Positions 1 to 64,000 of a DNA stretch of 64,000 bases are shown in pieces (position 1 is the stretch's first letter; each line of letters starts with the position of its first letter). The DNA is taken from the NCBI GenBank assembly GCA_033723415.1, contig JAWVXD010000005.1:176486-240485 (forward strand), written 5' to 3'. The DNA is from Sulfurospirillaceae bacterium. Lineage in GTDB: Bacteria; Campylobacterota; Campylobacteria; Campylobacterales; Sulfurospirillaceae. The notes below the pieces were generated by a model. That model was given only the letters and a program-made list of their open reading frames with translations, did not search any database and was not told the origin of the DNA. The position numbers were made by a program, and so were the translations under genes.

Positions 1-39
1 TGTCCCCTTTTATAATATAAAGTGAACATATTATAGCTA

Positions 40-68
40 ATGCCGCCAAGTTTTTTGCTTAGCGGCAT
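40..68 (-). terminator. stem-loop just downstream of ccsBA (probable terminator)
   Basis: Minus strand ATGCCGCTAAG...CTTGGCGGCAT, an 11-bp stem starting 8 nt after the stop codon; weak U-tract. Confidence 0.6.
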
Positions 69-76
69 AAAATATT

Positions 77-3000
77 TTAGAGTTTTTTATCCATTTTCCT
101 ATTTCTAAATGATAATACTATAACAGCAAAAACAGTTGCTACGGTATAGTATACAAAAGTAGGAATCGGAACAGGATCTCCTGTTGCGTATGAATGCATT
201 CCTGATAGATAATAATTGACACCAAAGTATGTCATGATAATTGAAGAATATGCTAATGTTGAAGCTACAGCAAAAGCAAAAGGCGTACTAAGTTTCGGTA
301 CAAATCTAAAATGTACTACTGCTGCAAATATCAAAATCGACACTAGTGCCCAAGTCTCTTTTGGATCCCAACCCCAATATCTGCCCCATGATTCATTTGC
401 CCATACGCCACCTAGGAAGTTTCCTATAGTTAGCAGGCTCAATCCAAGTATCATAGCCATTTCATTTATTCTAGTGGCTTCTACTATGCTTCTGTCCAAC
501 TCTTGAGCTCTCTTTGTATTGGCGTTTGGCTGTCTAAATATAAATAGGATAAGTGTAAAGAATCCTAACAAGGCACAGAGTCCTAAAAATCCGTAACTTG
601 CCGTAATGATAGAAACGTGAATATCTAGCCAATATGAACTTAGAACCGGTACTAAGGTCGTAATTTGAGGGTCCATCCAACTTAAATGTGCTACAAAAAG
701 CGTAATTCCTGCCAGAATAGAAGTCAAAGAAAGTGCTATTGTCGCCTGTCTTGAGAAAATTATACCTGAGAGTATAATCGCCCAGGCAATATATATCATA
801 GACTCATATCCATTGCTCCATGGGGCATGTCCGTCAATATATCCTCTAAGTGCCAGACCTACTGTATGTGCAATAAAACCTAGGACAATGATGAAGAATA
901 TGACTTTAGAAGCTCTTTTGATATTTAGAGACGGCTTCATCATCTTTGCAAATATGAACATGAGCAGAATAAATCCACTTAAAAGGTATAAAGGGGTCAA
1001 TCTTTGAAATATATGCGCTTTATTAAAGAATATCTCTGCTTTGATCTTACTAGGACTAGGTATGATCTCAGAAGCATACTGCTCTTGATATTTTTTTATG
1101 CCATCTATCGCGTTATTTGCATCACTCCAGTTTCCTGTTTTAATTCCTGTAGCAATACCGTCAAAATATCCTGCAAGCATTTTTCTTACTTCTTCACCTT
1201 CACTCTTTGGAAAAGTAGTAATTGCATCTTTTGGGCTAAACCATTTATTGTTCTGATCATTTATCTTTGGTATTATTTTTAAGATATCCCCTGTATAGAC
1301 CATATAACATATATTTAACCTCTCATCGACTTTGAGAATATCTTTGTCAAATTTATTTCGTTCACTTGGGCTCTTTCTACTGGCTTCTTCTGCATATTTT
1401 GCCAATTTGTAAGCCCCACCGTCTTTATTTGTTACAAAGAATTGATTGAAATCTGCATATTTTTCATCCGGACTCATACCAAGAATTTTTTTGATAGTCG
1501 GATGAAAAACATATATCATTTTTTGTGTTTGCCACTCTTTAGGACTGGCTATCATCCCTAGCAACACTTGATTTGGAGTCAAACCTTTAAAATTTGTACC
1601 TCTGTATACTTTATTTAATACATCAGTAGAGAGTGTGTCTATAGGCTTTATCCTGCCATCTGCACTTTGTACGAGTATCGTGCCAAAATTCTGGGCACTG
1701 TTTTTATCAAATTTTTTAAGAAAATTAAAAACGCTGTCATCTGCTTTTGCTTGATTTACACTTAAAAAGCTAAGTGATATAAATAGTGCTAAAAGCAGAG
1801 ATTTAGTTTTATTTGCATCTCTTTGTATCATGCTTGCCAACTTTCTAAATCTACTTTTTGGATTCAACAGGTTAAAGAACAATCCAAGTCCTAACAAGAA
1901 ATAACCTAAATAAGTAGGCCATTTGCCTGGATCTCTGTTAACAGAAAGGATCGTACCCATTTCATCTCTATCATATGATGATTGAAAAAATCTATATCCG
2001 CCATAGTTAAGTACATGGTTCATATATATTCTATATGGCATATGTACATTATTTGCTTTGTCTATAACCTCTACTTCACTAGCATAAGACATAGGTGACA
2101 TTGAACCAGGATATCTCTCTAGTTGGAATTCGATCAATTTTAGTGAAAAAGGTAATTTAATTATTTTGCTTCCCCATTTTAGCTCAAATGGCGTGCCTGC
2201 AACAGTTACTTTCTTAGCTACCCCTTCTGAACCTTTTCCTCTGCCAAACATCGCAACTTCTTTAGTTTCACCTTTGTAGCTAAGGTCTACTAACACAGCT
2301 GACATTTTCATTTTAGATCTTCTGAACATCGGATTATCTTCACTGACTATTTTTTCTTTAGCGTGAGTTAACATTTGTCTTGGAGCAATATTTACCCCAC
2401 CTATAGTGTATAATCTACCTGTTGTAAATTCATACTCTTTATTAGCTTCAAACTCTCCTCTTGTATTTTGTCGCATCCTAAACCAACCGATGGGAGTTGA
2501 AGAGTTTACGTAAAATTTGCCGTCTTTTACGTAGATCTTGATAATATTTTTATCTGTAGAATTAACCGGAGAGTCAAAAGCAATGATATTATTGCCGGCC
2601 GTATAAACCTGTCCTTTTTGTAAAGTAACATTATTTGGACTGCCGCCAACACTTACAAGCATCGTTATTGTTGCTTTTCCACTTGGATCAGAGACAAGTT
2701 TTGTTACTGCATTTGGAATAAATTTTTTAAATTTAACATCAGCTGTATCACCAGCAACATTCAATTTTATATCAAATTTATTATCTCCGAGAGAAGATAA
2801 GAGTTTTTTCAAACTCACCTCATATTTTTTATCTCCCTTAACTGCACTCACTGTTATATTTGGAGCACTGGAAAGCATTTTGTCTGCTGTCATACCATTT
2901 CGAATATGCAAGATTCCTTCATAACCAAAATATCTTGTAATGCCGGCACCTATAAGTATGACTATAAAAGCAAGATGAAATAAAAAAGCCGGTAGTTTAT

Positions 3001-3220
3001 CACGTTTGTACATTTTGTACTTGATTATGTTATTCGCCAATAAAATTGCGAGTGCAACTTGTATGGCTGCGAACCACCAACTGGTATAAATGATAGCCCA
3101 AGCGGCTTCAGTACCAAAATCATTTTCAATGAAAGTAGCGACTCCGCTAACAACACCAAAAATAAAAAGAAGTAAAATCACTGTTCTCATGGACATGAGT
3201 GATTTAAAAAATTTGTTCAT
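77..3220 (-). CDS. ccsA: system II cytochrome c synthase, fused CcsB(ResB)-CcsA
   Basis: 1047 aa; ResB-like N-terminus (FHLAF, YRFFQSSYD) and C-terminal WWD motif WANESWGRYWGWDPKETW followed by SGMHSY. Confidence 0.93.
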   Translation of the reverse strand: MNKFFKSLMSMRTVILLLFIFGVVSGVATFIENDFGTEAAWAIIYTSWWFAAIQVALAILLANNIIKYKMYKRDKLPAFLFHLAFIVILIGAGITRYFGYEGILHIRNGMTADKMLSSAPNITVSAVKGDKKYEVSLKKLLSSLGDNKFDIKLNVAGDTADVKFKKFIPNAVTKLVSDPSGKATITMLVSVGGSPNNVTLQKGQVYTAGNNIIAFDSPVNSTDKNIIKIYVKDGKFYVNSSTPIGWFRMRQNTRGEFEANKEYEFTTGRLYTIGGVNIAPRQMLTHAKEKIVSEDNPMFRRSKMKMSAVLVDLSYKGETKEVAMFGRGKGSEGVAKKVTVAGTPFELKWGSKIIKLPFSLKLIEFQLERYPGSMSPMSYASEVEVIDKANNVHMPYRIYMNHVLNYGGYRFFQSSYDRDEMGTILSVNRDPGKWPTYLGYFLLGLGLFFNLLNPKSRFRKLASMIQRDANKTKSLLLALFISLSFLSVNQAKADDSVFNFLKKFDKNSAQNFGTILVQSADGRIKPIDTLSTDVLNKVYRGTNFKGLTPNQVLLGMIASPKEWQTQKMIYVFHPTIKKILGMSPDEKYADFNQFFVTNKDGGAYKLAKYAEEASRKSPSERNKFDKDILKVDERLNICYMVYTGDILKIIPKINDQNNKWFSPKDAITTFPKSEGEEVRKMLAGYFDGIATGIKTGNWSDANNAIDGIKKYQEQYASEIIPSPSKIKAEIFFNKAHIFQRLTPLYLLSGFILLMFIFAKMMKPSLNIKRASKVIFFIIVLGFIAHTVGLALRGYIDGHAPWSNGYESMIYIAWAIILSGIIFSRQATIALSLTSILAGITLFVAHLSWMDPQITTLVPVLSSYWLDIHVSIITASYGFLGLCALLGFFTLILFIFRQPNANTKRAQELDRSIVEATRINEMAMILGLSLLTIGNFLGGVWANESWGRYWGWDPKETWALVSILIFAAVVHFRFVPKLSTPFAFAVASTLAYSSIIMTYFGVNYYLSGMHSYATGDPVPIPTFVYYTVATVFAVIVLSFRNRKMDKKL

Positions 3221-3295
3221 AAAATCCCCTATATTATAATATAATTAGGGGATTTTAACAGATAAAAGTAAATATTGTTTAAATATTAGTATTTC

Positions 3296-3991
3296 TTATC
3301 CACCGAGGTATTTTTGTCTGATAGAATCGTCTCCTATCATGTCGGCAGCATTACCATGCATTGCAATTTGACCATTCTCTAGAACATACGCTCTATCAGA
3401 TATATTAAGGGCTGCAAAAGCATTTTGTTCGACCAAAAGAATAGTAATACCCTCTTCTCTGAGTCTTATAATAGTATCAAAAACTTCACCCACGATTTTT
3501 GGTGCAAGCCCCAGGCTTGGCTCATCTAGCATTAAAAGTTTCGGCTCGCTCATAAGTGCTCTAGCGATTGCTAGCATTTGCTGCTCGCCACCACTTAGCG
3601 TTCCTGCCATTTGTCTTCTTTTTTGCTCAATTCTTGGGAAAAGTTTATACATAGCATCTTTTAAGTGCTCATAATTCTCATCATTGTTAAAAGCACCCAT
3701 TCTAAGGTTTTCTTCAACACTCAAATTGATAAAAACTCTCCTTCCTTCAGGAACTAGAGCTAAACCTTTTTGAACCATAGTGTGAGTTTTATGATGTTTA
3801 GTATCATATCCGCCAAAGGAGACAGTTCCTTTTCTTTTTGTACTGTTAAGAACTGCTTGCAGTGTTGATGTTTTCCCAGCTCCGTTTGAACCGATCAATG
3901 AGACTATTTCACCCTCATTTACTTCAAAACTCACTTTTCTGACAGCAGCAATAACTCCATAATAGACTTCTAAATTTTCAACTTTAAGCAT
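3296..3991 (-). CDS. livF: branched-chain amino acid ABC transporter ATPase
   Basis: GSNGAGKT, LSGGEQQM, LDEPSLGLAP; start moved to MLKVENLEV at 3991, overlapping the livG end. Confidence 0.93.
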   Translation of the reverse strand: MLKVENLEVYYGVIAAVRKVSFEVNEGEIVSLIGSNGAGKTSTLQAVLNSTKRKGTVSFGGYDTKHHKTHTMVQKGLALVPEGRRVFINLSVEENLRMGAFNNDENYEHLKDAMYKLFPRIEQKRRQMAGTLSGGEQQMLAIARALMSEPKLLMLDEPSLGLAPKIVGEVFDTIIRLREEGITILLVEQNAFAALNISDRAYVLENGQIAMHGNAADMIGDDSIRQKYLGG

Positions 3992-4751
3992 GTTTAAAAT
4001 CCCCCAAGTATGCTGCAACAACTTTTTCATCAACAATAGCGTCGCTAGGTTTCCCTTCAAAAATTTCTTCACCGTAATCTAAAACAAGCACTTTATCACA
4101 CATATTGTTTACAAATTTCATGTCATGTTCGATCAATAATACTGTAAGGCCATACTCATCTTTCACTTTTTTAATAATATGTGATAAATCCTCTGTTTCA
4201 CTAGGGTTCATACCGGCTGCAGGCTCGTCAAGAAGTAATAATCTAGGATTAGTTGCCAATGCTCTGGCAATTTCAACTTTTCTTTGATTTCCATAGCTCA
4301 ATGCTGTTGCATTTGAGTATGCCAAATCAGCAATGCCGAATTTGTCAAGCATATTCAGTGCATCTTGTTTTATCGTTTTTTCATAAAAGAAGTGTCTCGG
4401 TAATCTAAGGATCGATTCAACATAAGTGTACTTTGCCTGATTGTGAAATCCAATAAGTACATTTTCCAAAACATTCATGCTCTTAAAAAGTCTAATATTT
4501 TGGAATGTTCTAGCAATACCTTTCTCTACGATCATATTTGGTTTAATACCTGATATCTCGTCATTATTGAAAACAACTTTCCCACTTGTCTGTGTATAGT
4601 TTCCTGTAATAATATTAAAAAGTGTTGTTTTACCTGCGCCGTTTGGTCCGATAAGTCCGTAAATTTCACCTGCATTTACATTAAATGAAAGATCGTCTAT
4701 CGCAGTGACACCACCAAATTGCATAGTGATATTTTGAAGTTGCAATATCAT
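3984..4751 (-). CDS. livG: branched-chain amino acid ABC transporter ATPase
   Basis: GPNGAGKTT, GIARTFQNIRLF, LSYGNQR, LDEPAAGMN, C-terminal AYLG. Confidence 0.93.
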   Translation of the reverse strand: MILQLQNITMQFGGVTAIDDLSFNVNAGEIYGLIGPNGAGKTTLFNIITGNYTQTSGKVVFNNDEISGIKPNMIVEKGIARTFQNIRLFKSMNVLENVLIGFHNQAKYTYVESILRLPRHFFYEKTIKQDALNMLDKFGIADLAYSNATALSYGNQRKVEIARALATNPRLLLLDEPAAGMNPSETEDLSHIIKKVKDEYGLTVLLIEHDMKFVNNMCDKVLVLDYGEEIFEGKPSDAIVDEKVVAAYLGDFKHA

Positions 4752-5755
4752 TTGCTTCTCCTTTTTATCATATCAGACAGCTCTCTGTTGCCAAATATTC
4801 CTTTTCTTGCAAATAACATCAATACTATCAATAATATTGAAAAAGTTACCATTCTAAGGCCAGGATGCGCTCCGGTGTTATATCCAAAAATATCCATATT
4901 TTGATCTAAGAATCTCAACCATTCCGTGCCTCCCATAACCAATATGGCTCCTATAATAGTACCACTCATTGAACCTAATCCGCCAAGTACGATTATGATC
5001 AATAGTTGGAAAGTCAATAAGAACGTGAACTGATCAGGAGATATAGTTGTCAATAATGAAGCCATCAGACCGCCACCAATACCTTCAAAGAATGCACTTG
5101 TCATAAATGCATATGTTTTTATCCAAAAAGTACTAATTCCCATAGCAATAGCAGCATCTTCATCATCCCTGACTGCTTTCATGGCTCTTCCATACTTGGA
5201 ATAAATAATATTTAGCATGATGATAAAGGTTACAATCGTGATAAAACCTGTCCAGTACAAATTTGCCGTACCAGGTATATCATTTAGACCCATTGCACCA
5301 TTTGTATATTTTGGTGAATTCATAGCAAATATTCTGATTATAAATCCAAAACCAAGCGTAACAATAGCTAGATAATCTCCTCTAACTCTAAAAACCGGAA
5401 TTGAAAGAATAAAAGCTAGTATTGCAGCTACTACGCCACTTGCAAGAAGCGCAACAAAAAAGTTACTGTGCAATGCCAAGATAATAGGTGCAGGGTCTTC
5501 AAGTGCAAACATATCTACTTTTGTTGCAGCAGGCAATAATAGCAATGAAGTAACATATGCTCCTATAGCAACGAACCCGTTTGGCTCAAGGGAAAACTGC
5601 CCTGCCACACCATTTATAAGATTATAACTTAAACCTAAGATTGCAAAAATAGCTATATTATTTAGTATACTAACTGTATACGGATCCAAATTGTTTTGAG
5701 CAAAAAAGATAAATAATATAGAAATAGCTAATAGTATAATTTTTATTATTTTCAT
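4748..5755 (-). CDS. livM: branched-chain amino acid ABC permease
   Basis: Polytopic; RVRGDYLAIVTLGF, GRAMKAVRDDEDAA, LGGLGSM. Confidence 0.92.
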   Translation of the reverse strand: MKIIKIILLAISILFIFFAQNNLDPYTVSILNNIAIFAILGLSYNLINGVAGQFSLEPNGFVAIGAYVTSLLLLPAATKVDMFALEDPAPIILALHSNFFVALLASGVVAAILAFILSIPVFRVRGDYLAIVTLGFGFIIRIFAMNSPKYTNGAMGLNDIPGTANLYWTGFITIVTFIIMLNIIYSKYGRAMKAVRDDEDAAIAMGISTFWIKTYAFMTSAFFEGIGGGLMASLLTTISPDQFTFLLTFQLLIIIVLGGLGSMSGTIIGAILVMGGTEWLRFLDQNMDIFGYNTGAHPGLRMVTFSILLIVLMLFARKGIFGNRELSDMIKRRSK

Positions 5756-5763
5756 ATTTGCTC

Positions 5764-6657
5764 CTAAAATCTACTTCGCTCTAAATCTTGTCCCATTATA
5801 CCTGTCGGTTTAAATAATAGAACTAAAATCAAGAAAACGAAAGCGAATGCGTCTTTATATCCGCCAAGTTCCGGCATGAATGCAACAACAACAATCTCGG
5901 TAAATCCTAGTATGAATCCACCCAGTACTGCTCCTGTAACACTTCCGATACCACCAAGTACTGCAGCTGCGAAAGCTTTCAAACCAACGATCACACCCAT
6001 CAACGGGTCAATCGAAGGATAACTTATGGCATAAAATACACCACCTATCGCAGCAAGGCCTGAACCCATAGCAAAAACAAGCATGATAATGATATCAGCA
6101 TTGATACCCATGAGTTTTACAGTAGGAATATCAAATGCGAGAGATCTGATCGCCATACCGTATTTTGTTTTGCCGAGTATCCAAAGCATGATAAAGAGCA
6201 AAACCAATGTCACTACCGGTATTATCAGCACTGTGATTGGAATAATAATACCGTCAAAATGCAAAATCTTAGTTAGATAATCCGGTGCGGAAAATGCTCT
6301 AGGTACGCCGCCGAATAGAACATTAAAAAGATTTTCCAAGAAGAAACTAATACCGATTGCTGTAATAAGCAGTGATATTTTTGGGGCATCGCGCAGGGGT
6401 TTATAGGCGATTTTATCTGTTAAAATACCTGTTACCATAGCAGCTATAATAGCTAATATAACAGCTAATTCAAAAGGAACGCCATGAGCTTGCGCAAAAT
6501 ATGCTACGAATGCGCCGACCATCATGATGTCTCCATGTGCAAAGTTGATGAGACGTAATACTCCATACACCAAAGTATAACCTATGGCGATCAAAGCATA
6601 CATACTTCCCAAACTTATTCCATTTATCATCTGTTGTGAGAATGTTAATAAATCCAT
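5764..6657 (-). CDS. livH: branched-chain amino acid ABC permease
   Basis: GSMYALIAIGYTLVYGVLRLINFAHG; KAFAAAVLGGIGS. Confidence 0.94.
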   Translation of the reverse strand: MDLLTFSQQMINGISLGSMYALIAIGYTLVYGVLRLINFAHGDIMMVGAFVAYFAQAHGVPFELAVILAIIAAMVTGILTDKIAYKPLRDAPKISLLITAIGISFFLENLFNVLFGGVPRAFSAPDYLTKILHFDGIIIPITVLIIPVVTLVLLFIMLWILGKTKYGMAIRSLAFDIPTVKLMGINADIIIMLVFAMGSGLAAIGGVFYAISYPSIDPLMGVIVGLKAFAAAVLGGIGSVTGAVLGGFILGFTEIVVVAFMPELGGYKDAFAFVFLILVLLFKPTGIMGQDLERSRF

Positions 6658-6697
6658 TTTATAGTACCTTTAGTTATTTGTAGTTTTAGTAGAATGA

Positions 6698-6722
6698 GAT
6701 AGAGGAAAAATTTTCCTCTATC
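6698..6722 (-). terminator. intercistronic stem-loop between livJ and livH
   Basis: GATAGAGGAAA-aat-TTTCCTCTATC, a perfect 11-bp inverted repeat just after the binding-protein gene; no strong U-tract, so a stabiliser or partial terminator. Confidence 0.6.
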
Positions 6723-6732
6723 CTGGAATTTT

Positions 6733-7845
6733 TTATGGATTTACTGTTGCCGCGTAAGCTAGTTTGCCATCTTTAACAACATTAACAACTGCAGATTTTA
6801 CAGCGTCTCCGTGTTTGTTTATATTTATGATACCTGTAACACCTTGGAAGTTTTTAGTGTTTCTCAAGTTTTTATTTACACAAATTTTATTTGAAGGGTC
6901 TTTACATTTATTCATAGCAGCCAAGATCATATTATATGCATCTGCAGCTAGAGCACCCATTGAGTCTGATGTTTTGTGATATTTTTTGTGGAATGCAGCA
7001 ACATAAGCTTTTGCAACTTTTGATGTAGCAGCTGCTTCATTATAGTGGTCACTGTATAAGAAACCTTCAGAAGCTTTTCCACCGATTTTAATAAGTTCAG
7101 GGAAACCAACGCCGTCACCACCGATAAATGGAGCTTTAACACCTACATCTCTTGCTTGTCTAACCATCAAAGCACCTTCTGGATAATATCCAGTAAAAGA
7201 TACGATACTTGGATTTTTTGCTTTTATAGCTGAAACTTGTGCATTAAAATCTTTGTCGCCAGAGTTGATCAATGCTCTTCCTACTATTTTACCGCCACCA
7301 GCTACGTAAGCTTTTTTAAACGCTTTTGAAAGACCAACTGAGTAATCTTGCTTAGCATCTGTAACCATGAACGCTGTTTTATATCCATGCTGTAAAGCAT
7401 ATTTTGCTTCAACTGCACCTTGGAAAGGATCAATAAAACATGCACGAGTTACGAATTTTTTGCCCTTAGTAACTCTTGGATTAGTTGACGCATGTGTTAT
7501 CATTGGAGTCTTTGATTTTTCAGCTATTGGTGCCATAGCCATTGAGTTACTACTTGCAACCTCACCCAAAATCGCTGTAACTTTATTTTTATCTATAAGT
7601 CTTTTTGTAGCAGTTGCTGCTTCAACTTTATCGCCTCTGTCATCCAATAGAATAAGCTTAACAGTATCACCATTTTTTAATGTATGGTTTTCTGCATAAG
7701 CAATGTTTAGTCCGTCGCTACTTGTTTGACCGAAAGCCGCCAAAGGCCCTGTCATTGGAAGCACAACACCTATCTTCACTTCTTTAGCATATGACATGCT
7801 AGCAATAATTGCAACACTTGCTGCGATCATGGAAATCTTTTTCAT
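6733..7845 (-). CDS. livJ: branched-chain amino acid ABC substrate-binding protein
   Basis: Signal peptide; VKIGVVLPMTG, RACFIDPFQG; SD AAGGAGA upstream; heads the liv operon. Confidence 0.88.
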   Translation of the reverse strand: MKKISMIAASVAIIASMSYAKEVKIGVVLPMTGPLAAFGQTSSDGLNIAYAENHTLKNGDTVKLILLDDRGDKVEAATATKRLIDKNKVTAILGEVASSNSMAMAPIAEKSKTPMITHASTNPRVTKGKKFVTRACFIDPFQGAVEAKYALQHGYKTAFMVTDAKQDYSVGLSKAFKKAYVAGGGKIVGRALINSGDKDFNAQVSAIKAKNPSIVSFTGYYPEGALMVRQARDVGVKAPFIGGDGVGFPELIKIGGKASEGFLYSDHYNEAAATSKVAKAYVAAFHKKYHKTSDSMGALAADAYNMILAAMNKCKDPSNKICVNKNLRNTKNFQGVTGIININKHGDAVKSAVVNVVKDGKLAYAATVNP

Positions 7846-8058
7846 TTATTCTCCTTAAGTTTATAACGAAAGTAATTTTATCAGCTTTTTTTTCATAAAG
7901 CAAGAAAAAATGATTAAATTTTAAACAATTGTTAATAGAGTGTAAATATGTACAAAATGGTAACATATAAAGGTTTTATAATTATAAAAAATAATAATAA
8001 AAGATAAGATTTCTTGTAGTTTTGCAGTAAGTTAGAGCGTTTGCTTATTTTTGGGCAT

Positions 8059-8092
8059 AAAAAAAGCCGAGTCCACATAAGTGAACCCGGCT
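8059..8092 (-). terminator. rho-independent terminator of the porin gene
   Basis: Minus strand AGCCGGGTTCAC-TTAT-GTGGACTCGGC followed by T7. Confidence 0.85.
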
Positions 8093-8117
8093 GCTTGTTA
8101 TTAGATTTAAACTAATA

Positions 8118-9404
8118 CTAGAAAGAGTAAATAGCTTTGAATCTAAATCTTTTGTCATCAGATATATTATTAAGCTTAGCATTTCTTACTTCGTACTGAG
8201 CTGTCATACCAAGACCTTTAAGTGTACCTTCGAATTTGTAACCAGCACCTAGACCATAACCTGTATAGTCACTATTCAAGCTAACACTATATGTAACTGG
8301 TGTAGTTGATAGAGCTTTAATTGATTGTGCATCTGCATTTGGCATATCTGCATTTACATAGTAACCATATACATGTGAATCTTTGTTGATTTTATAACCA
8401 ACTTGTAATTTATAAGTTTTTTGTCCAGCAGCATAGTCATCACCTGTATTTATGTCACCAGCTGTGAAGATATTATCTGCACCATAACCTAAACCTGGAA
8501 CTGCATTAGCATCGCTTTTGATTTTAGAGTAAGCAGCAGAAAAACTTACAGGACCTACGCCGATATCAGCCATCAAACCATAGTATCCACTGTTTTTAGA
8601 AGAAACTTTTGTATCATAATCTGTAACGTTGAATTGTCCAGAAAGACCATAGCTAAAGCTGTCAGTTTTGCTAGCATAGTCAGCTTGTACATAGTACAAG
8701 TTTGCTACGTCTACTGCATCACCCCATTGAGCTTGAAGTTTCAAACCTGGAATTGATGTATTTACTGCATATAAAGTGTAAGCACCTTTTTGTAGATTAC
8801 CTGCATATGCAAAGTCATGTGTAAATGTACCTATAGCACTATCAGTACCGCCAGTCGTTCTGCCTTGGAATAGGTAAACATAACCAGCTACCAATGTTGT
8901 ATTTGGAAGACCTGTATAACCTAGTAAGTAACCTTCAAAAGATTGCTTTGTCATTCTTGAGCCAGAACCAGCAACAAGTGGAGTGCTGATGTATTGGCGA
9001 CCAGCTTTTACAAAGAAACCAGAGTTTACATATTGTAAGTAAGCTTCAGAGAAAACTTCACCAGAACCATACATATCACCACTGTACATTGCTTTTGCAG
9101 CATCGTTAGCAAATGGTGAGTGAGTACTTTGAACTGTTGCACCTGCGCTAAAACCATTGAATGTTGCAGTTTTATATGTTAGGTCAAGACCAAAGTCTAA
9201 GATATTTGCACTTGTGCTACTGTTAACGATTGTAGTACCGTCTGTTGATTTTGCTGTAGGCTTATTTCTGTTGAAATAATACGCAGACAATGTACCGTGG
9301 ATAGTACCTTCTTTGAACATACCAGCAAGTGAATCAGCAGCGAATGCGCTAGCAGAAAGACTTGCAACTGTGATAGCTGCCAAGCTAAGTTTAGCTAATT
9401 TCAT
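8118..9404 (-). CDS. OprD-family outer membrane porin
   Basis: Signal peptide MKLAKLSLAAI after SD AAGGAGA; FKEG, SEAYLQY, KAGRQYISTPL, C-terminal RFKAIYSF. Confidence 0.85.
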   Translation of the reverse strand: MKLAKLSLAAITVASLSASAFAADSLAGMFKEGTIHGTLSAYYFNRNKPTAKSTDGTTIVNSSTSANILDFGLDLTYKTATFNGFSAGATVQSTHSPFANDAAKAMYSGDMYGSGEVFSEAYLQYVNSGFFVKAGRQYISTPLVAGSGSRMTKQSFEGYLLGYTGLPNTTLVAGYVYLFQGRTTGGTDSAIGTFTHDFAYAGNLQKGAYTLYAVNTSIPGLKLQAQWGDAVDVANLYYVQADYASKTDSFSYGLSGQFNVTDYDTKVSSKNSGYYGLMADIGVGPVSFSAAYSKIKSDANAVPGLGYGADNIFTAGDINTGDDYAAGQKTYKLQVGYKINKDSHVYGYYVNADMPNADAQSIKALSTTPVTYSVSLNSDYTGYGLGAGYKFEGTLKGLGMTAQYEVRNAKLNNISDDKRFRFKAIYSF

Positions 9405-9649
9405 ATAATCTCCTTGAAAAAATTTTAATAACGCAGTCATTGTAGCAAAAAAATATATAAACTTCAAGATAAAAGTGATTAAAATAATAGATAATTTTAA
9501 TTTTGTTACTATTTTGTTATCTTCTTGTGTCCTCTAACTGAGTTTGGTGCATTTTTTGAGACTTTTGAAAATAAGGAGTAAAAATAGGTTACCTTTGATA
9601 ATCAAAAAGCAACCTATATTATAATGAAAGGAATCTATTTTAGATATTT

Positions 9650-10933
9650 TTAATAGCCATACATTAAGTTTGGCAACCATAGAGAAATGATCGGTATATA
9701 TGTGATCAACAGTAATCCTACTAAGATAGTAAGTGCCCATGGCAATGAAGCAACTACTACATCTTTTAGGCTTAATCCGGTAATACCGCTGGCAACGAAT
9801 AAATTCAGTCCTACAGGCGGTGTGATCATACCTATCTCCATATTTATAACCATTATAACACCCAAGTGAATCGGATCGATCCCCAGTGTCTTTGCGATAG
9901 GAAGTAAAAGCGGAACAGTGATCATAACAACCGAACTAGGTTCCATAAACTGGCCCATTAAAAATAGTAATATATTTACAATGACCAAGAACATGACCGG
10001 TCCGACATGTGCCTCAACTATCATTTGTGTTATATGCTGAGGAATACTCTCTAATGTCAAAAAATGTGAGAATATCATCGCATTTGCGATTATGAAGAAT
10101 ATCATCGAACTTGTCATAGCAGAATCAAGTATAATCCTATATAAATCTTTGAATTTCAAATCTTTATACACAAAGTATGATACAAAAAATGCATAAAAAG
10201 CACTTACTGCACCTGCTTCTGTTGGAGTAAACAAGCCTCCGTAAATTCCCCCGATAACTATTATTATAAGCATTAGTGCCCAAAATGCTCTTTTAAAAGC
10301 TTTCATTCTGACACTAAATGGAGCCATTTTTTCTTTTTTAAATCCTAGTCTAACGGCACCTATATATGTTACAAGCATCAACATGAACCCTATAAGTAAA
10401 CCCGGTACAACACCTGCCATAAACAATTTACCGATAGATTGATCTGCAGTAACACCGTAAACGATAAAAACGATAGAAGGCGGTATCAAAATACCTAGAC
10501 TTCCAGCAGTTGCTATCGTTCCGATAGCATATTTGGTTGGATATCCTGCTTCTTTTATTGCACCGTACATAACAGACCCAATAGCCACAACAGTAGCCGG
10601 CGAGCTTCCTGAAACCGCAGCAAATATTACACTTGCAAAAATCGCAGCTATAGGCAATCCGCCAGGAAGGTGTCCTACTATAGATTTAGCAAATTCTATA
10701 ATTCTAGATGATGCACTTCCTTTGGACAAAAAGGAACCTGCCAGGATAAACATAGGAATGGCCATAAGTGTGTACTGATCCAAGCCGTTAAAAACACTAT
10801 CAGGTATTCCCATAAGATCCATATTTGTAAACATAAGTGCAGTTACCATCGTACTCGCACCGAGACTTACAGCAACAGGCACACCGATCAACATCAAAGC
10901 AAAAAGGAGTATAAAAAGAGTTGCTATCATCAT
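9650..10933 (-). CDS. dctM: TRAP transporter large permease
   Basis: AIPMFILAG, FAAVSGSSPAT, GILIPPSI, ITPPVGLNLFV. Confidence 0.95.
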   Translation of the reverse strand: MMIATLFILLFALMLIGVPVAVSLGASTMVTALMFTNMDLMGIPDSVFNGLDQYTLMAIPMFILAGSFLSKGSASSRIIEFAKSIVGHLPGGLPIAAIFASVIFAAVSGSSPATVVAIGSVMYGAIKEAGYPTKYAIGTIATAGSLGILIPPSIVFIVYGVTADQSIGKLFMAGVVPGLLIGFMLMLVTYIGAVRLGFKKEKMAPFSVRMKAFKRAFWALMLIIIVIGGIYGGLFTPTEAGAVSAFYAFFVSYFVYKDLKFKDLYRIILDSAMTSSMIFFIIANAMIFSHFLTLESIPQHITQMIVEAHVGPVMFLVIVNILLFLMGQFMEPSSVVMITVPLLLPIAKTLGIDPIHLGVIMVINMEIGMITPPVGLNLFVASGITGLSLKDVVVASLPWALTILVGLLLITYIPIISLWLPNLMYGY

Positions 10934-11508
10934 AATGGCTCTCCTCCTTCTACATCTACATCTACGCCTGATCTTTCACTTGTGTCATGGATCATCTCTA
11001 ATTCAGTATTTATAAGAACTTTATCAGCATCTTCTTTGATTACTTCATATACTTTTTCACCTGCTCTATAAGCAGCTCCGGCAAAAGCAAGAGGAAGCAC
11101 AAGTTCTGGAATCCACATCGGAATATTTAAGTCCACGCTCATCTCTTGCATATCATGTAAGATCATGACGGATTGATAACCAAGATAGGCCATAACTGCA
11201 AGATATATAAAAGAGAGTGTGTGAGCAAATATCATAAGTGCTTTTGCCAACGATGCCGGCAATTTTGCCAATAAGATTGTGACTTGAATATGAATTCCTC
11301 TTTTAAAACCGTAGGCGGCACCAAAAAGTGCCCCCCACATAAACATATAATTTGTAAGCTCCCCAGCCCATGTTAAGCTCTCATCAAAAGCATACCTCAG
11401 AACAACATTGACAAAAGCAAGCGTTACACCAAAGAACATGCCCGCAACTGCTAAATTTCTGTTGAGAGTGGCAACTCCGACATCGAGCGCAGAAAAAAAC
11501 TTTTCCAT
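10930..11508 (-). CDS. dctQ: TRAP transporter small permease
   Basis: 4 TM; VVLRY..WAGELTNY..GAAYGFKRGIHI. Confidence 0.92.
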   Translation of the reverse strand: MEKFFSALDVGVATLNRNLAVAGMFFGVTLAFVNVVLRYAFDESLTWAGELTNYMFMWGALFGAAYGFKRGIHIQVTILLAKLPASLAKALMIFAHTLSFIYLAVMAYLGYQSVMILHDMQEMSVDLNIPMWIPELVLPLAFAGAAYRAGEKVYEVIKEDADKVLINTELEMIHDTSERSGVDVDVEGGEPL

Positions 11509-11534
11509 AACTACCCCTATCTTTTATATTTATA

Positions 11535-12527
11535 CTACTTTTGTTCTGCTTGCGCTTCTTGGATCAAATCTTTTCCGATTGTGCCGTAGAATTTTGGATA
11601 TATCGCTTCCATAGCTTTGTGCCATGCTGCATTTTGAGCTGCTGTCAAAGTGTATATTTTAAGCTTTCCGCTTTTCTTTGCATAACCTTTTAGTTTAGTC
11701 AAGAAAGAATTTTCAAGTTCTTTGGCTTCTTTTCTTTCGTAAATAGTTGCTTCATTCATAGCTTGAATGATTTTAGGCTTTAAATTCGCCGGTAATTTAT
11801 TCCAAAATTTCTTACTCATAACAACAAGATAACCAAGATAGCCGTGTTCAGTCAAAGTAAGAGAAGTTTGAACTTCATAGAATTTTTTAGTCCAAAAGTT
11901 TGAGAGAGGATTTTCAGCCGCGTCAACAACACCTTGTTGAAGTGCAGAATAAACTTCAGAGAAAGGAAGAACCTGCGGATTTCCGCCGATTGCTTTCATT
12001 TGTGCTTCAAGAACTTTAGAACTCATGATTCTGAATTTTTGTCCATCAGCATCTTTTGGCCAAAGGATAGGTTTTTTGTTTGAAGACATATCTTTAAAAC
12101 CGTTATCCCAATAGTTTAAAGCAACAAAACCTTTTGCAGTAACCAAATCTTTCAATTTTTGACCAACTTTTCCATCCATGACATCATGAACACCTTTAGC
12201 ACCTTTAAATAGGAATGGAAGGTCAAAAAGCTGAAGTTGTGGAACTAATGCAGTAAATTTAGAAAAGCTAGGACAAGCCATTTGAACATTTCCTATTTTT
12301 AGTGCTTTCATAACAGCTTTATCTGTATATAGCTGAGAATTTGGGAAAACTATAACCTCAACTTTTCCATTTGTCAACTCTTTTACTCTCTTAGCAAAAA
12401 AGTCGGCAGCCTTACCCTTTGGTGTGTTTGGACTTACAACATGCGAGAATTTGATAGTGTAATCCGCCGCAAAAGTCGAAGAAACTAAAAGTGCTGCTAC
12501 TGCAGCAATTTTAACAAATTTTGTCAT
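11535..12527 (-). CDS. dctP: TRAP C4-dicarboxylate-binding protein
   Basis: Start MTKFVK after AAGGAGA; IKFSHVVSPNTPKG, WDNGFK, KFRIM, EVYSALQQGVVDAAEN. Confidence 0.93.
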   Translation of the reverse strand: MTKFVKIAAVAALLVSSTFAADYTIKFSHVVSPNTPKGKAADFFAKRVKELTNGKVEVIVFPNSQLYTDKAVMKALKIGNVQMACPSFSKFTALVPQLQLFDLPFLFKGAKGVHDVMDGKVGQKLKDLVTAKGFVALNYWDNGFKDMSSNKKPILWPKDADGQKFRIMSSKVLEAQMKAIGGNPQVLPFSEVYSALQQGVVDAAENPLSNFWTKKFYEVQTSLTLTEHGYLGYLVVMSKKFWNKLPANLKPKIIQAMNEATIYERKEAKELENSFLTKLKGYAKKSGKLKIYTLTAAQNAAWHKAMEAIYPKFYGTIGKDLIQEAQAEQK

Positions 12528-12677
12528 AACAATCTCCTTAAAAATTTTTATATCAAGTCGATTATAATAAAAAGATGTGTCTATATTATGTAGCAATAAA
12601 GAAAATGAGAATTAAAAGAGATTTTGTCAAAATTATATTACGAAAGGTAACAAAATGAAAAATTTGCAAAAATCTTG

Positions 12678-13352
12678 TTACAACTTGTAACCAATACTTT
12701 GAACATTCCTTAAACTACCCACAGGTAGCTTCTTTCTTAAGTTTTTCATCATCAAGCGAAGTGCATTTAAGCTCATATATTCATCTTCCCAAAGTTCTCG
12801 CTCTATCTCTTCATATGTAATAACGCTGCCTCTTTCTAATAAAAGTTCTAAAAACCTTACTTCCTTTTTGGTAAGTTCAAATACGTCACTGTCATGTATA
12901 ATTTGTTTTTTGTTCATATCATAAAACCATCCGTCCTTAAACTCTACTATTCCATTATTATTTCTTGATTCCAAAAATTTATCAAGAGCATCAAGTAGTT
13001 TAGTTTCCGTAATAGGTTTTACAATATATCTGACCAATGAGAGTTCAACAGCTTCTAGCATATAATCAACTTCAGTATGTGCAGAGATGATCAATATTTG
13101 AGCTTTCGCATCCTGTTTTCTTATCTTTTTCGTAAGTTCTATACCGTCCAATAAAGGCATCTTGATGTCTGTTATAATTAGATCCGGATGTTTGTCTAAG
13201 AAAAGTTCGTATGCTTCCATACCGTCTTTTGCAAGATATACGTCTTTAAAAAAGAGAGAGAGCATCTCAGATACGTTTTGCCTGACCCCTGCTTCATCTT
13301 CTGCATATAACACTGAAAGTTTAGAAAGACTTTTGAGCATTTTCTCATCCAT
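12678..13352 (-). CDS. OmpR-family response regulator
   Basis: REC domain (YAEDE, ITDIKMP, YIVKP) plus winged helix (LTKKE, GYKL). Confidence 0.92.
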   Translation of the reverse strand: MDEKMLKSLSKLSVLYAEDEAGVRQNVSEMLSLFFKDVYLAKDGMEAYELFLDKHPDLIITDIKMPLLDGIELTKKIRKQDAKAQILIISAHTEVDYMLEAVELSLVRYIVKPITETKLLDALDKFLESRNNNGIVEFKDGWFYDMNKKQIIHDSDVFELTKKEVRFLELLLERGSVITYEEIERELWEDEYMSLNALRLMMKNLRKKLPVGSLRNVQSIGYKL

Positions 13353-13477
13353 AATATAACCCTTTTTACATTTTGCAGCTTACGAAAATTAAGCATAAAA
13401 TTTGTGTTATGATAATATAATTTAGCTTAATTTTATTGATATCAGATCAAATACTTTGCAACAAATATGGATATGTT

Positions 13478-15037
13478 TTGAAAATACTAAAAGAAGACAA
13501 TATTTCAACTGTCATAATTTTGAGCTCTATGTTTATCATAAGTTCACTCGTCATCTTTATCAGTTATCTTTTTATATCCAAGCAATACGACATCTTAGAT
13601 CGAGAGATACGAGATACAAAGCAGACATTTGTAAACTCAAAGAAAAAAGAGGTACAAAGAGAAGTTGATTCTGTTATTGAATATATAAGATATAAAAAGT
13701 CCCTCAAAACTCTTAGTGAAAACGAAATCAAACAAGATGTAATCCACTTCATAGAACATATCAAATTTGGAGAAGCAAAAAGCAATTACCTCTTTGTTTA
13801 TAAAATACTTAATTATAATGGAGGTGACAAATTTGCAAAATTACTTGTAAATCCAAACCGAAAAGATTTAATAGGAAAATTTATTTCCGATAACTATAAA
13901 GATGAAAATGGGAAAGCTTTTAGGAAAATCTTCTTAAACGACATAAAAAAACAAGGATACTCATTTGTACAGTACTTGTATAAAAAGCCTGATAGCAGTG
14001 AGATCAGACCCAAAGTTTCATATTTTAAACTTTATAAAGATTGGGATTGGGTTATAGCAGCAGGAACATATCTTGATAACATAAATACAAGAATCACACA
14101 AAAGAAAAATGAACTAAGACGCAAGATGAGCCTTGACATAACTTCATCTATAGCAATATTTTTACTTTTTTCTCTGATTGCAAACATATTTGCGATTATT
14201 CTAGGAAAACAGATAGATAAATTTTTCAAACAATATAATCAAGAGATCAAAGATAAAACAGTAGAATTGGAAAACTTAAACAAAACCCTAGAATTAAGGG
14301 TCATAGAAGAGGTAACAAAAAGAGGTGAGCAGGAAAGACTACTGATAGAGAAGTCAAAATTCATTGCTCTTGGTGAGATGATAAGCAACATCGCTCATCA
14401 ATGGAGACAACCTCTATCAGAACTTTCAGCAATCATTATGAACTTAAAATTCAGATATATGATGGGAAAACTTGATAAAAATATAATGATCGAAAAAAGT
14501 AAAGATGCTGAACTTCTTCTTGAATATATGTCACACACAATTGATGACTTTAGAGATTTTTTTAGTCCACAAAAAGATAAAAAAATCTTTAATATAAAAG
14601 ATTCAATTGAGAGTGTTATGAAAATAATCGGTAAAACTATACAAAATAAAAACATTGACATAAATATTGATATTAAAGATAACCCTAGTATATTTGGCTA
14701 CCAAAACGAGTTTGAACAAGTACTTCTCAATATACTTTCCAATGCTAAAGATGCCCTGATAGAAAGCAAAAATATAAATAAAGAGATCAATATAACAGTA
14801 AGAAAAGAAAATAATCAAGCCAAAATAGACATAGATGACAACGGGTCAGGAATAAAGATCCAGCCTATAGAGAAGATATTTGAACCTTATATAAGTACAA
14901 AATGGGATGTAAACGGTACAGGTATAGGGCTTTATATGTCAAAAATAATAATTGAAAAGAATATGCTTGGAGAACTCATTGCTCAAAATCTTGAGATTGG
15001 AGCTAGGATCACAATCATAATACCTATTGATATCTAG
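13478..15037 (+). CDS. sensor histidine kinase with periplasmic sCache domain
   Basis: TM-Cache (YLFVY, NPNRKDLIG, PKVSYFK, WDWVIAAGTY)-TM-HisKA (IAHQWRQPL)-HATPase (DNGSGI, GTGIGL); TTG start at 13478 preferred over 13436. Confidence 0.9.
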   Translation: MKILKEDNISTVIILSSMFIISSLVIFISYLFISKQYDILDREIRDTKQTFVNSKKKEVQREVDSVIEYIRYKKSLKTLSENEIKQDVIHFIEHIKFGEAKSNYLFVYKILNYNGGDKFAKLLVNPNRKDLIGKFISDNYKDENGKAFRKIFLNDIKKQGYSFVQYLYKKPDSSEIRPKVSYFKLYKDWDWVIAAGTYLDNINTRITQKKNELRRKMSLDITSSIAIFLLFSLIANIFAIILGKQIDKFFKQYNQEIKDKTVELENLNKTLELRVIEEVTKRGEQERLLIEKSKFIALGEMISNIAHQWRQPLSELSAIIMNLKFRYMMGKLDKNIMIEKSKDAELLLEYMSHTIDDFRDFFSPQKDKKIFNIKDSIESVMKIIGKTIQNKNIDINIDIKDNPSIFGYQNEFEQVLLNILSNAKDALIESKNINKEINITVRKENNQAKIDIDDNGSGIKIQPIEKIFEPYISTKWDVNGTGIGLYMSKIIIEKNMLGELIAQNLEIGARITIIIPIDI

Positions 15038-16016
15038 CTTTTTCTACCTCGTCTATCAGGTCAAGACCTATTTTAGGATAAAATTTTGGATATATGATGC
15101 TTATATCTCTTTTCCAGACATTTCGCTCATTTTGACTTAACTTTAAAATGTGAAAATTCGGATGAGCTTTTGCGTAATCTTCAAGTTTTGCAAGGTATGA
15201 ACTTTCCATATCTTTTGCCAATTTCCTCTCATATTTTGTTGCCATATCACTTGCTTGCATCACATCTTTTTGTAAATTTTTAGGTAATTTATCCCAAAAA
15301 CTTTTGTTCATGAGTAAGATATATCCCAAATAACCGTGAGAGCTTAAAACCAGACTATCTTGCACTTCATAAAATTTTTTACTATAAAAATTTGAAAGAG
15401 GATTTTCTGCTGCATCAACTTGCTTAGATTTAAGCGCATCATAAACTTTAGAAAAAGGAAGTACTTGTGCTGTTGCTCCTATAGAGACGAATTGTTCTTT
15501 TAAAACTGCCGAATTCATTATCCTGAATTTTTGATTTTTAGCATCACTTGGTGAAAAAAGTGGAGATTTTGACGATGATAACTGTTTAAATCCGTTATCC
15601 CAATAATTTAATGCTATATAGCCTTTTTTAGTAATTAACTTTTTTATAGTATCTCCGACCTTGCCTTTCATGACCCTGTGCACATGATTCATATCATCAA
15701 ATAAAAACGGTAAGTCAAAAATTTCGATTTGAGGGACGAGAGAGGAGAGTTTTGACAAACTAGGAACAGCCATCTCTAGCTTTCCATCTTGCATAGCTTT
15801 TAATACTTGTGAATCATTGAACAATGTAGAATTTGGAAAAACCTTGACTATAACTTTATGATGAGTAAGCTCTTCTACTTTTTGTTTAAAGAACACTGCA
15901 GCTTTGCCTTTTGGGGTATCAGGAGATACGACATGAGAAAATCTAATAGTAAATTGTGGTGCTGCAAACATAAAAATATAACCAAAACAAACAAACAATA
16001 CAATTCTAAGAACCAT
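15024..16016 (-). CDS. dctP: second, stand-alone TRAP DctP-family binding protein
   Basis: IRFSHVVSPDTPKG, WDNGFK, KFRIM, VDAAENPLSN; clear paralogue of 11535-12527; start MVLRIV after AGGA. Confidence 0.88.
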   Translation of the reverse strand: MVLRIVLFVCFGYIFMFAAPQFTIRFSHVVSPDTPKGKAAVFFKQKVEELTHHKVIVKVFPNSTLFNDSQVLKAMQDGKLEMAVPSLSKLSSLVPQIEIFDLPFLFDDMNHVHRVMKGKVGDTIKKLITKKGYIALNYWDNGFKQLSSSKSPLFSPSDAKNQKFRIMNSAVLKEQFVSIGATAQVLPFSKVYDALKSKQVDAAENPLSNFYSKKFYEVQDSLVLSSHGYLGYILLMNKSFWDKLPKNLQKDVMQASDMATKYERKLAKDMESSYLAKLEDYAKAHPNFHILKLSQNERNVWKRDISIIYPKFYPKIGLDLIDEVEKARYQ

Positions 16017-16046
16017 AATATATCCTAATATAAAATCTGATCCGCA

Positions 16047-16075
16047 ATTGTAGTATAGCATCTTGTGATTGTCAA
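16047..16075 (-). promoter_or_regulatory. sigma70-type promoter of the solo dctP
   Basis: Minus strand TTGACA-17 nt-TACAAT, with an overlapping TGcTATACT. Confidence 0.65.
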
Positions 16076-16102
16076 TATAAAGAGGAAAGAATGTGATTGG
16101 AT

Positions 16103-16141
16103 AAAAAGAATGGAGGAGGCGCTTGGCTTTTACCACCTCCA
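16103..16141 (-). terminator. GC-rich terminator-like hairpin (possible sRNA 3' end)
   Basis: Minus strand TGGAGGTGGT...GCCTCCTCCA followed by TTCTTTTT. Confidence 0.6.
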
Positions 16142-16226
16142 AGATTTTATCATTTTCGGAGTATTTTTGAAATTCGCTTAATGAAATTCTACGTTATAAA
16201 AGTAAACGAGCGGTTAACGTTTAAAG

Positions 16227-16754
16227 TTAAAAATTTACTCTCTCGACTTTTGGAACAGATATCCAATGAACTATCCTACTCTTATTTCTTTTGTGAACTA
16301 TATCTGCTGTATTGTTTTTACGCTCATAATACCTTGCTTGATTGGTTTTATTGATAAAAAATAGATTTTTCAATTTTGAGTTCTTTAAGATCACATATAC
16401 TAAATCTCCGTGATTTGCCAACTTCTTTTTATAATAGAACTTTGCAAACGGAAGTTTGAAATTACTAGTATCTACTCCGCTTATCTCATATAGCCAGGAT
16501 TTTTTTGATCTTTCATATTTTATGACTTTGACGATCCCTTTTATGCTTCCGCTATAGATATTCTCATACTTTGGTTTTTCATTTGTATATGTATGGACAT
16601 AATTTTGTTTTACCTTTACTTGAGACCTTTGTACTGTTTTTTCGTTTTGATTTTGTACATTATATGTAGATTTGTTAAGTGTCATTTCTGAAACAACGCA
16701 TCCTTGAAACAAAAATACAATGATTGCGATAAGAAAAATTTTAATGAATTTCAT
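16227..16754 (-). CDS. hypothetical basic lipoprotein
   Basis: 175 aa; lipobox FQGC after a hydrophobic leader; AAGG SD. Confidence 0.7.
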   Translation of the reverse strand: MKFIKIFLIAIIVFLFQGCVVSEMTLNKSTYNVQNQNEKTVQRSQVKVKQNYVHTYTNEKPKYENIYSGSIKGIVKVIKYERSKKSWLYEISGVDTSNFKLPFAKFYYKKKLANHGDLVYVILKNSKLKNLFFINKTNQARYYERKNNTADIVHKRNKSRIVHWISVPKVERVNF

Positions 16755-16795
16755 GTCAACCTTTTTTATTTATTTAAGCTTATATTATCAAAGTC

Positions 16796-16824
16796 TTCAT
16801 TAATTTGCAATTTTATGGTATAAT
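16796..16824 (+). promoter_or_regulatory. promoter of ssrA
   Basis: TTCATT-17 nt-TATAAT with extended -10 TGgTATAAT. Confidence 0.65.
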
Positions 16825-16849
16825 CTCCTTTCTAATTTATATTAGTTAT

Positions 16850-17222
16850 GGGGTTGACAAGGCTTCGACAGGAATAGTGTCAACTTTTGGCTGCATGTCG
16901 CAAGTGAGGGACTTGCGTTACCAAACCTTCAAAACAATAACTGCTAATAACAGTAACTATCGTCCTGCTTACGCTGTAGCGTAAGTTTAAGTAAAACTTT
17001 GGACTGCTTCCTCCTTTGATTCTATCTATAAGGATTTTGGAAGTATCATAGCTTGATAGATATATTTTAAGTCTGCCTCGTCTTAAAATGAAATTAGAGG
17101 CTAGTTTTGCGTAGTTTTGTTAGTTGTATGAAGCAAAATGAATTTTTAACAACTATTTTAAGCATGTAGACGCTGAGAGTGGCTATTTTTGGACTCCGGT
17201 TCGATTCCGGACAGCTCCACCA
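16850..17222 (+). ncRNA. ssrA: transfer-messenger RNA
   Basis: 5' GGGGTTG pairs with CAGCTCC-ACCA (G3:U Ala determinant); T-arm CCGG-TTCGATT-CCGG; tag ORF ANNSNYRPAYAVA* at 16943-16984. Confidence 0.97.
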
Positions 17223-17242
17223 TTAAATGACAGGATTTCAAA

Positions 17243-18004
17243 TTGCGCTTTTTGATTTTAACTTTATATTTTATATCTTTTTTACACGCAACGCCTGCAC
17301 TTGCTAACCGCCACACAAACGACAACTCTCAGATAGCCGATGAATTCGACCAAGAATTCCAAGCAAAAGAGAAGAACAACGATTTTGATCCATTTTCAGG
17401 ATACAATAGAGTCATGACAAATTTCAATGATTTCTTTTTCATAAATATACTTGATCCTGCATCAAAAGGGTATAAAACTATTATCCCGAAACCTGCGAGA
17501 AATGGGATAGATAACTTTTTTAACAATTTATTGTTTCCTATCAGACTTGTGAACAATTTACTTCAACTCAAATTTGCAAATTCCTTTGAGGAGACTCAAA
17601 GATTTTTACTGAACTCCACGATAGGCATAGTAGGATTAAATGACATTGCCAGAGACAGGTTTAACCTAAAAGCACATAACGAAGATTTTGGACAAACTCT
17701 TGGATTTTATGGTATAGGTGGAGGAATTCATATAGTTTGGCCTATCCTTGGACAATCAAACCTCAGAGATACTGCGGGACTAGTAGCAGACGCTATCATT
17801 AACCCATTGACATATATGAGTAACAGGGGTTATAATGTATTTGACAATATGGCACAATCATATGAAGGAAAAGCTTTGGACATAGTAAATTATAACTCTT
17901 TTCACGTAGGTGAATATGAGAAATTAAAAAAGGATGCCATAGATTTATATCCTTTTTTAAAGAACATTTATGAACAAAGAAGAAAAAAACTAATAGAAGA
18001 ATAG
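17243..18004 (+). CDS. mlaA: MlaA/VacJ family protein
   Basis: DPFSGYNRVMTNFND, RFLLNSTIG, EDFGQTLG, WPILG.S..RD, D.Y. Confidence 0.9.
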   Translation: MRFLILTLYFISFLHATPALANRHTNDNSQIADEFDQEFQAKEKNNDFDPFSGYNRVMTNFNDFFFINILDPASKGYKTIIPKPARNGIDNFFNNLLFPIRLVNNLLQLKFANSFEETQRFLLNSTIGIVGLNDIARDRFNLKAHNEDFGQTLGFYGIGGGIHIVWPILGQSNLRDTAGLVADAIINPLTYMSNRGYNVFDNMAQSYEGKALDIVNYNSFHVGEYEKLKKDAIDLYPFLKNIYEQRRKKLIEE

Positions 18005-18015
18005 GAGAGTAGATT

Positions 18016-18597
18016 TTGAAAATTATATTTTTATGCTTACTAATTGTTGTAAATATTTTTGCATTGAGTGAAAATCAAATACAAAGCTTTATGAAGACAA
18101 ATATAAACGAAGCAGTTAAATTAATAAAAGAAAGTAAGCAAACCAAAGAAAACAAAGATGTTTTATCTAAAAAGATCTTCAAATTATTCGACCCTGTATT
18201 TGACTATAAATTGATGGCCAGACTTTCTATAGGCGGAGAAACGTGGAGAGAACTCAGCCAAAAACAAAAAGAAGAATTTACACAAAAATTCACAAAAAGA
18301 TTAAAAGAATCATACAAATCAAAACTTGATAAATACGATAATCAAGAGATCATTGTCAAAGGCGTAGACAAGATAAAAGAAAACCGAATACATCTTTTGA
18401 CTCAGATAGAAGGCAAAAAAGAAAAATACGATATCGTATATAAATTTTACAAAACAAGAGATAATCAATGGTATATCTATGATGTGGATGTTTTAGGAGT
18501 AAGCGTCATACAAACCTATAGATCACAATTTTCTGATGAATTGAAAAAATATAGTTTCAATGAACTGCTAGCAAAATTGAATGATACGAACAACTAA
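18016..18597 (+). CDS. mlaC: MlaC/Ttg2D phospholipid-binding protein
   Basis: FDYKLMARLSIG..W, WYIYDVDVLGVSVIQTYRSQF. Confidence 0.9.
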   Translation: MKIIFLCLLIVVNIFALSENQIQSFMKTNINEAVKLIKESKQTKENKDVLSKKIFKLFDPVFDYKLMARLSIGGETWRELSQKQKEEFTQKFTKRLKESYKSKLDKYDNQEIIVKGVDKIKENRIHLLTQIEGKKEKYDIVYKFYKTRDNQWYIYDVDVLGVSVIQTYRSQFSDELKKYSFNELLAKLNDTNN

Positions 18598-18605
18598 ACT
18601 CATCT

Positions 18606-21044
18606 ATGTTAAAATCGTTTTATAACAATTTTATATTAAAATTTCCCAAGATAGTACTCTTTGTACTTGCCATCTTTATGGTAGTCTTTGGTTATTTTTC
18701 TACAAAATTAAGTATTGATGCTTCTGCAGACAGCCTGCTCTTGGACAATGACAAAGATCTGGCATATTATAGAGCTGTCAGTGAACGATACTATATGCCG
18801 AATTTTTTAGTATTGACTTATACGCCAAAGAGTAAATTACTATCGGACAAGTCACTCAAAACTCTACAATCGCTCACAAACGATTTGAAAAAATTAGATC
18901 AAATAACAAGTGTCATATCTATTTTGAATGTACCTCTTTTACAAAGTCCTCCAAGACCTGTCAAAGATTTGCTTGAGAAGATACCAACACTAGAAGACAA
19001 AGGGATAGACAAGGCTCTTGTAAAAAAAGAATTTTTGAACAGTCCTATATATAAAAACAATCTAGTCAGCAGCGATTTTAAAACAACTGCAATATTACTA
19101 AATCTAAAAGAAGACAAAAAATACAACGAATTTATCAAGAAAAGAAATGAGCTTAGAAAAAAAGGCGATGAAGCAAAAATACTGGAGCTAAATCTCAAAT
19201 TTAAAGAATATAGGAATTTAAGAAGAGAGATAGATCATAAAAACATAATTCAAATACGCAGTATCACACAAAAGTACAAGAACAATGCCAAAATATTTTT
19301 AGGCGGCGTCAATATGATAGCAAATGATATGATCAGCTTCATAAAAAGTGATCTTATGATCTATGGATCCGTTCTTTTACTACTGCTTATCACAACTTTG
19401 TATTTTATATTCAGAGAGATGAAATTTGTACTTATTCCTGTATTGGTTTCAGTTGTTTCTGTTGTTTTTACCACAGGCTTTCTAGGAATTTTTGATTGGG
19501 AAGTCACTGTAATATCTTCAAACTATATATCTCTTCAGCTTATAATCACAATATCTATAATCCTGCACTTAATAGTGAGATATAGAGAACTAGCAAATGA
19601 AAATACGGATATGTCACAAAAAGAATTGTTACTAGAGACCGTTCTATCAAAAGCAAAACCTTCTTTTTACGCGATTATTACTACGGTAGCAGGCTTTGGT
19701 TCTTTGATACTGGCAGATTTGAAACCTGTCATAAATCTAGGCTATATGATGGGTATAGGCGTTGCTACTTCCTTGATTATCTCATTTATATTGTTTCCTG
19801 CCATGATGATGCTTTTTAAAAGAGATCATGTAGTCATAAAACCAAATAAAATAGGCTCTATCATAACGAATTTTAGTGCCTCTTTTGTCAAAAACCATGG
19901 TTCAGCAATACTCATATCAGCTGCTTTAATAGCTGTTCTATCTATCTTTGGAGCAATGAGACTGAAAGTAGAGAACAGCTTTATCAACTATTTTAAGCAA
20001 AATACGGAAATATACAAAAGTATGAAAGTGATAGATCAAAAATTAGGCGGCACGACACCTTTGGATTTGATCGTAAAATTTAAAAAAGAGAAAAAGGCAA
20101 AACAGGACGATGGGCAGTTTGATCAATTTGAAAGCGAATTTGAACAAACACAAAATCAAAACCAATATTGGTTTTCACCAAATAAAATGGAAACTATTAG
20201 AAAAATACAACATTATCTAGAGTCTTTAAAAGAAGTAGGGAACGTTCAATCATTTGGAACAGTTCTAGAAGTTGCTAAAGAACTAAACGACAATAAGAAC
20301 TTAGATACTTTTGAATTAGCCGTTCTTTATAAACAGATCCCGCAAAGATTTAGAGATATCATATTAAATCCATTTGTGGACATTAAGGACAATGAAGTTA
20401 GATTTGCAATGAGGATAATAGACTCAAATCCAAATCTTAGAAGAGATGCTTTTTTAAAGAAGATCAAAAGAGAATTACCGAAGATAGTAGATACCAAAAA
20501 TATATCTTTTAGATTGACAAGCTTAATGGTCCTGTACAATAATATGCTTCAATCTTTATTTGAATCACAAATTCTTACATTGGGAGCTGTACTTGTCATA
20601 CTATTTTTGATGTTTTTAGTTCTTTTCAAGTCATTCAAGATATCTGCGATAGCGATCATAGTCAATATTATCCCGGTAGGCATCATATTTGCCGTCATGG
20701 GTTTTGCAAGTATACCGCTGGATGTCATGACCATTACTATAGCATCGATCAGTATAGGGATAGGAGTTGATGACACTATTCATTATATACATAGATTCCA
20801 AGAAGAATATATAAAAGATCATGACTATATAAAAGCTATGGAGAGGTCACACCATAGTATAGGATATGCGATGTTCTATACGTCACTTGCCATTATACTT
20901 GGATTTTCGATTTTGGTATTTTCAAACTTCATCCCTACTATTTATTTTGGGTTGTTAACTATACTTGTAATGTTCTCTGCTTTAGTGAGTGCGCTTCTTT
21001 TACTTCCAAAGATGCTTATAATGTTCAGAGCTTTTTCATCTTGA
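18606..21044 (+). CDS. MMPL/RND family transporter
   Basis: Two RND halves; GGTTPLD, IGIGVDDTIH; follows mlaA-mlaC as in C. jejuni Cj1371-1373. Confidence 0.88.
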   Translation: MLKSFYNNFILKFPKIVLFVLAIFMVVFGYFSTKLSIDASADSLLLDNDKDLAYYRAVSERYYMPNFLVLTYTPKSKLLSDKSLKTLQSLTNDLKKLDQITSVISILNVPLLQSPPRPVKDLLEKIPTLEDKGIDKALVKKEFLNSPIYKNNLVSSDFKTTAILLNLKEDKKYNEFIKKRNELRKKGDEAKILELNLKFKEYRNLRREIDHKNIIQIRSITQKYKNNAKIFLGGVNMIANDMISFIKSDLMIYGSVLLLLLITTLYFIFREMKFVLIPVLVSVVSVVFTTGFLGIFDWEVTVISSNYISLQLIITISIILHLIVRYRELANENTDMSQKELLLETVLSKAKPSFYAIITTVAGFGSLILADLKPVINLGYMMGIGVATSLIISFILFPAMMMLFKRDHVVIKPNKIGSIITNFSASFVKNHGSAILISAALIAVLSIFGAMRLKVENSFINYFKQNTEIYKSMKVIDQKLGGTTPLDLIVKFKKEKKAKQDDGQFDQFESEFEQTQNQNQYWFSPNKMETIRKIQHYLESLKEVGNVQSFGTVLEVAKELNDNKNLDTFELAVLYKQIPQRFRDIILNPFVDIKDNEVRFAMRIIDSNPNLRRDAFLKKIKRELPKIVDTKNISFRLTSLMVLYNNMLQSLFESQILTLGAVLVILFLMFLVLFKSFKISAIAIIVNIIPVGIIFAVMGFASIPLDVMTITIASISIGIGVDDTIHYIHRFQEEYIKDHDYIKAMERSHHSIGYAMFYTSLAIILGFSILVFSNFIPTIYFGLLTILVMFSALVSALLLLPKMLIMFRAFSS

Positions 21045-21148
21045 CACGCTTTTTGGGCAAAGCTTAAAAAGCTCTACGTTAACACTGGGTTTTCTTCGGC
21101 AGAATGCCCACGCACCTTGTGGTGCTGTTGATTTGAGTTTGCTAAAAT
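21027..21148. repeat. palindrome-rich intergenic element (element C) between convergent genes
   Basis: AGAGCTTTTT/AAAAAGCTCT inverted repeat; GCTTTTTGGGC-AAA-GCTTAAAAAGC hairpin; GCACC-TTGT-GGTGC; single copy in the window. Confidence 0.45.
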
Positions 21149-21886
21149 CTAGTTAATTTTATCTTTTATAATTCTTGCTTTTTCAGAGATTTTATTGATC
21201 TTTTCAGTATTAGATAGTGTCTCATCCAATAGTACTTTTATAAATGTACTCCCTACGATCACTCCATCTACACCTGCGGCTTTTTCTTTTGCAGTTTTTT
21301 CATCTACTCCAAAACCTATATATAAAGGTGTCTGGCTATTTGCTTTTATTTCTTTTATAACTTCACTCAAGTCTTCTTTTGCACCGGTACCTGTGATCCC
21401 TGCATAAGCTACAAGATATATAAAACCTGTACTTTTATCTACGATCTTCGCTATTCTATCTTTCCCGTCTGTTGGTGCGACAAAGTTCACAAGTGAAATA
21501 TCATGCTTTTTAAAAATAGGCTTATACGCAAATGATTCTTCATGAGGAAGATCCGGTATGATAAAGCCCTTTACTCCCAAGTCTTGTGCTTTTTTGGATA
21601 TATTTTCAACGCCTTTGGCATAAAATGAGTTGAAATAGCCCATCCAGAAAGTATCTATCTCTTTTGAGATATTTTCTGTTATTTCATAAAGTGTTTTCAT
21701 CTTAAAACCGTTTTGAAGTGATTTTAGATTTGCTTCTTCGATGATTGGACCATCAGCCACAGGATCTGAAAATGCAATACCCAATTCCAGGATATCTACA
21801 CCTGCTTGTTTGAGAGACAGACCAAGATCCACAGTAAAATTCTTATCGGGATAACCCGCAGTTATGTAAGCTATTAATTTTTTCAT
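21149..21886 (-). CDS. trpA: tryptophan synthase alpha subunit
   Basis: YITAGYP, LELGIAFSDPVADGP, PDLP, GITG, IGFGV, DGVIVGS. Confidence 0.95.
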   Translation of the reverse strand: MKKLIAYITAGYPDKNFTVDLGLSLKQAGVDILELGIAFSDPVADGPIIEEANLKSLQNGFKMKTLYEITENISKEIDTFWMGYFNSFYAKGVENISKKAQDLGVKGFIIPDLPHEESFAYKPIFKKHDISLVNFVAPTDGKDRIAKIVDKSTGFIYLVAYAGITGTGAKEDLSEVIKEIKANSQTPLYIGFGVDEKTAKEKAAGVDGVIVGSTFIKVLLDETLSNTEKINKISEKARIIKDKIN

Positions 21887-22293
21887 TTGACTTCTAATTT
21901 AAGAGGGACTTTTATAATAAGCGGATTGAACATACTAAAATACTCGGCATCTTTTTCGACATCTTGCCTATAATTACTAAACTGATCGCTCACAAGTAGC
22001 AACCAATCTATGAATTCTTCACTTGCCGGACCTTTTAACATCCTAGCCTCTTCGACTACATCTTCACACAAAGAAGCAAGTTTGATTATAGGGTCTAGTT
22101 TCAAGAAACTACCTGCTGATTTCAAGTTATGAAATATTCTAAAAAGTTCTCTTATATTTTCTTCATAAACATCCGGTTTATTAAGGTTAATAATAAGAGG
22201 TTCCATGTTTTCACACATAATTGCATAATGGTTTATAAAATCATCAACAATATCAATGTCAAAATCTAATTCTAACTGTGAATAAACACCCAT
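21883..22293 (-). CDS. stand-alone Hpt (histidine phosphotransfer) domain protein
   Basis: LFRIFHNLKSAGSFL..ED helical-bundle motif; start MGVYSQ after AGGGAG; ATGA overlap with trpA. Confidence 0.8.
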   Translation of the reverse strand: MGVYSQLELDFDIDIVDDFINHYAIMCENMEPLIINLNKPDVYEENIRELFRIFHNLKSAGSFLKLDPIIKLASLCEDVVEEARMLKGPASEEFIDWLLLVSDQFSNYRQDVEKDAEYFSMFNPLIIKVPLKLEVK

Positions 22294-22376
22294 GAAACTC
22301 CCTATAAAATTCAAAACACTTGTTTTAAGTACAATTGTACCATTTTTTTGATAAAATAAAATAAAAACTACCTAGG

Positions 22377-23168
22377 TTGTCGGACATGCAAACTATAACA
22401 TCTATAAAAGAATCCAAATCAAAAACTCCGCTTGTCATGATCACAGCTTATGATGCACTTTTTGCTTCTATTTTTGATAAAAAAGTCGATATGATATTGG
22501 TTGGAGACAGCTTAAATATGAGCTTTAACAAGGCCCCTGACACCCTATCTGCAACTATGGATATCATGATCTATCACACAAAGGCAGTATGTGCAGGCGC
22601 AAAAGATACTTTTATAATTTGCGATATGCCCTTTGGGACTTATACAGATGAAAGATCTGCATTGAAAAATGCATCCAGAGTATATCAAGAAACAAATGCT
22701 CATGCTGTAAAAATCGAAGGCGGCGTGGATAGAGCCCACATAATAAAAGAGCTGACGTCAAACTCAATTGCTGTCATGGGTCATATAGGATTGATGCCGC
22801 AATTTGTAAGATCAGAAGGCGGATACAAGATCAAAGGTAAAAACCAAGAAAATCTGGATCAACTCATAAAAGATGCTAAAGCGGTCGAAGAAGCAGGAGC
22901 ATTTTGTTTGGTCGTAGAAGGCGTCAAAGCAGATGTTGTAAAAGAGATAACAGACAGCGTAAGTATCCCGACCATAGGAATCGGATCCGGTGCTGACACT
23001 GACGGACAAGTTCTAGTCTGGAGTGATGCTTTTGGCTTTTTCAATGATTTTCAACCAAAATTTGTAAAGAACTACCTTGATGGACATAAATTGATAAGCG
23101 ATGCGATCAGCCAATATGCAAACGAAGTAAAAAGTAAAAAATTTCCGGCAAAAGAGCATACATACTGA
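22377..23168 (+). CDS. panB: 3-methyl-2-oxobutanoate hydroxymethyltransferase
   Basis: [39 protein letters not shown]; the start could be ATG 22386. Confidence 0.95.
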
Positions 23169-24190
23169 TGGAACGGATTGTAGAAATAGACAAAATATCG
23201 TTTGAAAATGAGTACGAAAAGTCACTCAGACCTACCTCTTGGGATGGCTATATAGGGCAAGACCAAATCAAAAAGAATTTAAAAGTATTTATCAAAGCTT
23301 CAAAGCAAAGAGAAGAGTGCCTGGATCATGTACTTTTTTTCGGACCTCCGGGTCTTGGTAAAACAACACTTGCTTATATTATCTCAAATGAAATGGAAAC
23401 AAATATCAAAATGGTTGCAGCGCCGATGATAGAAAAAAGCGGTGATCTCGCTGCGATACTGACGAATTTGGAAGAAGGTGATATCCTTTTTATAGATGAG
23501 ATACACAGACTCTCTCCTGCCATAGAAGAGATACTTTATCCTGCTATGGAAGATTTTAGATTAGATATAATCATAGGCAGCGGTCCTGCGGCACAAACAA
23601 TAAAGATAGACCTTCCGAAATTCACTCTAATTGGAGCGACCACAAGGGCCGGCATGATAAGCTCCCCACTGAGAGATAGATTCGGTATGCACTTTAGACT
23701 TCAATTTTACGATAAACTTGAACTCTCTGAGATAATTACCAAAGCATCACATCACCTAAATAAAGAGTGCTTGAAAGATGGTGCCCTAGAGATAGCAAGA
23801 AGATCGAGGGGAACACCTAGAATTGCCCTTAGATTACTTAAACGCGTGCGTGACTTTGCCGATGTTGAAGGTGAGGAGAAGATCAGTAAAGAAAGAACTG
23901 ATTATGCTCTAGGGGAACTTGGTGTAAATGAACTGGGGTTTGATGAATTAGATATAAAGTTTTTGAAACTTTTAGTTGAATCAAGGGGCAAAGCGTTGGG
24001 TCTAAGCACGATTGCTGCTGCTTTAAGTGAAGACGAGGGTACGATAGAAGACGTGATAGAGCCTTATTTACTTGCCAATGGATATATGCAAAGAACGGCA
24101 AAAGGAAGAATCGCAAGCAGAAAATGCTATGAACTCTTCAAACTCACGCCTTTAGAGTCAAATGGATTATTTGGAGAAGATTTAATATGA
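23168..24190 (+). CDS. ruvB: Holliday junction branch migration helicase
   Basis: [41 protein letters not shown]. Confidence 0.97.
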
Positions 24191-25230
24191 ATTTACAAAG
24201 ATTTTTTTTAATCGGTATTTTTTTGACGGTTCTTTACTGGATACTGAAGCTGTATGAACCTTTCCTTGTTGTAATAACGGTAGCATCCCTGCTATCGATC
24301 GCTACTTACAAAATAAACGCCAATATAAACAAATATGTCCCGAATAAAACATTATCGGCTACAATCTCTACTTTATTTTTATTTTTACTATTTTTTGCAC
24401 CTATCATATATATCATAACCTCTGCCGGAGAGATCATAAACAACTTCAATCCTCAGATCGTTGACAATACGATAGCTTATATCAAAAACCTACACTATAC
24501 GTTACCGCACAGTCTGTTATTTTTAAAAAGCAACATAGATGATTTTTTAAATAGTATTGATCTAACGAACATAACAAAAAATCTGCTCTCATATCTTGGT
24601 TCTGTCGGAAAGAATAGTGCTAACTTTTTAAAAGATATGGTTTTGATCTTGATATTTTATTTCTTTGTTACATTAAAATCAAAAGAACTGGGTAGCTATT
24701 TTAAGACTATATTGCCTATGGCAAATGAAGAGATCGACCTGATATTTGGAGAAGTTTCAAATGTCATGAGTGTCGTTTTCTATTCTATCTTGGCAACTGC
24801 GATTTTTGAAGGTATCTTGTTTGCGGCTATTGGGGTGGTCTTTGGCTACAACGGGCTTTTGCTTGGTATCTTTTATGGTTTTGCTTCTTTGATACCAATA
24901 GTCGGAGGAGCCCTTATGTGGGTGCCTTTGAGCGTTTATGAGTTTGCGAACGGAAACTACATCGCAGGTTTCAGTATAGCCATCTACTCTATAGTCGTCA
25001 TCTCAGTCATCGCAGATACTTTTATCAAACCAATGATAATCAAATACATAAATGAAAAGCTCTCAACCGTGAGAGCTAATATCAACGAGCTTTTGGTATT
25101 TTTTTCCATACTTGCAGGACTTACAACCTTCGGATTTTGGGGTATGATACTTGGTCCGGCCATAACAACACTTTTTATCTCGCTTATGACCATGTTTAAG
25201 ACGATAAAAGAAAAAGGTTTGGATATCTAA
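24187..25230 (+). CDS. AI-2E family transporter
   Basis: Polytopic; [30 protein letters not shown]. Confidence 0.88.
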
Positions 25231-25245
25231 AGCATAAAGAAATCG

Positions 25246-27300
25246 CTATTCATTATTGATGCTGATCTCTTCTGTATTCTCAAGTGAATCCGTACACTCT
25301 TCTAAAAGCTTTATGATCTTTTTATGTCTGTTTTTTCGTTGATTGACAAAATCTATCTTTTGATTTTTTATCTCTTCAAATTTTGCCGTCAGTCTATCAT
25401 AATCGTTACTCAAAAATGTTCTGTTTGAGCTCATAAGATTATTTAGCTCATACATATAAAAACTTTCCGTAAGTTTTTGTTTGATCTCTGCCAGGCTTGG
25501 ATTGTAAAGTGAAAATCTTGTAGGATTCTCTTCATACAACTTAGAAAAACTGTCAATCTTGTTATTTAAAAATGAGATACAGGCTTCCGTAGCATTATGG
25601 TAATTAAACTTCACAGAACTTCTTATATGTGTAAAATTTGAACTAACCAGAGAAGAAGAGTGTGATACTTCGTCATGATAAGGTTTCAGTATATGTTCAT
25701 AAACCCTTGCCGCAAATTTTCTGATATTTGCAAACTCGATATCTGAGTGTATCTCCTCTTTTTTTCTTATTATACTGTAAGGACTTTGCCATCTAAAGAT
25801 CTTCTCTTCGAATTTGTCATAGATCTCTTTATTCTTTGTATTTACTCTCTCTTCTATCTCGACTATGCCTTTGGCATATCTTTTAAACATCTTACCGACA
25901 AGATCATCATCATAAAAAAGAGTTTTATATGCCGAGTCTGCATTTATCTTTGCGCATTTGTATTCTACTTTTTTATACGTATCGTCATGATTGAAAAGCT
26001 TCTTCTTCTCTTGTGCAAATCTATACTTTGTCTCTTCTTCAACATGAGCGTATATCTCCGTAGCAATAGTTTCAATAATATGCTCTATGTTATGATACGC
26101 ATCTTTCAGATCTTTTGAAAATGTGTTCTTCGCCTCTGCGAACTCTTCTTTGACAACAGAATCAAATCTTTCTATCTCCGCTATCAGTTCATCGTAAATT
26201 CTCAAGAACAGTTCATATTGCGCTATGATCTTTTGACAAATATTCTTGATCTCTTTCTTGATAGAAAACTCTTTGGCTTCTATAGCTCGTGGCTGGATCT
26301 CATCTTTTATAAAATCTATTACTTTTTGGATATTTGACTGCTTAGCCAATTTGAGATTTTCCCGTAGATCCATCTCACGGATTGAGTTCAACTTTCTCTC
26401 ATACTGCTTGTAACCATCTTCTAAAAAGCCTATATAAGATGATTGCATATTTTCATGAAGTTTTGAATCTATTGATCCCAGAAACTCTTCTAAAGCCTCT
26501 TCCATAAGAGCATTCTTGTCGCTGCTTCTTGATCTAAGCGCTTCTCTTGCTGATATAGGTACAACTTCACTAAAATATTTTCCGAAAGCTTCTTTTACGT
26601 ATGAGACACTTTGCTGTATCTCCTCTTCACTGAACTTATCTTTTTGATTCAATACACACAGTGATTTATTTTTGTATTGTGAGAGATACTGTTCTAAGAC
26701 ATCTGCTTCACTCATCTTCCCTGCATTATCTATAAGGGTAAGCCATATGATACCATCAACCTCTTTTAGGACTTTGATAGTAGTTTGAGTATCTGAATTT
26801 GCGCCGGAATTTAATCCCGGAGTATCTACAAATACGATATCTTTTAACATATTCAAAGGAGAGTAAAGTATAAGATAATCTATATCTTCTACCCCGATCC
26901 TCTGATCTGTAAATTTATTTATACTCTCTATATCATGATACTCGTCTCGTCCGTCTTTGTATTTCACTCTTATCTTTAGCTCATCGCCGTACCTGATATA
27001 ATTTACCTTTGAAGTTACAGGAGTTATACCTGTAGGAAGAATGCTTTTTGCCAAAAGCGCATTTAAAAATGTTGATTTACCGCTTGAGAATTGACCGGTT
27101 ATGGCAACTTTCATAGGCTCTTTTACCCTGATCTTCAACTTATCAAGTGCATGTACGAGCTGAATGGAAGGAGAAAGTTTGTCATCAAGCAAAAGATATC
27201 TTGCTTTTTCCAATGAACCTATGAGCGATTTGTCAAATGTAGGTGTACTGCTTAGGTATTTTTCTTTATATGAGATTACAAATTTATCAAATATGCTCAT
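25246..27300 (-). CDS. bacterial dynamin-like protein (DLP2-type)
   Basis: GQFSSGKST, LPTGITPVT, DTPG, NQKD, long helical C-terminus. Confidence 0.88.
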   Translation of the reverse strand: MSIFDKFVISYKEKYLSSTPTFDKSLIGSLEKARYLLLDDKLSPSIQLVHALDKLKIRVKEPMKVAITGQFSSGKSTFLNALLAKSILPTGITPVTSKVNYIRYGDELKIRVKYKDGRDEYHDIESINKFTDQRIGVEDIDYLILYSPLNMLKDIVFVDTPGLNSGANSDTQTTIKVLKEVDGIIWLTLIDNAGKMSEADVLEQYLSQYKNKSLCVLNQKDKFSEEEIQQSVSYVKEAFGKYFSEVVPISAREALRSRSSDKNALMEEALEEFLGSIDSKLHENMQSSYIGFLEDGYKQYERKLNSIREMDLRENLKLAKQSNIQKVIDFIKDEIQPRAIEAKEFSIKKEIKNICQKIIAQYELFLRIYDELIAEIERFDSVVKEEFAEAKNTFSKDLKDAYHNIEHIIETIATEIYAHVEEETKYRFAQEKKKLFNHDDTYKKVEYKCAKINADSAYKTLFYDDDLVGKMFKRYAKGIVEIEERVNTKNKEIYDKFEEKIFRWQSPYSIIRKKEEIHSDIEFANIRKFAARVYEHILKPYHDEVSHSSSLVSSNFTHIRSSVKFNYHNATEACISFLNNKIDSFSKLYEENPTRFSLYNPSLAEIKQKLTESFYMYELNNLMSSNRTFLSNDYDRLTAKFEEIKNQKIDFVNQRKNRHKKIIKLLEECTDSLENTEEISINNE

Positions 27301-27303
27301 CTG

Positions 27304-29697
27304 TCACTCCGCCAGCTTGTCATCTAAAACTTGCAATTCATTTTTTACAGTTTGCAAAATATTCAACTTATTTTTTAGATCTTCAACTCTTTGAGTCTTC
27401 TCAACTGAAGATCTCTCTATAGTTCTTATACTGTTTTCTATCATGTCGTCTTTCATCTTCATTTGCATTTCTATATTTTGAACCTTTGTCTTTGCAAAAG
27501 TTATAAAATTATCCAGTAATTCCTGATTGATATTTACCAATCTGTCACTTAGCATCGTTTTAATGTTCTCGAATTCTTCTGCTAGTATATCTCCAAGCTT
27601 AGTATCCAGTTCTTCAAGATTTTTATTTGAGTATTTTTTTATCAAAGAGTTGACTTTTGTAACCAGAATTTCACTATTTTGAAATATCATTACCTTTTTA
27701 AAGTACTTATCAAAGAAGTCTTGGGAATCAAACTTTTGATTCTCTACGATCTCTTTATCGTCAAAATCTTCAAAACTGTTCTTAACATGATCATATGAAG
27801 TTTGCATCTTTTTTTGAAATTCATATCTGTAATCTCTTGCCAGATCAACAAGCCCATCTTTTATGCCTGTTTGTATAAAATACTCTATTCTCTCTTGCTT
27901 TGGCAGTTTTTTATTTTTTCTCATTTCATAAGAGACATCATCGGTTACCCGTTTCTTAATTATATTTTTGAGTCTGGTAAGTGAATCCTGCGAATATTTT
28001 TCCAAGGTCTTAAAATATGATGTGAGTTCCAATTTACTCTCATCTATATTTTTTTTGATGCTATCCAGATTTGTCAAAAGCTGAGTCTTGTGTTTTTTAT
28101 GTTCTTCAAACTCTTTTTGTATCTCTTCTTTTGATTTGCTCAAGAATTCAATCTCATCTTCAAAATTCTTTTCACTCTCTAAAAGGACAGACATAATCTC
28201 TATAAGATTGCTCTGGATTATCAAATTTGCTTTTATACTCTCTTCACCGAACAATACCTGATTTAGATAATTTTCTATTTTTAATATACCTGTTCTTTCA
28301 AGATCATATCCATTTTCCAAGGCAATATCACTCTTGCCAAGCTTATGCAACAATGCCATTTTCCCCGAAATTGGTATAAAGTCTATCTTTTCCAAGATCA
28401 TTTTTAGCTGTGCTGATTTATTTTGCTCTTCGAGTCTTTGTTTTATACTTCTTTTTGTGTATTCTACGACCTCTTCAAGTTCTTCCTCGCTGACCGTATC
28501 TATTCTAGTGATAACGATAAGAAGCCTTGCAATATTTTGGTATATGATCGCATCTATTATAAAGTCAACATCTTTTTTCGTAGCTGATTGGTTTACGTTC
28601 ATAAGATGCACCATCAAATCACAATCAAGAGTATACTGTAGAGTTATCTCTTCACGCTGAATGATAGGATCGTCAAGTCCCGGAGTATCAACAATCTCTA
28701 CTCCGTCTTGTAAAAAAGAGAGATCACTGTAGAGCTCGACACTTTTGACAAGATTACATTTTTTATTAGACTCTTTTGCAGATGTAAAAAGATGTAGATC
28801 TTCTATACTTATCTCTTCGCTTTTCCCATCATCTGTTATAAATTTATCAAGATCATTCTCAAAATGACTTTTTGTCTCAGATACAAACTTCTCTATACTA
28901 GGAGAATCTTTGGCATTTGACGATATCTTGTCAAACTCGTTTTTGGTCCAGTAATGCACCTTCGCATATTTATTCTTTGAATATTTCAAGATGGTAAGAT
29001 TGGCAGTCTCAGGGACGACTGAAGTTCCCAGAACCTCTTCTCCGAGGATTGCATTTAGCATAGTTGATTTACCGGCATTCATAACGCCTGTTATTCCGAT
29101 AGAGAGTTTTTCTTCTTTTAATTTATCCGTACAACTATCTAATCTTTCAACAAAATAATCATTTTGTATGCAATTTTTCAGGTTTTCTATACTTGTGTTT
29201 AAGATATTTAGAGAATTTTTGTAAAAAAGATCATCTTTTTTAGCTTCTTTTATAACTATGTTTGTAATTTCAGGTTTATTTTCTTTTATCAGCTCAAACA
29301 ATCCGATCAATCTTCTACTGACATAGTAAGAGATTATGCCCTCTTTTCTCAAGATCTCAAATCTGGATTTGATCTGAGTATTAAGACTTAGATCACCAAG
29401 CTCATCAATAAAACGTAAAGTCTCTTTTTGGGCTTGAAGGATGGTTTTTTTGTTTGCATCAACATCAGCCAATAATCCGTCAAACAGAAGTTTAAACTCT
29501 TCGATTTGTGTGATCTTGTCTAAATTTTCGCTACTTATTATAAATAAGATCGAACAACTGTCACAAAAGTCATCATAATTGTTTTCAAAAGTAAAAAGTA
29601 TTTTTTCTTTCAGAGATCCCGGTAAATTATCTATGGAATCGCTATCTTCATTCCAGGCTAAAAGAAAAAAATCATTTAAAATATGCACGAACACCAT
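27304..29697 (-). CDS. bacterial dynamin-like protein (DLP1-type)
   Basis: GVMNAGKST, PETANLT, DTPGLDD, TRID, coiled-coil tail. Confidence 0.88.
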   Translation of the reverse strand: MVFVHILNDFFLLAWNEDSDSIDNLPGSLKEKILFTFENNYDDFCDSCSILFIISSENLDKITQIEEFKLLFDGLLADVDANKKTILQAQKETLRFIDELGDLSLNTQIKSRFEILRKEGIISYYVSRRLIGLFELIKENKPEITNIVIKEAKKDDLFYKNSLNILNTSIENLKNCIQNDYFVERLDSCTDKLKEEKLSIGITGVMNAGKSTMLNAILGEEVLGTSVVPETANLTILKYSKNKYAKVHYWTKNEFDKISSNAKDSPSIEKFVSETKSHFENDLDKFITDDGKSEEISIEDLHLFTSAKESNKKCNLVKSVELYSDLSFLQDGVEIVDTPGLDDPIIQREEITLQYTLDCDLMVHLMNVNQSATKKDVDFIIDAIIYQNIARLLIVITRIDTVSEEELEEVVEYTKRSIKQRLEEQNKSAQLKMILEKIDFIPISGKMALLHKLGKSDIALENGYDLERTGILKIENYLNQVLFGEESIKANLIIQSNLIEIMSVLLESEKNFEDEIEFLSKSKEEIQKEFEEHKKHKTQLLTNLDSIKKNIDESKLELTSYFKTLEKYSQDSLTRLKNIIKKRVTDDVSYEMRKNKKLPKQERIEYFIQTGIKDGLVDLARDYRYEFQKKMQTSYDHVKNSFEDFDDKEIVENQKFDSQDFFDKYFKKVMIFQNSEILVTKVNSLIKKYSNKNLEELDTKLGDILAEEFENIKTMLSDRLVNINQELLDNFITFAKTKVQNIEMQMKMKDDMIENSIRTIERSSVEKTQRVEDLKNKLNILQTVKNELQVLDDKLAE

Positions 29698-29827
29698 CCA
29701 AAAAATATTATTATTCTACTAATAAAATAGATTATTTATTGATATTTTAGAAGGTTGAATAATTAGGATGACATTATATCAAGAAAAGTTATATATGAGT
29801 AATATTTTCAATATTAAAATGAAAATT

Positions 29828-29856
29828 TAAGAGAGCCGTCATGAAGACGGCTCTTT
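29828..29856 (-). terminator. terminator of frdCAB
   Basis: AGAGCCGTC-ttcat-GACGGCTCT then CTTAAATTTT on the minus strand. Confidence 0.75.
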
Positions 29857-29863
29857 AGAGTGT

Positions 29864-30583
29864 TTATCTCAATGCTACGAGTTTTCTTCTCATATATGCG
29901 ATTTTACTTTGTAATGGTAAGTGTTTTGGACAGTTATCTTCACATGCCAATAGACTCATACAACCAAAGATTCCGTTGTCATCTCCGACCAATTCATAAA
30001 AATCTTCATCAGTTCTTTCATCATGTGGATCCATTCTGAATCTTGCGACTCTGTTCAAACCGACTGCTCCGACAAAATCAGGTCTCATAAGTTTTGTACC
30101 GCAAGCTGCAACACAAATACCGCACTCAACACAACGATCTAGCTCAAAAGTATCTTCTGCAACTTGAGGCTCGATTGGTTTTTCCAATTTTGAATAATCA
30201 GTCTCTTCGCTAGAGTGAACCCAGCTCTCAACTCTTTTGCTCATACCGTCCATCCATTCACCGGTATTTACTGATAGATCTTTGATCAATCTAAATGCCG
30301 GCATAGGCATAAGCTGAATCACACCGCTTTCATAATCTTTGGTCAACGTACGACAAGCAAGTTTAGGCGTACCGTTTACCATCATTCCGCAACTACCGCA
30401 AATACCTGCACGACATACAAAGTCAAATGACAAATCTGCATCGTATGTTTCTCTGATCTTGCTAAGTGCGATGAACAGCGTCATACCATCTGTCTCTTCT
30501 AATTTATACTCCGCAAAGTGTGCTTTGGAGACCTTAGAATTTGGATTGTATTTAAGTGCTTTTATTGTTATTTCTCTTCCCAT
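29864..30583 (-). CDS. frdB: fumarate reductase iron-sulfur subunit
   Basis: [32 protein letters not shown]; start MGREITIK. Confidence 0.96.
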
Positions 30584-30584
30584 T

Positions 30585-32564
30585 TTAATCTCCAAATCTT
30601 TCGTTTTTAGCTTTATAATAAGGCTGTAATTCAAATTCCATCAAAGCTTCTTGAATTTCATATCTGTCTTTTCCGGCAGCTTCCATCTCTTCTCTTATTT
30701 TGTCTACTTCTTCTTGTCTTTGTATACTTAGCGGATTCTCTATGATCATACCTTTTGCACCATACCCTCTAAAAGCCGGTGGCATTTCCATTTTCATGAT
30801 ATCCAAGTCTTCATACTCTACAGTAGGAAGATCAGCACCCTCTTTCCAAGAAGTAAGTGTTCTCTTCAGCCAGTTCGCATCATCTCTTTTAAGATAATCT
30901 TCTCTATAATGCGCACCTCTACTCTCAGTCCTCTCTCTGGCACCAAGTGCGACACATAAAGCTATTTTTAGCATTTTTGGTACTCTATAAGCTTCTTCAA
31001 GCTCCGGATTGGCACTTAAAGTTTTAGATTTTACAGTGATATTATTTGCTTCTCTGTACAATTCTTGAAGCTCTTTAACGGCAAGGTCAAGATTTTCACC
31101 ATCTCTAAAAATCGCAACTTTTTCCCACATAATATCTTTCATCTTGTTCTTGATCTCATAAATATTATATTTTCCATCTTTTTCTAAGAGTGATGCTAAA
31201 TAATTTTGCTCTTCATCAAGCTTATCTTCAACAACTTTTGTATTTATATCGATCTCTGTTTTTGAACAGTAATCAGCAAAATAATCTCCTACTATCATAC
31301 CGCTAACAACAGTTTCGCTTACTGAGTTACCGCCTAGTCTGTTAAATCCGTGCATATCCCAACAAGCTGCTTCTCCACATGAGAACAAGCCTTTCAAGGT
31401 TGGAGATTCACCTGTCGGTTTAGTTCTGATTCCACCCATAGAATAATGTTGCATAGGAAGAACCGGAGCCCAGCCTTTTGGACCTTCGTCAGCAGGATCG
31501 ATACCATTGAATATCTGACATATTTCTTGAACGTCTCTTAGGTTCTTTTCTATATGTTCTCTTCCGAGAATAGATATATCAAGCCATAAGTGATCACCGT
31601 ACGGTGATTTTACACCTTTTCCGTTTCTGATGTGTTCCATCATACGACGGCTAACAACGTCACGGCTTGCCAATTCTTTTTTCTCAGGTTCATAATCTGG
31701 CATAAATCTGTGACCGTCAACATCTCTAAGGATACCGCCGTCACCTCTACAGCCTTCTGTTAAAAGTATTCCTGATGGGACTATCGGAGTCGGGTGAAAT
31801 TGTACAGCTTCCATATTTCCTAGTCTTGCAACACCGGTTTCTAGAGCAATAGCCGCACCAATACCTTCACAGATAACTGCATTTGTAGTTTGTTTGTAGA
31901 TTCTTCCGTATCCGCCTGTTGCTATAAGTGTTCCTTTTGCAACATAAGCAGACAATTCACCTGTTATCAAATCTCTAACGATCGCTCCATAGCATTGGTT
32001 GTTGTCAACGATAAGAGCAATAGCTTCTTTTCTATCTTCAATATTTACATCTCGCTTCAATGCTTCATTTGCAACTCCGTATAGCATTGTGTGACCTGTT
32101 GCATCCGAAGTAAAACAAGTTCTCCATTTCTTTGTACCGCCAAAGTCACGAGACTGTATGTATCCGTGTGTTTCATCATCTTCTACTATCGTAGTTCTTT
32201 GAGCATTTATAACTGCTTCTCTTGGTCCTTTTGTAATTCTTGTCCAAGGCACACCCCATCCTGCCAATTGGCGGATTGCTTTTGGTGCAGTTGTAACGAA
32301 CATTCTGGCAACATCTTGATCACATCCCCAGTCACTTCCTTTTACGGTGTCTGCAAAGTGAACGTCTTCATTATCGCCTCTACCCATTTTAGAGTTTCCA
32401 AGGCTTGCCTGCATACCACCTTGTGCAGCAGCAGAGTGAGATCTTTTAACTGGAACCAAACTTAGAACTGTAGTGCTCAAACCTTTTGATTTTGCTTCGA
32501 CGGCAGCTCTAAGACCTGCCAAACCACCACCTATAACTAGTGCATCACAATATTTTATATTCAT
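30585..32564 (-). CDS. frdA: fumarate reductase flavoprotein
   Basis: [16 protein letters not shown] (FAD-linked His), [21 protein letters not shown]. Confidence 0.97.
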
Positions 32565-32567
32565 CTT

Positions 32568-33353
32568 TTATGCCCCAACCTTAATATTATTTTTTGTCAT
32601 GTCTATTTTTGCACTTGGATGATATCTCTCACCCACATGACCTCTGTGTTCTAAGCCTATTTTTATATAAGCTGCAAGGGTAGTAAGTCCCAATACAAGA
32701 AAGAATATTGTAATTGCCCATTTAAGTTTTTTCAATTTAACTCTGGTAGCTTTTGCATTTTCGCCTTCGAACCAGCCCCATTTTACAGCTAGTCTATATA
32801 AACCTATACTTCCGTGAAACTCAACCGCTAAAAGAAGTAAAAGGTATATCGGCCACATCCACTCGCTAACCATTCTGTCAGCTGAACCATATGGTCCTAT
32901 AGATTCTGGTTTTGTAAGCATTATAAATATATGTGCTGATGCCAAAAAGAACATAGCAAACCCTGTAAATGCCTGTATGAACCAAAGTGTCGTGTCTTCG
33001 TGCTTCATCATTTTCATATGAGTTCTATATACCTGAAATTGTCTGAAGTTCGCAGGAAGTTTTCTCATCCCAAGTCCTGCATGAACGATGATGATCAACG
33101 TTACTATTGCAACAATTCCAGATACGATAACTGGATTTCCGCCTTGGATAAAGGCCGAACCTTCAAACATTTTAGTTATCGTGTACATAAAATGTTTACT
33201 TACTAAAATGGAAGATACGAAAAACATATGCCCCCACATGAATAGAGCTAAAAAAAGTCCGGTAGCACTTTGCAAATAATCAAGTTTTGCCGGCATCCTG
33301 CTTTTTTTACCGTCTACACTTTTGCCTAAAAAGCCTTCGATAAGGTCACTCAC
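32568..33353 (-). CDS. frdC: fumarate reductase diheme cytochrome b subunit
   Basis: KSRMPAKLD..QSATG, 5 TM with four His ligands (WGHM, VHAG, SAHI, EFHG); GTG start. Confidence 0.95.
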   Translation of the reverse strand: MSDLIEGFLGKSVDGKKSRMPAKLDYLQSATGLFLALFMWGHMFFVSSILVSKHFMYTITKMFEGSAFIQGGNPVIVSGIVAIVTLIIIVHAGLGMRKLPANFRQFQVYRTHMKMMKHEDTTLWFIQAFTGFAMFFLASAHIFIMLTKPESIGPYGSADRMVSEWMWPIYLLLLLAVEFHGSIGLYRLAVKWGWFEGENAKATRVKLKKLKWAITIFFLVLGLTTLAAYIKIGLEHRGHVGERYHPSAKIDMTKNNIKVGA

Positions 33354-33494
33354 ACTTAATCCTTTTTATGATTTTTTTATGATTTTAAATCTTACACCTT
33401 TTATTATTAAATCGAAATTATGTAATTTCTTTACATATCTAATTAATTAAAAAAAAAATTATGTGTAAAAAGAAAGGATATTTTAATGAAAAAG

Positions 33495-34322
33495 TTAACT
33501 GTTTTTTAGTTTCTTTGATCTCTTCAACAAATAGATATATAAGCACAATGAAACAAAGGCCATAAAGACTGACAATACCTGTCCCATGCTCATCCATCCT
33601 TCGAATACAAAACCTAGCTGAAAATCGGGCTGTCTGAAGAATTCAGCCACAAATCTTGCTACCGAATATAGTATACCGTAAAGCGCTATCAACTCTCCGT
33701 CAAATCTCTTTTTCTTTCTGTAAAAATATAGAAAAACAAAGATTACCAAGCCCTCTAAAAAGGCTTCATATAACTGAGATGGATGCCTTAGAGAGCCATT
33801 TACATAAATTCCCCATGGAACATCTGTCTCTCTGCCAACCAATCCTTTATTTAAAAAATTACCTATTCTACCAAAGATATAACCAAGCGGAACACTTATG
33901 GCAACCAGGTCAAGTAAAATCAGACTGTTGATCTTTTGTTTTTTGCCGAACAACCAAGTGGCTAGCAAAAATCCGATTATAGCTCCATGATAGCTCATAC
34001 CGCTTATCCCGACAAAGATCCCATCCATAAATGGGTTGAATATCTGCCAAGGATGTGTCATATAATAATAAGTATGAGGATCATAGAAGATGATATATCC
34101 AAATCTTGCACCTAGTATGACACCTACTTCAACCCACACAAAGTAGTTATCAAGCATCTTGTCATCTATGCCCATTCTGTCTTTTTTAACAAAATATTTA
34201 GCTGCCCCAAGTGCTGTCAAAAGGGCCAGTACATACATGATTCCATACCAATGCACACCGATACTCCCAAGCGAAAAAGCTATTGGATTTATGTGTTCAT
34301 ATATGTGATTCCAGTATGTCAT
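33495..34322 (-). CDS. lgt: prolipoprotein diacylglyceryl transferase
   Basis: [46 protein letters not shown]. Confidence 0.95.
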
Positions 34323-34323
34323 G

Positions 34324-35592
34324 TTAGCTTCTCAATGCTTTTGCTATCAATTCTATAGGATTTTGAAAGACTACGTCAACATCACTTTGAAAAAGAGAAT
34401 TGGTTATCTGCATTCTACAAGCGCTGCATTCTGCACTCACTATATCTGCTTTTGTATCTTGTATCATCGCTGCTTTTGGTAAGCCTGCTGCTTTTGCGAG
34501 ATGGTACTTTTCTGTCTGCATAGTCACTCCGCCGAAACCGCAGCATCTGTTCGGATCGCTCATCTCCGTTAAGACATAGTTTTGACTTATCAAGTTTCTT
34601 GGCTGTTGAAACACTCCCTGCATTTTTCTTGCATGGCATGGATCATGATAAGTTATAAGCTCGCTCATCTTCTCTTTTTTATCCGCTAAGATCTTTTTTA
34701 GCTCAGTACACTCTTCCAAATATTCCGTAGCCATAAATATCTTTGGCGTCAATTTTTCAGCTCTATTTTTCCACTCAGGTTTGTCATGAAAGAAATGTGC
34801 ATAATCTACTTTTATCATGGCACTGCAAGTTGCCTCAGGAATTATAACCGCGTCAAGTTCGTCAATAAAAGTTTCCATATACTCTATATTATGACGGGCT
34901 AGATAATCAACCGTATCAAAATCTCCGGTAAAGTATGCCGGAGCGCCGCAACAAAGTTGATTTTTGATCAAATATGCATCTATTTCCAATACTTTCAAAA
35001 TCTCCAAAAGAGCTTTACCGATATCCGTATAGGTATAGTTTGCAAGACAGCCTATAAATATGCCAACTTTCCCTTTGCCGCCATTTTTGATGACATCAGG
35101 ATGAGAATTTAGAAAACTTTTTGACTTTGCACTAGGTAGTAATCTGTCTTTTTTAACAATTGGAAGAGAAAATCTAGGTTCCATTGAGCTTTGTTTTTCA
35201 TGTATCTTAAAGCCGCAAGTTTGAAATACGTAGCCCAGTTTTGCCAGCAAGTCCATGATCTTTCTGTGTCTGAGCAGCCAAAAGAAAAGTTTTTTATACC
35301 ATGCAATTCCGAATTTTTTGCGTATATCGTCTCTGACTTGTTCTATGAGCATATCAACAGGCAGGTCATTTGGACATATATCTACGCAGTTTGTACATAA
35401 AAAGCAGCTCTCAAATATATCTTTGGCGTTTTTGTCTAACTCTAGATCACCTCTTTGATACGCGCCTAAAAGATCTAAGAAACCACGAGGTGAGGTAACC
35501 TCATCTAGATTTACCTCATGGATCGTACAAGTCGGTATACATTTACCGCACTTTATACAGTCATCACTGGTAGTTTTAAATTCAAACATCAT
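34324..35592 (-). CDS. (Fe-S)-binding oxidoreductase, GlcF-like with CCG domains
   Basis: [26 protein letters not shown] twice, YHDPCH. Confidence 0.88.
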
Positions 35593-36962
35593 ACGGTCTT
35601 TGAAAATCGTCTTTTTGATTCAGGTATTTTTTTCAAATACGCATCAAATGGCATCGCAATATTTCGTATCAAAAGAGTTCCTGTGGTATTGACCGTTATC
35701 TTTTTGGCAACTTTATCTATATCTATAAGACCTTCATTTTCAAATGTACTAAGATCTTGTATCGCATCATCAAAATAATCAAAGAAATCTATGCCAAACT
35801 CTTTTTCAATTTTTTCTATATCAAGCTTAAAATTACTCATCATCTCCATAATGACGGCTTTTCTCAAAACATCATCATCATTTAGCAATAATCCTCTATG
35901 AACAGGAAGCTTACCTGAGTCTATAGCATTTTCATAAAGGCTCATATCTTTAAAGTTCTGTACGTAGTGATTTATCCCCTCACCGATGCTGGTAAGCCCG
36001 ATGCCCACTAGATCCGCTCCGCCTTTTGTTGTATAGCCTTGAAAGTTTCTGTGTAATTCACCTTTTTCTATAGCTAAGAACAACTCATCCTCAGGTTTGG
36101 CAAAATGATCCATCCCTATCATACGAAGTCCGTTTGAGCTAAGATAGTCTATAGTATATTTTAAAATAGCAAGCTTTTCACTAGGTGTTGGCAGTGTTGT
36201 CTCATCTATCTTTCGCATAGTTTTTTTCATCCAAGGAACATGAGCATAATTGAACACGGCAAATCTATCCGTATCAAGTTTTAATGCCATCTCTAAAGTA
36301 CTCTTAAAAGTCTCTAGATTTTGATACGGCAAGCCATAGATCAAATCCATATTTACAGACTTTATACCTGCTGCTCTTGCCATCTTGACTGCATTGTCGG
36401 TGATCTCAAACGGCTGTATCCTGTGTATTGCTTTTTGAACTGTTTCATTAAAATCTTGGACTCCAAAGCTTACACGGTTAAATCCGCCTTTTACCAAAAC
36501 TTTTACTTGATCTTCATTCAAATATCTAGGGTCGATTTCACAGCTTATCTCAGCATCTGCAGAGAAATTTTTAAAGTATTTTCTTATCAAAGATATGACG
36601 CGATCCAATTGCTCAGCACTAAAAAATGTAGGCGTACCTCCGCCAAAATGCATCTGTGTAACTTCTCTACTTGTATCTAAATGTTTTGAGAGTATTTCTA
36701 ACTCTTTTTCAAGATATCCTATATATCTCTCTTTTTTGTCCTCTTTGCTTGTAAACACAACGTTACATCCACAAAAATAACAAGCACTCCTGCAAAAAGG
36801 GAGGTGAAAATAAAGAGATAATTTTCTATTTTTATCTGCTTTTTCTAAAATATCGACATAAGTGTCGGCATTAAAACTCTCATTGAACTCAGGAGCTGTC
36901 GGGTAACTCGTATACCTAGGTCCTGGCTTTGAGTATTTTGTGAACATTTCAAAATCTATCAT
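35589..36962 (-). CDS. hemN: oxygen-independent coproporphyrinogen III oxidase
   Basis: GPRYTSYPTA, CRSACYFCGC, HFGGGTPT, IGMDHFA, LHRNFQGY. Confidence 0.97.
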   Translation of the reverse strand: MIDFEMFTKYSKPGPRYTSYPTAPEFNESFNADTYVDILEKADKNRKLSLYFHLPFCRSACYFCGCNVVFTSKEDKKERYIGYLEKELEILSKHLDTSREVTQMHFGGGTPTFFSAEQLDRVISLIRKYFKNFSADAEISCEIDPRYLNEDQVKVLVKGGFNRVSFGVQDFNETVQKAIHRIQPFEITDNAVKMARAAGIKSVNMDLIYGLPYQNLETFKSTLEMALKLDTDRFAVFNYAHVPWMKKTMRKIDETTLPTPSEKLAILKYTIDYLSSNGLRMIGMDHFAKPEDELFLAIEKGELHRNFQGYTTKGGADLVGIGLTSIGEGINHYVQNFKDMSLYENAIDSGKLPVHRGLLLNDDDVLRKAVIMEMMSNFKLDIEKIEKEFGIDFFDYFDDAIQDLSTFENEGLIDIDKVAKKITVNTTGTLLIRNIAMPFDAYLKKIPESKRRFSKTV

Positions 36963-36986
36963 TTATATTACCTTAATAAAATCACA

Positions 36987-37478
36987 CTATGTGTTAGTGG
37001 GCATATTTTGCCCCATAAATAAATCTTTCAAATTTAAAAACAAATTTGGATGTTCTTTTTTGATTTTTCTTAATAATTTTTCCAAATCTATATTTAAACT
37101 TTTTGCATGGTTGTTTTTGTCTGCAAGTTTTTTTATCTCATCCATAGCAACAGTCCAAACATCTTGAAAGTCTATAGGAACATGTTGCAAAATCGTTTTT
37201 TCCAATTTTAGATCAAAATTATCTTGCTGCAATTTTTTAAAATTTTCTATCAATTTATGGATAGAATCTATGGATATCATAGTATGCAGTTTTTGATTTT
37301 CATCTATAATGAACCACGGTTCTTTGCCGTCCCAGCTTCCGCTTTTTAGACTAAGCGTCTTGATATCCGGATTATCTGTTTTTGCTATCTCTATAACTGT
37401 ATCGTATTTTCTGTTTTTATCGCCTATATATTCTTCTATATCTTCTATTTTATCAAATATATTAATATCTTTTTTCAT
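36987..37478 (-). CDS. conserved epsilonproteobacterial protein (DUF2603-like)
   Basis: EPWFIIDE, LKLEKTILQHVPIDFQDVWTVAMDEI, KEHPNLF; start MKKDIN after AGGAGA; lies between argF and hemN as in C. jejuni. Confidence 0.8.
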   Translation of the reverse strand: MKKDINIFDKIEDIEEYIGDKNRKYDTVIEIAKTDNPDIKTLSLKSGSWDGKEPWFIIDENQKLHTMISIDSIHKLIENFKKLQQDNFDLKLEKTILQHVPIDFQDVWTVAMDEIKKLADKNNHAKSLNIDLEKLLRKIKKEHPNLFLNLKDLFMGQNMPTNT

Positions 37479-37635
37479 TTTACTTCTCCTTTTTGTTGAA
37501 CAAAGTCCAACAAAAATTCCTCTCACTAAAGCTACGACATTGTCGAGAGTATTCATTGAATTTTTACTTTAACTCGAAGCGATCCCAAGTTAAATTACTC
37601 TCGCCAAAGCTTACGCCTTGCGCAGAAATTCTCAT
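37479..37635 (-). repeat. structured ATG-to-SD intercistronic element, copy A
   Basis: Colinear conserved blocks shared with 38580-38701; nested stems CGAGAGTA/TACTCTCG, TTTAACTTG/CGAGTTAAA, TTTTTGTTGGAC-TTT-GTTCAACAAAAA; ends in AGGAGA. Confidence 0.75.
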
Positions 37636-37658
37636 ATTATTTTTCTAGTATAGTATTT

Positions 37659-38579
37659 TTATCTTTCTTTGTCTAGCCAGACCATCAATCCTTTTTGTGC
37701 ATGAAGTCTGTTTTCAGCTTCGTCAAAAACTATATTTGCATATTTTTCAAACACTTCTTCACTGACTTCATATCCTCGATAAGCAGGCAAACAATGTAAA
37801 AATATTGCATCATCTTTTGCTTCAGCCATAAGTTCGCTATCGACAATAAAGCCTTTAAAGTCTTGAATTCTTTTTTCTTTTTCAGCTTCTTGACCCATAG
37901 ATATCCAAGTATCTGTCGTAACGATATCTGCACCTTCAACTGCCAGTTTTGGATCATTATAGTAACTTACAGAGCCTCCGCTTTTCGCACATAACATCTT
38001 TGCATCATTCATTATCTCTTCAAGCGGTTCATATCCTTTTGGTGTAGCAACCCGAAGCTCAAATCCTAGCTTTCCGGCAAGCATCATCCATGAATGAGTC
38101 ATGTTATTTCCATCCCCGACATAAGCCACTATAGGGTTTTTGTCTTTTCCATACTCGATCATCGTCATATAATCAGCCAATAACTGTACCGGATGATATT
38201 TGTCCGTGAGACCGTTTATGATAGGAACTTTGGAGTATTCTGCGAACTCATCCAAGATTTTTTGTGAAAAAGTTCTGATCATGACCATATCAACCATTCG
38301 GCTTATCACACGTGCTGAATCTTTCATAGGTTCGCCACGACCAAGCTGTAAGTCATTTGACGACAAGAATAAACCCTGCCCGCCTAGCTGATGAATCCCT
38401 ACTTCAAAACTTATCCTTGTTCTTGTGCTGCTTTTTTCAAAAAGCATACCTAATGACTGATGCTGTAAGTATGGAATATAATTTTTAACTTTTGCTTCTC
38501 TCTTGATTTTTATGCCCAAGCCGATGATCTCTAAAATCTCTTCCTTTGTGCAATCAAACAGTGATAAAAAATGTCTCAT
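37659..38579 (-). CDS. argF: ornithine carbamoyltransferase
   Basis: [51 protein letters not shown]. Confidence 0.97.
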
Positions 38580-38701
38580 ATTAATATCTCCTTTTCACTG
38601 AACAAAGCCCAGTAAAAATTCCTCTCACTCTTGTGAAGCGAAGCGGTTACCTCGTAATCACTCTCTGTGAGAAAGCTACCTCTTTGCGTAGAATAATTCA
38701 T
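38580..38701 (-). repeat. structured ATG-to-SD intercistronic element, copy B (contains a 41-codon ORF, 38576-38701)
   Basis: Same blocks as copy A; hairpin TTTTACTGGGC-TTT-GTTCAGTGAAA then AGGAGA; fills the hemB-argF gap. Confidence 0.75.
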
Positions 38702-38702
38702 C

Positions 38703-39680
38703 TTATGCCCCCTCCCCTAAAATCTCAGCAACTTCTTTTGCATGATAACTTATGATTATATCTGCCCCGGCTCTTTTAAATCCAAGCATCGTTTCCATCA
38801 TAACACGTTCATAATCTATCACTCCTGCACTGCCAGCAGCTTTAAGCATCGCATATTCACCGCTTACATTATAGACGGCAAGAGGTAAACTTGTATATTC
38901 TCTTACATCTCTTATGATATCAAGATAAGCAAGAGCCGGCTTCACCATAAGTATATCTGCTCCCTGAGCTTCATCTTCTATAGATTCTGCTATGGCTTCT
39001 CTTCTGTTTGCCGGGTCCATTTGATAACTTCTACGATCTCCAAAACTCGGTGCAGATTCTGCAACATCACGAAACGGTCCATAATAGGCACTTGCAAACT
39101 TCGTTGAATAACTCATAATAGGCAGATTGATATAACCTTCACTATCAAGTGCATCTCTTAGGGCTTCTATCATCCCGTCCATCATACCGCTCGGTGCGAT
39201 CATATCTACTCCTGCGCGTGCGTGAACCAAAGCCTGCTCGCCCAAGATCTCCAAAGTCGCGTCATTGTCTACGGTTTCGTTTTCCATATCTAGTATTCCG
39301 CAGTGTCCATGATCTGTAAATTCACAAAAACATAGATCGCTCACGACGAACATATCAGGATGCTCTTTTTTTATAGCTTTGATAGTCGAAGCTATGATAC
39401 CGTGTTCACACAAAGCATCACTGCCTATACTGTCTTTTACATCCGGTATTCCAAATAAAATGATAGAGTTGATACCCAGTTTTTTTAGAAGCACACACTC
39501 TTTTAATATCTCATCTATGCTCATCTGATAAACTCCCGGCATTGAGCTTATCTCTTTTTTAATATTCTCTCCACTTTTTACGAACAAAGGATATATAAAA
39601 TCTTTAATCGAAAGATTGTTTTCTCTAACTAAGTCTCTTAAATTTTTATTTATTCGGAGTCTTCTAAATCTTTTAAACAT
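38703..39680 (-). CDS. hemB: porphobilinogen synthase
   Basis: [41 protein letters not shown]. Confidence 0.97.
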
Positions 39681-39816
39681 GGTTTATCCTTATGAGGGCT
39701 AAATAAAATTATTTTATAAAAATAGTAATTTTACCATAATATACTTAATACTTTTTCAATACAAGAAGACAAGCGGACATGATATAAATCTGCATAATTG
39801 CTAGTTTTTGTCAAAA

Positions 39817-41385
39817 TCAATCTTTAAATTCATCCCTTATCTTTAAAAATTCGTCTAAATGTTCAAAAAAGATATCAACTAATTTTGGATCAAAATGTTT
39901 GCCTCTCTCTTGTTTAAATAACTCAAATATAGCATCATCGGCCCAAGCTTTTTTATATACTCTATCACTACCCAGTGCATCAAAAACGTCCGCTATGGCC
40001 GTAATACGCCCAAAAATATGGATATCCTTTCCTCTTTTTTTATCCGGATATCCTGTGCCATCCCATTTTTCGTGATGTTCTTTGGCAACAATAGCTGCCA
40101 TCTTTAGAAGAGTTTTGTTAGAGCCTTTTAACATATCATATCCCAAATTGGCATGAGTGTCCATGATAGCTCTCTCTTCAGCTGTAAATTTTCCTGGTTT
40201 GTTCAAAACAGAGTCAGGAATAGCCACTTTACCTATGTCATGCATCGGTGAGACCTGTTTTATCATCTCAGTTTCAACTTCACTCAAACCATAAAGCTTT
40301 GCAAACAGTTTTGAGTATTCGGCAACTCTTTTGACATGATTACCGGTTTCTTTGCTTCGCTGCTCACCTATAGTTCCCATAGTAAAGATGACTTCTTGCT
40401 GCGTTTCTATGATCTCATTGTCCAGTTTTTTTATCTCTTCTAGTCCTTCTTGGACTCTTGCTTCGATCTCATCAACAGATAGACCGACGTTTTTGTTGAC
40501 ACGAAAAGCCAAAATTATAATAACTAGAATTACAAAACCAAGAAGGAAAAGGGCAAAAAAGTTAGAAGAATTTATAAATGTGGAAGAGATTGCTTCGATC
40601 CTGTTTTGTATCTCTGAATTAACTCTGCTGTTTTGTTTTATGATGTGAAAGATATCGTCTGTTATTTTAGATTCCATCGCTTCAATTTGATTTATGCGAA
40701 TCACCATATTGCTTATCTTTTTAACTATCTTTTCATACTTATCTAATTTAGGAAGATTTGTCGCATCTTTTATTTCATTTATATTTTTTAACCATTCATT
40801 CAAAGAAGTTCTGTCTTTTTTTTGATAAAGCGTCTCTTTGCTATAATATTTAAGATTTCCGAGAGCTCCCATGATATTGTAGTTTCCACTTCTTAAAACT
40901 TCACTTTCTATCTCTTTTCTTATCTTGTCTTCTTGTGGATATTCAAGCTTGAATTTTGCCAAGAGATAAATCTTCTCTTTATGTAATTTATAGGCTTTAT
41001 CAAATGCAGACTCTATTTCTTTTTCATTTTTGAAAAGCATATGTAGTTTTTTGTTGAGTACTTTATCACTGTGAATATCAAAAAATATCTGATCTTGATA
41101 ATAATCTGTATTATCTGAGAACATTTTTTTGGTTTCTTCAAAGTTTTTTTCACGTTGCGTAAATTGCATTTTTACATCATTTAATTTTTGAATCTTTTGA
41201 GAACTGATCAAGTCTTTTGAGAGTGAGTTCATCTGCTCTTGAAGAGAAACAAGCTTTGAGATATTTTTTTGAGACTGGTTGTTGTCTCTTATCTGATATA
41301 GTACGATATAGTTTATAAGACCAACCAGTATGATTAAAACAGAAATAAGTAAAAAACTTAATTTGACAATTTTTTTAATGCCCAT
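39817..41385 (-). CDS. membrane-anchored HD-GYP cyclic-dinucleotide phosphodiesterase
   Basis: TM-periplasmic helical domain-TM, then ETGNHVKRV, MHDIGK, HHEKWDGTGYP, ADVFDAL, HFDP. Confidence 0.88.
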   Translation of the reverse strand: MGIKKIVKLSFLLISVLIILVGLINYIVLYQIRDNNQSQKNISKLVSLQEQMNSLSKDLISSQKIQKLNDVKMQFTQREKNFEETKKMFSDNTDYYQDQIFFDIHSDKVLNKKLHMLFKNEKEIESAFDKAYKLHKEKIYLLAKFKLEYPQEDKIRKEIESEVLRSGNYNIMGALGNLKYYSKETLYQKKDRTSLNEWLKNINEIKDATNLPKLDKYEKIVKKISNMVIRINQIEAMESKITDDIFHIIKQNSRVNSEIQNRIEAISSTFINSSNFFALFLLGFVILVIIILAFRVNKNVGLSVDEIEARVQEGLEEIKKLDNEIIETQQEVIFTMGTIGEQRSKETGNHVKRVAEYSKLFAKLYGLSEVETEMIKQVSPMHDIGKVAIPDSVLNKPGKFTAEERAIMDTHANLGYDMLKGSNKTLLKMAAIVAKEHHEKWDGTGYPDKKRGKDIHIFGRITAIADVFDALGSDRVYKKAWADDAIFELFKQERGKHFDPKLVDIFFEHLDEFLKIRDEFKD

Positions 41386-41555
41386 AGTTTCCTTAACCGT
41401 TTTGCAATATAGTTTTAAACCAAAGTTTCAATCTTGTAAAAATTTAGGTTTAAACATTTTTTTTTATAATGTTAGATAAAATACACATTTATGTAAAAAT
41501 GATAATTTTACCACATTAAACTTAAATAATTTTTCAGCAAAGGTATAAGAAAAAA

Positions 41556-42119
41556 ATGCAAATAGAGATATCCAATGTTGCGAATCTTCCGACAAAGTAT
41601 GGAGATTTTAAAATCCAATCCTTTAAAGAAGGGATAAAAGAACATCTTGTTATATTCAAAGAGCCTTTAAGCGACACCCCTATAGTTAGAATCCATAGCG
41701 AATGCCTCACCGGAGATACAATAGGAAGCTTAAAATGTGACTGTGGGGATCAACTGAAATTTGCACTTGAGACCATCAATGAAAATACAGGTATGGTCAT
41801 ATATCTCAGACAAGAAGGAAGAGACATAGGCCTTCTAAATAAAGTAAATGCCTATGCTTTGCAAGATATAGGTTTAAATACCGTAGAAGCAAATCATCAA
41901 CTAGGTTTTGAAGCAGATCAGAGACATTATGAGATAGTTGAAACGATACTGAACCATTTTAAGATCAAATCCATCAAACTTTTGACTAATAATCCTAAAA
42001 AAATGGCAAGCTTAAAGAGTGTCAAGATCACTGAGCGTATCCCGATCATCATAAAATCAAACAAGTATAATGACAAATATCTAAAAACAAAAAAAGATGA
42101 AATGGGTCACTTGTTTTAG
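41556..42119 (+). CDS. ribA: GTP cyclohydrolase II
   Basis: VRIHSECLTGD..S.KCDCG, QEGRDIGL.NK, LLTNNP. Confidence 0.96.
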   Translation: MQIEISNVANLPTKYGDFKIQSFKEGIKEHLVIFKEPLSDTPIVRIHSECLTGDTIGSLKCDCGDQLKFALETINENTGMVIYLRQEGRDIGLLNKVNAYALQDIGLNTVEANHQLGFEADQRHYEIVETILNHFKIKSIKLLTNNPKKMASLKSVKITERIPIIIKSNKYNDKYLKTKKDEMGHLF

Positions 42120-42128
42120 GAATAGATC

Positions 42129-42497
42129 ATGTTAAAAATCTTTTTATCCATCGTCTGCATCTATGCTGTATTATTTGCATGCGAGGGAGACTGCCTAAAA
42201 TGCCATCAAACCTTAGTAAAAAACGGGAAGATAGATGAAAATCACCAAATATTGACAACCTGCAAAAACTGCCATAACTCAACACCAAAAGATTTTGAAA
42301 AGATGGGTGCAGCCTGCGGTCAAGACTGCTGGGAATGTCATAGTGTGCAAAAGGTCATGGCGATCAAAATAAAACAGCATGAAGTCTTAAACAATTGTAT
42401 TGCTTGCCACAAAAAATTGGCAAAAGATCAAGGCTTTTTGAAACTCGGGAACAATGGTTTTTCCACAGACTCCATTTTTAAAGATCTTGTCAAATGA
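42129..42497 (+). CDS. small exported tetraheme c-type cytochrome
   Basis: Signal peptide and four CxxCH motifs (CLKCH, CKNCH, CWECH, CIACH). Confidence 0.78.
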   Translation: MLKIFLSIVCIYAVLFACEGDCLKCHQTLVKNGKIDENHQILTTCKNCHNSTPKDFEKMGAACGQDCWECHSVQKVMAIKIKQHEVLNNCIACHKKLAKDQGFLKLGNNGFSTDSIFKDLVK

Positions 42498-43270
42498 GAG
42501 GCTTTATAAAAAATACTCTATTTGAAAATGAGAAAAATTCAAACTATTATTTTGAGAAACACTTTCATGACACCTACACTATAGGTTTGACATATAGCGG
42601 CTTTTTAAAATCTTACAATTTATCTCAAAATTACGATTCATACCAATACTCTTGCAGAATAAACAATCCCGGAGAGATGCATGGGGGTTGTTCAACAAAC
42701 TGGAATCACGTAAACTTTTATCCAAGAGTTGAACTTCTTGTCAACATATATGAACAGATATTTTTAGAAAAAAGAGTTCCTTTTTTTAGAAAACATATCA
42801 TAGACGATAAAATATTGTTTTTAAAACTGGATATGTTTTTCAACTCTATACAGACCAAAAATGATATGCTGATAGAATCTAATCTCATTGAGGCTTTGTC
42901 ATATCTTGTACTAAATTACACTACTTGCACAAAGAATTTCAAACATATGTTTGATGACAAAAAGATCATCAAAGAAACACTCAATTTTATAAATGAATCT
43001 ATAGAGGATAACATAACCTTGGATTCTTTGGCAAAAAATTCTTCTCTGAGCAAGTTTCACTTTTTGAGAGTATTCAAAAAAGAGCTTGGTATGACACCTC
43101 ACTCTTTTATCATAAACGAGAGGATAAATCGAGCAAATGCTCTCATACAAAACGGTACTCCGATAAGTCTGGCAAGTACGGCAGTAGGATTTAACGATCA
43201 GTCCCACTTTAGCAAAAATTTCAAAAAATATTTTGGCTATTCACCAAAAAAGAGCAATTTTATCCTATAA
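42494..43270 (+). CDS. AraC-family transcriptional regulator
   Basis: Cupin (HFHDTY, NPGEMH) plus C-terminal HTH (LSKFHFLRVFK, GFNDQSHF.K.FK). Confidence 0.92.
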   Translation: MRGFIKNTLFENEKNSNYYFEKHFHDTYTIGLTYSGFLKSYNLSQNYDSYQYSCRINNPGEMHGGCSTNWNHVNFYPRVELLVNIYEQIFLEKRVPFFRKHIIDDKILFLKLDMFFNSIQTKNDMLIESNLIEALSYLVLNYTTCTKNFKHMFDDKKIIKETLNFINESIEDNITLDSLAKNSSLSKFHFLRVFKKELGMTPHSFIINERINRANALIQNGTPISLASTAVGFNDQSHFSKNFKKYFGYSPKKSNFIL

Positions 43271-43326
43271 AAAAATTCTGATTTTTACTATACTTTCTCA
43301 ACTGAATTATTATCAAGGATAACTTT

Positions 43327-44211
43327 ATGCAAGAAACGACAAATAAAAATTTATTTTACATAGCCCTTTTTATCGCAATGATCGGTTGGGGAGCTTCTTG
43401 GGTAAATGTAAAAGTTCTAAGCTCATATATAGATGAGTTCGATATGGTCTTTTTTCGCTTTTCTATCACGGGGCTTACGATGATCCCTATCATCTTGATC
43501 TTGAAAAAATCTTTTAAAATAGACTTGAAAAGTTTCGCTCTTGTAGTGATCGCAAGTATTGCATTTATCACTTACATGAAGTATTTTTTCTTAGGTACAA
43601 AGTTTGGGACAGCCGCGCTCGGTGGTGCACTTGTTACATCTATGATTCCTATAAATACCTTTATATTTTTAGCATTTTTAGGATCAAGAAATGCAACTAA
43701 AAAAGATTATTTTGCCCTTCTATTAGGAGCGATAGGTGTTTTGACCATGCTTGACATCTGGGATTCTCATATCAAAGATATACTTGTGATCCAAAACTTA
43801 TATTTTTTATTGGCTTCTATTTTGTGGCCGATTTTTACGATCATAAGCTCAAAATCCACAAAAATTTCACCTATAGTTTTTAGTTTTTACCTTTATGTAG
43901 TTACAGTTGTCTTAGACGGTGTTTTCTTTGTGAACTTCCACACCATTAATTACGCCGGATTTGATCATATCTTTTGGATAAATCTGCTCAGCATCTCGAT
44001 CTTGGCTTCAACATACTCAAATACGATATATTTCTTAGGAATCGAAAGACTAGGTGCGGGGAATGTGAGCTCATTCATCTTTTTAGTTCCTTTTTCTGCG
44101 ATCGTTCTAAGTGCTATCTTTTTACATGAGCACATCGGTATCTCGATCATTATAGGAACTATTTTGACATTATTTGCAGTGAAGATACTAAACAACATAA
44201 AGTTTAGATAA
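43327..44211 (+). CDS. DMT/EamA family transporter
   Basis: About 10 TM in two EamA repeats (WG.SW, FFRF, FLVPFSA, FLHE). Confidence 0.88.
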   Translation: MQETTNKNLFYIALFIAMIGWGASWVNVKVLSSYIDEFDMVFFRFSITGLTMIPIILILKKSFKIDLKSFALVVIASIAFITYMKYFFLGTKFGTAALGGALVTSMIPINTFIFLAFLGSRNATKKDYFALLLGAIGVLTMLDIWDSHIKDILVIQNLYFLLASILWPIFTIISSKSTKISPIVFSFYLYVVTVVLDGVFFVNFHTINYAGFDHIFWINLLSISILASTYSNTIYFLGIERLGAGNVSSFIFLVPFSAIVLSAIFLHEHIGISIIIGTILTLFAVKILNNIKFR

Positions 44212-44236
44212 ATCAAATATCGGCTATAATTTTAGC

Positions 44237-44815
44237 ATGATACAAAAAGAAAACCACTATGCTTTAGCAAATGATTTCAATAAAAAATGTGAAAATTTCA
44301 CTAGGCTTATATTAAACTACAATAAAATCCACAATATTACCGGAGCTAAGGATGCTTCGGCAATAAAGGCAAATATAGAAGATAGTATATATCCTATAAA
44401 ATTTTTACCTGATGGCATCAAGAACGCTATAGATGTGGGAACCGGAGCAGGATTTCCGGGGCTTCTCTTGGCTATCGCATTGCCACAGATTCATTTTACT
44501 CTTTTTGAGCCTATAAAAAAGAAAAGCTCTTTTTTGCATTTGGCAAAATCTGCATTAAATTTACAAAATGTAGATATAATTTCACAAAGAGTTGAAAAAG
44601 TAGAAGCATTTGACACAGATCTTATATGTTCACGTGCCGTTACAAAAACTGACTTACTTTTGAAAATATGTAAAAATTTTATTTACGACAAAAGCATACT
44701 GCTGTTTTACAAAGGTACAAGCGTAAAAGAAGAGATAAAAGATCTCGTAAATTATGAAATTTACAAAAACGGTAATAGAAATTATCTAATTGTAAAGACT
44801 AAAGGAAATTTTTAA
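44237..44815 (+). CDS. rsmG: 16S rRNA G527 N7-methyltransferase
   Basis: NKIHNIT, DVGTGAGFPG, FEPIKKK..FL, RVE, SRAV, YKG. Confidence 0.94.
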   Translation: MIQKENHYALANDFNKKCENFTRLILNYNKIHNITGAKDASAIKANIEDSIYPIKFLPDGIKNAIDVGTGAGFPGLLLAIALPQIHFTLFEPIKKKSSFLHLAKSALNLQNVDIISQRVEKVEAFDTDLICSRAVTKTDLLLKICKNFIYDKSILLFYKGTSVKEEIKDLVNYEIYKNGNRNYLIVKTKGNF

Positions 44816-45046
44816 ATGATAATGAAATGGTTAATATTTGGCGTTATCGCATGGTTTATATATATAGTATTTTTTAAGGCATCTAGAACATCATCTACTC
44901 CTCCTCCCAAAAGCGATAAAAAGAAAAAGATAGACGGTGATACGATGATAGAATGTCCGAAATGCTCCGTGTTCGTCAGTGAGAGAGATGCGATCATAAA
45001 AGACGGTAAATTTTACTGTTCCAAAGAGTGTGCAGGACTAAAATAA
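44816..45046 (+). CDS. PP0621-like small membrane Zn-binding protein
   Basis: N-terminal TM, MIECPKC..FV, FYCSKEC. Confidence 0.75.
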   Translation: MIMKWLIFGVIAWFIYIVFFKASRTSSTPPPKSDKKKKIDGDTMIECPKCSVFVSERDAIIKDGKFYCSKECAGLK

Positions 45047-45405
45047 TGCAGATATTTAACCACCCTTTCATTGAATGTCGCAAATTTTACGAAATCAAAA
45101 CACTAGAAGATATAAAAAAAACTCCTTCAAATTCTGTACTTTTGAGTGATTTCGACAAAAAGATCATCACATATTGCAAGACCCAAAATCTTGTCTTTGG
45201 AGTAAGAATTGCATCGGTTAAAGAGTTAGTCTTGGCGGCTGCTTCAAACGCATCCTATCTTCTTGTAAATAAAGATTTTGCAAAAACGGCACAGCAGATT
45301 GCAGACGAATATATGTACGATGCGAAGATACTGCTGATAAGCGATGATGAAGAAGATATAGAATTTTGTGCCTTAAACGGCATAGACGGGATATTTTTTA
45401 CTTAA
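45046..45405 (+). CDS. hypothetical protein
   Basis: ATG overlaps the upstream TAA (TAATG); 119 aa ending GIDGIFFT. Confidence 0.7.
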   Translation: MQIFNHPFIECRKFYEIKTLEDIKKTPSNSVLLSDFDKKIITYCKTQNLVFGVRIASVKELVLAAASNASYLLVNKDFAKTAQQIADEYMYDAKILLISDDEEDIEFCALNGIDGIFFT

Positions 45406-45424
45406 AGGTTTCAAGGTCGCTTGC

Positions 45425-46072
45425 GTGAATCCGGATATCAACGATTTTTCCACAACAGAAGAGATCTGGCATGCATTGACGCATGGTGTAGGTCTGATCT
45501 TGAGTATAGCAGGATTGGTTATACTGATAATAGCCTCTGCTCTGCATTCTAATGCCATCGGTATCACTGCCTCTACGATATACGGTTCTACTTTGATCAT
45601 CATGTACGGTTCATCCACGCTCTATCACGCAAGCAAAAAACAGAAGATAAAAAAAATTTTCCAAACTTTCGACCACGCATCGATTTACTTTTTGATAGCA
45701 GGAACCTATACGCCTATGACGCTTGTCACACTAAACGGCGGTTGGGGTTGGAGTTTTTTCGGAGTCAGTTGGGGCATCGCAGCATTTGGCACCCTTTTGA
45801 AGTTTTTATATCCGAGACGCTTTGAGAGATTGTCTCTGCTTTTGTATGTGGTCATGGGCTGGATGCTCATCATAGCTGCAGACCCGATTCTACACTCCAT
45901 GCCCACAGGCGGCTTGATCTTGCTTCTCATCGGTGGACTCTTTTACAGTTTCGGTATCATATTTTATGTCAAAGACAATAAAAACTTTTTTCATACGATC
46001 TGGCACTTCTTTGTACTAGCAGGCAGTATCTCTCACTACTTCATGACACTTTTTTACATCATCCTAAAATAA
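45425..46072 (+). CDS. hemolysin III / PAQR family membrane protein
   Basis: EEIWHALTHG, SSTLYH, FDHASIYFLIAGTYTP, HTIWHFFVLAGS..H. Confidence 0.93.
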   Translation: MNPDINDFSTTEEIWHALTHGVGLILSIAGLVILIIASALHSNAIGITASTIYGSTLIIMYGSSTLYHASKKQKIKKIFQTFDHASIYFLIAGTYTPMTLVTLNGGWGWSFFGVSWGIAAFGTLLKFLYPRRFERLSLLLYVVMGWMLIIAADPILHSMPTGGLILLLIGGLFYSFGIIFYVKDNKNFFHTIWHFFVLAGSISHYFMTLFYIILK

Positions 46073-46087
46073 TAGACTCTTTCAATT

Positions 46088-46807
46088 TCACATACTCCCG
46101 CTCAACTTATAACCGATACCGTAAATGCTCTCGATTACGACATCAGGGATCTTCTTTTTCAATCGCACGATCATATTACGTACGTTATCTTTTTTTATAT
46201 CTTCATTATTCAGATAAAAATGATTGACTATGTTATCTGTAGTACACGTATAACCAAGATTTTCAAGCAGTACTTCGATCAGCAATACATCATATTTCGC
46301 AAGATCAAGCTGTTTGCCCTTATACAAAAGAGCTTTCTTCTTTTTGTTCCATTCAAGCGAGGCACTCACTTGTAAGATTGCATCATGATCTGATACAAAT
46401 AAGTCACTGACTTTATTTAGAACTGCCAGCATGTTCTGCGTACCGACAGGTTTTGGGGCAAAATGCAAAATACCGAGATTTATAAATTCTATCAAATACT
46501 CAGGTTTCTGATGTGCCGATATCACTATAAAGATCTGATCATCGTTTTCTTTTTTGATCGCCTTGATAAGCTCCATACCATTAAATTTTGGCATCTCGCA
46601 ATCTGTCATTACGATATCGTAGAATTTACCGCTTGTATCTTTAAAATCAAGATACGCTTTCAATCCTTCTTCACCGTTTGAAGCGGTCGTTACTTTTTTA
46701 AAGTAATCACTTAAGATCGAAGAGAGTCTCTTTTGAAGTGGAAGATAATCTTCAACAAAAAGAATCGTCAGATCTTTGCATTTTTCATATAATTTTTGTG
46801 CCATCAT
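46088..46807 (-). CDS. OmpR-family response regulator
   Basis: REC domain (FVEDY, MTDCEMP, ISAH, PKP) plus winged helix ending YGIGYKL. Confidence 0.88.
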   Translation of the reverse strand: MMAQKLYEKCKDLTILFVEDYLPLQKRLSSILSDYFKKVTTASNGEEGLKAYLDFKDTSGKFYDIVMTDCEMPKFNGMELIKAIKKENDDQIFIVISAHQKPEYLIEFINLGILHFAPKPVGTQNMLAVLNKVSDLFVSDHDAILQVSASLEWNKKKKALLYKGKQLDLAKYDVLLIEVLLENLGYTCTTDNIVNHFYLNNEDIKKDNVRNMIVRLKKKIPDVVIESIYGIGYKLSGSM

Positions 46808-48087
46808 TTATCACCGTATAAAATAATCTCAAAACACACCCCATCTCTAGTATTGCTTACATTTAGCATTCCAGAGCTGTGATTTTCGATCACTATCTTA
46901 GAGATATAAAGTCCTAGTCCAGTGCCGTTTTTCTCAGTTTTTGTAGAAAAATATGGATCAAAGATCTTCTCTAAAACACTCTCCTCAATACCGCCGCCGT
47001 TATCACAGATCTTAATGCTAAACTGATTTTCATGTTCGTCTGCACTAATACGTATCTGGCGATTTGTTACCTTTTTTTCTACGAAATTATCGATACTATT
47101 CTTCACAATATTTAAAACGACTTGCATGACCTCATACGTATAGATATGAAGGCTACTGGTCGTATTGATATCTATTTCAACATCCACGCTCTCTCTTCTA
47201 GTCGTCGTATCCAGGATATTTAAAGCCTTCTCTATCGGTATGTTCAAAGTCGTAACTTCTTTTTCTTTATTCGGCTTGAAGAAATTTGTAAAATCTTCTA
47301 TTGTGCCGGTGAGATACTGGGTATATCTATCTATGTCACTCAAACTCTCTTCTAAAAATTTCAAAAAAGTCTTTTGTGATGCTTGGTCATTTAAATCAAA
47401 CTTTTTCAAATCGATCTTATTTTGAATATCAAATGCCGTCATGTCGATGACGCTGAGCGGTTGTCGCCACTGATGCGCTATCATACTGATCATCTCTCCC
47501 ATCTGAGCTAGTCTTGATTGCTGAAGTAAGAGTTGTTCTTTTTTGTGTATCTCTAGGATACTCGCAGCAACTCGGTCTTGAAGAGAATGATTTAGTTCTT
47601 GTAATTCATGATGAACATTTAAAAGTTCTTTTTCTGCCTTTTTTTGAGCTCTCATATCTATTCCTATAAAAATTGTTGCATCATCCAACAAATTGACATT
47701 GATCCACCTACAAGGGATAAGTTCTCCACTTTTTGACATCGGACTCATCTCTTGATAATGGGACTCTTTTTTTGAGCTAAATGCATCTAAAAATATAGCT
47801 TGATCTTTAGGATCAGGGAAAAAAAGAGCGCTGGTATTTTCATGTGCGTTGAGTTCCTCTATCGTCCATCCAAATACTCTCTCACACTCTTTGTTCCACA
47901 GATAACAACGCCCGTTGCCATCAAAAGCATCAATAAAGATCGGAGCAATATCAAAAAGCATCGTAAAATGTTCTTCTCTGAATTTTAAGTTTTTTTCGAT
48001 ACCTTCTCGATCCGTAATATCTCTTTTTAACCTCACGATCCAAAAAATCAGCAATATGATAATAAATAGTAAAATTGTTGCAAGCAC
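46804..48087 (-). CDS. PAS-domain sensor histidine kinase
   Basis: Single N-terminal TM, PAS (WNKECERVFGWT.EE), IAHQWRQPL, DNGGGI, GTGLGL. Confidence 0.9.
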   Translation of the reverse strand: MLATILLFIIILLIFWIVRLKRDITDREGIEKNLKFREEHFTMLFDIAPIFIDAFDGNGRCYLWNKECERVFGWTIEELNAHENTSALFFPDPKDQAIFLDAFSSKKESHYQEMSPMSKSGELIPCRWINVNLLDDATIFIGIDMRAQKKAEKELLNVHHELQELNHSLQDRVAASILEIHKKEQLLLQQSRLAQMGEMISMIAHQWRQPLSVIDMTAFDIQNKIDLKKFDLNDQASQKTFLKFLEESLSDIDRYTQYLTGTIEDFTNFFKPNKEKEVTTLNIPIEKALNILDTTTRRESVDVEIDINTTSSLHIYTYEVMQVVLNIVKNSIDNFVEKKVTNRQIRISADEHENQFSIKICDNGGGIEESVLEKIFDPYFSTKTEKNGTGLGLYISKIVIENHSSGMLNVSNTRDGVCFEIILYGDK

Positions 48088-48123
48088 ATTCTCTCTCCTA
48101 TCAAGTATTAATCATATTTTATC

Positions 48124-49803
48124 TTAAAACACCATAGATAATCTAGCAAAAACTTTGTCCGCTGAAGTACTGAGTTCTGCCGTAGGCTGTGAATCCACTC
48201 CAAAACCATGCGCATACGATACACTTAACGACATAGCTCTATATGTTGCACTATAGCTAATGCCGATGTCGTTCAATCTTCTGACATTGTTAGCCGATCC
48301 ACTTATATTAGAAGCGTTTTGCCAAACTTTTGCACTATCCAAGAAAAGAGAGGATTGTTGCTGTAGATTTTGCATTGAAGGCAAAGCATAGATTGCTTCG
48401 AGAGAGAACAACACTCCTTTGTCACCCGATAACTCATTGGTCGTGTAAGCTCTCAATCCATAGGCCCCACCGACTGAAAAATCTTCACTTGAATCCAAGT
48501 TTTTGTTGAAGCTTGTCTGAGCACTTAGAGTCATCTTGAGCGTTGTCTTTTGATCAAGATACAAAGAATTCGTCATATTTAAGAGGGCTTTATTGAAGTT
48601 TCCCGCTGAGTTGAGAGTTGCGTCATTGTATATCGCTGCTGCATTATCAAGTATGCTTTGCCCTCTTGTAAACGAGATATCTGCACTAAAACGGTTTGGT
48701 TTAGAGAAAAAATTTCCATTATGAGATCCCTCAAGAGATAAGATGATTGCATTGACATGTTTTTTTGCATCACTGCCACTCATCCAGTCAGACATACCGG
48801 TATGTGAAAGAGTACCTTTGAGATTGAGCTCCGTGACTCGCGTCTTGATCATAGGATAAGACAGACCTGCTGTAAACATAGAAGTATCTCCATGAGCATC
48901 CAGTGATTTATAGATATCACCTATAGTATATTTTGTGACACTGGCACTGATATCAGCTTTAAGCCCAGAAATTCCAAGCGGAAGTGAGTATTTGGCTTGA
49001 GCATTTTTTAATTCACTGCTAAAAGACTCTAATCCTATGATTTGAAGCCTATCTCCTAAACCGGTTGGCGAGTTGATCATCTCCATTGCAGTGACTCTTC
49101 CTTCTCCTGTTGCTTTGCTGCCGTAATTGTCTACAAATAGATAGCTATTAAATCTTTTTGTAGCTTCTATGTCGATATTAAAATCACTCTGCCCTATCTT
49201 CTTCCCAGGTCCAATCTGAATATTTGTGATCTTAGCACCTGAAAGATCATTGATAAGCAGCATCTGATGTTCCATAGAACTAAGGGAGATCACGTGAGCT
49301 TTCTTGAGAGCATTTAGATGATTTTGGAGAATCGCTGTTTTGACTAAAGATGTATTATTTAGATTAAAGCTACCGTAGTTCCCTTCTATGATCATGATCA
49401 CTACCGTATTGTTTTTGATCGTTTGTGCAGGAACATAAGCGCGTGATACAAAGTAACCATGGTCACGATAATACTTTGTAATGACATCGGCTACCTTTTT
49501 TATCTGTGACAGAGTAAGCTCGTTGTTTTCATAAGACTTGATAAGCTCATGTAATAACGCTGAAGGAAATACCGTATTGCCTTTAATAATAAAATGCTTT
49601 ACTAAGATCTTAACACCGCCTTTACCTGAGATCGCAGGGGCATACTCTTGTGTTTGTACCTTAGGCAGCTCTTTTGGAACAGGGGAAAGTACGGGAGATT
49701 TGACCTGTTGGAGTATATTTCCTGAATTTGGGATCGACGCGGCAAAAGCTACTGTCGAGATCATAAATAAAAATACGATGCTTTTAAGTATCATCTTTTT
49801 CAT
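48124..49803 (-). CDS. TpsB (ShlB/FhaC/HecB family) outer membrane transporter
   Basis: POTRA (GNTVF, ITKYYRDHGYFVSRAYVPAQ, IEG), DNYG, GGAYGLRAY, terminal F. Confidence 0.92.
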   Translation of the reverse strand: MKKMILKSIVFLFMISTVAFAASIPNSGNILQQVKSPVLSPVPKELPKVQTQEYAPAISGKGGVKILVKHFIIKGNTVFPSALLHELIKSYENNELTLSQIKKVADVITKYYRDHGYFVSRAYVPAQTIKNNTVVIMIIEGNYGSFNLNNTSLVKTAILQNHLNALKKAHVISLSSMEHQMLLINDLSGAKITNIQIGPGKKIGQSDFNIDIEATKRFNSYLFVDNYGSKATGEGRVTAMEMINSPTGLGDRLQIIGLESFSSELKNAQAKYSLPLGISGLKADISASVTKYTIGDIYKSLDAHGDTSMFTAGLSYPMIKTRVTELNLKGTLSHTGMSDWMSGSDAKKHVNAIILSLEGSHNGNFFSKPNRFSADISFTRGQSILDNAAAIYNDATLNSAGNFNKALLNMTNSLYLDQKTTLKMTLSAQTSFNKNLDSSEDFSVGGAYGLRAYTTNELSGDKGVLFSLEAIYALPSMQNLQQQSSLFLDSAKVWQNASNISGSANNVRRLNDIGISYSATYRAMSLSVSYAHGFGVDSQPTAELSTSADKVFARLSMVF

Positions 49804-49805
49804 TT

Positions 49806-52800
49806 TTAGTTTCCTTTTTGTAAGTTTATTGTATAAAGTTCATGACTCAAACCTGCGGGAAGGTGGATACCTTCACCGATAACTCGAATCGGTAGATTAG
49901 AGAACAAATGCGTTGCTAAATTATGATGCATATTCGTCATGCCTGATGTTAATGTTGGTACTCCTTGATTATAGAATGCCGTTCCATTTTTCACAGGAGT
50001 AACCACACCTTGAAATCCTGTCGGTTCTTTGATACTCAGGAAGAGTCCACTTCCATAATCCCATGACGTGGTGTAGTTAGAGGCAAGATCACTGCCATAA
50101 TTTAGCGTGAACATATTTGGTGTCGTGTATGCATAAGTGCCCATCGGTGTTGTATTTGTTATAGCACTTCCCCACTCTAAACTACAATCTCCTTGTACGC
50201 AACCGTTGATACTATAGGCTCCACTTAGTGAAGGATTCGGCTGCAATGCTACTTTATCCAAGGAATTGTTCAAGGTAACACTTAGCGGTGCCGGTGTGAT
50301 ACTCAATGTTCCGGAACCATAAGATATAATATACCCTTGCTGATTTGAGTAAAGACCTGATGGGGTTATCGTATAGGTTCCTACATTTTTATCGGTTCCG
50401 TAACTTGGCGTTCCAAAAAGATTGGCATTTGGAGTTGTGGAGTAAGTGACTCCGTTTGGATTGGAGTAAACGTTTCCGTCATAAGTTTTAGTTGCATCCT
50501 TTGCCGTCACGGTTAAAGGAGTCATAAAGACTCTTAGAAGCGGTCTTGTGTGTCCTTCATAGAGTATCCAGTTATTTGTGAAGTCAAAGCCTGTGTAGCT
50601 TGATTGGGTAAAGGCATTGATAGTGCTTGTGCTACTATGAACTCCTATGAGGTTTGTGATGGTTCCACTATTGGAACCAAATCCAACTGAGGTACCAGTT
50701 GTATCTATATCCCAATAACTATTATTAATTACTCCATTCGTATTGCCTGCGACCAAACCACCAATATAGTAACGGCCACTAGTGATATGACCTGTTGCAT
50801 AACTATCTGTAATTGAACCATAAGAGTGTCCAACCAAACCACCTGCATAATCATTAGTAGTAGTGACACTTCCTGTTGCATAACTATTTATGATTTCACT
50901 GCTAGCACTACCGTTTTCTCCAACTAAACCACCCACATAATCACGGCCGCTTACGTTTCCAGTTGCATAACTATTTTCAATCTTTCTCGAGTTATATCCA
51001 ACTAAACCACCAGTATTATTAGCATTTCCTTCTACATTTGAGGTGGAATAAGAATTTTTAATTGTATTTTCACTTGAACCTACTAAACCGCCTACAGAAC
51101 TAGTTCCAGATACCTTCCCTGTTGTAAAACTATTATTAATAGTTAGAGTATTCCAGCCAACTAAACCACCCGTATAATTTTGACCCGTAATATCTACATT
51201 TTTAAGTCCGATATTTTGTATCGTTAAATTAGAATTAATAAAACCAAATAATCCTATAAAATTAGTTGTTCCTCTATCTATAAAAAGATTTGATATCGTA
51301 TGTCCTAGTCCATCAAAACCTCCAGTAAATTGACTTGATTGATTCCCAATGGGATTAAACCCACGACTGCTCCACATATCTCCGCTGTATGTTATATCGT
51401 TTGCTAACGTGTAAGATGCACCTAAGTCCATTGCCATAAGTTGCAGTTGATGGTCATTGGTGATCGTCGTAGAGTATTCACTTCTTAAAAACGGTCGGGT
51501 TTGTCCATCTATCATAAACCAGTCATTTGTAAAATCAAAGCCTGTGTAGGCTGCTTGAGTAAAGGCATCTGGGGTTGTTGTTGTGCTGTGAACTCCCGTA
51601 GTTCCTGTAGAACTTCCATATCCTATTCCATTACTTCGACCTGTAGTATCGATATCCCAGTGACTGTTTGAAACAGTTCCTATGTTATATCCAACCAATC
51701 CTCCAACAGTAGTAGTCCCGGATACACTTCCTATGGCATAGCTATTTATAATCTTATTAGAGCTGCTATTAGCAAATCCAACTAAACCCCCTACATAAGT
51801 AGTGCCACTTACCTTGCCTGTCGCATAGGTGTTATTAAGCACATTATCTTGGACATATCCTCCAAGACCACCAACCGAAGTAGTTCCACTTACGTTTCCT
51901 GTTGCAAAGCTATTTGTAATTGAAGTGCTAGAAGATAATCCAACTAAACCACCGACTTTCTCTCTTCCAATCACATTAAGCATAGCATAGCTATTTTTAA
52001 TGGACGAGCGATAAGAGTATCCAACCAAACCACCTATATAATCCAAGCCGTGTACACTTCCTCCTACCAAACCGATATTTTGAATACGCGAACCGATACC
52101 CGTAAAGCCAAAGAGTCCTTGAATAGAAGAGCTTGGTCTGTCGATCGTCAAACCATTGATGATATGACCAAGCCCGTCAAATATACCTGTGAACCTCGTA
52201 GAACTATTCCCAATAGGAACAAACCCAGCCCCAGAGCTCCAAGAAGAAGTCGCGCTTGCATCTATATTTGAACCCAATACATACTTTCCTGATAAATTTC
52301 CTCTCATCCCTTGCAGATCTGTTCCAGTCGTCGACCCTTGCGCGCCTAAAGCATCTATGATGGTATAATGAATCAAAGAGCCTGTTGATTTATACTTAGT
52401 AGAAAAACTTCCCGTTGTTGCCAGATTGATCGGATCATGTATATTGTAAGTTCCTGTCGGTGTTATTTGCGCATAGAGCAAAGAGAGCCCTGCTGTATTG
52501 GTCGCATTTAAAGTCGCGTTGATAAAGATGTCATTTCCTGCATTTAAAGTAAGAAGACTTTGTGTCCAATCTATCGTTTGGTTCACATTGATATTATTAT
52601 CTGCCTGCAGTGTCACATTGGTTCCACCATTTAAAGCTGTTGCTATAGTACCGGCGTTTATGCTTGAACCGGCTAAGTCTGTGCCTCCACTTGATTGGAT
52701 CGTGATATCAGTAGGGTCAAGCAACCAAGTTTTTGCTTTTATATCTACGGTACCTGCTATAGATAGATCGGTTCCAGATGTTTCTATAGCACCGTCTTTG

Positions 52801-53666
52801 GCACTTAAAGTTCCATCTACAGAGGTCGTTCCACCATGAGCAAAGAGCACGATCTGTCCGTTTTGTGTATCTATGGAGTTTGCTTCTATGACTCCTGTGT
52901 TGTTTACCATACCATCGAGTACTGTACTAAGGGCTTGTGTTGTCAGGTAAACTTGTCCGCCGTCTGCTTTTATGATCCCTTTATTTTCGACTAGGGAGTT
53001 TAGGACTCCTTTATCTATAGTGAGTTTTACAAGAGAATTTCCATTGAGGTTTAGGGTTACTTTACTTGCCCCTGCTAGTTGGACATTTCCAAGAGTGGCG
53101 CTTATGAGTCCTTCATTGGAAACTGTTTTACCTGCCAAAACGCCATAACCGCCTGAGTTTATATGGATCGCTCCCATATTCAAGATGGAGTTGGTACTGG
53201 TACCGCTAAAAGTATAGTTTCCACTTTGAAAGTCTTTATCACTGATATTGAGCGTTGTTACTACCAAGCCTCCTACATTGACAGATGAGCCTTTGGAAAA
53301 GATGATACCGTTTGGATTTATGAGAAAGACTTGACCGTTTGCATTCATCGTTCCTTCTATCAAAGAGTTTGTGACTCCGACCACTCGGTTGAGTGTGATA
53401 GAAGATGCAGAGGGTTGTATAAAGTTTACTGTTTCAGTTGGAGCTACACTGAAGCTTTGCCAGTTGATGGAAGCTTTATTAGTGCTTTGGGTTATGGTCG
53501 TACTATTGGCGATCTTAGAGATCGTTGCGCTTCCCGTTGTCACGATGCCACCACTTGGAGCGGCACTAAGAAGCGAGGCACTACCGATCATAGCGCTGAT
53601 CACCAAAGCGATCTTGCCGCCTTTTAGGATTCTGAACCTCGATTTATAATCATGTGCCCTTTTCAT
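49806..53666 (-). CDS. TpsA filamentous-hemagglutinin-like exoprotein with GLUG repeats and MBG domain
   Basis: Extended signal SRFRILKGGKI; TPS domain (INWQSFS, LNRV, NGQVFLINPNG); many VGGLVG repeats; C-terminal VTAKDATKTYDG. Confidence 0.92.
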   Translation of the reverse strand: MKRAHDYKSRFRILKGGKIALVISAMIGSASLLSAAPSGGIVTTGSATISKIANSTTITQSTNKASINWQSFSVAPTETVNFIQPSASSITLNRVVGVTNSLIEGTMNANGQVFLINPNGIIFSKGSSVNVGGLVVTTLNISDKDFQSGNYTFSGTSTNSILNMGAIHINSGGYGVLAGKTVSNEGLISATLGNVQLAGASKVTLNLNGNSLVKLTIDKGVLNSLVENKGIIKADGGQVYLTTQALSTVLDGMVNNTGVIEANSIDTQNGQIVLFAHGGTTSVDGTLSAKDGAIETSGTDLSIAGTVDIKAKTWLLDPTDITIQSSGGTDLAGSSINAGTIATALNGGTNVTLQADNNINVNQTIDWTQSLLTLNAGNDIFINATLNATNTAGLSLLYAQITPTGTYNIHDPINLATTGSFSTKYKSTGSLIHYTIIDALGAQGSTTGTDLQGMRGNLSGKYVLGSNIDASATSSWSSGAGFVPIGNSSTRFTGIFDGLGHIINGLTIDRPSSSIQGLFGFTGIGSRIQNIGLVGGSVHGLDYIGGLVGYSYRSSIKNSYAMLNVIGREKVGGLVGLSSSTSITNSFATGNVSGTTSVGGLGGYVQDNVLNNTYATGKVSGTTYVGGLVGFANSSSNKIINSYAIGSVSGTTTVGGLVGYNIGTVSNSHWDIDTTGRSNGIGYGSSTGTTGVHSTTTTPDAFTQAAYTGFDFTNDWFMIDGQTRPFLRSEYSTTITNDHQLQLMAMDLGASYTLANDITYSGDMWSSRGFNPIGNQSSQFTGGFDGLGHTISNLFIDRGTTNFIGLFGFINSNLTIQNIGLKNVDITGQNYTGGLVGWNTLTINNSFTTGKVSGTSSVGGLVGSSENTIKNSYSTSNVEGNANNTGGLVGYNSRKIENSYATGNVSGRDYVGGLVGENGSASSEIINSYATGSVTTTNDYAGGLVGHSYGSITDSYATGHITSGRYYIGGLVAGNTNGVINNSYWDIDTTGTSVGFGSNSGTITNLIGVHSSTSTINAFTQSSYTGFDFTNNWILYEGHTRPLLRVFMTPLTVTAKDATKTYDGNVYSNPNGVTYSTTPNANLFGTPSYGTDKNVGTYTITPSGLYSNQQGYIISYGSGTLSITPAPLSVTLNNSLDKVALQPNPSLSGAYSINGCVQGDCSLEWGSAITNTTPMGTYAYTTPNMFTLNYGSDLASNYTTSWDYGSGLFLSIKEPTGFQGVVTPVKNGTAFYNQGVPTLTSGMTNMHHNLATHLFSNLPIRVIGEGIHLPAGLSHELYTINLQKGN

Positions 53667-53766
53667 ATTATTCTCCCAATGACTCTAATTTAGGAAATAA
53701 TATCTTAAGATTGCACCCCAATTGCTCGTTTTGAGACTTATTTTGTCTTATTTATAAAAATCGTCT

Positions 53767-55212
53767 CTATCTTATAGCTGAGAGGACTTGATACTCATGC
53801 AAAGCAAAGTCATCGGTCATACCGCTGATATAGTCTATGACGAGTCGTGTGCGATGATAAAACTCTAAGATATCACGGCTCTGTTCATCTTGTTCTTCTA
53901 AGGCTTTTATGTCATGACGATATGCTACGATTTGTTTGGAAGATATACGCTTGATCAGTCGCATCGCCACAAAGCATTCAATCTTCTCATCATGCAACAA
54001 TGCTTCAAAGTCTTCACGACTCAGTTCTAAAAGTGGTTTATAGATACCGAAAAGTCCATTGATTATCGCGTATCCTTGGAGTTCTAGCTGTTGTACTTCT
54101 TTGTTTTTGTAGATGTATTTGCTAGAGATATTTTGCAATATCTTGATCGCTTTGTAGTATTTACTTTTCTTGTCATACTCTAACAAGGCAGAGTTAAATT
54201 TACCCTCAAAAACCGCTTCATGATTATTGATGTAGATATCCACGACATGATACACCAAAGAAGTGACAAGCTTCGCCCTCACCAAAGTAAAAAACATATT
54301 GAACTGATAGGGTTCTTCATTTTTCTTTGCTTGTTCGTAGCGTTTTTGGATCACTTCCAAAAGATAATCCTCTCCCTCTTTTTCACACTCGGTCTTGATC
54401 AGATTATAAACCTCATCCAAACTCAAGATACCCTTCTCGACAGAATCTTCCAAATCTGCAGTCAAGTACGAGATGTCATCGGCTGCTTCCATGATATAGG
54501 TCAGAGGAAATCTACAGCCGTGTTGGATTTCAAGTTTGTTTTGGATCTCTTCAATCACATCTTTTTCACTATAGTAAAATCCCGGTTTTTTCATCACATA
54601 ATCAAAAGATTCACCTTTTTTAGGTCGCTCTTCATACGCACCGCGAGTATATTTTACGACTGCTGCTATCTGAGCATAAGAAAGATTTAGTCTTTGCAGC
54701 TTCGTAATCACGCGTATAGCTTGAGCATTGCCGTCATAGTTGCAGATATCTTTGGCTAACATCGCTTTGAGCTCTTGGGTCTCTTCAGAGCTTGCAGGTA
54801 GATTTCCAAATATCGGCATGACATTGTCTTTGATCCACTTGTTTATCGTCTCTTCGGCGAAGTGTCCAAAAGGCGGGTTGCCGATGTCATGAAGCAAACT
54901 CGTCATCTCGGCAGTTGAGACAAAAGCATTTTCAAGCGCTTCTAACCCATAAGCATACGAACCTTTTTCTTGTAACTTGGACAAGATACTCTTAGCGATA
55001 AAACGCGCTGTTTGTGAAACTTCCAAAGAGTGCGTCAGTCTGGTACGGATAGAAGCGTTGAGTTCTAGCGCAAACACCTGTGTACGTTTTTGAAGCCTGC
55101 GAAAAGCAGGAGCCGAAAGTATACGTCCACGGTCGCTTTCCACGGAAGCATCAAGATCATCTATAGGATAAAATGCTCTATCGGTTGTTAGTTTTTTATG
55201 GTAATCTATCAT
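53767..55212 (-). CDS. dgt: deoxyguanosinetriphosphate triphosphohydrolase (dGTPase)
   Basis: ESDRGRI, RRLQKRTQVF, RTRLTHSLEV, LLHDIGNPPFGH, DGNAQ, EAADDISY..DLED, DYISGMTD. Confidence 0.93.
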   Translation of the reverse strand: MIDYHKKLTTDRAFYPIDDLDASVESDRGRILSAPAFRRLQKRTQVFALELNASIRTRLTHSLEVSQTARFIAKSILSKLQEKGSYAYGLEALENAFVSTAEMTSLLHDIGNPPFGHFAEETINKWIKDNVMPIFGNLPASSEETQELKAMLAKDICNYDGNAQAIRVITKLQRLNLSYAQIAAVVKYTRGAYEERPKKGESFDYVMKKPGFYYSEKDVIEEIQNKLEIQHGCRFPLTYIMEAADDISYLTADLEDSVEKGILSLDEVYNLIKTECEKEGEDYLLEVIQKRYEQAKKNEEPYQFNMFFTLVRAKLVTSLVYHVVDIYINNHEAVFEGKFNSALLEYDKKSKYYKAIKILQNISSKYIYKNKEVQQLELQGYAIINGLFGIYKPLLELSREDFEALLHDEKIECFVAMRLIKRISSKQIVAYRHDIKALEEQDEQSRDILEFYHRTRLVIDYISGMTDDFALHEYQVLSAIR

Positions 55213-55358
55213 ATCCTGCCTCTTGCTATTTTATAGGATCGCCTATCGAAGTTTACATAGTCATTTTGCAATTATAACATTATCGTAGAGAGGATAAAAA
55301 TTTAAAATCTTCCTATAACAAAGATATTAGCTTTTGTCAAAAAATAGTATAATATCAA

Positions 55359-56558
55359 ATGGAAGCACATAACTTTTTCTTAATACTCTTCTTGATCTTG
55401 ATAGTCGCAAGGATATTTGGTGAACTTTTTGCCAGGCTCAATATCCCATCTGTTTTAGGGGAACTTTTTGCAGGCATCTTCCTAGGCTCATCTATTTTGG
55501 GTATCGTTCAACCAAATGAAATCTTGAAAATATTGGCTGAGATCGGGATCATATTGCTCTTGTTTGAAGTAGGCATAGAAACTGATTTTACACGTTTGAA
55601 ACATGCCGGAACCAACTCTTTCATCGTGGCTGTATTAGGTGTCATCTTGCCTTTTTGTTTTGGGATCTTAACTTCTTATTATCTTTTTGGATTAGCATTT
55701 GACATCTCTTTGTTTATCGGAGGAACACTGACCGCTACCAGTATAGGGATAACTCTTAGAGTTTTAAGAGATATCAAGATGGAAAATACGAATATAGCTC
55801 AAATCGTCATCGGGGCTGCTGTCATCGATGATATTATAGGGATCATATTGTTGGTCTTTATCTATGATTTTTCAATTTCGCATGAAGCAAATTTTACTCA
55901 TACGTTGTCTGTTACCGGGATGATTTTATTGTTTTTGATCTTGGCTCCTATATTTGCCAAGACACTCTCTTTTCTTATACATAAGTTCCATGGAAGAGAA
56001 CTGGTGCCAGGATATATCCCTACTATAATTATCTCGCTTATTTTGCTTCTGTCATATCTTTCACATTTAGTAGGAGCACCGGCGATCTTAGGCTCTTTTG
56101 CAGCGGGGATAGCGCTTTCTAGAAGATTTTTTCTACCGTTTGGTTCATTCTTGGGTACAAATGAGTTATTGCTTGATGATGTGAAAAAAAATATGACGCC
56201 GATTATTCAGATATTTACGCCTATCTTCTTTGTCATGGTCGGTCTGTCTATGAATCTGAGAGTCATAGATTTTACTTCCACTTCCTTTTGGATCATGGGG
56301 CTGTCATTTATCTCCATCGCTTTTATAACAAAATTTTTAGGTGCTTTTCTCATAATTCAAAAATGTGCAAGGAACAATGCTCTTATAGGCATATCAATGA
56401 TACCTAGAGGTGAAGTCGGACTTATATTTGCCGAGATGGGCAGAGTAAGCGGGATACTACCAAACGAGATATATGCGATGCTAATATTTGTCATCATCAT
56501 CACGACTATCGTACCACCGTTTTTACTCAAAAGGTACTTTAAAGGCGAATGTGTCTAG
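55359..56558 (+). CDS. CPA2/NapA-type cation:proton antiporter
   Basis: About 12 TM; PSVLGEL, LFEVGIETD, TATSIGIT, AVIDDI, MIPRGEV. Confidence 0.9.
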   Translation: MEAHNFFLILFLILIVARIFGELFARLNIPSVLGELFAGIFLGSSILGIVQPNEILKILAEIGIILLLFEVGIETDFTRLKHAGTNSFIVAVLGVILPFCFGILTSYYLFGLAFDISLFIGGTLTATSIGITLRVLRDIKMENTNIAQIVIGAAVIDDIIGIILLVFIYDFSISHEANFTHTLSVTGMILLFLILAPIFAKTLSFLIHKFHGRELVPGYIPTIIISLILLLSYLSHLVGAPAILGSFAAGIALSRRFFLPFGSFLGTNELLLDDVKKNMTPIIQIFTPIFFVMVGLSMNLRVIDFTSTSFWIMGLSFISIAFITKFLGAFLIIQKCARNNALIGISMIPRGEVGLIFAEMGRVSGILPNEIYAMLIFVIIITTIVPPFLLKRYFKGECV

Positions 56559-56593
56559 TTTGTAATAGACACATTTTATAAAAAGGCGGTATT

Positions 56594-57172
56594 ATGAAAA
56601 AAGATATATTGGATCGTTACGAGCGTAACGAAGATGGAGAAGTCATCATCGACATTGCTGCGGAAGAAATCAAAGATTTATATGATGATTTCGACAAACG
56701 CTCACCTTTTTTAAAAAAAGATTTGGATCAAAACTTAGTCGAATACATGATAGACAGCGTAAAAGAGATAGAAAATGAGAAGTTTATTATTCGGTTTGAC
56801 TTAGAAACGTACACGGATGAGGAGTCTATATCCAGAGTCAAAAATAGTATCAATAAATTTTTCGTGTATATGCAGGAATTGGAATCAAGAAAGATGCATG
56901 ATATGATGAGAACGTCATCTATCCTTTTTTTCGTAGGATTGGTTATCGTAGTGATTTCGGTATTGATGAATCAAAGCTATTTAGTCAAAACTAGCATAAT
57001 AGCCGTTGTCGTTGCAGAAGGTCTGACCGTGGCGGCATGGGTATCGTTATGGGAAGCATTGGCAACTATACTCATAAAATGGATACCGCACAAAAAAAAG
57101 ATCACCCTGTATAAACGCATAGCAAATGCAAAAGTTGAATTTAATTTTAGCAAAAAAGCTGTTCACGCTTAG
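56594..57172 (+). CDS. hypothetical protein with C-terminal 2-TM hairpin
   Basis: 192 aa; AAGGCGG SD; soluble N-terminus (LYDDFD..P..KKDLD) then two TM ending EGLTVAAWVSLWE. Confidence 0.75.
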   Translation: MKKDILDRYERNEDGEVIIDIAAEEIKDLYDDFDKRSPFLKKDLDQNLVEYMIDSVKEIENEKFIIRFDLETYTDEESISRVKNSINKFFVYMQELESRKMHDMMRTSSILFFVGLVIVVISVLMNQSYLVKTSIIAVVVAEGLTVAAWVSLWEALATILIKWIPHKKKITLYKRIANAKVEFNFSKKAVHA

Positions 57173-57243
57173 ATATATCGTATTTTAGATACAATACAAT
57201 AAAAAGTACCTCTTGATAACCCAATCCATAAGGAAATATATTT

Positions 57244-58560
57244 ATGTCGTTTGAAAAACTAGGCTTAGTGCCACAATTATTAACAGCTATCGGTGAGTTA
57301 GGCTATACAAAACCAACACCGGTACAAAAAAAAGTCATCCCTTTGGTCTTAGAGGGAAAAGATGTGATGGCTACAGCACAAACAGGTACAGGAAAGACTG
57401 CTGCATACGCACTTCCTATCTTGCAATTATTGGCTAAAAAAGAGATAAAAGAGCAAACAAAAAGAGTAGTAAGAGCACTTGTTTTGGTGCCGACTAGGGA
57501 ACTTGCAGTGCAAGTTGAAAATAGTATCAAAGCATATGGTAAAAACTTTGCATTAGAGAGTTGCGCTGTTTATGGCGGTGCTAAATTTACTCCACAGACT
57601 AGGAAACTCTCCCATGGTATTGATATCTTGGTAGCAACCCCTGGACGTTTGCTGGAGCATATCCAACAAGAAAATCTCAATCTTTCAAAAGTTGAAATAG
57701 TCGTTTATGATGAAGCAGACAGGATTTTGGATATGGGGTTTTGGGACGAGGTCGAGATGCTATCCTCCATGATCTCTAAAAAACGCCAGACTCTGCTTTT
57801 TTCTGTTGAACTGAACAAAGCAGTTCAGAGATTTTCTGAGCTTTCTTTGATAAAACCAGTCAAGATCGAGATAAACAATCAAGGCGATCTGGCAAAAAAA
57901 GTCAAACAGACCATCTACGTATGCGATCAGGATAGAAAAGCAGCACTGTTATCGTACATGATAGGTTCACGCAACTGGCATCAAGTATTGGTTTTCACAA
58001 AAACCAAACAAAGTGCAGATGAAGTGGGAGAGTATTTGGAAAAAAGTGGTTTACAAACACTGATCTTGCATGGCGACAAAGCCCACTCCAAGCGTACCAA
58101 AGCACTAAAAGACTTTAAAGCCGGAAACATTCGTGTTCTTGTGGCGACAGATATCGCCTCTCGGGGTCTGGATATAGAGGAACTCCCTCATGTCATCAAC
58201 TATGAACTTCCAGGAGATGCAGAAGATTACATCCATCGTATCGGTAGAACAGGACGTGCAGGCAATGAAGGCGAGGCTATATCGCTAGTCTGTAAAGCAG
58301 AAAAAAGTGTTTTAAAAAATATCGAGAGACTACTCAAATATGGACTTAAAGTAGAATTTTTTGAAGGCTTTGAACCAAAAGACTGGGTCGAAAAAGAAGC
58401 CAGAAAAAACACGATCCAAGGTAAGATCGAGCGAAGTGCTGAAAAAAGAAGCAAGACCGCGAACAATGTCGTAGGGATGAGAAAGAAAAAAGCAAACGAT
58501 CGAAACGCCAAGAAAAAAGCAACTGTTAAAACAAGAAAAGAGAAAAAAGGCAAAAGATAA
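57244..58560 (+). CDS. DEAD-box RNA helicase (RhlE-like)
   Basis: Q motif, AQTGTGKT, PTRELA, TPGRL, DEAD, TDIASRGLD, HRIGRTGRAG; basic tail. Confidence 0.92.
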   Translation: MSFEKLGLVPQLLTAIGELGYTKPTPVQKKVIPLVLEGKDVMATAQTGTGKTAAYALPILQLLAKKEIKEQTKRVVRALVLVPTRELAVQVENSIKAYGKNFALESCAVYGGAKFTPQTRKLSHGIDILVATPGRLLEHIQQENLNLSKVEIVVYDEADRILDMGFWDEVEMLSSMISKKRQTLLFSVELNKAVQRFSELSLIKPVKIEINNQGDLAKKVKQTIYVCDQDRKAALLSYMIGSRNWHQVLVFTKTKQSADEVGEYLEKSGLQTLILHGDKAHSKRTKALKDFKAGNIRVLVATDIASRGLDIEELPHVINYELPGDAEDYIHRIGRTGRAGNEGEAISLVCKAEKSVLKNIERLLKYGLKVEFFEGFEPKDWVEKEARKNTIQGKIERSAEKRSKTANNVVGMRKKKANDRNAKKKATVKTRKEKKGKR

Positions 58561-58567
58561 AACTATG

Positions 58568-58594
58568 TAAGAGAGAGGGAAATTCTCTCTCTTA
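58568..58594. terminator. hairpin between convergent genes, probable bidirectional terminator
   Basis: TAAGAGAGAG...CTCTCTCTTA perfect 10-bp inverted repeat. Confidence 0.7.
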
Positions 58595-58623
58595 TCACTC
58601 TTCAAAAATTTAACTTCTATATA

Positions 58624-60018
58624 TCATAATTTCTTCCCGTTTATCGTCACTTTGGAATTTTCAGAGACTACATGAAACGTCAGATCATCACCTTTTTTTT
58701 CGGCGTATTTCTTGAAACGGTTTACTAAGCGTGGATTTATGATGGCAAACTGATCCATATCATGCTGTTTAAGCGTGATATCTGCAGTCATAGAAACAAA
58801 CTTGTCTATTTCAGACGGCTTTGAATGGCGACCAAGATCATTTGGTGCCACTTTGATATTTGTTTTAACATTGATCGATTTAAATGTAAACATAGAATAT
58901 GCCATATCTGTTAGTGCTCCGTCCACTTCTAGATTAAAACCCTTATTTGCAACTTTTTGCAAATCACTGTTAAAACTCGCTCTATCGTGTTTTAGCTTTG
59001 AGAGCATCAAAATTCTATAGGATTTGGCGAACGTTTTCAATGCCTGCGTATCTAGGTCATCAAAAGCGATTTTGAAATCTAAATTTCCAAGCTTGAAAGG
59101 TTGTCTTGAAGTAGTATAGTTGATGTTGTCTATCTTATAGTTTGCCATAAAATTAGTTTTATCTTTGGTAGAAGCTATATTGCTGTCTACATCAAAATTT
59201 TCTAAAGACAAGTTCATAAAAAGTCTATCATCTATCTTGAAAACAAAATTTTTCAATCTCATGCTAGACGTCTGATTTAGCATATCATCATATTTATATT
59301 TATAGTTTAAATCCTTCAACTGCATCATGATAGCATCAGTGTTTGAAGATGCTTTTTTGCTCGTGATATATTCTTCCTTCAATCGGTATTCTCCACTGTT
59401 TTTATCCAAGACTATCAGCTGATTTCCGATTATCTTGATGTGGTTTTCTCTCTTTTTCGCACCCGATGTAAACTTTTCGTCAAAATTTCTCATAGCTATC
59501 CGCTCGATCGAACCGTCTTTATTGAAAATGACTTTAAATGCGATCAGCCCATGTTCTAACCATGGAAGCACAACCGAAGATATCGAAGGATCTTTTTTTA
59601 TATTTTGCATCAAATCTGTAGACAACTCTTTTAAAACTAACCGTAAATTTGGCTTATTTAGCATCAGATTATCTACCGTGATAAAACCTGAAAACTTAGT
59701 GCCCTCCAAGTTCTTTACTATATTTGCCTGTTCTTTTTTAAAATACTTCTCTATCGAATCCTGATAAAGAGGATAGACATCTATCAGACTTTTTTTCATC
59801 GCATTTGCTATTGCTTGTCCGTCTTTAAATGTTAGATCAAATTTTCTGATACTGACAAAATAACCTTGTTTCATGTCGATGCTAAGCTCAATCCCTTTTG
59901 CATTTAACATGGTTTTCTCTTGAGCGATTCTTTGCTCTACGATATGGTTTTCATACGCCGGAAACGCCAAGATGCCCACAACGATGATGAGAATAAAAAA
60001 GATGATCTTTTTATTCAT
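58624..60018 (-). CDS. membrane-anchored periplasmic protein, possibly YdgA/DUF945-like
   Basis: N-terminal TM, GYFVS motif, beta-rich body, C-terminal VTINGKKL. Confidence 0.55.
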   Translation of the reverse strand: MNKKIIFFILIIVVGILAFPAYENHIVEQRIAQEKTMLNAKGIELSIDMKQGYFVSIRKFDLTFKDGQAIANAMKKSLIDVYPLYQDSIEKYFKKEQANIVKNLEGTKFSGFITVDNLMLNKPNLRLVLKELSTDLMQNIKKDPSISSVVLPWLEHGLIAFKVIFNKDGSIERIAMRNFDEKFTSGAKKRENHIKIIGNQLIVLDKNSGEYRLKEEYITSKKASSNTDAIMMQLKDLNYKYKYDDMLNQTSSMRLKNFVFKIDDRLFMNLSLENFDVDSNIASTKDKTNFMANYKIDNINYTTSRQPFKLGNLDFKIAFDDLDTQALKTFAKSYRILMLSKLKHDRASFNSDLQKVANKGFNLEVDGALTDMAYSMFTFKSINVKTNIKVAPNDLGRHSKPSEIDKFVSMTADITLKQHDMDQFAIINPRLVNRFKKYAEKKGDDLTFHVVSENSKVTINGKKL

Positions 60019-60197
60019 ATTTTTCCTTTTTATGTAAACTTGTAATTTGCACTGATTTTGTCTATTTTATAGAAAGATACCCACTGATCGCAAATCTACG
60101 ATTGCTATTTTTATATTTACCTAATCTTTTATAATTATAACATTATAATACAATCGAAGAGAAACACCTTAATCGTCGTTGCTTGTTTCACTAGCAT

Positions 60198-61679
60198 TTA
60201 CTTAGCTTCTTTTAATTTCCCCAACACTTTCACCATCGCTAGAGTATCTAGTTCGCAGTATTTTAGCAGCTGTTCTCGTACTTTTTTTTGCTCTTGTTCG
60301 CTCTTGTCATGTAGTGATGCAAAGGCGTTCATGGCGTCGCTGCCATTTTGGATGCACTCTAGTTGTTTGTAGGCTTGCTCCATCTGTGGGACGAGTGCGG
60401 GCAAGACGTACTTGATCGAGTAGCTTCCTTGCATGGCAGGCATGGCGTAGTGTCCTTTTTGAAACGGTATCATCAAGTCTTTGATATTGTCATGTAGGTG
60501 CATCAGATTTTCTGACAAGTCTTGAAACTGCTTGGCTAGTGCGGCGATCACTCTCTTTTCAAAGCTCATGTTGTAGGCTAGCACATCGACATGAGGCGGT
60601 ATGTCTGCCACGAGTCGCTCTGCCAAAGCGCGTCTTGGGTCACTTCCTGATTTTGCCAAAAATTCCAAGTGTTCCAAAGTGCCGTTTTCTTGTTCTACAT
60701 GTAGTGAGTACTGAAACGGTATCTGTTGGTAGGGGCTGACGCCTTCCCACTCAGGCACGGCTTGTTGAAACGTCTCAAAATCCAGATGATAGAGCGGATA
60801 GCTCAGCGTTTCCAAAAACTCGGCGATCGCATCATGATCGATGAACGTGTGCTGTTTTTTCCAGTTTTCGACTTTTTGCCACTGTGTGGGAGTCATCGCA
60901 AAATCATCGGGGATGTCTTCTATCTTGATGATGTTTTGAGCGTAAAGCTCTTGTTGTTTTTTGCTGCCAAGATTGAAGATGTTAAAGATGCTGTACTCTG
61001 GGATATGGCGCTGAACTCTCCAACAGTAAGCCTTCGCATCGCACTCGTAGGGATCATTGCACTGTTTGCCGATGTCGATGTCCGGTTCATGGACTCTGTC
61101 GCTCAGGTACATTTCAAATTCTTCCAACTTTTCAGGGATAGAGGCTTGCAAGTCTCGCACCTCATCACTCACATCAACCACCACAAAAAGCTTCTCCAAC
61201 TCTAGCGCTTCACCCCTGACATAGCTTGAGTTTATGTGCACTACATGACAAGCACGAACCTCATAGCCCAACGCTCCCAAAACATAAAGCTGGATGGAGA
61301 CATCATGTAGATAGATCGGCTTCACATCGGTCGAACTCTTCACTTCATAAAGCTCCAAGCCCTGAAGCGTTTGGCGCAAGATGTCCACCATCACCACGAT
61401 ACCATCATATATAAACGTCGCCTCGTAGATGTTCTCAACGCCTTCTTCCAAGTACTCTTTGGTCAGCTTCGCCATGCTTTTAAAATCCCGTGCATCAAAA
61501 GGAATCTCACGACCACCGGGGAACAACTCACACGCCAAATCCCCCACGACATTGCCCGTCTCAAACCGAGCAAGCGCACTGGCATCAGGCGGTGTCAAAA
61601 CCTCTGGTTTGTACTTTTTCAGCCATAGAGATTTTGGGCATTGTATGGCGCGAGTGTAGAGGGATTTTGAGAGGGTCAT
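60198..61679 (-). CDS. DUF2779-type protein: Cas4-like PD-(D/E)xK nuclease plus DEDD exonuclease-like domain
   Basis: QCPK, YEATF, VDIL, YEVKSS, C...YEC...YC; then LDFET, AYNMSFE, KDL, SYSIKYVLP, YCELDT. Confidence 0.8.
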   Translation of the reverse strand: MTLSKSLYTRAIQCPKSLWLKKYKPEVLTPPDASALARFETGNVVGDLACELFPGGREIPFDARDFKSMAKLTKEYLEEGVENIYEATFIYDGIVVMVDILRQTLQGLELYEVKSSTDVKPIYLHDVSIQLYVLGALGYEVRACHVVHINSSYVRGEALELEKLFVVVDVSDEVRDLQASIPEKLEEFEMYLSDRVHEPDIDIGKQCNDPYECDAKAYCWRVQRHIPEYSIFNIFNLGSKKQQELYAQNIIKIEDIPDDFAMTPTQWQKVENWKKQHTFIDHDAIAEFLETLSYPLYHLDFETFQQAVPEWEGVSPYQQIPFQYSLHVEQENGTLEHLEFLAKSGSDPRRALAERLVADIPPHVDVLAYNMSFEKRVIAALAKQFQDLSENLMHLHDNIKDLMIPFQKGHYAMPAMQGSYSIKYVLPALVPQMEQAYKQLECIQNGSDAMNAFASLHDKSEQEQKKVREQLLKYCELDTLAMVKVLGKLKEAK

Positions 61680-64000
61680 TTAAGCAAAAAAAATGGAACT
61701 GTTGGAAGTCCACATAGACTTGCTAAATCATTATATGCTCGACCTAATGCTTTTGCAGTTCTTATTGCTTTTGTTGTTTGTGTTATCACTTCTCCTGTAT
61801 TATGCATTTTTTCATCAAAATCGGTTATTAATCCTTTTAAATCAGTCAGTACCCCACTATCTTTTATGGCTTCTTTTGTTGGATTCTCACCCAATTTTTT
61901 AAAATCAGTTATTAAATCACTTATCTCTTCTTTTTCGTCTATACCCCCAACTTTTTTTTGTAGAGATGACAATGTACTTGTAACCTCTCCAATACTTTGA
62001 GTAATTGTTATTTTTGTAGTTTGACTCTGTTTAAAACTATCAGTTATCATAGTTGAACTATCGCTCTTAATATTATTTATAACCTGCACTTTAAATTCTC
62101 TTTTTTCTAAATATTCTAAAACATCAGACTCTTTGCTTTTATCATTTTTTACAGTTACATTTCCTAATAATTCTGATATTGATACTTCTTCTATACTCTT
62201 GTCACATTTTATAAAAAAAGAGTTTTTTTGAATATATTTTTTTAAAGTCTTAAATTCAAAGAAGTTCGGTTCTTTACTATTTTTACATTCACTACAACAA
62301 CAAGGAATCATCTCGTCACAATTTATATTTTTAAAAGAGCTATTATGTATATTCTCTATTTCACTTTTTATCTTAGATAATAGAGTTGATGAGTCAATTT
62401 TGTCACCTTTTATTGATATATCAATAACTTTCAATCCTTCTTTTGTTTTTTTCTCTCTAACTTCTGCCTTCGCATTTTCATATTCTAACACTACTCCTTT
62501 TTGCCAAACAATCTCTTTATTATTTTTTTGATAAATCAAATTATTTAATCTAACAATTAGCCTTGAAATTATTCCTCTTGGCATAAAAGGATATTGAAAT
62601 CTGTAAAATAAATTATTTTTGTAGTCCCATTCATATTCATAATCTAATACAGGTGGAAGAAGTTGAGGAGACATATATGATTCTTTTCCAGTCTGTAACC
62701 TATAGCAAATTTCAAATTTGTCTTTTAACATTAAAGTTAAAAGTTTATTTTTTATATCTAAGGTATATCCTTGATGTTGTTCTTCCCAGAAATTAAAAAG
62801 CCATTTTTTTGTGAATTTACCATTATTTTGATTTACAGAAGTATCCGCTAAAACAGAATATATAGCATCCATTACCCATTTTGGATTTAAGAATATCGTA
62901 TCGGCAAGTCCACTAATATCATCTCCATAGTGTAAAAATACACCAAGATTATGAAAGTGTCTTGCTAGTGTACTTATATCTTCATCGCTTAATCCAAACC
63001 CTTCTGATATTTGTCTAAATTCTTCAAAAGGAATGAAGTAGTTACTTTCCGCTAGTATATTTATTTGATCTCTTATATCTATCCATCTAGCAGGTAAATC
63101 CTCTCCAATATGAGGAAGATTACAAAGCATATTTTCTATTTTTAACTTAAGTTCATCATATCTACCATCTACTATATTTGATAAATCAATATCTTTTTGT
63201 TCTATTGTATGAGTATTGAATCTCTCTTTAAAAGCTTTCAAATCGAAATTTGTAACAGATTTATGATTAATGTCATTTAAAACAACTAAAATAGGGCTAT
63301 CATCTGAGAGTAAATTAATAATATGAAACCAATAGTCAAAATCTGTATGCTGCTTTCTATTGTCCCCTACTAGTACATAAAGTGAATTTGGAGTTAGAAA
63401 AAACTGATGGGACATATACTGTACTTGTTGTCCACCAAAATCCCACATATTTGTTCTAAAAATTATTTTTTTGTTTTTAGTATATGGAAATGTATGTTTT
63501 CTAATATCAATTCCGATTGTAGAATTGTCATTCTCACTTGTTTTAAGTTGATATTTTTTATCCAAGATTTTTTCCATAAGTGATGTTTTTCCAGCACCTG
63601 ATTCTCCTACAAAAAGAAGTTTTGCTTCATAAAGTTTATCGGTACCTTGCTTTATTTTTTGTTGAATGGTATTCTTTAGATTTTCCAATCCACTTTTGTA
63701 TGATGTCTTATAAAAGGTATCTAAACTGTCCGCTTCAATATTGAAATCAAATAGTACTGTGAGTTCAATAAACTCATTAGGAATACTTTTTATTTTGTTT
63801 GAATCTTTATCTTTAAAAAAGCTACTAAAATGAAGGCTTGATAGCCTACTCAATTTTGTTATCTCTTTTGGGAATTCTTTTAATCCATTACGACTTAAAT
63901 CTAAACTTTGTAAATTTTTTAACTCTACTATCTCTTTGGGTAATGCTGTGAATCCATTACCACTTAAATATAAACTTTGTAAATTTTTTAACTCTACTAT
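61676..64000 (-). CDS. LRR-Roc-COR (Roco) GTPase, 5' end outside the window
   Basis: Frame open to 64000 with LRRs (IVELKNLQSLYLSGNGFTALPKE); Roc EAKLLFVGESGAGKTSL, STIGI, WDFGGQ, HQFFLT; COR HNLGVFLHY, LNPKW, MPRGIISRLIVRL, WQKGV. Confidence 0.9.
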   Translation of the reverse strand: MVELKNLQSLYLSGNGFTALPKEIVELKNLQSLDLSRNGLKEFPKEITKLSRLSSLHFSSFFKDKDSNKIKSIPNEFIELTVLFDFNIEADSLDTFYKTSYKSGLENLKNTIQQKIKQGTDKLYEAKLLFVGESGAGKTSLMEKILDKKYQLKTSENDNSTIGIDIRKHTFPYTKNKKIIFRTNMWDFGGQQVQYMSHQFFLTPNSLYVLVGDNRKQHTDFDYWFHIINLLSDDSPILVVLNDINHKSVTNFDLKAFKERFNTHTIEQKDIDLSNIVDGRYDELKLKIENMLCNLPHIGEDLPARWIDIRDQINILAESNYFIPFEEFRQISEGFGLSDEDISTLARHFHNLGVFLHYGDDISGLADTIFLNPKWVMDAIYSVLADTSVNQNNGKFTKKWLFNFWEEQHQGYTLDIKNKLLTLMLKDKFEICYRLQTGKESYMSPQLLPPVLDYEYEWDYKNNLFYRFQYPFMPRGIISRLIVRLNNLIYQKNNKEIVWQKGVVLEYENAKAEVREKKTKEGLKVIDISIKGDKIDSSTLLSKIKSEIENIHNSSFKNINCDEMIPCCCSECKNSKEPNFFEFKTLKKYIQKNSFFIKCDKSIEEVSISELLGNVTVKNDKSKESDVLEYLEKREFKVQVINNIKSDSSTMITDSFKQSQTTKITITQSIGEVTSTLSSLQKKVGGIDEKEEISDLITDFKKLGENPTKEAIKDSGVLTDLKGLITDFDEKMHNTGEVITQTTKAIRTAKALGRAYNDLASLCGLPTVPFFLLK
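63863..64000 (-). repeat. 69-bp tandem repeats encoding 23-aa LRRs
   Basis: Two units (63932-64000, 63863-63931) both starting ATAGTAGAGTTAAAAAATTTACAAAGTTTA. Confidence 0.9.

Follow-up and report, generated by a model that had tools for sequence, protein, structure and literature searches.

Mycobacterial interspersed repetitive units (MIRUs), which reportedly go back to Supply et al. (1997), are the nearest described counterpart of the repeat analysed here. In the published accounts, as far as their available text goes, MIRUs are elements of 40-100 bp present at about 40 places, mainly intergenic and in one orientation (PMC12548453, PMC3184786, PMC5056196). The same partial texts describe small ORFs that overlap the neighbouring genes, variation in tandem number, tetranucleotide repeats that tell filled from empty sites, and insertion at start codons with -4 coupling. 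No obvious palindromes are reported in the accessible part of PMC5056196, and another review notes internal inverted repeats. On the spread of MIRUs, and of the Neisseria repeat REP2, the accessible portions of the reviews say only that the repeats appear mobile (PMC12548453, PMC3184786, PMC5056196).

The window (the whole 64,000-nt stretch of DNA that was analysed) contains two elements, A and B, on the minus (mRNA) strand of an operon comprising hemB, argF, a DUF2603 gene, hemN and an Fe-S protein gene (Table 1). A preliminary description of this DNA had placed related elements on both sides of argF, each bounded by ATGA and ending in a hairpin, the sequence AAAGGAGA, a spacer and ATG, with compensatory changes in the last hairpin. 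These features were all found as described, as was GCGAAGC, which lies on the plus strand at 38638 within the linker region of B. Element A had been taken for a single element with a long middle and is instead a pair of tandem units, A1 and A2.

Table 1. Coordinates of elements A and B, their parts and the adjoining genes (positions in the window).
Feature	Position	Strand	Remarks
hemB (ALAD)	38703..39680	-	host gene upstream of B; domain match
Element B	38580..38701	-	single repeat unit plus 42 extra in-frame nt
B hairpin 1	38679..38689	-	imperfect, C-AAA-G triloop
B conserved linker	38616..38677	-	interrupted by the 42-nt extra, which folds into nested hairpins
B hairpin 2	38592..38618	-	fold and model alignment
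B Shine-Dalgarno AAAGGAGA	38587..38594	-	serves argF; first bases paired in the foot of hairpin 2
argF (ornithine carbamoyltransferase family; OTCace)	37659..38579	-	served by B; domain match
argF stop-to-A1 spacer, 23 nt	37636..37658	-	common to the closest relative
Unit A1	37557..37635	-	leading member of the tandem pair, with both hairpins and a decayed ribosome site; 62 bits
Unit A2	37479..37556	-	intact unit; 93 bits
A2 hairpin 1	37535..37545	-	
A2 linker	37514..37533	-	
A2 hairpin 2	37490..37516	-	
A2 Shine-Dalgarno	37485..37492	-	
DUF2603 gene	36987..37478	-	served by A2; domain match

The leading ATG of B (38701) lies 1 nt past the hemB stop codon, behind a purine-rich site in the 3' end of hemB, and opens a mini-ORF of 41 codons whose TGA overlaps the ATG of argF in a shared ATGA. 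The peptide matched no family in a Pfam scan. The 42 extra nucleotides of B are placed between AGC and GTGAGAGG and may have been inserted there or may be left over from a second unit that collapsed; part of them aligns to the model as a second left half, and many copies in one other genome (G048) have a 42-nt extra of different sequence at the same place. With either origin, the middle motifs that had been listed as common to A and B are not clearly in homologous positions. In A, the mini-ORF of A1 has 23 codons and ends 7 nt short of the A2 ATG, which is in frame with the DUF2603 gene and lacks a ribosome site of its own. The ribosome site of A1 is decayed, and A2 alone serves the DUF2603 gene. 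The spacer between argF and A1 holds a -10-like hexamer, a weak signal given that 6 promoter-like sites were found against 4.5 expected; no promoter was found within the unit itself, and the one promoter-like site upstream of A is at chance level.

Folding of A gave a z-score of -3.1 (0 of 200 shuffles as good) and folding of B a z-score of -2.4 (3 of 200). The region is spanned by one contig from the likely source run and is covered at 38623-38808 by a piece from a second study, in both cases with no differences, so it is not an assembly artefact; the sequencing-run contigs contained no joint that would match the loss of A or B.

The complete unit of about 82 nt consists of ATGA, a short A/T stretch, TCT, hairpin 1 (4 bp, mostly with a 3-nt loop), a near-invariant linker of 20 nt, hairpin 2 (about 11 bp), AAAGGAGA, a further 5-7 nt and the start codon. 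In an alignment of 105 copies from many genomes, fitted to a model that already held both hairpins, the 11 best covarying column pairs all fell in the two hairpins, the top ten were standard pairs in 88-98% of copies, and TCT, the linker and the ribosome site were mostly 93-100% conserved. A separate MAFFT alignment of 25 copies had 81 cells changed on both sides, compared with 27 in shuffles. Hairpin 2 was biased towards G.T (121) over A.C (13) among 1710 pairs. A C-AAA/AAG/GAA-G triloop closes 83 of 144 first hairpins, and such triloop hairpins are stable as DNA. The sense strand was favoured whether the unit was folded as RNA (113/120) or as DNA (109/120); the fold therefore does not separate action as RNA from action as DNA.

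A model in which a long first helix closes a four-way junction was not supported, pairing beyond the three invariant TCT/AGA pairs being at or below the level of shuffled sequences; TCT/AGA and the 2-bp middle hairpin had no two-sided changes. A kissing contact between the AAA and TTT loops was set aside, there being no evident correlation. The unit has no terminal inverted repeats, its ends being direct repeats, and no terminator-like U-tract. An Rfam scan at both thresholds returned no match for the element, ribozymes included. The sole Rfam match in the window was a tmRNA gene at 16850-17222.

An iterated profile search at E<0.01 gave 37 copies across the whole genome and no match in the reversed sequence, which disposes of a purely local duplication of two copies. 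The predicted bias towards gene starts was also borne out: by a mechanical ORF call, 40 of 42 matches have a same-strand gene directly downstream, and the two exceptions are a copy that precedes a sense ATG and a half copy. A start codon could be assigned to 32 of 37 arrays, and 26 of these starts begin ATGA, against a crude ATGA background of 43.5% of 1307 starts; in other genomes, 84 of 118 starts begin ATGA. The downstream genes, named by eye from their translations, share no function and include arginine, haem, ATP synthase, ribosomal, recR, clpX, parB and urease genes. Degenerate or half copies also follow apparent non-coding RNA genes (a tRNA end and one other) in this genome (G000), at G000:C12 ~26716 and G000:C2 ~313704, both common to G013.

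The leading ATG is kept in 17 of 37 arrays and lost in the other 20. Where a ribosome site precedes it, the mini-ORF stops at the next start in 8 of 8 copies, compared with 1 of 9 where the site is missing (Fisher p 0.0004); these eight mini-ORFs, of which that of B is the clearest example, have 26-54 codons, and two of them read through two units. The conserved frame stops within -8..+1 of the start in 111 of 184 units, the other two frames in 62 and 64. Spacings of -4 to +3 are given as the efficient coupling range in the accessible text of PMC12548453. These reading frames suggest that translation of the mini-ORF and the downstream gene is coupled; the result may also reflect the youth of the copies that keep their leading ATG. 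At three loci in two other genomes (L320 and L338 in G048, L350 in G111), a TATAAT hexamer precedes the left ATG by 6-7 nt, the arrangement expected of a leaderless start, and insertion there would give such a leaderless gene a ribosome site.

The covariance model detected the repeat in 13 of 13 genomes of the same genus and 18 of 18 of the same family, with 2-87 copies each. In an order-wide survey that scored 29 candidates per genome, it was present in 40 of 151 genomes, from its own family and 7 of 24 others, and copy number across genomes ranged from 0 to 87. Lineages with one or two copies hold them at fixed junctions. Among the matches listed, the exact core was found in Sulfurospirillum, Sulfurimonas, Sulfurovum, Arcobacter, Hydrogenimonas and Nitratifractor, and all named carriers belonged to the Campylobacterota; one cyanobacterial match lacked the hairpins. 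Records of a cultured and harmless species, Sulfurospirillum arcachonense DSM 9755, carry the core. A plasmid search gave no match, and viral contigs yielded nothing but one chance 20-mer. The literature searched, which comprised listings, the openings of abstracts and the accessible text of the Arcobacter butzleri genome paper (PMC2147049), contained no description of a Campylobacterota family of this kind, and the family is apparently undescribed there.

Filled and empty orthologous sites, and a doubling of ATGA on filling, had been proposed as a test of insertion, and both were found. The hemB-argF junction could be compared in 19 relatives that had hemB in view: 4 of them have a filled junction, 12 a tight one (gap -4 to +4) and 3 some other arrangement; the argF-DUF2603 junction is filled in 1 of 20 relatives, by four units. 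Tandem number varies from genome to genome, with two units between argF and the DUF2603 gene here and four in G013, and one unit between hemB and argF here and three in G003; in all, 41 of 251 arrays are tandem. The comparison with the closest relative, which covered 2.0 of its 2.38 Mb (84%), showed the sites of the 37 arrays here to be empty in 20 cases and filled in 8, with 9 unscored. Clean empty sites have one ATGA and filled sites two, and several non-clean sites retain an eroded remnant with a ribosome site. In the reverse comparison, 4 of 12 of the relative's sites are empty here, as are 67 of 85 junctions that are filled elsewhere. In this genome at G000:C3 (~145450-145610), a different, single-copy long hairpin of 150 nt lies within the boundaries that enclose one unit in G013.

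Identity among the copies in this genome (0.67) is no higher than that to copies in congeners (0.65-0.69), which indicates no recent activity here; judged by this comparison, the copies in this genome are old. Several genera have copies at the hemB-argF, hemN, gcvH and rplM junctions, a pattern that is also compatible with old insertion followed by repeated loss. Recent bursts were found in two other genomes, G048 and G111, which contain dozens of genome-specific longer copies (about 140-185 nt) that have unique flanks and are 84-100% identical, an identity inflated within each genome because the loci were partly picked by similarity. The left ends of the burst copies are (A)TGAAA or (A)TAAAA. 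A long upstream ORF stops within 14 nt of 19 of 44 burst copies, compared with 2-3% of random positions, and a ribosome site lies upstream of the insertion in only 6 of 44.

Flanking direct repeats scoring at least 12 were found at 16 of 177 single copies, compared with 0.6% in shuffles; the count omits one row that was an indexing artefact, and it includes rows that are related by descent or that merely mirror the SD-ATG consensus. The length of the repeats varies from 4 to about 35 bp. Flanking duplications of 23-39 bp are present at six loci (L282, L287, L157, L129, L135 and L182) and comprise the lepA 3' end, a native SD-spacer-ATG or a gene end with a promoter-like hexamer. One full unit lies in an RNA gene: in the RNase P RNA gene of G126 (L309:1501-1924), a sense unit with an altered ribosome site replaces the P12 loop, and three family relatives have a short P12 without the unit.

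The preliminary description had proposed a test for co-occurrence with RAYT/IS200 nucleases or reverse transcriptases, and no such link was found; no mobiliser emerged among Y1, reverse transcriptase, IS110 and IS1595 genes. Linkage was examined at 30 of 52 Y1 matches. Only one of these 30 has a copy nearby, at a distance of up to about 1.5 kb; that copy serves atpE, and its position was judged coincidental. The local RAYT-like genes have inverted ends (GGGGACAG/GGGGTCAG) of the TIRYT type, a type described as not REP-associated in the available part of PMC6006769. A resemblance of the TIRYT end GGGGACAG to the 3' end of the element was left as a coincidence. The closest complete relative has 17 copies, and its only Y1 gene encodes an IS200-type TnpA. 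Y1 genes are common in the burst genomes and missing in one copy-free congener, yet they are present in copy-free genomes. The only above-cut-off Y1 gene of G000 (219 aa; L051:434-1161, at the start of contig C1) has TIRYT-type inverted ends and adjoins an attC-like hairpin and a restriction-modification-like gene.

Of 28 genomes, 10 have reverse transcriptase domains; the search yielded none in the two burst genomes, G048 and G111, nor in G003, G008 and G017. IS1595 was found in 0 of 28 genomes. IS110 was found in 12 of 28, and no copy lay nearby at 12 IS110 loci. In G111, two IS110 insertions occupy one position inside the repeat's ribosome site (L348:1620-3128; L347), and the repeat is therefore a target of IS110. 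An IS110 element 88% identical to that of G111, in the copy-free genome G023, uses a similar short target. Among the matches listed, neither burst genome had an element split by an ORF.

The best explanation for these observations is that A and B are copies of a two-hairpin repeat of about 82 nt found in free-living Campylobacterota, which is likely to be a non-autonomous mobile element that inserts at start codons and is predicted to maintain translation of the host gene by means of its own Shine-Dalgarno sequence and a coupled mini-ORF. The preliminary description had left open whether the element was mobile or regulatory; it is likely to be mobile, judging from the filled and empty sites, the doubled ATGA, the bursts and the RNase P RNA copy. 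The entry site of a copy would be (A/G)TGA(AA), in many cases at a junction where stop and start codons overlap or adjoin. Of the two resulting repeats, the left would retain the upstream stop and the old ATG, and the right would rebuild the start behind the new ribosome site. Insertion would be tolerated because, with ATGA doubled, neither the stop before the copy nor the start after it is lost, and because the unit brings a ribosome site. Ribosomes that initiate at the old ATG would translate 26-54 codons across the fold and terminate at the start of the host gene, and the copy might later multiply in tandem or erode to little beyond its ribosome site. An RNA module selected by the host, acting in cis at operon junctions in processing, stability or translational control with mobility secondary, is an improbable alternative. 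The strong covariation and invariant linkers in every lineage, the ribosome site partly paired in hairpin 2 and the fixed junctions of low-copy lineages all favour such a module, but the downstream genes share no function, most sites are empty in close relatives with several eroded to the ribosome site alone, copy number varies from 0 to 87, and a terminator-like U-tract is lacking. It is more improbable still that the repeat is a joint for gene shuffling, at which copies recombine so that a stop is joined to a different start and neither gene is harmed: mnmA of G048 follows a MarC-like gene via two tandem copies (L316), with a different upstream gene at 11 of 11 loci from 10 congeners (L372-L383), but breakpoints were found at 0 of 28 scored sites in the comparison with the closest relative and at 0 of 12 in the reverse.

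For the movement of the inserting element, which is likely to be as a folded single strand, the tentative first choice is the trans action of a structure-reading, HUH-like nuclease on single-stranded DNA, a route that is somewhat short of an even chance. Recognition at the DNA level is suggested by the triloops of the first hairpins, the lack of terminal inverted repeats and the tandem arrays, as in BIMEs; direct repeats of 4 to about 35 bp are unexplained by a simple HUH model, and no mobiliser tracks the copies. Close behind, though still doubtful, is enzyme-free spread, in which recombination between the SD-spacer-ATGA sequences of tandem or filled sites would free small circles or gene-conversion donors that re-enter SD-ATGA sites by microhomology, hairpin symmetry being kept by template switching. 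This reading concerns the movement step only. It accommodates the variable direct repeats, several of which span a whole SD-spacer-ATG (14-24 bp), the frequency of tandem arrays and the want of a transposase that tracks the copies, but it leaves unexplained the near-invariant single-stranded linker across eight families, the sharp common left end of burst copies that seldom have an upstream ribosome site, and the RNase P copy. The last of these, in a dispensable loop and in sense, is one of the points in favour of an RNA intermediate, ranked third and unlikely, in which a folded RNA would be joined into transcripts, or would prime, at exposed translation junctions and then be copied into DNA. 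The strict sense orientation, the G.U bias towards the mRNA strand and the duplications of 20-35 bp ending near the start codon point the same way; the patchy occurrence of reverse transcriptases, with none found in either burst genome, and the lack of an Rfam ribozyme match point away from it. Slightly less likely again is a transposase-free, RNA-borne element that targets via translation: a folded RNA with an invariant purine-rich core would enter transcripts at start and stop codons and at the open RNase P loop, host enzymes would fix it into DNA, and the junction would act as a bicistronic coupler.

MIRUs and REP2 were described decades ago, and no means of spread has been identified for them. 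With an independent family resembling MIRUs in another phylum, landing on start codons is shown to be a repeatable strategy, and the recent bursts, the structure defined by covariation and the presence in cultured S. arcachonense make the mechanism testable. The repeat also rewrites the ribosome sites of core genes and yields spurious N-terminal extensions in annotation, and its variable tandem loci could be used for typing.

Among other known repeats, Neisseria REP2 and Borrelia IR-A are likewise dispersed, with two stem-loops and a ribosome site and ATG directly upstream of genes; they too lack terminal inverted repeats, and the means of spread is not established in either, as far as the available part of PMC3184786 describes them. 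REP2 differs, in the same partial account, in having a promoter and heading co-regulated genes, whereas no conserved promoter was found in the repeat here, which is mostly inside housekeeping operons. The small hairpins with a conserved mismatch, the tandem amplification and the use as an insertion-sequence target (IS110 in G111) recall REP/BIME sequences, judged from the accessible text of PMC3333891 and PMC6006769. Unlike those, which are palindromes of 20-40 nt, the repeat has no GTAG-type foot in the 105-copy profile, forms only direct tandems with no inverted pairs, was not found to flank a Y1 gene at the 30 loci examined and was never seen antisense or between convergent genes. It resembles MITEs, as they are presented in the available part of PMC3184786, in being short, in coding for no transposase and in having filled and empty sites with direct repeats, but it has no terminal inverted repeats; its direct repeats range from 4 to 35 bp, and no matching autonomous element was found among the Y1, IS110 and IS1595 genes searched. 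It is unlike a riboswitch or other Rfam family in matching no curated model and in having downstream genes that are not functionally coherent at conserved positions.

The preliminary description did not recognise the element as a named REP, MITE or riboswitch, and the Rfam scans were empty, but its kind has already been described in mycobacteria as MIRUs, on the evidence of the accessible accounts (PMC12548453, PMC3184786, PMC5056196). The likenesses, judged from MIRU descriptions and not from sequence homology, are a unit of about 82 nt in 37 dispersed, mainly intergenic copies, one orientation relative to transcription (40/42), a small ORF that overlaps at its ends with the genes on either side (in all 8 copies whose leading ATG is translatable), a single ATGA in clean empty sites and a double one in filled sites, and a tandem copy number that is variable per locus. 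The differences are the phylum (Campylobacterota) and the AT-rich sequence, the two strongly covarying hairpins with invariant linkers, the strong built-in Shine-Dalgarno sequence, the genome-specific longer versions in recent bursts, the occasional duplications of 20-35 bp and the RNase P RNA copy. The repeat has the working features of a MIRU, but its host and its covarying hairpins differ; it is therefore MIRU-like in the way it works but is not classed as a MIRU.
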